Source: Nemertoderma westbladi (lineage: Eukaryota; Animalia; Xenacoelomorpha). Taken from it: DNA of 57,587 nucleotides. Made by a program: the position numbers and the translations under genes. Of the stretch, positions 1-57,587 are shown piece by piece. The stretch covers positions 1 to 57,587 of the forward strand of contig JAUCBJ010008339.1 in assembly GCA_032718475.1 (NCBI GenBank), in the 5' to 3' direction. How positions within the stretch are numbered: position 1 is the first letter of the stretch; every line of letters begins with the position of its first letter. The notes beneath the pieces are model-generated. The model searched no databases. It was not told the DNA's origin and saw only the letters and a program-made list of their open reading frames with translations.

Positions 1-3000
1 TAGACCCTCACACAGACGGAGGAAAGCGCTATAACAGTAGACCCTCACACAGACGGAGGAAAGCGCTATAACAGTAGACCCTCACACAGACGGAGGAAAG
101 CGCTATAACAGTAGACCCTCACACAGACGGAGGAAAGCGCTATAACAGTAGACCCTCACACAGACGGAGGAAAGCGCTATAACAGTAGACCCTCACACAG
201 ACGGAGGAAAGCGCTATAACAGTAGACCCTCACACAGACGGAGGAAAGCGCTATAACAGTAGACCCTCACACAGACGGAGGAAAGCGCTATAACAGTAGA
301 CCCTCACACAGACGGAGGAAAGCGCTATAACAGTAGACCCTCACACAGACGGAGGAAAGCGCTATAACAGTAGACCCTCACACAGACGGAGGAAAGCGCT
401 ATAACAGTAGACCCTCACACAGACGGAGGAAAGCGCTATAACAGTAGACCCTCACACAGACGGAGTAAAGCGCTATAACAGTAGACCCTCACACAGACGG
501 AGGAAAGCGCTATAACAGTAGACCCTCACACAGACGGAGGAAAGCGCTATAACAGTAGACCCTCACACAGACGGAGGAAAGCGCTATAACAGTAGACCCT
601 CACACAGACGGAGGAAAGCGCTATAACAGTAGACCCTCACACAGACGGAGGAAAGCGCTATAACAGTAGACCCTCACACAGACGGAGGAAAGCGCTATAA
701 CAGTAGACCCTCACACAGACGGAGGAAAGCGCTATAACAGTAGACCCTCACACAGACGGAGGAAAGCGCTATAACAGTAGACCCTCACACAGACGGAGGA
801 AAGCGCTATAACAGTAGACCCTCACACAGACGGAGGAAAGCGCTATAACAGTAGACCCTCACACAGACGGAGGAAAGCGCTATAACAGTAGACCCTCACA
901 CAGACGGAGGAAAGCGCTATAACAGTAGACCCTCACACAGACGGAGGAAAGCGCTATAACAGTAGACCCTCACACAGACGGAGGAAAGCGCTATAACAGT
1001 AGACCCTCACACAGACGGAGGAAAGCGCTATAACAGTAGACCCTCACACAGACGGAGGAAAGCGCTATAACAGTAGACCCTCACACAGACGGAGGAAAGC
1101 GCTATAACAGTAGACCCTCACACAGACGGAGGAAAGCGCTATAACAGTAGACCCTCACACAGACGGAGGAAAGCGCTATAACAGTAGACCCTCACACAGA
1201 CGGAGGAAAGCGCTATAACAGTAGACCCTCACACAGACGGAGGAAAGCGCTATAACAGTAGACCCTCACACAGACGGAGGAAAGCGCTATAACAGTAGAC
1301 CCTCACACAGACGGAGTAAAGCGCTATAACAGTAGACCCTCACACAGACGGAGGAAAGCGCTATAACAGTAGACCCTCACACAGACGGAGGAAAGCGCTA
1401 TAACAGTAGACCCTCACACAGACGGAGGAAAGCGCTATAACAGTAGACCCTCACACAGACGGAGGAAAGCGCTATAACAGTAGACCCTCACACAGACGGA
1501 GGAAAGCGCTATAACAGTAGACCCTCACACAGACGGAGGAAAGCGCTATAACAGTAGACCCTCACACAGACGGAGTAAAGCGCTATAACAGTAGACCCTC
1601 ACACAGACGGAGTAAAGCGCTATAACAGTAGACCCTCACACAGACGGAGTAAAGCGCTATAACAGTAGACCCTCACACAGACGGAGGAAAGCGCTATAAC
1701 AGTAGACCCTCACACAGACGGAGGAAAGCGCTATAACAGTAGACCCTCACACAGACGGAGGAAAGCGCTATAACAGTAGACCCTCACACAGACGGAGGAA
1801 AGCGCTATAACAGTAGACCCTCACACAGACGGAGGAAAGCGCTATAACAGTAGACCCTCACACAGACGGAGGAAAGCGCTATAACAGTAGACCCTCACAC
1901 AGACGGAGGAAAGCGCTATAACAGTAGACCCTCACACAGACGGAGGAAAGCGCTATAACAGTAGACCCTCACACAGACGGAGTAAAGCGCTATAACAGTA
2001 GACCCTCACACAGACGGAGGAAAGCGCTATAACAGTAGACCCTCACACAGACGGAGGAAAGCGCTATAACAGTAGACCCTCACACAGACGGAGGAAAGCG
2101 CTATAACAGTAGACCCTCACACAGACGGAGGAAAGCGCTATAACAGTAGACCCTCACACAGACGGAGGAAAGCGCTATAACAGTAGACCCTCACACAGAC
2201 GGAGGAAAGCGCTATAACAGTAGACCCTCACACAGACGGAGGAAAGCGCTATAACAGTAGACCCTCACACAGACGGAGGAAAGCGCTATAACAGTAGACC
2301 CTCACACAGACGGAGGAAAGCGCTATAACAGTAGACCCTCACACAGACGGAGGAAAGCGCTATAACAGTAGACCCTCACACAGACGGAGTAAAGCGCTAT
2401 AACAGTAGACCCTCACACAGACGGAGGAAAGCGCTATAACAGTAGACCCTCACACAGACGGAGGAAAGCGCTATAACAGTAGACCCTCACACAGACGGAG
2501 GAAAGCGCTATAACAGTAGACCCTCACACAGACGGAGGAAAGCGCTATAACAGTAGACCCTCACACAGACGGAGTAAAGCGCTATAACAGTAGACCCTCA
2601 CACAGACGGAGGAAAGCGCTATAACAGTAGACCCTCACACAGACGGAGGAAAGCGCTATAACAGTAGACCCTCACACAGACGGAGGAAAGCGCTATAACA
2701 GTAGACCCTCACACAGACGGAGGAAAGCGCTATAACAGTAGACCCTCACACAGACGGAGGAAAGCGCTATAACAGTAGACCCTCACACAGACGGAGGAAA
2801 GCGCTATAACAGTAGACCCTCACACAGACGGAGGAAAGCGCTATAACAGTAGACCCTCACACAGACGGAGGAAAGCGCTATAACAGTAGACCCTCACACA
2901 GACGGAGGAAAGCGCTATAACAGTAGACCCTCACACAGACGGAGTAAAGCGCTATAACAGTAGACCCTCACACAGACGGAGTAAAGCGCTATAACAGTAG

Positions 3001-6000
3001 ACCCTCACACAGACGGAGGAAAGCGCTATAACAGTAGACCCTCACACAGACGGAGGAAAGCGCTATAACAGTAGACCCTCACACAGACGGAGGAAAGCGC
3101 TATAACAGTAGACCCTCACACAGACGGAGGAAAGCGCTATAACAGTAGACCCTCACACAGACGGAGTAAAGCGCTATAACAGTAGACCCTCACACAGACG
3201 GAGGAAAGCGCTATAACAGTAGACCCTCACACAGACGGAGTAAAGCGCTATAACAGTAGACCCTCACACAGACGGAGTAAAGCGCTATAACAGTAGACCC
3301 TCACACAGACGGAGGAAAGCGCTATAACAGTAGACCCTCACACAGACGGAGGAAAGCGCTATAACAGTAGACCCTCACACAGACGGAGGAAAGCGCTATA
3401 ACAGTAGACCCTCACACAGACGGAGGAAAGCGCTATAACAGTAGACCCTCACACAGACGGAGGAAAGCGCTATAACAGTAGACCCTCACACAGACGGAGG
3501 AAAGCGCTATAACAGTAGACCCTCACACAGACGGAGGAAAGCGCTATAACAGTAGACCCTCACACAGACGGAGGAAAGCGCTATAACAGTAGACCCTCAC
3601 ACAGACGGAGGAAAGCGCTATAACAGTAGACCCTCACACAGACGGAGGAAAGCGCTATAACAGTAGACCCTCACACAGACAGAGGAAAGCGCTATAACAG
3701 TAGACCCTCACACAGACGGAGGAAAGCGCTATAACAGTAGACCCTCACACAGACGGAGGAAAGCGCTATAACAGTAGACCCTCACACAGACGGAGTAAAG
3801 CGCTATAACAGTAGACCCTCACACAGACAGAGGAAAGCGCTATAACAGTAGACCCTCACACAGACGGAGGAAAGCGCTATAACAGTAGACCCTCACACAG
3901 ACAGAGGAAAGCGCTATAACAGTAGACCCTCACACAGACGGAGGAAAGCGCTATAACAGTAGACCCTCACACAGACGGAGGAAAGCGCTATAACAGTAGA
4001 CCCTCACACAGACGGAGGAAAGCGCTATAACAGTAGACCCTCACACAGACGGAGGAAAGCGCTATAACAGTAGACCCTCACACAGACGGAGGAAAGCGCT
4101 ATAACAGTAGACCCTCACACAGACGGAGGAAAGCGCTATAACAGTAGACCCTCACACAGACGGAGTAAAGCGCTATAACAGTAGACCCTCACACAGACGG
4201 AGTAAAGCGCTATAACAGTAGACCCTCACACAGACAGAGGAAAGCGCTATAACAGTAGACCCTCACACAGACGGAGGAAAGCGCTATAACAGTAGACCCT
4301 CACACAGACGGAGGAAAGCGCTATAACAGTAGACCCTCACACAGACGGAGGAAAGCGCTATAACAGTAGACCCTCACACAGACGGAGTAAAGCGCTATAA
4401 CAGTAGACCCTCACACAGACGGAGGAAAGCGCTATAACAGTAGACCCTCACACAGACGGAGTAAAGCGCTATAACAGTAGACCCTCACACAGACGGAGTA
4501 AAGCGCTATAACAGTAGACCCTCACACAGACAGAGGAAAGCGCTATAACAGTAGACCCTCACACAGACGGAGGAAAGCGCTATAACAGTAGACCCTCACA
4601 CAGACGGAGGAAAGCGCTATAACAGTAGACCCTCACACAGACAGAGGAAAGCGCTATAACAGTAGACCCTCACACAGACGGAGGAAAGCGCTATAACAGT
4701 AGACACTCACACAGACGGAGGAAAGCGCTATAACAGTAGACCCTCACACAGACGGAGGAAAGCGCTATGACAGTAGACACTCACACAGACAGAGGAAAGC
4801 GCTATAACAGTAGACCCTCACACAGACGGAGGAAAGCGCTATAACAGTAGACCCTCACACAGACGGAGGAAAGCGCTATGACAGTAGACACTCACACAGA
4901 CAGAGGAAAGCGCTATAACAGTAGACCCTCACACAGATGGAGGAAAGCGCTATGACAGTAGACCCTCACACAGACGGAGGAAAGCGCTATAACAGTAGAC
5001 CCTCACACAGACGGAGGAAAGCGCTATGACAGTAGACACTCACACAGACAGAGGAAAGCGCTATAACAGTAGACCCTCACACAGATGGAGGAAAGCGCTA
5101 TGACAGTAGACCCTCACACAGACGGAGGAAAGCGCTATAACAGTAGACCCTCACACAGACGGAGGAAAGCGCTATGACAGTAGACACTCACACAGACAGA
5201 GGAAAGCGCTATAACAGTAGACCCTCACACAGATGGAGGAAAGCGCTATGACAGTAGACCCTCACACAGACGGAGGAAAGCGCTATAACAGTAGACCCTC
5301 ACACAGACAGAGGAAAGCGCTATAACAGTAGACCCTCACACAGACGGAGGAAAGCGCTATGACAGTAGACACTCACACAGACAGAGGAAAGCGCTATAAC
5401 AGTAGACCCTCACACAGATGGAGGAAAGCGCTATGACAGTAGACCCTCACACAGACGGAGGAAAGCGCTATGACAGTAGACCCTCACACAGACGGAGGAA
5501 AGCGCTATAACAGTAGACCCTCACACAGACGGAGGAAAGCGCTATGACAGTAGACCCTCACACAGACGGAGGAAAGCGCTATAACAGTAGACCCTCACAC
5601 AGACGGAGGAAAGCGCTATAACAGTAGACCCTCACACAGACGGAGGAAAGCGCTATGACAGTAGACACTCACACAGACAGAGGAAAGCGCTATAACAGTA
5701 GACCCTCACACAGACGGAGGAAAGCGCTATGACAGTAGACCCTCACACAGACGGAGGAAAGCGCTATAACAGTAGACCCTCACACAGACGGAGGAAAGCG
5801 CTATAACAGTAGACCCTCACACAGACAGAGGAAAGCGCTATAACAGTAGACCCTCACACAGACGGAGGAAAGCGCTATAACAGTAGACCCTCACACAGAC
5901 GGAGGAAAGCGCTATAACAGTAGACCCTCACACAGACGGAGGAAAGCGCTATAACAGTAGACCCTCACACAGACGGAGGAAAGCGCTATGACAGTAGACC

Positions 6001-9000
6001 CTCACACAGACAGAGGAAAGCGCTATAACAGTAGACCCTCACACAGACGGAGGAAAGCGCTATAACAGTAGACCCTCACACAGACGGAGGAAAGCGCTAT
6101 AACAGTAGACCCTCACACAGACGGAGGAAAGCGCTATAACAGTAGACCCTCACACAGACGGAGGAAAGCGCTATAACAGTAGACCCTCACACAGACGGAG
6201 GAAAGCGCTATAACAGTAGACCCTCACACAGACGGAGGAAAGCGCTATAACAGTAGACCCTCACACAGACGGAGGAAAGCGCTATAACAGTAGACCCTCA
6301 CACAGACGGAGGAAAGCGCTATGACAGTAGACCCTCACACAGACGGAGGAAAGCGCTATAACAGTAGACCCTCACACAGACGGAGGAAAGCGCTATAACA
6401 GTAGACCCTCACACAGACGGAGGAAAGCGCTATAACAGTAGACCCTCACACAGACGGAGGAAAGCGCTATAACAGTAGACCCTCACACAGACGGAGGAAA
6501 GCGCTATAACAGTAGACCCTCACACAGACGGAGGAAAGCGCTATAACAGTAGACCCTCACACAGACGGAGGAAAGCGCTATAACAGTAGACCCTCACACA
6601 GACGGAGGAAAGCGCTATAACAGTAGACCCTCACACAGACGGAGGAAAGCGCTATAACAGTAGACCCTCACACAGACGGAGGAAAGCGCTATAACAGTAG
6701 ACCCTCACACAGACGGAGGAAAGCGCTATAACAGTAGACCCTCACACAGACGGAGGAAAGCGCTATAACAGTAGACCCTCACACAGACAGAGGAAAGCGC
6801 TATAACAGTAGACCCTCACACAGACGGAGGAAAGCGCTATAACAGTAGACCCTCACACAGACGGAGGAAAGCGCTATAACAGTAGACCCTCACACAGACG
6901 GAGGAAAGCGCTATAACAGTAGACCCTCACACAGACGGAGGAAAGCGCTATAACAGTAGACCCTCAGGAAAGCGCTATAACAGTAGACACTCACACAGAC
7001 GGAGGAAAGCGCTATAACAGTAGACCCTCACACAGACGGAGGAAAGCGCTATAACAGTAGACCCTCACACAGACGGAGGAAAGCGCTATAACAGTAGACC
7101 CTCACACAGACGGAGGAAAGCGCTATAACAGTAGACCCTCACACAGACGGAGGAAAGCGCTATAACAGTAGACCCTCACACAGACGGAGGAAAGCGCTAT
7201 AACAGTAGACCCTCACACAGACGGAGGAAAGCGCTATAACAGTAGACCCTCACACAGACGGAGGAAAGCGCTATAACAGTAGACCCTCACACAGACGGAG
7301 GAAAGCGCTATAACAGTAGACCCTCACACAGACGGAGGAAAGCGCTATAACAGTAGACCCTCACACAGACGGAGGAAAGCGCTATAACAGTAGACCCTCA
7401 CCAGACGGAGGAAAGCGCTATAACAGTAGACACTCACACAGACGGAGGAAAGCGCTATAACAGTAGACCCTCACACAGACGGAGGAAAGCGCTATAACAG
7501 TAGACCCTCACACAGACGGAGGAAAGCGCTATAACAGTAGACCCTCACACAGACGGAGGAAAGCGCTATAACAGTAGACCCTCACACAGACGGAGGAAAG
7601 CGCTATAACAGTAGACCCTCACACAGACGGAGGAAAGCGCTATAACAGTAGACCCTCACACAGACGGAGGAAAGCGCTATAACAGTAGACCCTCACACAG
7701 ACGGAGGAAAGCGCTATAACAGTAGACCCTCACACAGACGGAGGAAAGCGCTATAACAGTAGACCCTCACACAGACGGAGGAAAGCGCTATAACAGTAGA
7801 CCCTCACACAGACGGAGGAAAGCGCTATAACAGTAGACCCTCACACAGACGGAGGAAAGCGCTATAACAGTAGACCCTCACACAGACGGAGGAAAGCGCT
7901 ATAACAGTAGACCCTCACACAGACGGAGGAAAGCGCTATAACAGTAGACCCTCACACAGACGGAGGAAAGCGCTATAACAGTAGACACTCACACAGACGG
8001 AGGAAAGCGCTATAACAGTAGACCCTCACACAGACGGAGGAAAGCGCTATAACAGTAGACCCTCACACAGACGGAGGAAAGCGCTATAACAGTAGACCCT
8101 CACACAGACGGAGGAAAGCGCTATAACAGTAGACCCTCACACAGACGGAGGAAAGCGCTATAACAGTAGACCCTCACACAGACGGAGGAAAGCGCTATAA
8201 CAGTAGACCCTCACACAGACGGAGGAAAGCGCTATAACAGTAGACCCTCACACAGACGGAGGAAAGCGCTATAACAGTAGACCCTCACACAGACGGAGGA
8301 AAGCGCTATAACAGTAGACCCTCACACAGACGGAGGAAAGCGCTATAACAGTAGACCCTCACACAGACGGAGGAAAGCGCTATAACAGTAGACCCTCACA
8401 CAGACGGAGGAAAGCGCTATAACAGTAGACCCTCACACAGACGGAGGAAAGCGCTATAACAGTAGACCCTCACACAGACGGAGGAAAGCGCTATAACAGT
8501 AGACCCTCACACAGACGGAGGAAAGCGCTATAACAGTAGACACTCACACAGACGGAGGAAAGCGCTATAACAGTAGACCCTCACACAGACGGAGGAAAGC
8601 GCTATAACAGTAGACCCTCACACAGACGGAGGAAAGCGCTATAACAGTAGACCCTCACACAGACGGAGGAAAGCGCTATAACAGTAGACCCTCACACAGA
8701 CGGAGGAAAGCGCTATAACAGTAGACCCTCACACAGACGGAGGAAAGCGCTATAACAGTAGACCCTCACACAGACGGAGGAAAGCGCTATAACAGTAGAC
8801 CCTCACACAGACGGAGGAAAGCGCTATAACAGTAGACCCTCACACAGACAGAGGAAAGCGCTATAACAGTAGACCCTCACACAGACGGAGGAAAGCGCTA
8901 TAACAGTAGACCCTCACACAGACGGAGGAAAGCGCTATAACAGTAGACCCTCACACAGACGGAGGAAAGCGCTATGACAGTAGACACTCACACAGACAGA

Positions 9001-12000
9001 GGAAAGCGCTATAACAGTAGACCCTCACACAGACGGAGGAAAGCGCTATAACAGTAGACCCTCACACAGACGGAGGAAAGCGCTATAACAGTAGACCCTC
9101 ACACAGACGGAGGAAAGCGCTATAACAGTAGACCCTCACACAGACGGAGGAAAGCGCTATGACAGTAGACCCTCACACAGACAGAGGAAAGCGCTATAAC
9201 AGTAGACCCTCACACAGACGGAGGAAAGCGCTATAACAGTAGACCCTCACACAGACGGAGGAAAGCGCTATAACAGTAGACCCTCACACAGACGGAGGAA
9301 AGCGCTATAACAGTAGACCCTCACACAGACGGAGGAAAGCGCTATAACAGTAGACCCTCACACAGACGGAGGAAAGCGCTATAACAGTAGACCCTCACAC
9401 AGACGGAGGAAAGCGCTATAACAGTAGACCCTCACACAGACGGAGGAAAGCGCTATAACAGTAGACCCTCACACAGACGGAGGAAAGCGCTATGACAGTA
9501 GACACTCACACAGACAGAGGAAAGCGCTATAACAGTAGACCCTCACACAGACGGAGGAAAGCGCTATAACAGTAGACCCTCACACAGACGGAGGAAAGCG
9601 CTATAACAGTAGACCCTCACACAGACGGAGGAAAGCGCTATAACAGTAGACCCTCACACAGACGGAGGAAAGCGCTATAACAGTAGACCCTCACACAGAC
9701 GGAGGAAAGCGCTATAACAGTAGACCCTCACACAGACGGAGGAAAGCGCTATAACAGTAGACCCTCACACAGACGGAGGAAAGCGCTATAACAGTAGACC
9801 CTCACACAGACGGAGGAAAGCGCTATAACAGTAGACCCTCACACAGACGGAGGAAAGCGCTATAACAGTAGACCCTCACACAGACGGAGGAAAGCGCTAT
9901 AACAGTAGACCCTCACACAGACGGAGGAAAGCGCTATAACAGTAGACCCTCACACAGACGGAGGAAAGCGCTATAACAGTAGACCCTCACACAGACAGAG
10001 GAAAGCGCTATAACAGTAGACCCTCACACAGACGGAGGAAAGCGCTATAACAGTAGACCCTCACACAGACGGAGGAAAGCGCTATAACAGTAGACACTCA
10101 CACAGACGGAGGAAAGCGCTATAACAGTAGACCCTCACACAGACGGAGGAAAGCGCTATAACAGTAGACCCTCACACAGACGGAGGAAAGCGCTATAACA
10201 GTAGACCCTCACACAGACAGAGGAAAGCGCTATAACAGTAGACCCTCACACAGACGGAGGAAAGCGCTATAACAGTAGACCCTCACACAGACGGAGGAAA
10301 GCGCTATAACAGTAGACCCTCACACAGACGGAGGAAAGCGCTATAACAGTAGACCCTCACACAGACGGAGGAAAGCGCTATAACAGTAGACCCTCACACA
10401 GACAGAGGAAAGCGCTATAACAGTAGACCCTCACACAGACGGAGGAAAGCGCTATAACAGTAGACCCTCACACAGACGGAGGAAAGCGCTATAACAGTAG
10501 ACCCTCACACAGACGGAGGAAAGCGCTATAACAGTAGACCCTCACACAGACGGAGGAAAGCGCTATAACAGTAGACCCTCACACAGACGGAGGAAAGCGC
10601 TATGACAGTAGACACTCACACAGACAGAGGAAAGCGCTATAACAGTAGACCCTCACACAGACGGAGGAAAGCGCTATGACAGTAGACCCTCACACAGACA
10701 GAGGAAAGCGCTATAACAGTAGACCCTCACACAGACGGAGGAAAGCGCTATAACAGTAGACCCTCACACAGACGGAGGAAAGCGCTATAACAGTAGACCC
10801 TCACACAGACAGAGGAAAGCGCTATAACAGTAGACCCTCACACAGACGGAGGAAAGCGCTATAACAGTAGACCCTCACACAGACGGAGGAAAGCGCTATA
10901 ACAGTAGACCCTCACACAGACGGAGGAAAGCGCTATGACAGTAGACACTCACACAGACAGAGGAAAGCGCTATAACAGTAGACCCTCACACAGACGGAGG
11001 AAAGCGCTATAACAGTAGACCCTCACACAGACGGAGGAAAGCGCTATGACAGTAGACACTCACACAGACAGAGGAAAGCGCTATAACAGTAGACCCTCAC
11101 ACAGACGGAGGAAAGCGCTATAACAGTAGACCCTCACACAGACGGAGGAAAGCGCTATGACAGTAGACACTCACACAGACGGAGGAAAGCGCTATAACAG
11201 TAGACCCTCACACAGACGGAGGAAAGCGCTATGACAGTAGACACTCACACAGACAGAGGAAAGCGCTATAACAGTAGACCCTCACACAGACGGAGGAAAG
11301 CGCTATAACAGTAGACCCTCACACAGACGGAGGAAAGCGCTATAACAGTAGACCCTCACACAGACGGAGGAAAGCGCTATGACAGTAGACACTCACACAG
11401 ACAGAGGAAAGCGCTATAACAGTAGACCCTCACACAGACGGAGGAAAGCGCTATAACAGTAGACCCTCACACAGACGGAGGAAAGCGCTATAACAGTAGA
11501 CCCTCACACAGACGGAGGAAAGCGCTATAACAGTAGACCCTCACACAGACGGAGGAAAGCGCTATGACAGTAGACCCTCACACAGACAGAGGAAAGCGCT
11601 ATAACAGTAGACCCTCACACAGACGGAGGAAAGCGCTATGACAGTAGACACTCACACAGACAGAGGAAAGCGCTATAACAGTAGACCCTCACACAGACGG
11701 AGGAAAGCGCTATAACAGTAGACCCTCACACAGACGGAGGAAAGCGCTATAACAGTAGACCCTCACACAGACAGAGGAAAGCGCTATAACAGTAGACCCT
11801 CACACAGACGGAGGAAAGCGCTATGACAGTAGACACTCACACAGACAGAGGAAAGCGCTATAACAGTAGACCCTCACACAGACGGAGGAAAGCGCTATAA
11901 CAGTAGACCCTCACACAGACGGAGGAAAGCGCTATGACAGTAGACCCTCACACAGACAGAGGAAAGCGCTATAACAGTAGACCCTCACACAGACGGAGGA

Positions 12001-13710
12001 AAGCGCTATAACAGTAGACCCTCACACAGACGGAGGAAAGCGCTATAACAGTAGACCCTCACACAGACGGAGGAAAGCGCTATAACAGTAGACCCTCACA
12101 CAGACAGAGGAAAGCGCTATAACAGTAGACCCTCACACAGACGGAGGAAAGCGCTATAACAGTAGACCCTCACACAGACAGAGGAAAGCGCTATAACAGT
12201 AGACCCTCACACAGACGGAGGAAAGCGCTATAACAGTAGACCCTCACACAGACGGAGGAAAGCGCTATGACAGTAGACCCTCACACAGACAGAGGAAAGC
12301 GCTATAACAGTAGACCCTCACACAGACGGAGGAAAGCGCTATAACAGTAGACCCTCACACAGACGGAGGAAAGCGCTATAACAGTAGACCCTCACACAGA
12401 CGGAGGAAAGCGCTATAACAGTAGACCCTCACACAGACGGAGGAAAGCGCTATAACAGTAGACCCTCACACAGACGGAGGAAAGCGCTATAACAGTAGAC
12501 CCTCACACAGACGGAGGAAAGCGCTATAACAGTAGACCCTCACACAGACGGAGGAAAGCGCTATAACAGTAGACCCTCACACAGACGGAGGAAAGCGCTA
12601 TAACAGTAGACCCTCACACAGACGGAGGAAAGCGCTATGACAGTAGACACTCACACAGACAGAGGAAAGCGCTATAACAGTAGACCCTCACACAGACGGA
12701 GGAAAGCGCTATGACAGTAGACACTCACACAGACAGAGGAAAGCGCTATAACAGTAGACCCTCACACAGACGGAGGAAAGCGCTATAACAGTAGACCCTC
12801 ACACAGACGGAGGAAAGCGCTATAACAGTAGACCCTCACACAGACGGAGGAAAGCGCTATAACAGTAGACCCTCACACAGACGGAGGAAAGCGCTATAAC
12901 AGTAGACCCTCACACAGACGGAGGAAAGCGCTATAACAGTAGACCCTCACACAGACGGAGGAAAGCGCTATGACAGTAGACCCTCACACAGACGGAGGAA
13001 AGCGCTATAACAGTAGACCCTCACACAGACGGAGGAAAGCGCTATAACAGTAGACCCTCACACAGACGGAGGAAAGCGCTATAACAGTAGACCCTCACCA
13101 GACGGAGGAAAGCGCTATGACAGTAGACACTCACACAGAGGAGGAAAGCGCTATGACAGTAGACACTCACACAGACAGAGGAAAGCGCTATAACAGTAGA
13201 CCCTCACACAGACGGAGGAAAGCGCTATAACAGTAGACCCTCACACAGACGGAGGAAAGCGCTATAACAGTAGACCCTCACACAGACGGAGGACAGCGCT
13301 ATAACAGTAGACCCTCACACAGACGGAGGAAAGCGCTATAACAGTAGACCCTCACACAGACGGAGTAAAGCGCTATAACAGTAGACCCTCACACAGACGG
13401 AGTAAAGCGCTATAACAGTAGACCCTCACACCGACAGAGGAAAGCGCTATAACAGTAGACCCTCACACAGACGGAGGAAAGCGCTATAACAGTAGACCCT
13501 CACACAGACGGAGGAAAGCGCTATAACAGTAGACCCTCACACAGACGGAGTAAAGCGCTATAACAGTAGACCCTCACACAGACGGAGTAAAGCGCTATAA
13601 CAGTAGACCCTCACACAGACAGAGGAAAGCGCTATAACAGTAGACCCTCACACAGATGGAGGAAAGCGCTATAACAGTAGACCCTCACACAGACGGATGA
13701 AAGCGCTATA
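1..13710. repeat. 37-bp tandem satellite, about 370 copies, truncated by the window start
   Basis: Unit TAGACCCTCACACAGACGGAGGAAAGCGCTATAACAG repeated head-to-tail with only a few recurrent SNV variants and rare indels; no spacers. Confidence 0.99.
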
Positions 13711-13971
13711 TAACATATTCATTCCGCTACAATCCGAGGCAGAAATATATCGTTTTTAATGAAGGAATTTGATTTAGAGTCTAAAACTGATGGAAGGCCA
13801 TATAAAGGGATATGCAAACCAAATCAGTCGTTTTCTATATCCAGATCTGTGGGTCACCCATCTTCCTCAAGTATAGATCTAGTTGCGGCCAATGAATAAC
13901 CAGGAGTTAATTAATTCAAATTGGACGAATTGGTGATCAGCTGAGATATCCAAAGTCCAAAGTTGTTGAAA

Positions 13972-14350
13972 AACTCAGATTCCAGAAGCAGTTTATAACG
14001 TTTATATACACTAATGAGTTATTAAATCAGACACCAGAAGCAGTTTATAACGTTTATACACCCTAATGAGTTATTAACTCAGACACCAGAAGCAGTTTAT
14101 AACGTTTATATACACTAATGAGTTGTTAACTCAGACACCAGAAGCAGTTTATAACGTTTATATACACTAATGAGTTATTAACTCAGACACCAGAAGCAGT
14201 TTATAACGTTTATATACACTAATGAGTTATTAACTCAGACACCAGAAGCAGTTTATAACGTTTATATACACTAATGAGTTATTAACTCAGACACCAGAAG
14301 CAGTTTATAACGTTTATATACACTAATGAGTTATTAACTCAGACACCAGA
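13972..14350. repeat. 52-bp minisatellite, about 7 copies
   Basis: AACTCAGACACCAGAAGCAGTTTATAACGTTTATATACACTAATGAGTTATT recurs every 52 bp (e.g. 14076, 14128). Confidence 0.97.
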
Positions 14351-16304
14351 CAACTATTTACTTTGAAAATATTATTTTAATAAAATAATTTCCTTTACCT
14401 ACTATATAAATATAACGTTCCCCAATAAAGTTAACGAATATGTCAGTATGTAGACATAATGGTTGCATATAGACTAATTTAATAAGAAAAAATATTTAAA
14501 GTTTGTCAAAAATTGATGAAATCTAAATAATATTTATTTAAATTTTATTAGGCCTATTATAATAATAATTTAATTGGCATAACAATTATTAATTCCAATA
14601 CTTTTTTTCTTGTATTTGATATAATGTATATAATTTTGTATTTTCCATGCATTTACAGCTGAGTAAGGGTCTATAAAATTAAAGTGTTAAATAATTAACA
14701 ATCTATATATAAATTAATAGAAAACATTTTAGTAGCAACCTGTACTAGAGGCAGCACAGACTGACTGTGTTTACCTAGAAACTTCCACAAATATATTTTG
14801 TTCGTTTTTCGTTTAAAGCTGTTTTGGTGGACTTACTAACAGTAAACATGTTATTCTTGAACGGTAAAGCCCGGTCCTCTTGCCATACGATTACATTTAT
14901 CTGTGAGTGCCCACTATATGATTACGCCATCAGCTATCTATGTTCCTTCTTATAGAAAAACAGATGTAAGCCACTGTGATTTCATTGGAACCACAGGAAC
15001 TTGTGGGAAATATTATGAGGGCCTTTTCCTTGATTGGTAGACTTTCTTCTAGTTTAGGAAACAAACATGTTATTGTCGTATTTCTTTTAGGACTACTTAT
15101 TCGCTCACACATACGTGTGCCCCTATGTACAACGTATCTTCTCCTTTTCCAATAAAATCTCATTAGTTTATCAACCGGATACCACCAGGATGTTTTCAAT
15201 CCCTTGGGGACGAAACTTTTTAAACATCTTTAGGTTTTATCTTCACTCAGATAACCCTTTGAAAAATCGTCTGAATTATTTATTCGCGTATCCAAGTGCC
15301 TCCTTTCCCTAAAGAGTAAACTTATTTCTGCTTTTAATACATTTTTAAAATCACTTAGCCATTTCTGTGTGAAATCTTTGCGACGAACTAAAGCACTTTA
15401 TTATTGAGTAACCCGGAATCGGCAATGGTTGTTTACTTTATTAAGCGGCCCGTTTATTCTCTGGGGTTATTAATAATGTTAGTCAAGAAATCTCAACAGT
15501 ATATTATTTCTCAGATAATCTGCTTAATATAGGGAAGTGCTATAAGCGCCCACAAACGCCAGATGCCTTAATAATATATAAAACTCGGAGACGAAAATAA
15601 CGTAATCTCGAAAGACAGTATTTATTTAATGGAACTTACTTCCTACCCACCCACTAAGAAAAATTATTATATTTTCAACAACAATCTCGAGATTACAGGA
15701 ATCTATAAAAAATTATATATTTAATTAAAATACCGTTACGTGAAAGAAACTAAAAGAATAAAAATTACCAAAAATAATAAGGGATAAGGATAAGGGATAA
15801 GGAATAAGGAATAATGTAGCCAAAATTTAATTTTTCAGTAAAGAATCTGCTGGTTATTTGAGTCGATTTTCTCCTGGAGTGTGTTGTTTGGTTGGAGCGG
15901 TCTCGGAGATCAGCTCGGATCATATCGGAATAGTGTTGATTATAATCCAAAACCATTCCAAATATCTTGTCGTTGTCGCTAAACAACCGAATAATAACTG
16001 ACAAACAAATCTGCTAATAATAGACAACTCATTCAGTCAACCATATGTTAAGAATCAATTCGACGCAGTTGCATTGCGTTCATGTATAACAGGCCTTATA
16101 TTACAGGAACCGAAGGTCACATGCAGAACTCCCCCTTAGTTGATTTAGTTATTGTACGTACGTACATCAATAGGTTCATGTGTATTATATGTCTAACACG
16201 CACACTTTTCTGGCAGGCACACTTATTGTCTGGGACTACGCAGTATAGATCGGCTTGCAGTATGATACCATTACAGCGCACTGAATGGTTTGAGTTATGC
16301 GCTG

Positions 16305-16360
16305 ACGTCTATACAAAGATTTCGGACGGCCATTCATAAGGCCATTCTCATCAGTGACAT
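16305..16360 (-). ncRNA. Type I hammerhead ribozyme-like motif (HHR1)
   Basis: Minus strand reads AUGUCA-CUGAUGA-GAAUGGCC/UUAUGAAU/GGCCGUCC-GAAA-UCUUUG-UA-UAGACGU: intact core, 7/8-bp stem II, short stem III, GUA triplet, and stem I with one bulge. Confidence 0.7.
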
Positions 16361-16393
16361 TCGCAATACGTATCATTATTGATGAGAAACTGA

Positions 16394-17564
16394 CCTGTGG
16401 AATGACATCGGCTGAACTTAGTGTTTCTGTATACGCCTGCCTGCGGAATGACATCGGCTGAACTTAGTGTTTCTGTATACGCCTGCCTGCGGTATGACAT
16501 CGGCTGAACTTAGTGTTTCTGTATACGCCTGTCTGCGGTATGACATCGGCTGAACTTAGTGTTTCTGTATACGCCTGTCTGCGGTATATGACATCGGCAG
16601 AACTTAGTGTTTCTGTATACGCCTGCCTGCGGTATGACATCGGCAGAACTTAGTGTTTCTGTATACGCCTGTCTGCGGTATATGACATCGGCAGAACTTA
16701 GTGTTTCTGTATACGCCTGTCTGCGGTATATGACATCGGCAGAACTTAGTGTTTCTGTATACGCCTGCCTGCGGTATGACATCGGCAGAACTTAGTGTTT
16801 CTGTATACGCCTGCCTGCGGTATATGACATCGGCTGAACTTAGTGTTTCTGTATACGCCTGCCTGCGGAATGACATCGGCTGAACTTAGTGTTTCTGTAT
16901 ACGCCTGCCTGCGGTATGACATCGGCTGAACTTAGTGTTTCTGTATACGCCTGTCTGCGGTATATGACATCGGCAGAACTTAGTGTTTCTGTATACGCCT
17001 GCCTGCGGTATGACATCGGCTGAACTTAGTGTTTCTGTATACGCCTGTCTGCGGTATGACATCGGCTGAACTTAGTGTTTCTGTATACGCCTGTCTGCGG
17101 TATATGACATCGGCAGAACTTAGTGTTTCTGTATACGCCTGCCTGCGGTATGACATCGGCAGAACTTAGTGTTTCTGTATACGCCTGTCTGCGGTATATG
17201 ACATCGGCAGAACTTAGTGTTTCTGTATACGCCTGTCTGCGGTATATGACATCGGCAGAACTTAGTGTTTCTGTATACGCCTGCCTGCGGTATGACATCG
17301 GCAGAACTTAGTGTTTCTGTATACGCCTGCCTGCGGTATATGACATCGGCTGAACTTAGTGTTTCTGTATACGCCTGCCTGCGGAATGACATCGGCTGAA
17401 CTTAGTGTTTCTGTATACGCCTGCCTGCGGTATGACATCGGCAGAACTTAGTGTTTCTGTATACGCCTGCCTGCAGTATGACATCGGCTGAACTTAGTGT
17501 TTCTGTATACGCCTGCCTGCAGTATGACATCGGCTGAACTTAGTGTTTCTGTATACGCCTGCCT
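16394..17564. repeat. 46/48-bp minisatellite, about 25 copies, with a 516-bp higher-order duplication
   Basis: Unit ATGACATCGGC(T/A)GAACTTAGTGTTTCTGTATACGCCTG(C/T)CTGCGGT(AT). Identical spurious ORFs at 16510 and 17026 show a 516-bp block repeat. Confidence 0.97.
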
Positions 17565-20500
17565 TGTGTTTGCGTATAAATTTGTTGATGATATGATGCG
17601 CTGCTATATGCGTACTTGCGGGATCTTTTAGACTCACCTGCGATTTACGCTCTGCAGTTCATCAGTTGTAGGATTGTCGGGGGTCTCGAGGATCAATATG
17701 GAAAGATAAAGACAGAGCCCCCCCCCCTTCCTCCTTAGATACTTTGTGTTCCTTGGGGATAAACATTATTGGGGCGGCTTTCTCTCGGTTATTACAAATC
17801 CATGCTGTTACTGAACAAAATGTTTGTTTGATTCCGTTGACAAAATCTGACAGCGCCGAAAAATCGACCCATCAGGGTGAAAACATCCACATTAACATAC
17901 AGTACAGTAGCAACACACTGTGATTTTACCTAAATTTCGTAAAGTTTAGTTCAGTGACTGGAAGCGACGACACCACTAGAACACTTCGACTGCACTAAAT
18001 CTTTACATAATTTAAGTATATTAGTACTCCATCATACAGGAGGTACATTTGGAGGCATCGAAATAAACAAATTTAATGAGTTTATATAGAAAAATCGCGA
18101 TAAATAAATTAAATTCTTGCAATTTTATTTTAGTTATATCATTCCTGTACCTAAATATCTCGACAATATCAGCATATGTGGCATTTTATATGTTGGTATT
18201 TCTACCTCTGCGGGAACCATTTTGTGACCAGGTTAGAGTTACTGTGAACTCTGTGAATCAAAACAAGTTACTCAAGTATCACATATACCTGAATACATTT
18301 GAGTTTGACGTTAAATGACGAGAGGTTGGCTCTGATGAGCATTAGTAGCAGCTTCTTGGGCGCAATCCGGCGCTGAAAGAACATACTTACACCTGGTAAT
18401 CACTGGCAAGGTCGGCCCAAATTTCATAAGATCAATGGTAACACAACCCCTCCGATAAGAATACAGTCAAAAGTTGTTTTTCATTAGTTGAGCAACGTGT
18501 TTTAATGGGACCATTGCCTGTCAGACCTTTGTGAACAAACTGATTCAAAGATTTAATTGACTTGGAGTAATTGAGCAAGTCTTGGTCATAATGGTGGCAT
18601 TATCCCGAAGTACGTGTGTTAAAGGAGTTGCCGTGCGGTCTCCGAAAGTGCCGGGTGAGTTATATACGTAAGGCACAAAGCCAATAGCTGGAGGAGCTTT
18701 GGATAATTACTATGACCACTTGTTTTTTGTCCAAGTAGTCAGAAGGCGCTACAGTATACTTTGCCTATAGTTTTGCCACAGTTTCATATTTAAAATGCAA
18801 CTCAATATCGGCATTATTTTCATAAGTTATATATTTTTATTATGTTTAAAATGAAATAAGAGTGTCTTTTACGCCTTGGGTTTGGGTGTGCATAGCAACC
18901 ATGTCAATCGAATCAATAAAATTTGAGGATTTTCACCCTTCTTGCTAAGGGAATGTTTTCGGCTGGTTCACTGGTCAGTGAAGAAATTGATCGATGTGAT
19001 TGATCTACAATAAATTTTTTACCAAGTATAGGCGTGATCGTGGAGTCTCTACAGGTCTGTGTCGCAAGAAGGTGCCCAGTAACGAATCGACTAGCAGATT
19101 AACACCGCACAATAGTTGATCCCCAAGAAATGTACATACACTATTCAACATCAACCTGGTTACATATTGCCACTTTGTACATGTGGCGAACCGTGACTAT
19201 TTATAAGTGGCTGTTTGAGGAACCAAATAAATTAGACTTATCCACAACCGTAACTACCATTACAGTCAAAAGTGAAACAGAACGGATGCAACATGAACAC
19301 AAAAAACGATATGTATTATATTGTAAGTGTTCCTTAAAATCAACCTGTCAAATACAGTTTGGTTGTCTACTTCGTAAAGAACTAGCGAATAAGCTCGGTT
19401 GACGGTTGTTAATGCGCGCATCATTATTAATTAGTTAATTGTGGCACACAAAAAATTATAGTATCCGTAGGTTAGGCTCGAATAAGGCGGTAGGTGCCGA
19501 TCGATACAGGCGGGATAGTGGCTGCAATGTTAGTCGTGGACCGTCCAACAGATGGGTCGGATACTATATCGACCGGAATACTTAGTCTTGAATCGACTGA
19601 GATAGAGATCAATGTATCCCCAGGCTACAACATTGCTCCACATGGCTTCATACACGACCGCCGATAAGGGAAGAAAGACATTCATTCCGTATCGGCGCAT
19701 GCCGCACGTAGATTTGATCTTTTCAAGTTTCAATTCAGGGTTGTCCACGGCCAGCGATAAAACCACAGGTGGACGCGTCGATGGGCGGCCCTAGCTATCG
19801 GGACGGAGATTTACAAATCGCCTTTCCTGGTGAAACTTGTGCTCATTCACTTATATTTCTGTCAAACTTCAATAAGATAAGAATTATGATGAATTTATAC
19901 AGTGATTGATCCTTTACCCGTAATACATTTAGGAGTAAGGCTATAGGTGGAAATCTATCCGTTTGTCTTTATTGGTGAGACGACCCGATAAATTTAGGGT
20001 GTTTGACAATCGGGAATACATTTGTTTAATGTGGTAAAATATGTATGGATCATTGTTTAGAGTCATGAATCTATGTCTAAAGATTTTGTATATTAATTTA
20101 TCTTAACCAATGAAAATAGTAAACTACCCGGTACATAGTTTATTATAAATGACTTTCAGTATCGAAAACCGCAGTATTCCAAATTCAGTTAGAAAAATTC
20201 ACCAACCCAAAGTACATAGTTTGAGAAGTAAAAATATATTTAGTGCTGAACCTGAAACACGTATCATCACTTGTACCACATTTCTCCTTTTTTGTCATAC
20301 CTTTTGCAGTACTTTATTCTGGTTAATAATTATTAATGTGTCGCTCTATTGCAATCATATAGTAAGATTTTGATTCTTTGAATTACTGAGAGCCTCTGAT
20401 CTGACATACAATCTCTACGCATTTGAAACTCTATGCATCTTTCACAATAATTATTATCAACATAAGTTTGTTTGTTGGATTGGAGCCTGTTACTGTACGT

Positions 20501-21043
20501 AGTACGTACGCCTACCGATAGAATATTGTATCACAAAGAAGTTAGGTTCTCTACTAACACTTCTGACAAGTGTTTTACTAATGGTATTTATGGGCGACGC
20601 CCTTCACAACAATTTGAGTTATTGTAACGGCTTTGTGGCGGAAAATCGTAGTACTGGTACTGAGTAGATCCCAGGTAAGTAGGTCGACCCGTTGACGCAA
20701 TCAGTGAGAATTCGTCATTATGTGGGTGAGTTATTATTAGTATACTGGTAACAGAACGTTATTGGGGACAACTACATGTGTATAATGATTCTGATTTTTG
20801 TCCTTGATTTTATATGAATCCCTGACTCCTGAGGTTTTAACAATAATAAATTTCACAAAGTTTCTTAGATTATAGCCGTACGGTTAGGGTCCAACAATAA
20901 CGGATTCATTTTGGGTTTGGCCCTCCACTCTTAGAATTTGGGCGGCCCATGTTAAATAAACGAGTTGTACCTCAGAGTTTAGTTTCGTTTAGTTACTGAC
21001 TGACTGGACCCATTGCAGGACCCGTTGACCGGACAATCTGCGG

Positions 21044-23136
21044 ACCTGCCCTTTTATTAACCTGCTCCTTTACTAACCTGTCCCTTTACTAACCTGCTCC
21101 TTTACTAACCTGATCCTTTACTAACCTGCTCCTTTACTAACCTGTCCCTTTACTAACCTGCTCCTTTACTAACCTGATCCTTTACTAACCTGATCCTTTA
21201 CTAACCTGATCCTTTACTAACCTGCTCCTTTACTAACCTGCTCCTTTACTAACCTGATCCTTTACTAACCTGCTCCTTTACTAACCTGCTCCTTTACTAA
21301 CCTGATCCTTTACTAACCTGCCCCTTTACTAACCTGCTCCTTTACTAACCTGCCCTTTTATTAACCTGCTCCTTTACTAACCTGTCCCTTTACTAACCTG
21401 CTCCTTTACTAACCTGCTCCTTTACTAACCTGCTCCTTTACTAACCTGCTCCTTTACTAACCTGCTCCTTTACTAACCTGTCCCTTTACTAACCTGCCCC
21501 TTTACTAACCTGCTCCTTTACTAACCTGCCCCTTTATTAACCTGCTCCTTTACTAACCTTTCCCTTTACTAACCTGTCCCTTTACTAACCTGCTCCTTTA
21601 CTAACCTGTCCCTTTACTAACCTGTCCCTTTACTAACCTGCTCCTTTACTAACCTGTCCCTTTACTAACCTGTCCCTTTACTAACCTGCTCCTTTATTAA
21701 CCTGCTCCTTTACTAACCTGTCCCTTTACTAACCTGCCCCTTTACTAACCTGCCCCTTTACTAACCTGTCCCTTTACTAACCTGCCCCTTTACTAACCTG
21801 CTCCTTTACTAACCTGCCCCTTTACTAACCTGCTCCTTTACTAACCTGATCCTTTACTAACCTGCTCCTTTACTAACCTGATCCTTTACTAACCTGATCC
21901 TTTACTAACCTGCTCCTTTACTAACCTGCCCCTTTACTAACCTGCTCCTTTACTAACCTGCCCCTTTACTAACCTGCTCCTTTACTAACCTGCCCCTTTA
22001 CTAACCTGCTCCTTTACTAACCTGCCCCTTTACTAACCTGCTCCTTTACTAACCTGCTCCTTTACTAACCTGCTCCTTTACTAACCTGCCCCTTTACTAA
22101 CCTGCTCCTTTACTAACCTGTCCCTTTACTAACCTGCTCCTTTACTAACCTGCTCCTTTACTAACCTGCTCCTTTATTAACCTGCTCCTTTACTAACCTG
22201 ATCCTTTACTAACCTGCCTCTTTACTAACCTGCTCCTTTACTAACCTGCTCCTTTACTAACCTGCTCCTTTATTAACCTGCTCCTTTATTAACCTGCTCC
22301 TTTACTAACCTGATCCTTTACTAACCTGCTCCTTTACTAACCTGCTCCTTTACTAACCTGCTCCTTTACTAACCTGCTCCTTTACTAACCTGCTCCTTTA
22401 CTAACCTGCTCCTTTACTAACCTGCTCCTTTATTAACCTGCTCCTTTACTAACCTGATCCTTTACTAACCTGCCCCTTTACTAACCTGCTCCTTTACTAA
22501 CCTGCTCCTTTACTAACCTGATCCTTTACTAACCTGCTCCTTTACTAACCTGCTCCTTTACTAACCTGCTCCTTTACTAACCTGCTCCTTTACTAACCTG
22601 CTCCTTTACTAACCTGCTCCTTTACTAACCTGATCCTTTACTAACCTGCTCCTTTACTAACCTGCTCCTTTACTAACCTGCTCCTTTACTAACCTGCTCC
22701 TTTACTAACCTGCTCCTTTATTAACCTGCTCCTTTACTAACCTGATCCTTTACTAACCTGCCCCTTTACTAACCTGCTCCTTTACTAACCTGCTCCTTTA
22801 CTAACCTGATCCTTTACTAACCTGCTCCTTTACTAACCTGCTCCTTTACTAACCTGCTCCTTTACTAACCTGCTCCTTTACTAACCTGCTCCTTTACTAA
22901 CCTGCTCCTTTACTAACCTGATCCTTTACTAACCTGCTCCTTTACTAACCTGCTCCTTTACTAACCTGCTCCTTTAATAACCTGCTCCTTTACTAACCTG
23001 CTCCTTTACTAACCTGCACCTTTACTAACCTGCTCCTTTACTAACCTGCTCCTTTACTAACCTGATCCTTTACTAACCTGATCCTTTACTAACCTGCTCC
23101 TTTACTAACCTGCTCCTTTACTAACCTGCTCCTTTA
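21044..23136. repeat. 16-bp minisatellite (CCTTTACTAACCTGCT)n, about 130 copies
   Basis: Period 16; variation is largely confined to the two bases after CCTG (CT/AT/TC/CC); strongly pyrimidine-biased on +. Confidence 0.98.
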
Positions 23137-23934
23137 AATGGCAATGGGTTCGATCAACAGGTCCGGTCAGTATAGCCTTTGCCTAAATCATATGTGAAAA
23201 TGACTTTAATTATTGTCAACTATTTTTTGTTGTGTTTCCCAATATTGTTAGTATATTGGATTTAATGGTAGGCGACAGATTTAACTACCGAGTTCGACTT
23301 ACGTAAAAGTATATAAGTATATGTGATACTCATTCCTCTTATTTGTATACACCATTGGATTAGCATTCGATAATTAGTTAAATGTCTCTAGGCTATATTC
23401 TGAATACACTATTAACTGGCCACTTTCAGCCCTTGCACGCCTTTTTTGACTTATAATCACGGCATGTATACCGGTACTCACTCCGCGAGAGAAACCCGTA
23501 AACGTTGGGATTGCAGCACGCGGAAAGTTGTTGACAACTCGACACGATTTAACCCCACGGCTATGAGTTACTTGCCCCACTGCCCACTCCGCCCCACGCC
23601 CGAATCCACCTTCCTTTTTATTTCTCTGGTTAACTCGAGTTGGCCTAATGAAGCGGCTGTGGGGCGGGTTGCTGGCCGATATTCTCTCTAGTCTTCAATA
23701 TCTCCTTTGTATGAGTTAGTTCATTTCACAAAATAAACATAACGGGACCAAAGTATATGGACTGTCGACTTAAAAATTTTTGCAAATAGTTTTAGACCCT
23801 AAGTAAACATCAAAGATCTCTTGCTGGTCCTGGTACACATTTAAGATGGTCGTTTGTTTTTAATAGTAAAAGGGAGGAATGAAGTGGTAGGCATTCACCA
23901 GCGGCAGCATAGTGTAAAGACGATAGAAAAAAAA

Positions 23935-24220
23935 AGTATTGAGGGTCTTTAGCTGGTTATATTATATTAGGTAAAGATACAATAGTAAACGTTTTCGACC
24001 TACCGGTCTGCATCAGACTATGTATTATATATAGATAGTAAAAGGGAGCGTAGACCCCAGAATTTCACAAAAACATCCATTCACTTCTGCATGAAGACAG
24101 CGTTGAACAATCTTTGGAAGACCAACTAATAGGTTAAATCTTCTGTACCAGTACGGTAGAAAAAATATAAAATTCACAATCCAATTTGTTTCCCGATTAT
24201 ATTTTTTCATCCCATGATAG
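23935..24220 (-). mobile_element. Degenerate Penelope-like element 3' fragment (endonuclease C-terminus-like remnant plus hammerhead)
   Basis: Minus strand encodes frameshifted SWDEKI..NRETNW...FNLLVGLPKI, resembling the WD..I.D.E.N/NR..G..LP.I tail of PLE GIY-YIG domains, followed about 100 bp later by a minimal hammerhead. Confidence 0.5.
23977..24025 (-). ncRNA. Minimal type I hammerhead-like motif (HHR2), core variant
   Basis: AUACAUAGU-CUGAUGCA-GACC/GGUA/GGUC-GAAA-ACGU-UU-ACUAUUGUAU: perfect stem II, palindromic stem III (AACGUU), long stem I; core reads CUGAUGC instead of CUGAUGA. Confidence 0.65.
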
Positions 24221-25304
24221 GCAAATTTTGTTTCAAAGAATAGCTGGCCTTTTTATAGGCGGCATATATAAATGTACACAGTAAGTTGAGGATTTGAGCT
24301 CATTTATAGTCATTCATTCAATGATAATGACGCAAGCATCTGCCAGCGGAAAGAAATACACATCAATTAAACCTCTATGCGACATTCATTTCGGCATGGC
24401 ACCCACCGAACCCAAGATGGCGATATGAATGAATGCTGATGATATTGAAGGTGAACCTGTGACACCCGATTGGACTACAAATCAGAATGGTAAACGAAAA
24501 TTATAATGTTTACAACATCTGGTTGAGAAAACATTTTCGTTTGGAGAAATAGGCGGGGGGGGGGGGGGGTATTTGTATAATGCGTGAGATGCCGCCTATA
24601 AGAGGAGTGGTAGTGACTAATCTGGTCAGTAAAGGGGCCCGTCGGGGTATAGTTGGAGGTTATATGCCGTTTCTGAACCGCCCAAACCAGAGGGATGTTC
24701 ATCTATCGACTTTTATTCACAGTTAAAAGGCTCCGTGAATTGATTCTATTGTCGGGACAAAAGTTCCGGTAAAGGGGAAAAAGAACACGGTTTAGATGGC
24801 AGCGCCGAACGATAATTACACCCCGGGGCTGTCCCCTCCTTGTTAACATGAAGGCCCCGGAGACAGACTTTCGCCGCTTTTGTTGGCGACTGCAAAGGGC
24901 CGGTGGTTTCCTATATAAAATTAGCTAATTTACTAATTATCTGGCTTAGTGCCTTAGAACTGGTCTCTGTTGCAGGCGGGCGAGCTGAGCGGAAGGGATG
25001 GGTTGTGGGTCCATAGCTGAACGCTAGGACGCCCTCTATACAAACTCACGACCTCTGCTTCGCATTGCCCACCGCAGTCATTATCCTCGATTGAATACCT
25101 CTGTGGGCAAATGCTTTTAATCTAAAACCGGGTTGAGGCGTGGTGTGACATCGTCGTTGATGATATGTATAATGTAGTGGTCCGCACTCGTTGTAGTCTT
25201 CCGAATTACTCTCGGTTTTTGCTAAATGGATATGATATTGATATTGAGGGGCTTGGTTATATGAATGGGGTAAAATAATTATGAAGTAAAATGGTGTATT
25301 AATT

Positions 25305-25787
25305 ATACACGTATATCATACACGTATGTCATACACGTATGTCATACACATATGTCATACACGTATGTCATACACATATGTCATACACGTATGTCATACA
25401 CGTATGTCATACACGTATGTCATACACATATGTCATACATGTATGTCATACACGTATGTCATACACGTATGTCATACACTTATGTCATACACGTATGTCA
25501 TACACGTATGTCATACACGTATGTCATACACGTATGTCATACACGTATGTCATACACGTATGTCATGTCATACACGTATGTCATGTCATACACGTATATA
25601 TCATACACGTATATATCATACACGTATGTCATACACGTATGTCATACACGTATGTCATACACGTATGTCATACACGTATGTCATACACGTATGTCATACA
25701 CGTATGTCATACACGTATGTCATACACGTATATATCATACACGTATGACATACACGTATGTCATACACGTATGTCATACACGTATGT
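25305..25787. repeat. 13-bp minisatellite (TATGTCATACACG)n
   Basis: Period 13 with a few indel variants; produces the spurious SYTYVIHVCHTR ORFs in all three + frames. Confidence 0.98.
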
Positions 25788-25934
25788 TCTTTATCATAAA
25801 CAGTCTCAACCCCGCTTTAATTACAATGAGTGACTCAGTGCACAGGGTTGTCGTTGTACTGATGATGTACTGATTAATATAATAAGATCCAAGGTTGTGG
25901 AGGCCCTGGCGATGTGAATTATTACTAAGGCCTG

Positions 25935-26070
25935 GGGCCGTATTCATAGTTCACACTAGCCACAGGTAAGGTAAGGTAGTCAGACTATATAGCACTAAAT
26001 TTAACCTAAATTTAGTGCGAAGTTTGTGCTAGTCTGACTAAGTGGCTAGTGAGAACTAAGAATACGGCAC
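25935..26070. mobile_element. 136-bp MITE, PIF/Harbinger-like
   Basis: TIRs GGGCCGTATTCATAGTTCACACTAGCCAC / GTGGCTAGTGAGAACTAAGAATACGGCAC, flanked by a CTG direct repeat (25932-34, 26071-73); the interior is also palindromic. Confidence 0.75.
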
Positions 26071-27045
26071 CTGGGTCACACATAAACAGTCAACATTCAA
26101 AGTGCACAAGTCGTATCTTTACTATCTTACTTAAAAGTTGAAAGCTGGCACCTCTAGCACTAGCAACCAATCAGAAGTAACAACTATTTCCCAACTGGAT
26201 ATTGCGTGACAGTTAAACCCTTTTATAGCTGGTCTAATGCTATATAGCCAATGATTATTTATAAGCTGAAAGTTGAACGTTTGTGTATGAATCGGGCCTA
26301 ACCACTAACGAGTATTTTATATAAAATTGGTTTGGAGTGTTTTAAACTACTTTTCAGAAATTCAAATACAAATTTTCAAATATAACGACAAACGATTTTA
26401 TAACTTAACAACAAATAACTTATAATTGGCTTTACCACAACTAGAGCCCCAACCTTGTTAATCATCCAATATTACATAAGTTGGTCGGTAATAATAACTT
26501 GTGTCTAGGTTTTACTACATTGTAGGCGCCGTAATTTATAATGGAGCAGTGGGAGGGCTGCGTAAATCTATTCACTACAATGAATGCATTAGTTTCACCA
26601 ACTGGTACATTGTGGCAATAACTGGTTTTAGTTTAGTGTGTGGCACTGGTACATGATAACATATAGTAGCCCTGGACGGAGCCATTAGGGCCCATTACAG
26701 TACATCGTGTCAAGGGGGTCTCATTAATGGCCACGCAGAAAGCTGAAACCGGGTCACAAAAGGCCAACACAAGTCCAACTGATAGACAAACAAAAGCGTA
26801 CAGCGGGTCAGCAATGCGAGAGAATTGGGTCCTTATGAAAGAAACGCCGGGCTCCTACGTCCACGCAAAGAGCTCAATGAGACCGTTTCTATGTTCAGCT
26901 GAAATTTTAAACTGAATGAACTAATTGGCTGAACTGCTGAGAACATATCGTTAGGGGAGAGGATTTTACCACACTGTCCTGCCCTCTCAAAGACCCAACT
27001 GAACCGGTCTACATTCGATATCTAAATCGCTATTATATTGATGAG

Positions 27046-28255
27046 AGTAGATAGTAAATAGAAGAGGAAAGTAGATAGTAGATAGTAAATAGAAGATGGA
27101 AGTAGATAGTAGATAGTAAATAGAAGAGGAAAGTAGATAGTAGATAGTAAATAGTAGATAGTAGATAGTAAATAGAAGAGGAAAGTAGATAGTAGATAGT
27201 AGATAGTAAATAGAAGAGGAAAGTAGTTAGTAGATAGTAGATAGTAGATAGTAAATAGAAGAGGAAAGTAGATAGTAGATAGTAGATAGTAAATAGAAGA
27301 GGAAAGTAGATAGTAGATAGTAAATAGTAGATAGTAGATAGTAAATAGAAGAGGAAAGTAGATAGTAGATAGTAAATAGAAGAGGAAAGTAGTTAGTAGA
27401 TAGTAGATAGTAGATAGTAAATAGAAGAGGAAAGTAGATAGTAGATAGTAGATAGTAAATAGAAGAGGAAAGTAGATAGTAAATAGTAGATAGTAAATAG
27501 AAGAGGAAAGTAGATAGTAGATAGTAAATAGAAGAGGAAAGTAGATAGTAGATAGTAAATAGAAGAGGAAAGTAGATAGTAGATAGTAAATAGTAGATAG
27601 TAAATAGTAGATAGTAGATAGTAAATAGTAGATAGTAGATAGTAAATAGAAGAGGAAAGTAGATAGTAAATAGTAGATAGTAAATAGTAGATAGTAAATA
27701 GTAGATAGTAAATAGTAGATAGTAAATAGTAGATAGTAAATAGTAGATAGTAGATAGTAAATAGTAGATAGTAAATAGAAGAGGAAAGTAGATAGTAGAT
27801 AGTAGATAGTAAATAGAAGAGGAAAGTAGATAGTAGATAGTAGATAGTAAATAGAAGAGGAAAGTAGATAGTAAATAGTAGATAGTAAATAGAAGAGGAA
27901 AGTAGATAGTAAATAGTAGATAGTAAATAGTAGATAGTAAATAGTAGATAGTAAATAGTAGATAGTAAATAGTAGATAGTAGATAGTAAATAGTAGATAG
28001 TAAATAGAAGAGGAAAGTAGATAGTAGATAGTAGATAGTAAATAGAAGAGGAAAGTAGATAGTAGATAGTAGATAGTAAATAGAAGAGGAAAGTAGATAG
28101 TAAATAGTAGATAGTAAATAGAAGAGGAAAGTAGATAGTAGATAGTAGATAGTAAATAGAAGAGGAAAGTAGATAGTAGATAGTAAATAGAAGAGGAAAG
28201 TAGATAGTAGATAGTAGATAGTAAATAGAAGAGGAAAGTAGATAGTAGATAGTAA
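27046..28255. repeat. Compound purine-rich microsatellite of AGTAGAT, AGTAAAT and AGAAGAGGAA modules
   Basis: Three short modules are shuffled for 1.2 kb with essentially no C on the + strand; source of the YYLL 'ORFs'. Confidence 0.97.
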
Positions 28256-29177
28256 CATTATAATATAATGTTAATAATGTATAATTATAGTTTCGTACCC
28301 CTTGATAAAACATTCGACGTATTTTTAGTTTTATTCAGAAAATACTACAAAACCTTACGTTGATTCTGAATCTAAAATAAATTTGTCGATAAGTTGTTTC
28401 GTTTCTCGAGTTATTCCAAATGTGGATCTTTCAACCAAAACCAATTAATCAAAACATCAAAAATACAATAATTTAACAATTTTCATTGTGTTACTTTTGG
28501 TGGTCGATTTTGGACAGTTGACATTAATATTAAACTTTATTTGCATTTTTGCAGACTTTTTCGTACTACTTTACTCAACCGAAGTTCGTTCTGTATTGAG
28601 AAATATACTGCAGTATGCAGAACAAGCCGTGCAAAAAAATTATTATCTATTAAAAATACTTACGGCACTTTTTTTGATATTTTTGGATAATGCTGTACCT
28701 TTTTTTTTGAGATTTTAAAATTCTGTCTATTTCTTTTTAAATAGACAGAAATAGCCCTGCAAAATGAAAAAAAATCAACAAAATTATTAAATCAACAGCT
28801 GTGAACGCCTCGTAAAAGCAAAAAATGTTTGCAAAATTCAGCCTCAGTCCCTACCCCCTTCAAGTTTGGCTTGGCCAGCCTGCCGGTATTCGCATAATAT
28901 CGCAGGTCAAGCATGTATGAATGTAATATTTTCCATTCATTCAATCAATAAATATTATTAAAATAATATTTTAATAATATTACGGAGATGGAAATACACC
29001 TTATATTATAAGGTGACTTATATTGTCGTGCAAAAACATTTCATTGTGTTGGAAATATGCGACAGGGTTGGGAAGGACTGAAATGTACGTAGGAGTTAAA
29101 ATAGTTATACTGTAATACCCGATCAGAGTTTGTTACGATTATTTGAATTTTAAATTAAATATACAAAGTGTAAAAAG

Positions 29178-29364
29178 TGCCGGGGGGACATATGATATGG
29201 TGCCCCCCCCCCCCCCCCAACTGAAAAGTGGGAGGGACGTGTCCCCCCCCCCCCCCCCCTAACTGAAAAGTGGGAGGGACGTGTCCCCCCCCCGCCCTAA
29301 CTGAAAAGTGGGAGGGACATGTCCCCCCCCCCCCCAACCCCCTCCCCCTATGGCTGCGCCACTG
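29178..29364 (-). mobile_element. Fragment of a non-autonomous hAT-like element with internal G/C-tract repeats
   Basis: Terminus CAGTGGCGCAGCC on the minus strand (CAG-start TIR type); three copies of AACTGAAAAGTGGGAGGGAC plus poly-C; the other terminus was not found. Confidence 0.4.
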
Positions 29365-31276
29365 GGTATTTGAGACGTATTTCTGGCGTATTTCATGTTT
29401 CAACTCAAATGTATAGTGTTTACCACACCGAATATTCTTCTAAATCGTAGGGCATGCTTAAGATTAACGACCAATAACAGATTGATTCCAGCTTCAGACA
29501 ATTGCACTAAACCGCTAAGAACTCCATAATTAACAATAACAATTGACTTATACACATACACACAAAGCGTTTTGTTGAAAATAAAGTGTAACTGACGTAA
29601 TAGGAAACCTATCTAGAAGTTGTTTACAACATTTGCGTAACTAATAAAGTACTCTACCATTATTGTGGATATGCATTGTGGTTTTTTTTTGCAAGGTCGC
29701 TGGTCGCTCGCTATGGGTGTCAGGTTATATTAGGACCAGCTGCTCAATTTGTTACAGCCGAAATGTTTAGGATGATTAGATATTGAAACGAGAAAAACAA
29801 AAACGAGAAGAACAAAAAGATAAAGTTATAATTGTCAAGTGAAATGATCAGGTTACAGTGGCAGGTTATTCTACCCAAAACAATAAACGAGAGACAATAG
29901 AACTGGTTACTTTTAGTTTTGTTCATAGTAACGGTTGTCGGATGTGGCTTTCGGTTTTCCGATGTCGGATGTCTGCATAGCACTGGCCTTTATTACTTTC
30001 CTGCCCAGATATTTCTTGATTCTTTTCCAATACTCTATTCCCAACGAATTTCTTTGGTTTTCAATTTATACCCCCCTCTGTGAATAGTTTAGATTAATCA
30101 CAATTAACAATATATATGTTGGCTAACAGAGGTAGACATTCAGGCGCACACCAACAATAATGAGGTTCGCCCAGGGCTAGGCGTCCCCCTCAAGGACTTA
30201 GGGGACGGCTGGGCCTACACGTGCCTTCATATAATGACACCTAGCAGACTAACCTACATAGGTCCAGTAGAAACATACATATCGTAAATGGACCCTATTT
30301 CCCAGCAGTGGGGGGTTGGAGTTGTGGTTTGTTAACTTTCTTCGCCCCAATGCGTTAATGGCGGTTCAATGCACACTCAGCCCCCTCCCCTCCTTGATCA
30401 ATAACATCCACTATCAGATCAAGAACAGTATAATGAATCTCATTGAACATGGAACTTGTACCAAACAATATTGATGTCGTCATAAGTGGCAATTATCAAA
30501 GGTGATAAATATAATATTAAGTATTGCAGAATTTAATTCGATTGTTAATATTGTTTTTCATGTGAAGATTAATAATACATCTTCACAAAACTTGTTTTTT
30601 TTCGTCGGTTTATATCCGTATAACCAACCACCTAAAATATTGAATAATATGTTAATATTAATATAAAACATTAAAAAACATCGACGCAAATAACAGTAAA
30701 AAAATTATGCAAGTTTATAATGGATTGCAAAATATTTGAAACATATATAGTTTCACTTTACTCCTCCTCTTTAAGTTTTAATTAACCGCAACAGTGGCTG
30801 TGTGACACGGCACTGCGATATAAAGTTGGAAAAATTGTCGCCTTGCGCGATTTAGTACCGCCAAAATATTTCCGCACAATAAACAAAACATGTAGCTTTA
30901 CAGGAAATGTAAAGGAGACAACATGCAATGGGTTTGGCCATGTAAAACACGGACACCAAATCACAACGATGGAAATTTCTAACTAAGGATGTGTTAGGAA
31001 GACGACTCGAATAAGAATAGAAGAGGAAGGTAAATGTCACCCGACAGTCTATAGCGGGAAAATTATAATGGCAAGGTTGTATATTTTCTACTCGTACGAC
31101 TAGATCCAAGGTGATCTCTAATGGGTTATTAAAGGTCATCCTGACTGAATCAATAAAGATTTATTCTTAAAATGTATTTATCATTGATTATTTAAAATTT
31201 ATATATTATTATTATCCCGAATATGACAAAATCGCTTCCCAAAATTATAAATGAGATAGAGATTTGGAAAGTTTAA

Positions 31277-31509
31277 GATTAAGTACGTCCATCAAAAATT
31301 TAGTGTACTAAGTTATATAATAACGATATTAATTGTGATTAAGTACGTCCATCAAAAATTTAGTGTACTAAGTTATATAATAACGATATTAATTGTGATT
31401 AAGTACGTCCATCAAAAATTTAGTGTACTGAGTTATATAATAACGATATTAATTGTGATTAAGTACGTCCATCAAAAATTTAGTGTACTAAGTTATATAA
31501 TAACGATAT
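31277..31509. repeat. 60-bp minisatellite, about 3.9 copies
   Basis: GATTAAGTACGTCCATCAAAAATTTAGTGTACTAAGTTATATAATAACGATATTAATTGT in exact 60-bp register. Confidence 0.97.
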
Positions 31510-31912
31510 CCTACCGCTAATATTATGGACACGCGGCCACACTGAAAAACCGTGAGACATTTGACGAATTAAGTTTACCAATATATATTATATAACTATA
31601 TACATTATTATAATATACAATTATTTTCTCATCGATTTATTTTTTATTAAAGGGTGGGGGGGGGGGGGGGGGGGGGGGGTACACCATTTTGGTCCAAATA
31701 TGATCAAATATGATCGAGATTATACTGCACGATTAAATGGTGTTTCCAAATCTGAAAACCGCTATTTAATAGCTCTTTTAGTTTTCAAGTTATAACAAAA
31801 AATTTAATCCATTTATAAATTAATTGGAGTTGAGCTGTTAATGCAACTGTAATTAAAGATGTAATATTATGGTTTTGTTCCGAAATGGAAAAAATGAGAA
31901 AGCGCGTCACGC

Positions 31913-31990
31913 GTCACCGGGGGTTCAACCAGCGTTATACGTACGTTTCAGGCCTCATCAGTAGCGCTAACCAGTTCAGCCACTTGCGAC
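31913..31990 (-). ncRNA. tRNA-like (Pol III A/B box) scaffold carrying a hammerhead core (HHR3)
   Basis: Minus strand: GTCGC..TGGCTGAACTGGTTAGCGC-TA-CTGATGA-GGCCT-GAAA-CGTACG-TA-TAACGCT-GGTTGAACCC..GTGAC. This gives an A-box-like motif, HHR core, B-box-like motif and pairing ends. Confidence 0.6.
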
Positions 31991-32046
31991 TTGCCCCTGA
32001 CATTCTCCCACCTAATCCACTTCTATTAAACAGGCAGTCTTAAGTT

Positions 32047-33600
32047 GGCAGTATCAGGAGATAGCAGTGTCAGGAGATGGCAGTGTCAGGAGATGGCAGT
32101 GTCAGGAGATGGCAGTGTCAGGAGATGGCAGTGTCAGGAGATGGCAGTGTCAGGAGAAGGCTCTGTCAGGAGATGGCAGTGCCAGGAGATGGCAGTGTCA
32201 GGATATAGCAGTGTCAGGAGGAGATATCAGTCTCAGGAGATAGCAGTGTCAGGATATGGCAGTGTCAGGAGATGGCAGTGTCAGGAGATGGCAGTGTTAA
32301 GATATGATGGCCGAGTCTGAAGATGGCAGTGTCAGGAGATGGCAGTATCAGGAAATGAAAGTGTCAGGAGATGGCAGTGTCAGGAGATGACAGTATCAGG
32401 AGATGGTAGTGTCAGGAGATGGCAGTGTCAGGAGATGACAGTGTCAGGAGATGGCAGTGCCAGGAGAAGGCAGTAACAGGATATGGCAGTCTCAGGAGAA
32501 GGCTCTGTCAGGAGATGGCAGTGTCAGGAGATGGCAGGGTCAGGATATAGCAGTGTCAGGAGGAGATATCAGTGTCAGGAGATGGCAGTGTCAGGAGATG
32601 ACAGTGTCAGGAGATGGCAGTGTTAAGATATGGCAGTGTCAGGAGATGGCATTGTTAAGAAATGGCAGTGTCCGGAGATGGCAGTGTCAGGAGATGGTAG
32701 TATCAGGAAATGACAGTGTCAGGAGATGGCAGTGTCAGGAGATTGCAGTGTCAGGAGATGGCAGTGCAGGAGATGGCTCTGTCAGGAGATGGCAGTGTCA
32801 GGTGATGCAGTGTCAGGAGATGGCAGTATCAGCAGATGGCAGTATCAGGAGATGGCAGTGTCAGGAGATAGCAGTGTCAAGAGATGACAGATTGGCAGTG
32901 TCAGCAAATGGCAGTGTCAGGAGATGGCATTGTCAGGTGATGGCAGTGTCGGGAGATGGCAGTGTCAAGAGATGGCTCTGTCATGAGATGGCAGTGTCAG
33001 GAGATGGCAGTGTCAGGTGATGGCAGTGTCAGGAGATGGCAGTATCAGGAATTGACAGTGACAGGATATGGCAGTGTCAGGAGATAGCAGTGTCAGGAGA
33101 TGGCAGGGTCAGGAGATGACAGTGTCAGGAGATGGCAGTGTCAGGAGGTGGCAGTGTCAGGAGATGTGGCAGTATCAGGAAATGACAGTGACAGGATATG
33201 GCAGTGTCAGGAGATAGCAGTGTCAGGAGGTGGCAGTGTCAAGAGATGGCAGTGTCAGGAAATGACAGTGACAGGATATGGCAGTGTCAGGAGATAGCAG
33301 TGTCAGGAGATGGCAGTATCAGGAGATGGCAGTGCCAGGAGATAGCAGTGTCAGGAGATGGCAGTATCAGGAGATAGCAGTGTCAGGGGATGACAGTGTC
33401 CGGAGATGGCAGTATCAGGAGATAGCAGTGTCAGGAGATGGCAATGTCAGGAGATGGCAGTGTCAGGAGATGGCAGTGTCAGGAGATGGCAGTCTCAGGA
33501 GATAGCAGTGTCAGGAGATGGCACTGTCCGGAGATGGCAGTATCAGGAGATGGCAGGGTCAGGAGATGGCAGTGTCAGGAGATGGCAGTGTCAGCAGATG
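32047..33600. repeat. Degenerate 16-bp minisatellite (GGCAGTGTCAGGAGAT)n, about 95 copies
   Basis: Period 16 with many substitutions and indels; source of the MAVSGDGSVRRWQCQE ORFs. Confidence 0.96.
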
Positions 33601-36600
33601 AGTACGAAAGGGTAAAGAGACCCCATATAACTAGGAGGTAGAGGCGCACATAACTAGCTGTCCATAAAGTGAAGCAGCTACATAAACTTGTGCCAATCAC
33701 GTTTCAACTTAATAATGATGGGCAGGCAAGTGCGAAAAATACATCGTTCAAGCTGTCACAGAACGGGCAGTATAGTGCCATGCACTTACTTTAATGAGTT
33801 TAAACAACTGACTCCAGTCAATGAGCAAAACGAGTATTGTGCTCGCCTTGGGGTGTCATGATTTGTTTACAGTCTTGTCCTGCTCACTTCCCATCTTTGG
33901 CGGTCCCACCCTGGTACTGTCAAGCGCGTTCAAACATGGGTTTGAAGGTGTGTCCTGCATCCACCAGGTGCCGGTTATGTGTAATAAAAACTGCACGCCA
34001 AATTTAGGCTATGAGTGCTTTCACAGTCGGTGATTTTATTTGTGATGTATGTATGTTGGTATACCACCATGCAGTAAAGTGTGCTACCATTTTGATATAC
34101 AAATGTTTCCTTATTGCAGATAGAAAAATGTGACGTTTACTTAATAAAATGTTGCTGTTGTCAGCGTGTGCGTTTAAAGTATTAAGTCGCTTGGTGATTG
34201 CTTTACTAAAAAGCAGCGTTGTCTGTTTGTAAAATATTTTCAATAAGGGCTGACCTTGAATTCCGACCCCATTACATCATTTGCTAATGCTATGGGTGCG
34301 GTTGAGGAACAAAAGCCAAACTGAACGCAAACCGCATTAAATCACTGGCCTGCCCACAGTAGCCCAAGCGAAAAAGCACCCTAAATCCAATGTGCACCAG
34401 AGGTTTCAAATGTGACGGAATCATACCTTACTGCGTCTTGCCTCTAGGGCAGCTATTTTAGCATTAGTCACACCAGATTGAAGCTCCCCGCCTACCCGTA
34501 ATGTCCTCCGGTTATAGTTCCGCATGTGGCGCCTAAAGCAGACAGGAAAGCGCTCTGAAGCCATCCCGTTAGTAGAAGATATTGGGGCCATTGAGCTAGC
34601 TGGTGGCCCCACTTACCTCGACATGCATCGCTAATCACTGATAATGCTATCCTACACACGATCTCCTGTGTAGAAACTTGTTTACAAGCTGGTCAGAATT
34701 TGGGCTAAAGGCCTAAAGGCTTGCTCCTTTTCGTTCAGACTTTACTTTAGCCTTTTATTAACAGATAAACGTTGTCTTTTACCAGCCAAATGTACGGTGT
34801 CGATTTTTGGCGTAACACCTAGGCGGTCCAACTCCGATAGCTAACTAATTCTCAGATACCAATTAATATATTACAACACATTAAAATGAAGTTTTAGATT
34901 GGAATTGAACGAGTTGTAGTTGTCGCAAGAAGAATAAAGCCATTAGCGATGTTTTCATAAACAATCGATGCGCTGGATATACATTCGGTATCGCAGATAA
35001 TATCGCATATGAAAATGACACGAAACTTTTTGCTAATATAGTGTGACTAACTTCATTCTATGTTTGAAATTCTATGTTCCTTGCATGGGAGTAAAACTAT
35101 AGTAAATGTTTTGTGTGATTTTAGGTGGTTAAAATACGATTGTCATCAATAATCCCATTTTGTGAAATTTTCCATTTAATATTCGTAGCCATAGGAACGG
35201 TTATCTGATCGCATCCATATATAGTAATACATTTACTGTTGAAAATAAACACGCGGTAAATTTTTTGTTTCCATGACAATTAAACTTACATCACCCGAAT
35301 CTCCATCTTATGGCGCGCTTTTATGACAATTTGAATTTCAGTCACGCCTCTCATATTTTTGCTGAAGAGGATTATGTAAAGTGTAGTTGTTATTAAATGT
35401 ACCGGTATATATTTGGCTGTAATGTGAATTTAATACACTTATTGCAGTCGTGGAATGGTTTTATAAAATAAATTAAAATACAAAATGGAATTTGAGATTG
35501 ATGTTGTAGGAAAAGTATGGTATGGAATTAATTTTCAAAATTACAGTAATTTCTACAAAAGTATCTTTATCGTTTCGATAATAAATGTACTATTTATTAT
35601 TTTGAAACCGGGGTTCTTACCAATAAACCAATAGTGAGTAAAAACGTTCTGTAACACCCAGCTTCCCCCCCCCCCCCCCCCCCCACCCCAGCCCCTTTAC
35701 GTGGTTTAAGAAATGAAACTATAATTATGATGGACGTATCCATGAACCATGAAGGAATACAATTCATTGCAAGTATGACTGGAACTCCTGCGAGGTATTT
35801 GTTTCTCCCAAGGTCGCATGCTTGTGATAACAACAACGAATCCAACCTAATGTGACAAAACCTTGCGTCTAGAACTCCGTAACTAGCCACTACAGCAACA
35901 CACATGAGTCCATTAGCTATGGCGTTCAAGCCCAATTTCTGTGCAAACTAAATATCACAAGAAACAAAAGCCATTCGTTCTTCATGGCAGAACAATTCTT
36001 AGGTTATTACAGTCAAAAGAGGGACCCGCCCACCATTAATGCAGTGTGAAACTTTCGTATCTACAATAACAAGCTTTCTTTCATTCGTCAATGTATCAGA
36101 TAGAAGCTACAGTAGTTTTTTAATGCAAGTTGTCTGACAGTCCATGGCGTTAATTCGCTAAGAAATTCTGACGACGCTAAATCCCCGCTATTCCCGTTCA
36201 TCATATATTTATTAACATTAATAAATTACTAATGGGCAGCGCGCAACCAGTTGACGACCAATTGCATGAACATTGGAAACCTTTAGATTTGACATATGGT
36301 TGAATTGTGGGCCCGTAATCCCATTGACACCAAGTAGTTACAAAAGAACATTCCGAGTTGAAACGATTAGCGATTAAACCCGCGGCATCGTGGTTGTGGC
36401 ATCAGCATTGCTCATCAAACCGTTAGCATTAGCATTCATCCTGATTTTTCTAAGTATCCCATCAACAAGATGAAATTGTGTTTGCCTTTTCTGTTGGCCA
36501 TTTAGGTTGGAAATGGATATTATAGTTTAGTAAGCGGGTATCGTGATAGGGAACGTGTTCCCTCTCCCTCGTGCAACATCAATAGATGGATAAGTCTATC

Positions 36601-37304
36601 TGTCTATCTGTCTATTTCAGTTTGTCTCATGATTGTGATATGAAACGAAATGTACTGAAGATGCACGTCATATTAATCAAATGGGGTTGCCATAGCAATG
36701 GTCTTACTGCAAGAGCATTGAGGCGGGGCGCAGTTGAAAGAGACTCTTTGATGGTGGTAGCGTTACTCTACACGAGTTGATTCGACGTGTGGCAAGTCCG
36801 CTGCTGGTATTGTGGGCGTTCTGTTTGGTTTCCATTGGAAAGAAGGATTTATATGCCTAAATTTTAATTTTTACATATTTATTACATTTGTCAGTGTGCA
36901 CTTTGCGACCATACAGGAAAGGAATGACTAAAAAAAAACAAGATAAAATAATATTCGGTTTTCGTATCAAAATTTTGATACATCCTATGAAAACATAGAG
37001 CGAAATAACAATAAGTATAAGGTATTGGTTTAGGTTGGTAATTCCATTGCTACACGAGACACTATAGAGATCTATTGTTCTCAATGAATAGGGCGGGTCC
37101 TTGTATCCCCACTTAGCCGCGGGTAACGAGGGACCCTCCAACTACAGCGGTAACTTTGTTTATCATCCTCAATCTCAATCTCTTCAACGCATCATTAAGC
37201 CGTCGGCGCAACGCAACCAATCTGCCGGTAAATCCTGTCGCTACATCAAGTGTCCTTTCGCAGCGGGGACCACGCCCGAATTCAAAGCGGGACAGATACC
37301 CCCT

Positions 37305-37342
37305 CGCGATGATGTAGCATCGCGTAAATAATCTTAACCTAG
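37305..37342 (+). mobile_element. Possible Helitron 3' terminus
   Basis: GC-rich hairpin CGCGATG-ATGTAG-CATCGCG, a 14-nt spacer, then CTAG followed by T. Confidence 0.4.
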
Positions 37343-38574
37343 TCGAGTGGTACAGTAGAAACTACTAATTTCTATCAAACGTTATACCATTATGTCGTTG
37401 TTAATCTTGAGAGTAATTAATTTCCGACATATTGGGAAAATCTCTAGCCTTGCGCTATAACTGTTTCTTGGGCGTGTCATGGCCACGCTATTAAACTAAG
37501 TATTTGTTGGGAAATTTGAAAGAAATGACCTTTCATTAAAAAATAACGTTATTTAAAACTTATGGCCATAAAATCTGAGAAATCATTCATCTACTATTAA
37601 CTTTAAGATTCATATAGGCCTTCAGTTTGTCTTCAGTTAAAGGGGGGATGGGGGGGGGGGGGGGGGGGGGGTGGGGTATACCCCCCTTAAGTACCAAATG
37701 TAAATTTCTATCGCATCTCTGTTGCTGCACAAGGTTTAGTTAAATAAACACCATATGATAGATAACCATATTATCCGTGACCCACTTTATGAGCATCACA
37801 CTACTGTAGAAACGCTATAACGGATTTTTTGCTGGGCTCTGCGGCTATCATATCGTCCGTGGTCCACCACCACCATGACCATCATGTACAATATCTCATT
37901 CTCTAGCAACCCTCGGGTATCAAATATTCTTGAACCCGGCCAATAAATGCATATCAGGATGAAAAAGTAAAGTGATCGGTGAACGTGTGAAACACGAGCT
38001 ACTGTAGGAAATGCAACCCGAAGGCTCCTCTCTCTTACCTGTTGGGGTGCTATGTGAGAAGAGAAGAGAAGGCGCCACACTAACTCTCAAGGTAGAAATA
38101 TTCAAACAAGCCGACCATTTTCTTTACTCTCCCAGCATCTGCCAGGTTCCTATTATTTTTTTGGTTGGGCTGAAACTTCTGTAGTTCCTTAGATCCCACA
38201 CGTTAACATCGAAAAAGTTTGTTTCTCAGACTTTTACAAACTCGTCCAGATCAGCCAATTACATTTCGTATCTATAGTACTTCAAAAGCCGTCCGCTTTT
38301 CTAAGCCATCCGAACAAAGTTTATAGGAAAGCAAAAATAGCATTTTAGAATAATTATATCCAAACACATAAATTTAGAGACAGGAGTGAGATGGCCAAAA
38401 GTACGCAAATCTCATCTCGGTGAATTAATATTAATTTAGCATTTAAGGGAAAGGGACAGGTAACAAGAATAGGTTTTTTAAGCAAAACAATAAATGAAAG
38501 TCAATAGCACAAATATATTTATATAATTTTTAGGAAGTTATGGTGTTAAAGAAGACAACTTTTCGTATAACTTA

Positions 38575-39476
38575 CACCATGTCCTAGAATATAGTGTCGT
38601 TATTCAAGTACATGCCCACCCATCAAATTTTTCTACAAATCTTAATGAGATTGCATGAAATTTGAAACAGAGATAGTTTCACCTCCCTCCTCCTCCGTGG
38701 GTGAGCCAGAATTTTTATTTTTGCTTTCAATCTTTAGCTACAAGCGTTTAAAATAAGTGTCTCCGTCGATATTGCACCAGTTACACCGCAGTTATTCTTC
38801 AAACATTTAGTGATTTGTTGGTACTAGTAGAAAGCTTACCGTGCAAGGATTCCAAATATGTAAAAATATTTGAATTTGGTTGGGAAATAGCTGAGTTATT
38901 GGCATTCGAATTTTGCATGTATTAGCTTCCGCTGCAGACCATTTATTATATTAAATAAATACACAATATTCTAGAGCATTTTGTTTATCTCATAAGTAGC
39001 TTGGCAACAATGCAATGCCTACATTATAATACTAGTTTATGGACATTCCCACATAATCAAAATGTTCTAGAACATTGTGTATTTATTTAATATAATAAAT
39101 GGCCTGCAGCGGAAGCAAATACATGCAAAATTCTAATGCCCATATCTCAGCTATTTCCCAACCAAATTCACATATTTTTACATATTTGGAATCCTTGCAC
39201 GGTAAGCTTTCTACTAGTACCAACAAATCACTAAATGTTTGAAGAATAACCGCGGTGTAACTGGTGCAATATCGACGGAGACACCTTTTTCAAACGCTTG
39301 TAGCTAAAGAACGAAAGCAAAATACAAATTCTGGATCACCCACGGAGGAGGAGGGAGGTGAAACTATCTCTGTTTCAAATTTCATGCAATCTCATTAAGA
39401 TTTGTAGAAAAAATTGGGGGGGGGGGGGGGGGGGGGCATGTACCTGAATAACGACACTATATTCCAGGACATGGTG
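38575..39476. mobile_element. Foldback-type non-autonomous DNA transposon with about 410-bp inverted arms and TA flanks (Tc1/mariner-like)
   Basis: 38575-38982 is the reverse complement of 39058-39476 with scattered mismatches. Ends read TA|CACCATGTCC...GGACATGGTG|TA, with a spacer of about 75 bp. Confidence 0.85.
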
Positions 39477-39614
39477 TATATACCTCTGTTACCGTTAGGT
39501 ACCCCTTACGATATATATGAGAAGCCCAATTACATTTATCACCGCTACTCAGATTAACCGCAAGATGGCGCAAGAAGGTGATGTCCCTCGGGCCGGTCTT
39601 AGTTATATGTTTCC

Positions 39615-39847
39615 AATATTTGAAGAATAACTGCAGTGTAACTGGTGCAATATCGTCAGAGACACCTTTTTCAAACGGTTGTAGCTAAAGAATGAAAGCA
39701 AAAATATAAATTCTGGCTCACCCAGGATGGAGGAGGGAGGTGAAACTATCTCTGTTTCAAATTTCATGCAATCTCATTACGATTTGTGGAAAATTTTGGG
39801 GGAGGGGCAGGTACCTGTATAACGACACTATATTCCAGGACATGGTG
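39615..39847. mobile_element. Third, partial copy of the foldback arm
   Basis: Directly repeats about 39235-39476 (TTTGAAGAATAAC...GGACATGGTG TA). Confidence 0.85.
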
Positions 39848-40225
39848 TAATCATATGCCAAAAAGTATGACTTCTTCTATCAGCTGATCGAGGTATTCTA
39901 GAATGCAGTGAGCAGGCGGGTGTAAAAAAATTTCAAAACATTTTCAAAATTTTATTGTATATGTGTTTAACATCCATAGATTGTATAAATTATTAAGTAA
40001 TTAAACAGGACTAAGGATGATCCAACTCTATAGCAAAGGGTGAGTGAGGGAGACTTGACTTTAGGGGAGACTTGATTTTTTTTAATAACTCAAAAACTAT
40101 TGGAAATTATTTAATAATACCACACAAAAATGTGTAAAATACATGTTGGCTACACTCGCGCAACAATGTTTTATTACCTTTTGGTTATTTTTTGTTTTAT
40201 TGTCAATAAACGTTTTCGCTGACGG

Positions 40226-40730
40226 ACTACTATCAAGCCTAAACAAACTACTGTATGTGCAGATTCTGAAACTGTTAGTTAGTATGCGTGCTAACACGGT
40301 AGTACGACTTACTCTTTAAGAGGGGATTGACCTTACAGTGTTGACTGCCCCAACTCACTAACGGCGCTTGATCAGACCAACTCTACACACGCAGCAATCC
40401 CTTCAGACCCAAAAATAGCTAGACAACAATCCAGCCTACAAAATATTTGAGTAATAACTATTACGGTACCTGAACAGACCACACAAACAAACACAGGCTA
40501 AAACACTGGCAGACTACGATCAAGCCTAAATAAACTACAGTATATGCAGACTCTGAAACTGTTAGTTAGTATGCGTGCTAACACGGTAGTACGACTTACT
40601 CTTTAAGAGGGGATTGACCTTACAGTGTTGACTGCCCCAACTTACTAACGGCACTTTATCAGACAAACTCTACACACGCCGTAATCTCTCCAAACCCAAC
40701 CACAGTCAGACAGCAGCTCAGCCTACAATT
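40226..40730. repeat. Tandem duplication, period about 286-290 bp
   Basis: GACTAC.ATCAAGCCTAAA..AACTAC...TAGTATGCGTGCTAACACGGTAGTACGACTTACTCTTTAAGAGGGGATTGACC at about 40226 and 40512. Confidence 0.9.
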
Positions 40731-42357
40731 ATCTGAACAATCTGAGCAGGGTCACACGCCTTCTGCTCAATATTAGCCTACTAGTAAATAAAACCAACAG
40801 AAATAAGTAGAATCTCAAATAAAAAATCAGGGCGGCCGTTCCCTGATTAAGTACCAAGACCTACCGGTATACAACAATCAAAATCGAATAATACTAATGT
40901 ACTTGTACAGCAGTACCGGTACCGGTGATGACAGTTAGGCCTACTGACCTACAAAGTACCGGTTCAGTTTTACCAGTCACTACGGTATTTTGCAACCCTA
41001 TTGCCTACTGCAATAAGATTGTAAACCGTTACTGTTCGTCAGAACAGTATTAAACTGTATTTAATGCCTACACTTGCAACCTTATTGCTTACTGCAATAA
41101 GATTATTAAACTGTTACTGTTCGCGCTTTCGAAGACCTTTAGCAGTTTAACCTGCCAAAATTTATATGTCTTTTCGTTAATTAAAACCACTTTAGCATAC
41201 GACAATAATTTATGCTAATACGCAAAACATTAGCCGAAGTCAGCCCATGCGCGATCATTCACCCGATGGATCTACACCCGGGAGACTGAATTCGGATGCT
41301 TGAATTGTATTATTACAGTGTAAGGTTGTAGTGTATACCTAATGTATTATTCGATAGATCGTTAATAATTAATCTCTGACAGATATTATTGGCTTTCGGG
41401 AAATATTAACAGTTCCTTTAGGACGTGGCGCTTTACCTATTTAAACAGAACTAAGACTTATACTAAACGCAACGATACTGCTGCTGATTAAAGTATAAAA
41501 CGTATTCTTTAGGAAATACTTTGTTACCAATCACAATCATACACACTATTCTGCCGACAGTCAGTATATTTGATCACACATAAAGAGAGCAGTAATTGAC
41601 TCGCGTAGGGTCTGCTAAATAACATTGGATTCAATACACACCACATTAATATAAATCGCAATTGTTATATATAGCCGGTCTCTCTAACCTGTAGTGTTAT
41701 CAAGAAAATTGGGAATTGGGTGATTTATCCGTATTATCCAAATAGCAATATTTCCATCAACAAATATTTACAATTAATAACTGACGGTAAAATAACAGTA
41801 CAAACAATATGATTAATGCAATTAAATTAAGTGTGTATGTTAATTAAGATTGATCAATTAGCGTAACAGTTTATACTTTCGATAATTCAAGCAGTTCTGC
41901 AGTTCACGGTACAGCAGTATCTATCCAAAAAATGCCGGTGTTTCTGGCTTAGACAGCAATAACAACAAAAGTCACAACTCTCTCTCTCTCTCCAGTCAGA
42001 CCGAACACTCTCCCTATGATCCGCAGGAAAGCTACACGTCGACAGGAAAAACCGCCCTGATTGGCCCAAGCCAAACAAAGAACCACGCTGCCAATGGCTG
42101 TTTCCATGTCAGCAACCAGCTGCTAGATGTCGTAATATGAATCATCACGGCTAAGCTGTGAAAGGTGGTTTGTGCATTACAAGTTTTTGTCTTACCATGT
42201 CCGCTAAAACACGTATATAGCAGAATGATTTTTATGTCCGTTAAAACACCTGTAAAGGTACCTTGCGGGCGAGGGGAATATATATACAGTTAGAAAACCC
42301 TTTTTAGAGTATTCCAGCGCCGGGGGGGGAACTGGCCAGCAAAGGCAAACGTATCAG

Positions 42358-42462
42358 TTATCCCACAAAAGCTTTTACACTGACCTTGTCCGGACCAAAG
42401 CCAGTTGAATTATAACTCGATAGAGACAAGGTTCTGGTGAGTTGTGAGTTTAGAGCCGCCAT
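42358..42462 (-). pseudogene. N-terminal stub of non-LTR retrotransposon ORF2 (APE endonuclease motif I)
   Basis: MAALNSQLTRTLSLSSYNSTGFGPDK.. starts 44 nt after the ORF1 stop. L.LSSYN..G matches the first APE motif; the frame stops after 34 codons. Confidence 0.65.
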
Positions 42463-42505
42463 TGCACATTGTGATCATCTAAAAACTACTAAACTAAAGA
42501 CCTCC

Positions 42506-43749
42506 TTACTTTAATATTACTCCCTTGTCTTTATTTACTTCGAATCTCTTTGGGTAATATATCCATTTCCGTACGCACACGCCCAGTGGCCATGTCTGGG
42601 GATCGAGAGCGATGTCCAGTCCCACTGGTGGAAGAGTTATCTTGTAACTTGCCGTTCTAGATTCTTCATGTGACTGTTTAACGATATCCGTAAGATCAAC
42701 AGTCACGCCGCAAGAAGCAAGAAAAGATTTAATACCATCTTTGGTTGATTGGTGATGTAAACGAAAAACAAATACTTCATCATCTGCTGCTTTTACCGGT
42801 ACATCGCCATCGCGTTTCCCTGTTCCTTGGATATAGGCTGGGCGCTGACGTCGAACTGGACCCCTAACTGTCTGAAACCCATCTTCATCCACCACCACAC
42901 TCGATGACAGGCGTTTTCTCTTTAAGCTTCCGGGGTTAGAACGTTGGTTTGAATGGGGAGGTGTTTCCCAATTGGAGACAATGTCCCTCCTTGTATATGG
43001 AGGGCGATTAAACGGTTGCCGTGCTAGTGTTGGAGGCGCTAAACTATTAGACCCCATACCGAATACAGCAGTATCTCTGTATGATTTCGAAGGGGCTGTT
43101 TGTTGGGTTATTATTGAACTTTGGTTTATCTGTGCAGCTAGCTGCTGTGGCTGGGCTACGTTAGAAGCTCGGGTGAACCTTTCGATAGGTGACATTTCAG
43201 AAATTTTCTTCGTAATTGATTGTTCCAATTTCTTAATCGTTTCGCTAAATATTTCCTTGACATCATCAATTTTATTGTCCATAAGTGTTAAACGCGATAT
43301 AACATCTACTGATTCGACATCCATTGATGTTTCCTCTACGAGATTTGGGAGAGATAAAGCTTCAAGTGCTCCAACAGCAATTATCGGTAGTTTGCCATGC
43401 GTATCTAATTCACACATTTTCTCCCATAAATCTTTAACATTTGCTTGCGCTGCTGATCTTTCCTGTGTGTCTTTTCTGTTAATAACTTCAATATTACATT
43501 TGTTAAACAAAGGCGTTTTGCAGACAATATTTCCTCTGGTGTATATCTTTTTAGGCAGCACCTGGCTGTCTCCTCTAAGATTCTACTCGACATTCCCTGG
43601 AGTATAACGGTTAAACATGAATTAATGACAATATGCTTCTCATCCTCGCCGCCATTTCCAGCAGTTGCTCCTGATCCCACTGAATCTGCTTCATCCCGCA
43701 GAACATCGTAAGGAGTGGCATTTCCCGATTGACTTCTCCGTTGCGTCAT
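42506..43749 (-). pseudogene. ORF1 (gag-like) of an APE-type non-LTR retrotransposon with a single frameshift
   Basis: Track ORFs 43405-43899 (VINSCL..YTPEEILSAKRL) and 42506-43561 join into about 414 aa if one T is added near 43510. The product has a coiled-coil-like middle and an RRM-like C-terminus (VFVFRL...ASYKI...LDPQTWPLGVCVRKW). Confidence 0.8.
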
Positions 43750-44236
43750 TTGATCATCGCCAATACAACAATGACAGATTAACAGATACCGGTACCGGAC
43801 CGGTAACAGTACAGCAGTTGGTACGGCAGTACGGTGTGGTAGTTCAACAGTCTGACAGTTTGCAGTGCAGCTATTGTTGCAGTACAGCAGGATAAACAAA
43901 CAGACTCTAAAAGGTTCAGCGTTGTATGACGTTACCTTAGCTAGCTAACGAGATGGAAATCTGAATTCCCTACTATTCAGTCTATTATTGTGTTATTGCG
44001 TGTGTTAGACAGATTTCATTTAATAAATGTCAGTCAATAACATTTTACCACAGCAGAAGGCTTATATCCATACTTGTTTTTTTCCTCATAAATATTAGGC
44101 TTATTATTTTTTGGTGGGATTTCTTTGTAGTTGAATTGTCTAAGTTTTTACACTGAGGCATTAACAGAGGGTACTGGTATTAAATTAATTATTTGAATAT
44201 CATTACTGCATCGACTGCATTTAGTACTGTGTTCTG

Positions 44237-44570
44237 CGTTGATTATATTCCTATAAACCATACCTGGCTTCGCATATTGAATGCATCGATAGTTATAAAG
44301 ATTGTCAGTCTGCGTTTAGGAAATATATTAGGACGAGTGCAATGACGCTTATAATAATTAAGACGAGTACGGCGTTGATTATATTCCTATAAACCATTCC
44401 TGGTTTCTCATATTGCACGTATCGATAGTTGTAAAGATTTTCAGTCTGCGTTTAGGAAATATATTTAAATACAAAACAGGACGAGCGCAACGACGCTTAT
44501 AATAATTAAGACGAGTACGACGTTGATTATATTGCTATACACCACCTGGCTTTGTATATTGAACATGCGA
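44237..44570. repeat. Degenerate tandem repeat of about 136-148 bp (2.3 copies)
   Basis: CGTTGATTATATT..TATA at 44237, 44373 and 44521; shared CAGTCTGCGTTTAGGAAATATATT and GACGCTTATAATAATTAAGACGAGTACG. Confidence 0.85.
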
Positions 44571-44753
44571 TTGGAAATAAGTTCGTTCTACCCTTCCATG
44601 GGTGGTAGATGTCGCGATTATGTATTGGTGGTTGGGAAGGGTGGGGGGGGGGGGTGTGGAGATTAAAATGGGTGAACACGTACTGTCCCCCTTTCTTTGA
44701 TTGATTGGTGGTGTGGGTAAATTTCTCAAAACCTGATTTTGTGATACAGTCAC

Positions 44754-44970
44754 TCAATTTTAATTTGTATCTCATAACTGGGCCTCGTGCTGCGCGAAGG
44801 CCCCACGAACGTGTTCTGTTGATCTGTTGTTCTGTTGATCTGTCGTTCTGTTGTGTCCAATTTTAAACGTTAATAACTCAGCCAAATGTTAATGAAATTT
44901 AACCAAACTTGGTACACATGTAGTCTGGCCAAAGTTCATTTTCCAAGTTGAATTTTCGCGTGGCCTTCGA
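44754..44970. mobile_element. Helentron/HINE-like non-autonomous element fragment
   Basis: GC-rich head, then a (TCTGTTG)-type microsatellite, then TAACTC..GAAATTT..AAACTTGGTACACATGT. The head is repeated at about 45400-45461. Confidence 0.4.
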
Positions 44971-47827
44971 GAAGCTAAGATAATAGCAGTTAATTAGTTA
45001 ATTAAGTTGATTAGGGTAAAAACATCAATTTCAACCTGCCTCCTTAAAGGATATTAATTGTTTTCTAGTATAAGATTTAAATAATTATACTTAAAAAGTT
45101 ATACAACTGTAATCCCCATACACCATTCCATTGTAATGTGTTTTTAATTGATCTAAACGTAATTAAGTTAAAATGCATTCCATCACTCTATACTGTACTA
45201 TTCCTTGGCATTCTTGATATTGCCCAGATGGGAAACATTCCAATCATCCTTCCACTGAGCTTGCTCTATCTTGCACAGTGATTGGCTGAATTTAATGGTG
45301 ATTCTTTAGATATTAGCTAAATGATTTCGTTGAGGCATTGACATGATAAATTAATATTTCAGTATCAATACTATCGGCATAAGGTAAGGGGAACAATTGC
45401 TCAATTTTAATCTGTATCTGATAACTGAGCCTCGTCCTGCGCAATGGCCCCACGAACGTGTTATATAAGAATACAGTCTCGAGGTAGAAGAAATGCACTG
45501 TAGCGAGAAGTATACAGCACAGTAGTGGGCATATGCAGTTGATTTCCACAATATATGGTTTTACGGTTTCTTACTAAAAAAACTTACCAAGACTTCGAGT
45601 AACTGGTTCATCGGGTATATATTCTACTTCTAGAAAGTTAATAATTTCCTCGACGTCTTCTTTGGTTAAGATATTATATGTTATATTTTCCATTTCGGAA
45701 GCCAAACGTTTAATACAATGGATAGGTTATAGTTATATAGATAGATAGATAGATTATGTTACTGGTATGTCACAGATTTTTGAATTAATTAATTAGTTTA
45801 TTTTATATATATTTAAATCACAAGAAGCATTAAGCGGAGCATGTCTTTAAAAAATTGATAGATTGACAGATAGATTACATACAAATACAACAGGTTGACA
45901 AAAATATAGCCGTGTTCACGTATACACTTCGCAGTGTCAGTGCGGTCACAGTCAGAATGCGGTGACAGCACTGTCACCGCGACGTGTATATGTGAACTAG
46001 TCTTATAAGTCGTTGTTTCATCCGAAAGAGAGGCTTTATAAGGAGACTCAATCTGTGCAACATACAAGGACATAAATTGTCAATGGGAAAATGTCAAATG
46101 TTAAAATAAACCGGAGGGGCCCGAGTCGTTATAGCTAATAAGGTTGGTATCCGCTCCTTTGTATTCGAGTAAAAAAGTATAGCAAGGACGCGATAATGAG
46201 TTAATTAAAAGTGCGCCAGCATAAGCCTATGTATAATTATACAACTTATCGCAATACCTATAGTTGTATAGCCACGTAATGGACAAGGTTGCGTGGAACG
46301 TGGAAAGTACCCGCAATGCCAAATATTTCCTGGACCTGGAAATATATTTCCTGAACCCAGAATGAACAATTGATCAACTAAAAATCCTTACAGTATTAAT
46401 TCAACATACAGAATTAATTTTAATAACTAATGTTATTCCTAAATTGATAATTCTAGCCCGTCGAAAATATTGCCGAAATTTCACACTGCTAATGATAATG
46501 AATCATGAAAATGTATTATAAATTTGTAATTTCTGCTTTTATTATTTATTTGATAATATTTCCGGAATTTATTGGTGAAAAAAATTAACTTAATACCGCA
46601 AATTATAATAATATAGCAAAATGCATCCAAATAAATAATAATTGTATCCGGGTCCTATAGTCGTATAGCCCGGTAATAAATTAATTTTATCCATAAATTG
46701 ATTATTTTAGCCCGAATATACCTCAAAATAGGGTGAAAATGTTGCTTTTTTTCACTTAGAAGAAACAAATTATGATTTTGCATCGATTTTAATTATTTAA
46801 TTAATCCCGCGATAAAAGTAATATAATGAAAATGAGACTATTTTATTACATTTTATTAAATGTTTGCATCTAATTAGAGTCAAATCCTTCCATCCTGTAG
46901 GCCTACACTCAAAGCTTGTTATTTAAAATTGATCTCTCTGGCTGGTTTAAAAAAAAAAACAGAACACAACATCCAGTATAGGATTTATGTAGTTTTTTGA
47001 GCTGCTCTCTAATAACGTCATAAATATATTCCAGAATATTAATGTCATATAATATTACAATATAATTATTTAAAAATGAATGAGAATGTATCAGTACTTG
47101 ATGAGTATAATAATAATTGGAAACGCTGTTAAAAGGAAACAATGTCGCAAACACTGCAGTTAAATATATTTTATTCCAAAATTGTAACATTACTCAACGC
47201 CGTTAGTATTAACAGCGAGTTGTTATTTAGCACTTTACAACTTTTGAGGACATTACAACATTGTATTGACCTGTACATTTAGTATTTATTTGGTGTTATC
47301 GGTTAAGTATTGTCCCCTTAGTGGACATTACTTAACACTGTTATTGGTTACCACGTAAACAATAGGTGGAAATTTGCCTGACAGCCAGATATGCCTACTG
47401 CATTACTTACCGGTAGACGGGGTATAGCTATTAATAATCAGATGGGCATATCTATATTATTATAATGTCATGGCTCCACATGCCACCATAAATATAAGCT
47501 AACTTATTTATAACATAATTTATGTCATTTTTATATTTATTTATAACATGATAAATAATAAATATTATAAATATTATGAATAATGATATATTATTATAAT
47601 GATAATATATTATTATAATGATAATATATTATTATAATGATGATATAATATTATGATATATTATGATATGATGATATATTATTATAAATAATATGATATC
47701 TAGTAACTAAGATATCGTATAGTGCATTCTCTTTGACTTTGCTTTTTTATGGTATATATGTATGTAATTGCTATTTTGGACTTTATACCCGGGTATTTGG
47801 TCAATAAACTAACTAACTATACAGCAA

Positions 47828-49540
47828 CTAATTTAATTTGTGCATAATTCGTGGAATTATAGTCCATGCACATAATAGTCCTAAAGGATCAAACAATTGT
47901 AGCAATTGATAACGCGTGTATGCCAAAGGGGAGGAAAGGACATTGAGGTCAAAATGCAGCGTATCTGAGGTGGAATTCCAAGGAAACCCCAACACTTTAG
48001 TAGGATTTTCTGTAGGTTTAAGAACCATACCTGCCAAGGAGAACAATCAATGAATCAATCAATTGCATACTTCAATTTATAATTGGAAATTTCATGACTG
48101 TCAGTGCTATTAATAAAATCATCACAGAATAAAGCATTAAGCAATTCTTGCATTATTGCAAGGTCAGCGAAGGTGGAAACATGTAAAATGATGGTGGAGT
48201 GTAAGTGGTGAGGACTGGAAGTTTAAACCAAATGGAACTCTTCGAAACTGCCATGATAATCCATCCCAAATAAACTTAACCCACATTCGATTGTCCATAT
48301 GGATGCAGATATTGATGGAATGCAACCCGAATCCCCCGATCATCCTTACTGGCACCACTCCTAGCAACAATGTTCCTCGCCTCTTATAGTTTACCCTTGT
48401 ACTCGCCATTGCTTGGCCTCACCTTCACTCACATACTTCCGGGCTTGTTCTCAACACCAATCCTTTCTATACCCTCCCGACACACATCTATGAAATAGTC
48501 CTAACTTCCCAGTATAAGCATTTCGGTCCTGTTTAAACAACATCCGCCACTGTTCACAGTCGATCATCTTATGCGTTCCGTTTCTGTCCAGCTGAAACTT
48601 GTAATTTAATTTGCATTGTAATGCTCTCTGTATAGCATTTCACGTATTTCATCCAGGTCTGAATCGGATGGGGTATTGTTTTGGTTGCATGTGTCCATCC
48701 TAGGGGTGTTGTTTCCTCTGTAGCCACTATAGTTGTTCTGCCTTTGGCCCTACCACAAAGTGGTTTTGTTTTCAGGGCATTGTGGACTTGTAGTCCCCTG
48801 CACGGTCGTATATTGCAATGATTTCCTCACTTTCGGAAGTGTGATTGCTGCACTGTGTTCCAGTTTAGGTCTGCTGTATTCTGGCCTAGGCACTTTTCCG
48901 AGACTGTCCTCGCTATACACTGGGTCTGTAATTAGTTCCACTTCATATGTTAGGAATTTCAACATCTCCTCCAATCCCAGATGTGTTCCTTTCTTTTCTC
49001 ACGTCGAGAAAACTATCTTCCTCCATTTATTTCTCAGCCATGTCAGTAGTGCCTGCACTATTGTTGCGATGTTGTTCAAAGTGTTGACGAACTCAACACT
49101 ATGAACACCACATGGCACTTCCAACATCTTTAGGGTTTATCAGTGCTTTTTCTATTCTGGTGGCAAAGGCTTTGATAGTTGCTGGGCTGTCTGCAAGTCT
49201 GCCTGATGTTATTCCCCTAAAGGTTTGTTGGATTATCTCGAACTCTCTGCTCAGCGCTTTCCAGGCAGCCCTCAAGCCTTCTTATATTCCCTGATATTGC
49301 CTTATAATGTCATAGCTGCATAGGCTGCCCCCCTGTATAGACTTGTAAATTATTGTATTATTATTACTTGTATTAGGCACTCCACGTGCGTCAGTTTCTT
49401 GGAAAGAATCTCATTACTATACATCCTCCAGAATTGCAAATATTCCCCTGGCTTGCTGCCATCGAATTTGAAAGGCTCCACTGGCGGTAGCTCTATTCTA
49501 TTTTTAGCGTGTCGATGAGTGTTTCCATTCCCATCGCTTG
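47828..49540 (-). mobile_element. Decayed, internally deleted BEL/Pao LTR retrotransposon (gag, protease-proximal and RT remnants)
   Basis: Minus-strand peptides EPFKFDGSKPGEYLQFW (Pao gag DUF1759-like), LLLGVVPVRMIG, FIW..WQFRRVPFGL..SSP and TKVLGFPWNSTSDTL..LFDPLGL; multiple stops and frameshifts. Confidence 0.85.
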
Positions 49541-49690
49541 AATTTCTAGTGCAGTCGATGGTGTGGACGTCAGTTCCTTATATAATATAGGAAATATAGG
49601 TTTTCTTTTATTATATTAATTATTTATATTATTATAGTTATTACAGCCCCGGTGACTAAATGAGAAAACAAACAGGGTCTTTATGCTTTA

Positions 49691-49731
49691 TTATCAATTA
49701 ATTTCTGCCACTAGGGCCATCTTCAGGATAT
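49691..49731 (-). ncRNA. Minimal type I hammerhead-like motif (HHR4), Penelope pseudo-LTR type
   Basis: UAUC-CUGAAGA-UGGCC/CUAGU/GGCA-GAAA-UUAA-UU-GAUA overlapping AAUAAA; palindromic stem III (AUUAAU); the stem II closing pair is mismatched. Confidence 0.6.
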
Positions 49732-49920
49732 AAATCAAACAAAACAGACGGAAACCACACCGACTACATACAGTTGCTTATATTTACTCATACTTCCTAT
49801 TTCTACGTTGTAGCTGTAGTAACGGTAGCTGTAGGCCTGCCGACAATAAGACCAAGAAAGATACCGGTACTAGGCCTATACAGTTTTTATCCCTGAGTCA
49901 GACTACAGCCAGACAGCACA

Positions 49921-52900
49921 ATGTCCCCGCTCTTAATCTCCACAGTTTTCATCGTTCTGGGTCGTTTCGTTGTGGCAGAACCATCCGATCCGCGGGGTAA
50001 CCCTGCAACCCACCCAATACCCGTATTGGACTGGTTTGCGGAACACCCTGTCGCTACCGTTTCGAACTGCCGCGCCGAATCGACGGAGATGTGGTCGACG
50101 AGTGGATTTAGCCTCTACTGCTCTCGTCGGGGAAGAAGATCTTGGGTCTCCTCTCCACGATCTAGAGGCCTAATCGCTAAACTCTGTCTACTGTCTCTGG
50201 CTGGGGATATTGAGACCAACCCAGGACCCAGCAGGACGCGGGCCCCGAAGATCAACTGTCCCGTCTGTCAACGAGGAACAAACTCTCGGAGTAAGATCGT
50301 CCAATGCGAGAGTTGTGACACATTTGTACATTTAAAATGTTACCGTAGGAAACGCAGTAATTTATTCTCCACCAGAAACAATCTTGAACCAAGTTTTCTC
50401 TGCAATAGCTGTATTTTTACCGAACTTCCCTTTCATGATACAATTTTAGAATCAGAAACCGACGATTCATTTCTCACATCGCCTCTGCAAACTCCAAGTG
50501 ATGCTGAGAGTGAAACTTTTAATTTTTTTAAGAAAAAAGGTCTGCATTTTTTGCATTTAAACGCACGATCTCTGCTTCCAAAACTTTCCGAAATTCGTAT
50601 TTTAATCAATAAATCCAACCCAGCAGTTTTAACAATCTCTGAAACTTGGCTCGATGATAGTGTTTCTGATGGAGAAATTTATATTGATAATTACGTAGTT
50701 TTACGTAAGGATAGGGACAGACACGGTGGTGGTGTCTGTACTTACATTCGATGTGATTTAGCTTTTAATCGTAGGGAAGATTTAGAGACTTGTGACGAAG
50801 TTTTACTGGTGGAACTTTTACTTCCTAAAACTAAACCTATTTTAATCGGTACTTTATATCGGCCCCCTAAACAATCAGATTTTTTGCAAAATTTTGAAAA
50901 TACAATTTTATGTAATCTTAGGTCAGACTGTGAAATATATTTCTTAGGTGATTTTAATATCTGTTACCATCACAAAGCATCCCCCATCTGTAAACAGTAC
51001 CAAAGTATTTTAAATTTGTTTGGTTTAAAACAAATTATTCGAGATTCTACCAGAATTACCAGTAAAACTTCTACTTTACTAGATCACATCCTTTGTAATA
51101 ATACCGATATTATTTCTCAATCTGGGGTTTTACCTATAGGTCTAAGCGATCATTTTATAGTTTTTTGCACAAGAAAGACACAAAAATCTTTTTTCGGGGA
51201 TCATAAAACAGTAACAGTTAGGTCTATGAAAAATTACAGCAAGGAACGCTTTTTAAGTTTGTTAGTTAATTCTGACTGGGAACCCTGTTTTAAGGCCGCT
51301 GACATTAACCTTGCGTACACTGTTTTTAAAGATATATTTTTAAAGGCACTTAATACTGTAGCACCAATTAAAGAAATTAGTCTTAAACAACGCACTGAGC
51401 CCTGGATGACCTCGGGTATTCTTAGTAATATCAGAGAAAGAGATAACTATTTGTATAAATTTAGGAAATACCGTGTTTTAGCTGATTATAATAATTACTG
51501 CAAATATAGAAACCTTGTCCAACGGGAAATAAAAAAAGCTAAATCTGAATATTTGTACAACAAAATAAGTGAGAATAAAGATAATCCAAAAAGTCTATGG
51601 TCTACCCTAAAATCTTTAGGTTATAAAAACCTTAAATCTAAATCGAATATTGTTCTGCAAGATAACGGTGAGCTGATTCATGATCATACTCTAGTTAGTA
51701 ATTTATTTAATAATTATTTTACTAATGTTGCCTCTAATTTAGTTAAGAGGTTACCGTTATCAAGTAATAAATATAGTATAGGGTCCGAAACTCTAAATAA
51801 TTTTTATTTAGAAAAGTTACAAAATTCAGAAAAGTTATTTTTAAAACCCGTTTCTGAGGATTTCGTTTTTAAAAATCTACTTAGCCTATCAGCCTCAAAA
51901 AGTACCGGTCTAGATCTAATACCTGCCCGTTTTCTTAAGGATGGTGCTGAAGTACTTAAAGTGCCTATTACTTTTATTATTAATTACTCTATCGTAGATA
52001 ATGTAGTACCAGACGAACTGAAATTAGCTAAGGTTGTTCCTCTGTATAAAAAGAATAGTAAAGTAGAACCCTGTAATTACAGACCTGTTAGTATCTTAAG
52101 TATTGTATCTAAAATTCTAGAACGTTCTGTTTTTCTACAGCTGGAGGCACATCTTAGTAGGCTAAATCTGATCTATGAACTTCAGTCCGGTTTTCGTAAA
52201 TCATATTCTACAGACACCTGCCTTATTAACTTAACTGATACAATTAGATGTAATAACGCAAAGGGTTTATATACTGGTATGGTAATGTTGGACCTACAAA
52301 AGGCTTTCGATACTGTAGATCACGAAATTCTGCTTGGTAAGTTAGGCCTGATGGGTGTAGGTTCTATAGACTGGTTCAAGTCCTACCTGTCAGACAGAGG
52401 TCAAACTGTAGTCATTAGCAAATCGCTGTCTACTGTACAAGAGATTACCTGTGGTGTACCGCAAGGTAGTATATTAGGTCCTCTGCTTTTTGTATGCTAT
52501 GTAAATGATATGATAAGTAGTATAGATCCCGATTTTAAACTCATTTTATATGCCGACGACAGTGCTCTTATTTTCTCTCATAAAGATCCTATCCATATTT
52601 CCCAAAAGTTAAGTGCAGTTCTAGAATCCTGTAATGAGTGGTTGGTTGATAATAAGCTATCCATTCAAGATAGTAAAACTGAAGGTATTGTGTTTGGTTC
52701 CAAAAGAAAGTTAAAGAAGGTAACTAAGTTTGAAGTCACTAGTAATGGACATAAGATTGAAAATAAAAAGGAAGTTAAATATTTAGGCGCCACATTGGAT
52801 AACTGCTTATCAGGAGAAAGTACAGTGAAAAATATTTTCTCGAAAGTTAACAATAGGCTTAGGTTTCTATACAGAAATAAAAATAGTTTGAACACCGACT

Positions 52901-53310
52901 CCCGCAAGTTACTTTGCTCTTCTTTAATACAATGTCACATGGACTATGCGTGCTCTTCTTGGTATGAAGGCTTAACCAAACAGCTTAAATGTAAATTACA
53001 AGTAGCTCAGAATAAAGTAGTACGATTTATTAAAGACTACAAACCTAGGCACCACCTAACTCCAGATGACTTTTCTGAATCTGGACTACTTAACTTAGAT
53101 AGTAGAGTTAAGCAGCTACGCCTTAACCATGTGCATAAAGTGTATAATGGTAAATGTCCCAATTACCTAAAACAAAAATTCAACAGAGTACGCGATACAC
53201 ACTCTTACAGTACCAGAGCTAGTGCTTCAAACTTCTACCTCCCGAATTGTAAATCCTTTGAATCTGATACTTTCTTTTTTAACGGCATAAAAAATTGGAA
53301 CGCTCTGTGA
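49921..53310 (+). CDS. CR1-group (CR1/L2/Crack-like) LINE polyprotein: leader, 2A-like peptide, PHD finger, APE endonuclease, reverse transcriptase
   Basis: 1129-aa open frame with [14 protein letters not shown]; CPVC..CESC..H..C..CNSC; HLNARSL, ISETWL, GDFN, LDHI, SDH; [34 protein letters not shown]; it ends at WNAL. Confidence 0.97.
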
Positions 53311-53444
53311 TGAATTATTTCACTATAAGATAGCATTTGTAGTTTAACTTTAACGTAAAAACTTTCGAAAATCCAACGTATTTTGATTGAGCTACAGTAA
53401 TGTAATATGCCTATTCATATTTGTACACATAAAACCCTTAGGTA

Positions 53445-53522
53445 CTCTCGTGGCGTAGTGGTCAGATGGTTAAGGCGTTGGTTACATTACATAGGTTACG
53501 AGTTCGAATCCCAGTCGGGAAA
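53445..53522 (+). other. tRNA-derived module (A box and B box) inside the LTR
   Basis: TGGCGTAGTGG at 53451, GTTCGAATCCC at 53502, and acceptor-like pairing TCTCG/CGGGA. Confidence 0.65.
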
Positions 53523-53566
53523 TTTGTATTTTGGGGCCATTTATTTTCGTATGGTGCTAATTGGTA

Positions 53567-53818
53567 GGCCAATGAGAAGCGTACAGCGTAGCGAATGATG
53601 AGCCAGGCCAATCATAGGGCATAAATTATCTTATTGCTCAAATGTGAGGCAGTGGAAAATTCTGTTAGGATTCCATGTCCCAGATTAGTGTAAGGGCCGG
53701 ACTGCGTTGAACGATGAGCTGGGCCAATCATAGGGCACGAAGCACTTCATTGCTCAATGGTGAAGCTGTGGAAAATTCTGTTTAGTTTCCATGTGCAATT
53801 TCTAGTATAAAAGGCCGG
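53567..53818 (+). promoter_or_regulatory. LTR U3 promoter: duplicated enhancer-like unit of about 117 bp, CCAAT boxes and TATA
   Basis: GATGAGC..GGCCAATCATAGGGCA..ATTGCTCAA..GTGGAAAATTCTGTT..GGCCGG occurs twice; TATAAAA is present only in the second copy. Confidence 0.6.
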
Positions 53819-53987
53819 TTTGCCTTCGGTTATCACTTCTCTTGTTATCACGTCATACACACCTTACCCCCTTCTTAGATCGTTTATTCTTGTAAAATTA
53901 GTTAATTCGGTTTCTTGTTGAAACTTTATTTGATAAATCCTTTTGTAAAACTGTAAATATACTGCAAATTCCTGACATGTTTTCTTT

Positions 53988-54009
53988 TGGTCCAACTTCG
54001 GGACAGCCG
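53988..54009 (+). promoter_or_regulatory. Primer-binding site, tRNA-Tyr-like, interrupted
   Basis: TGGTCC[AAC]TTCG[GGAC]AGCCG matches TGGTCCTTCGAGCCG (complement of the tRNA-Tyr 3' end) once two insertions are looped out. Confidence 0.6.
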
Positions 54010-56465
54010 AACATCAGGGAGATGGCAGCCTAGATCGTTAGGCCGTAAGCAACGCAGGGAAGGGATGTCCACAACACGCTAGCGCCCACATTGGATTGAC
54101 CGCGCACCCCCTTTGCCCCTTCGAAATACTCCACTTGCTATGCAGCGCCCGCTTTGTGAGAAGGTAAGACTTTGTTCGACGCCCTTGCCCTCCGTAAGAC
54201 CTATAGATCAGGGTAAGCGTGACACCGTACTGGACGCCGCAAATTTAGGATCAAATAATTATATCCAGACAACCCCCCCCCCCTTTGTCAAGTCCTACGA
54301 ATCCCTGGGTTAACCTGTACTTCCTACAGGTGCGAACTATTGCCATTCGTCAGTACGCGAGTACATATTAGGTACGGACAGCATATGTTCCATAATTTAG
54401 TGATTCATAGCACTGACTGTTTGGTACCGGTTCGCTTTGTAGAACGTACATTAGTACCCCCCCCCCCCCCCCCCCCCCCCCTCCTGTCTGGAGTTAGCTA
54501 TTTGATCAGGCAAGGAGCATTTCTGCTACCGGCACACTGCTTGGCCTAGGGAGGTTTATTAATATCCTACCGCGCCTTGCCACGTACTGATAGGTATTGC
54601 TGCTAACTACCGCAGCAACAAAGTTCTAGAATTAAATTAGTATACCAGATCAGCTAACATACGGTAGCGATTAACCCCTATTCTTATCTTACAACCAGAA
54701 TCTGGTATTAGTGCCGATCACGGGTGTAGTTACTAACACTGTGGTTGCCCATTGGGTTGTGGATAGGAAGGAGAGAGCTTTGACGTCATTCGTGAGTATA
54801 AAGTTCTACAAAAGCTACTAGCTATAGCGTACTATACATTACTTTAGGTGGAAATTGTCTGTATTTGTAAAATTAGGATCTGATTTAGTTGCGGCGATAA
54901 GGAGTATTTCACTTTCGTTATTAAACTGTTGTTTGTCTGGACAACGGTATTGTTACATTTAGGCCTGACCTTTTAGACTGATTTCGTACAGGGGGATCAG
55001 TTATTGTTACATTTAGGTACGACCCCTTTTCGACTGATTTAGGACTGTCAGTGTTGTTACGCTAGGTCTGTTAACCCACTAGCTCGTATATAAACCATAT
55101 AAATCACACCGCGGCAAGTTACTGTATTTAGGACTGTCAGTGATAGTTAGGATTCGCTGCGCGGGGATTGTTTTCCCGTGAGTTTGGTCTGTTACTGTAA
55201 CTGTACATCTGCCTCACCGGTTAGAGGACAGGTATCCTTCTGTCTAGTACGTAGGCATTAGACCCGCTCACGTACATAGAATAGATACAAGGCTCTGTTC
55301 CTCGCCAGTAGTCGTTTGTGTACTGTATCTGTTTGTTTAGATATCCTGGACTGGGATTTGTTGTCAGATACTGTACAAGCCCGTATACATTACTAGAGTC
55401 TCATAGTAAGATACATCGTTACTAGGATCTGGTAAGCGGTATACTACTGGACCCTTACAGTAGGAAGTATTATATAAATTAGTGTATAGTATTTCTATCG
55501 TAGTGTAAAATATTCCTACCTTACAGTAGGAAGTATTGTTTAATATACGCTAAGTATATTATACAAATTCTGAAATTAGCGTATAGTATAGTTTAGATCT
55601 GTTAGCTATTGAAAGTAGGAGATATTTAAAAATTAAGGTTAGTAAATTTAGTAATCTAGAACGTCCCCTGCTTCAGTAGGCTTTTAGGGTAGCTAGTACT
55701 TTCGTATTTAATATTTGACTAGCTAACAGTTAGTTTGTAGCACTTTGTTTTACGCCGTGTGTGTGCGGTGTTACTTTTCGGTACTTGAAAAGGTACATAG
55801 GGTTTAAAGACCAATTTGTATCGGTACCTAGGAAGATTTTTCGTAAGCGTAGAAGTAAAACTCTCACCTTTGACCTTTTCAGGACTCAAGGACTCATTTC
55901 TGGACCGCTTCGAGGATTAGACCGCTTTTCGCAAAGTTTGGGAGACAATAAATTCGTCCGCGCCGCCGAAAAATGGAAAGACCCACGTCCGGTTTGTATT
56001 TGGGAATTTGTACGACTGGAAGATCAAAGGAACGTAAGTTTTACGACTCGCGTCGTTCAAACTTAAGAAAGCACAGTAGTACTCAAAATTTGTGGGTTTC
56101 ACTGTCTATTAGTAGTGTTGTTGGTACTTATTTTCCCGTTAGACGTTGCTGTTTGGCCTATTGTTTATACTTGTTGATCTACATTTTGTTAACGTATACC
56201 GTTATCTCACTTATTCATACAAATTTAGCCGGTAGGCTAGATTACTACTTATTTTATTATATACCTTGTTAGTTTATTTGTACCGGTTAGGGTATATATA
56301 TGATATATATATATATCAAGGTAAGTTTGACATTTGTACATTTCGACATTTTGACATTTCGACATTCTGACTTGTTGATTTATTTGTACCGGTTAGGTAA
56401 GTTTGACACTTCAACATTCAGACACTTGACATTTTATTACCCGTACTTGACGTATATAATAAGAC

Positions 56466-57587
56466 ATGAGTGACACACCCCATTCGACGAGATACCCACC
56501 TACCGACTATGACTCGTGCGACCCGGACAGATCGACAGTAGACGAACCGAGAAGGAGAACCCGAGATTCCACCGATGTCACACCGCTTGCGTCGCCGGTA
56601 CCCCGAACGGAAATACCGGAAACCGCAACGCGTGGCGACGGCAGAATCGAAGATTTCCTTACCGTCCCGCAGACTAGATCGCGGGAACCGGACATGGTAA
56701 GTTCGACTGGAAGCCAGGAGAATGTTATCAGAAGTATAGGAGGACACATGGCCCAGATTACTCGGAACCTCGGAGAAGGTTTTCGCGTTTTACGCGAGTT
56801 AACCGCCCCGATGTCGAGATACGAGTTCTACACCTTACAGGTAAGGATAGAAAGTAGGGTACATGCCTCCGTAGATAAACTTAAAGGTTTGCACGAACTT
56901 GCAGAGTTGCGTGGTGACAACTTTACTCAGGTAAAGATAGTAGATAAATTGGTAAGTGCGAGAGAAAGCCTTATCCAGTTTAAGTCGGTGATAAGATTGG
57001 CTCAACAGGAGCAGTTCGACCAACTGCTAGGTGAGTCAGTTTCGGACGCGTTGTTACAACCCGAAGAGGAAGAAGAACTCTACTGCCTGGACGGAAGGTT
57101 GGAAACGCTGACCAATTTTCTTCGTAGATGCGGCGTACCGATCGACGAACCGGAAGTCGAACCGCGAGGGACGACGGAAGTTCTCACTACGGAAGGCTCG
57201 CGAGCCTACCAACATCCACCACTGGATAGATCGTTCGTTAGCGTACGGAGCGACGTTGGCAACATTGGCGACGTTAGTAGAACAGCGTCTGGAATTACTC
57301 GACAACAACAAGAGGTTGCACGCCGACAACAAGTCGCCGAGGAAGAAGCGCGACACCGGATGGCACAGATCGCCATCGAAGGAGAGAAACAACATAGAGA
57401 AGCGGAAGCAATAATTGCACAACTCAAGGCGCAAGCTGAATTCGAAGCTTCGGAAATGCGCAGACTGGAGGAGGACTTAGTGCGAGAAGCGGCAGCAGCC
57501 GACGAGTTAGCACGACAGGCGGCAGCAGCTGACGAGTTAGCACGACAGACGGCAGCCGACAAGTTAGTACGAGTTGCGGCGGTAAAT
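56466..57587 (+). CDS. Gag-like N-terminal ORF of the LTR element (partial, runs off the window; absent from the ORF track)
   Basis: 374 stop-free codons MSDTPHSTRY...RSIGGHMAQITR...EEEARHRMAQ...AAAADELARQ. GH..QITR resembles BEL/Pao gag N-termini, and the tail is coiled-coil-like. Confidence 0.75.
   Translation, partial: MSDTPHSTRYPPTDYDSCDPDRSTVDEPRRRTRDSTDVTPLASPVPRTEIPETATRGDGRIEDFLTVPQTRSREPDMVSSTGSQENVIRSIGGHMAQITRNLGEGFRVLRELTAPMSRYEFYTLQVRIESRVHASVDKLKGLHELAELRGDNFTQVKIVDKLVSARESLIQFKSVIRLAQQEQFDQLLGESVSDALLQPEEEEELYCLDGRLETLTNFLRRCGVPIDEPEVEPRGTTEVLTTEGSRAYQHPPLDRSFVSVRSDVGNIGDVSRTASGITRQQQEVARRQQVAEEEARHRMAQIAIEGEKQHREAEAIIAQLKAQAEFEASEMRRLEEDLVREAAAADELARQAAAADELARQTAADKLVRVAAVN

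Follow-up and report, generated by a model that had tools for sequence, protein, structure and literature searches.

Hammerhead repeats, repeats with tRNA-derived promoters and Penelope derivatives are each known, and the Sm-alpha repeat joins the first two side by side. Sm-alpha and Sj-alpha of Schistosoma are, as far as the accounts drawn on here describe them, high-copy repeats that combine a tRNA-derived Pol III promoter with a type I hammerhead ribozyme (PMC6765202, PMC2770079, PMC8490949). In the layout given second-hand for Sm-alpha the promoter is followed by the ribozyme and the units stand in tandem (PMC6765202), and Sm-alpha-like copies are reported to be called tRNA-Gln by tRNAscan (PMC2770079), so that the anticodon arm should be intact there. 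Animal non-LTR retrozymes are described as non-coding, a few hundred nucleotides long and equipped with a canonical type I hammerhead (Cervera and de la Pena, 2020, PMC7229834). Penelope elements are their proposed mobilisers (Li et al., 2026, bioRxiv 10.64898/2026.07.22.740005), and the same preprint carries the argument that animal retrozymes derive from the pLTRs of PLEs. Retrozymes are defined by tandem units and circular RNA, and the portions of these two descriptions used here mention no tRNA-derived promoter (PMC7229834; bioRxiv 10.64898/2026.07.22.740005). In the Penelope/Poseidon pLTR, as exemplified by PAc of Anolis, the hammerhead is reported about 100 nt upstream of the 3' end, targets are AT-rich and inverted 5'-truncated arms occur (PMC11167929, PMC8557442, PMC4209133). 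Internal tRNA boxes are described for Helenus TRIMp3, a non-autonomous element that bears tRNA-derived A and B boxes inside its repeat and not at the 5' end; it is of LTR type, with PBS, PPT and 4-5-bp target duplications, and is described without a ribozyme (Kojima, 2024, PMC10886601). Finally, in engineered tRNA-Val-ribozyme cassettes an internal tRNA promoter is reported to drive a hammerhead RNA (PMC2704196).

Here we describe a repeat of Nemertoderma westbladi, first seen in a stretch of 57,587 nucleotides (contig JAUCBJ010008339.1 of assembly GCA_032718475.1, hereafter the window), in which a hammerhead motif is nested between the A and B boxes of a tRNA-derived scaffold. It shares the ingredients of Sm-alpha, with the difference that the ribozyme takes the place of anticodon and variable arms and that the two boxes complement each other. 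Engineered cassettes include ribozyme insertions in the anticodon loop; these cassettes are artificial and trans-acting, whereas the repeat is natural, predicted to be cis-acting and present in high copy. Tandem units, which define the retrozymes, were not seen for the repeat; from metazoan pLTRs, whose hammerheads are minimal, it differs by its flanking tRNA boxes and by having no visible ORF. A search of mainly open-access literature, outside Repbase and Dfam, found no natural hammerhead between A and B boxes. Kojima has pointed out that a SINE would be truncated by a ribozyme lying behind its head (PMC5786205, as far as drawn on here), and nesting raises the same problem.

Materials and Methods

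Family data come from contigs of this organism in four public DNA runs (X1 to X4; three samples from three studies), aligned to window positions 31690-32045; some of these contigs derive from a neighbouring repeat at 31714-31797. The hammerhead descriptor was composed after the element had been seen. The tRNAs used as comparators are viral and were chosen by a 15-letter motif of the D-arm region. For the opposite-strand joints, the identity of each arm was read from the lengths of the two sides, and the joint of 31855 to 32043 permits one reading only.

Results and Discussion

The features of the window copy are collected in Table 1. All motifs named in the sequence-only reading were found on the minus strand where it had placed them, and the elements CUGANGA, GAAA and NUH stand in type I order. 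Helix III consists of 2 bp and a tetraloop and forms a perfect 8-nt palindrome (31946-31939); given the position of the GUA triplet, the predicted cut falls between 31938 and 31937. A type I hammerhead descriptor gave a single match in the window, at the element of 31913..31990, while local shuffles of the last 43.6 kb yielded 0.045 descriptor sites per shuffle and a match with both boxes in 0 of 200. The description of the core as full does not hold for this copy: just 5 nt separate CUGAUGA from GAAA, so helix II is essentially absent. Rfam models, by which the presence of a tRNA and a hammerhead was to be checked, gave no tRNA or hammerhead match (whole window, E up to 1; 31800-32100, E up to 10), and ARAGORN found 0 tRNA genes in the window. 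Judged by its sequence, the window copy is probably inactive, having lost helix II and one B-box base. Families of this kind get missed because a copy such as this one scores with neither Rfam nor ARAGORN.

Table 1. Features of the repeat copy in the window, in transcript order (window positions; - is the minus strand)
Feature	Position	Strand	Remarks
Whole repeat copy present	31816..32047	-	From depth and loose ends; some other copies reach further upstream
Upstream block	32008..32047	-	Non-coding as far as seen; depth about 160,000 in X1, equal to the ribozyme block
7-nt duplication-type insertion	31984..31990	-	Placement ambiguous within 31982-31994
Remnant of tRNA positions 8-25	31964..31982	-	A box at 31982-31972
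Helix I, 5' strand	31962..31968	-	Starts at tRNA position 21; 6/7 pairs in window copy
Catalytic core CUGAUGA	31955..31961	-	From sequence; no majority change among run contigs
Helix II remnant	31950..31954	-	About 8 nt lost in window copy
GAAA, helix III and GUA triplet	31938..31949	-	GAAA 31949-31946; GUA 31940-31938
Helix I, 3' strand	31931..31937	-	Pairs with 31968-31962; overlaps 5' side of T arm
B box	31920..31930	-	Degenerate at 31926 in window copy; GTTCRA intact in family
T6 run, Pol III terminator-like	31889..31894	-	Only run of at least four T in the element
AT-rich 3' tail	31816..31888	-	71% A+T; ends about 120 nt after predicted cut

The window is repeat-rich DNA with large satellites, among them a 37-bp satellite at 1-13710 (at least 370 copies, 98% match). 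At its 5' end the element adjoins a 16-bp minisatellite (32046-33600, 97 copies) that shares a short inverted word with the element's 5' region, possibly by chance, and at its 3' end it adjoins the sequence at 31714-31797, which is part of another very abundant repeat and has consistent loose ends at either side. No second copy of the element was found within the window; an 18-nt match at 29074-29091 (E 0.14-0.38) was rejected as one, being without core or boxes nearby. On the minus strand at 16354-16320 a CUGAUGA...GAAA core with a plausible helix II lies beside a 46-bp satellite and fails the helix I descriptor.

The runs show that the repeat is a multi-copy family, as the sequence-only reading had supposed, with 1,353, 2,188, 1,266 and 111 aligned contigs in X1 to X4; a single-copy sequence, or a consensus that loses boxes or core, would have spoken against that reading, and neither was found. 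The summed depth of the core is about 4,300, 3,600, 5,300 and 100 times the median depth of the listed contigs longer than 300 nt (X1 to X4), a ratio that leaves out one X1 contig of depth 134 and is no copy number; the family likely comprises thousands of copies. Both the B box and the hammerhead come out better in the majority letters: that at 31926, with 99.7-100% of depth in the four runs, brings back GTTCRA in the B box, and the one at 31935 (94-99.7% of depth) gives helix I 7/7 Watson-Crick pairs. At 31950 the depth in X1 drops to 3,408, compared with about 150,000 at adjacent positions, and in all four runs the loose-end consensus before 31948 carries about 8 extra bases (agreement 0.60-0.68). 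Read by eye from these loose ends and the majority letters, the family helix II would have 4-5 bp with a loop of 3-5 nt; no listed contig piece covers it entire. Read in this way, the family appears to carry a type I hammerhead motif of canonical form, flanked by the A and B boxes. Its helix sizes, by this by-eye reading, agree with those reported for the canonical type I hammerheads of metazoans (about 6 bp in helix I and about 4 bp in helix II; PMC4209133, as far as drawn on here), which helix II of the window copy does not. A helix III of 2 bp with a tetraloop is described for invertebrate retrozymes that cleave well as monomers (PMC7229834).

The location of the ribozyme between the A and B boxes, proposed from the sequence of the window copy, is borne out by the coordinates and by the intact boxes of the family. 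Compared with the consensus sequences given in PMC7954030, the A box agrees with TRGYNNARNNG, and the family B box matches 10 of the 11 letters of RGTTCRANTCC. The boxes derive from tRNA, and the 15-letter motif falls in an ARAGORN tRNA at 70 of 118 viral loci. An isotype could not be assigned, the motif-bearing tRNAs being Ile (43), Met (10), Asn (7), Asp (6), Gln (2) and Lys (2). The distance from T8 to G53 is 46 nt in tRNAs, 53 in the window copy and about 61 in the family, and the spacing between A and B boxes is described as variable (PMC7954030). By contrast, little of the cloverleaf is left. The ends had been noted to pair, and 31990-31986 and 31917-31913 do so at 5/5 positions, but it is the 7-nt insertion that makes these pairs, and this is absent from most copies (93%, 89%, 66% and 35% of spanning depth in X1 to X4); a 7-nt stretch at 31903 is also frequently missing among the family contigs. 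The D stem has 2/4 canonical pairs in the window copy, compared with 3-4/4 in 53 of 53 comparator tRNAs, and the T stem keeps 3/5, so that acceptor, D, anticodon and T stems do not make up the cloverleaf of a functional tRNA gene.

In place of these stems, the two boxes complement each other. A-box positions 12-16 and T-loop positions 57-53 form 4/5 pairs in the window copy and 5/5 with the majority letter, whereas the same pairing amounts to 2-3/5 in all 53 comparator tRNAs; positions 12, 13 and 16 differ from tRNAs and create the complementarity. Because of this complementarity the RNA likely folds as an extended hammerhead and not as a cloverleaf, to judge from pair counts made by eye, and the A-box/B-box helix would extend helix I past an internal loop. 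Such an arrangement fits the contact between loop 1 and loop 2 that type I hammerheads are reported to need (PMC6155905, as far as drawn on here). In the damaged window copy neither fold is favoured: the constrained cloverleaf lies at -10.1, the constrained hammerhead at -10.8 and the MFE at -17.4 kcal/mol, and a rod with the A box paired to the B box lies 0.5 kcal/mol above the MFE. The earlier proposal of two alternative folds, one of them a cloverleaf, finds no backing in a copy-specific acceptor stem, a D stem of 2/4, a T stem of 3/5 and an A box complementary to the B box.

The absence of a tRNA model match, together with the fact that RNA pairing alone could conserve the boxes, would suit an ordinary hammerhead repeat whose helix I flanks merely resemble boxes, or carry relic boxes without TFIIIC binding. 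We consider this most improbable, in view of the 15-letter D-arm match, a B box placed 53 nt (about 61 in the family) downstream as compared with 46 in tRNAs, a T6 run in the expected place and a value of 0.0002 for random sites with both boxes. That the family consists of active Pol III genes, in which the hammerhead stands where the anticodon arm was and the rewired boxes pair as an extension of helix I, we put forward only tentatively and hold to be somewhat unlikely. If true, one sequence would be a promoter in DNA and a catalytic scaffold in RNA.

The extent of the element bears on the question of whether it is a SINE. The 3' boundary at 31815-31816 is marked by varied flanks (agreement 0.43-0.45, median loose length up to 255 nt) and the 5' boundary at 32046-32047 by loose ends with an agreement of 0.52-0.58. 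All eight listed pieces that bear on it (8/8) run from the ribozyme into the upstream block, so defined, and the unit reaches at least 55 nt upstream and about 70 nt beyond T6. T6 lies 43 nt past the predicted cut and is kept in the family (loose-end consensus before 31910, agreement 0.78); Pol III is reported to stop at five or more T (PMC7954030). The flank of the element has 85% A+T, no target-site duplication longer than a 5-mer was found around the window copy, and by analogy with PAc the 3' tail is likely the region where reverse transcription starts.

A classical tRNA-headed SINE, whose Pol III transcript begins at the tRNA start and switches between cloverleaf and hammerhead, and which a LINE mobilises, would account for several of these traits. 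Both boxes, as in SINE2 elements derived from tRNA, are present and intact in the family, the 3' end is AT-rich, five of seven inverted joints (see below) lie near tRNA position 1, and the window holds a LINE-type ORF that looks intact (49897-53310, plus strand; 1,137 codons open, with PHD finger, endonuclease and RT). However, the tRNA head is not the 5' end of the element, since 32008-32047 joins it at equal depth, with only a subset of arms starting at the head; the acceptor stem belongs to particular copies, and neither the D nor the T stem is intact; the tail has no match to the end of the window LINE, and no duplication exceeds a 5-mer. The inverted arms come from the 3' part of the repeat, and LINE twin priming gives inverted arms unlike these. 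To our knowledge, tRNA-derived SINEs have no internal Pol III terminator, a rule that the T6 of the repeat breaks. A SINE of this classical kind is thus very unlikely. Of the SINE-like character first proposed, the tRNA boxes, the multiple copies and the T6 that follows them stand; the start of the unit upstream of the head, its passage through T6 and its Penelope-type inverted joints do not fit, and the repeat is no plain SINE. Right after the LINE, at 53451-53511 (plus strand), there is a second A box/B box pair without hammerhead core, likely an ordinary tRNA-headed SINE.

At least seven opposite-strand joints were seen in the run contigs, six among the 15 listed of 24 in one alignment and one in another, each being one contig per run with a depth of 7-108. 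In these joints a sense arm is joined to an inverted one that represents the 3' part of the element itself, with truncation points scattered over 31855-31942. Inverted 5'-truncated arms are described for PLE insertions (PMC8557442, as far as drawn on here), and opposite-strand hammerhead pairs are a known feature of PLE remnants; the joints suggest, from their sequence, Penelope-type copying. In PAc the start of reverse transcription is internal to the RNA and lies about 85-92 nt past the site of hammerhead cleavage; its targets are rich in A+T, the main template is uncleaved RNA and insertion in vitro needs no cleavage (PMC11167929). The repeat resembles PAc in that its 3' end lies about 120 nt after the cut, next to the A+T-rich flank, and no pile-up of contig ends was found at the predicted cut site. 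In three runs the depth at 31870-31893 is near twice that of the ribozyme block, which may reflect extra short 3' arms in many insertions or a segment common to another repeat. No Penelope ORF (RT with GIY-YIG) was found in the window, Pfam matched 0 of 71 further frames and the sole RT is that of the LINE.

Five of the seven sense arms start at 31985-31987 (tRNA positions 3-5). The probability of this clustering is about 4e-4, a post hoc value that takes a 23-nt window for alignment breakage, and breakage at the divergent stretch 31988-32007 may inflate the count. This is a hint of Pol III initiation there followed by read-through of T6, or else of stalling at the hairpin base.

The joints would also fit a repeat that is the pLTR of a protein-coding PLE, with the short copies as its 5'-truncated insertions and the boxes lying inside the pLTR. 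In this respect the depth of the upstream block, which equals that of the ribozyme, and the at least 27 contigs that extend past 32046-32047 (in two listed loose-end rows) agree with it. We nevertheless regard it as unlikely: a single frame translated across 31934-32071 has 6 stops, which leaves the upstream block unsupported as the end of a PLE ORF, and by eye there is no long frame after the core. Moreover, canonical hammerheads are reported for retrozymes and not, in the accounts drawn on here, for metazoan PLE pLTRs (PMC4209133, PMC7229834).

A further reading is a non-LTR retrozyme, for which tandem units would be transcribed, cut and ligated into circles that rejoin the boxes, with dispersed monomers as by-products. 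A canonical type I hammerhead and a unit of at least 230 nt, which fits the reported range of 170-400 nt (PMC7229834), are what this predicts, and the monomer share is described as spanning 0 to 1 among retrozyme families (bioRxiv 10.64898/2026.07.22.740005). Against it, the window locus has a single unit with no second one nearby, the 3' flanks vary, and head-to-tail joints number 0 among the 15 listed of 24, in contigs that are short. A retrozyme is on these grounds distinctly unlikely.

The reading that we prefer, to which we give about an even chance of being right, is a non-autonomous, Penelope-mobilised repeat with a nested hammerhead, whose boxes would be a Pol III promoter in DNA and a helix in RNA. 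As DNA, the boxes would bind TFIIIC, and Pol III would start near 31989 and stop at T6, giving a transcript about 100 nt long. As RNA, the A and B boxes would pair to form the outer part of helix I, whose internal loop would dock on loop II, and the molecule would not adopt a tRNA fold but cleave itself after GUA. The source of new genomic copies would be longer transcripts that stay uncleaved and pass T6, made by Pol II from upstream or by Pol III read-through; their reverse transcription would begin in the 3' tail and insert them into AT-rich DNA, and a second arm, inverted and 5'-truncated, would often be added. Against this reading, T6 is at odds with templates made by Pol III, although most inverted joints start at the tRNA head, and metazoan PLEs are reported usually to bear minimal and not canonical hammerheads (PMC4209133).

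Nesting makes promoter and ribozyme the same nucleotides, and therefore cleavage would destroy the promoter of any copy made from the product. If the family does consist of active Pol III genes, as put forward tentatively above, cleavage would split the promoter, only uncleaved RNA would found new promoter-bearing copies, and the hammerhead would be a built-in brake on a Penelope-parasitic element. The repeat also offers a compact test of the role of the hammerhead in Penelope-type and retrozyme cycles, given that insertion in vitro proceeds without cleavage (PMC11167929).

Pattern searches for relatives in metagenome and viral contigs gave 0 stretches with A box plus core; core plus B box gave 25 metagenome loci and 0 viral ones, with an A box or more than one helix I pair in 0 of the 25. 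Because these collections are mostly microbial, the searches say little on animals. Four of the metagenome loci (L006, L008, L014 and L022, at about 57-114) share the same hammerhead, apparently of type III, with a helix II of 4 bp or more; all four lie right at the beginning of their contigs, which belong to one metagenome, and are perhaps RNA-virus or viroid-like ends.
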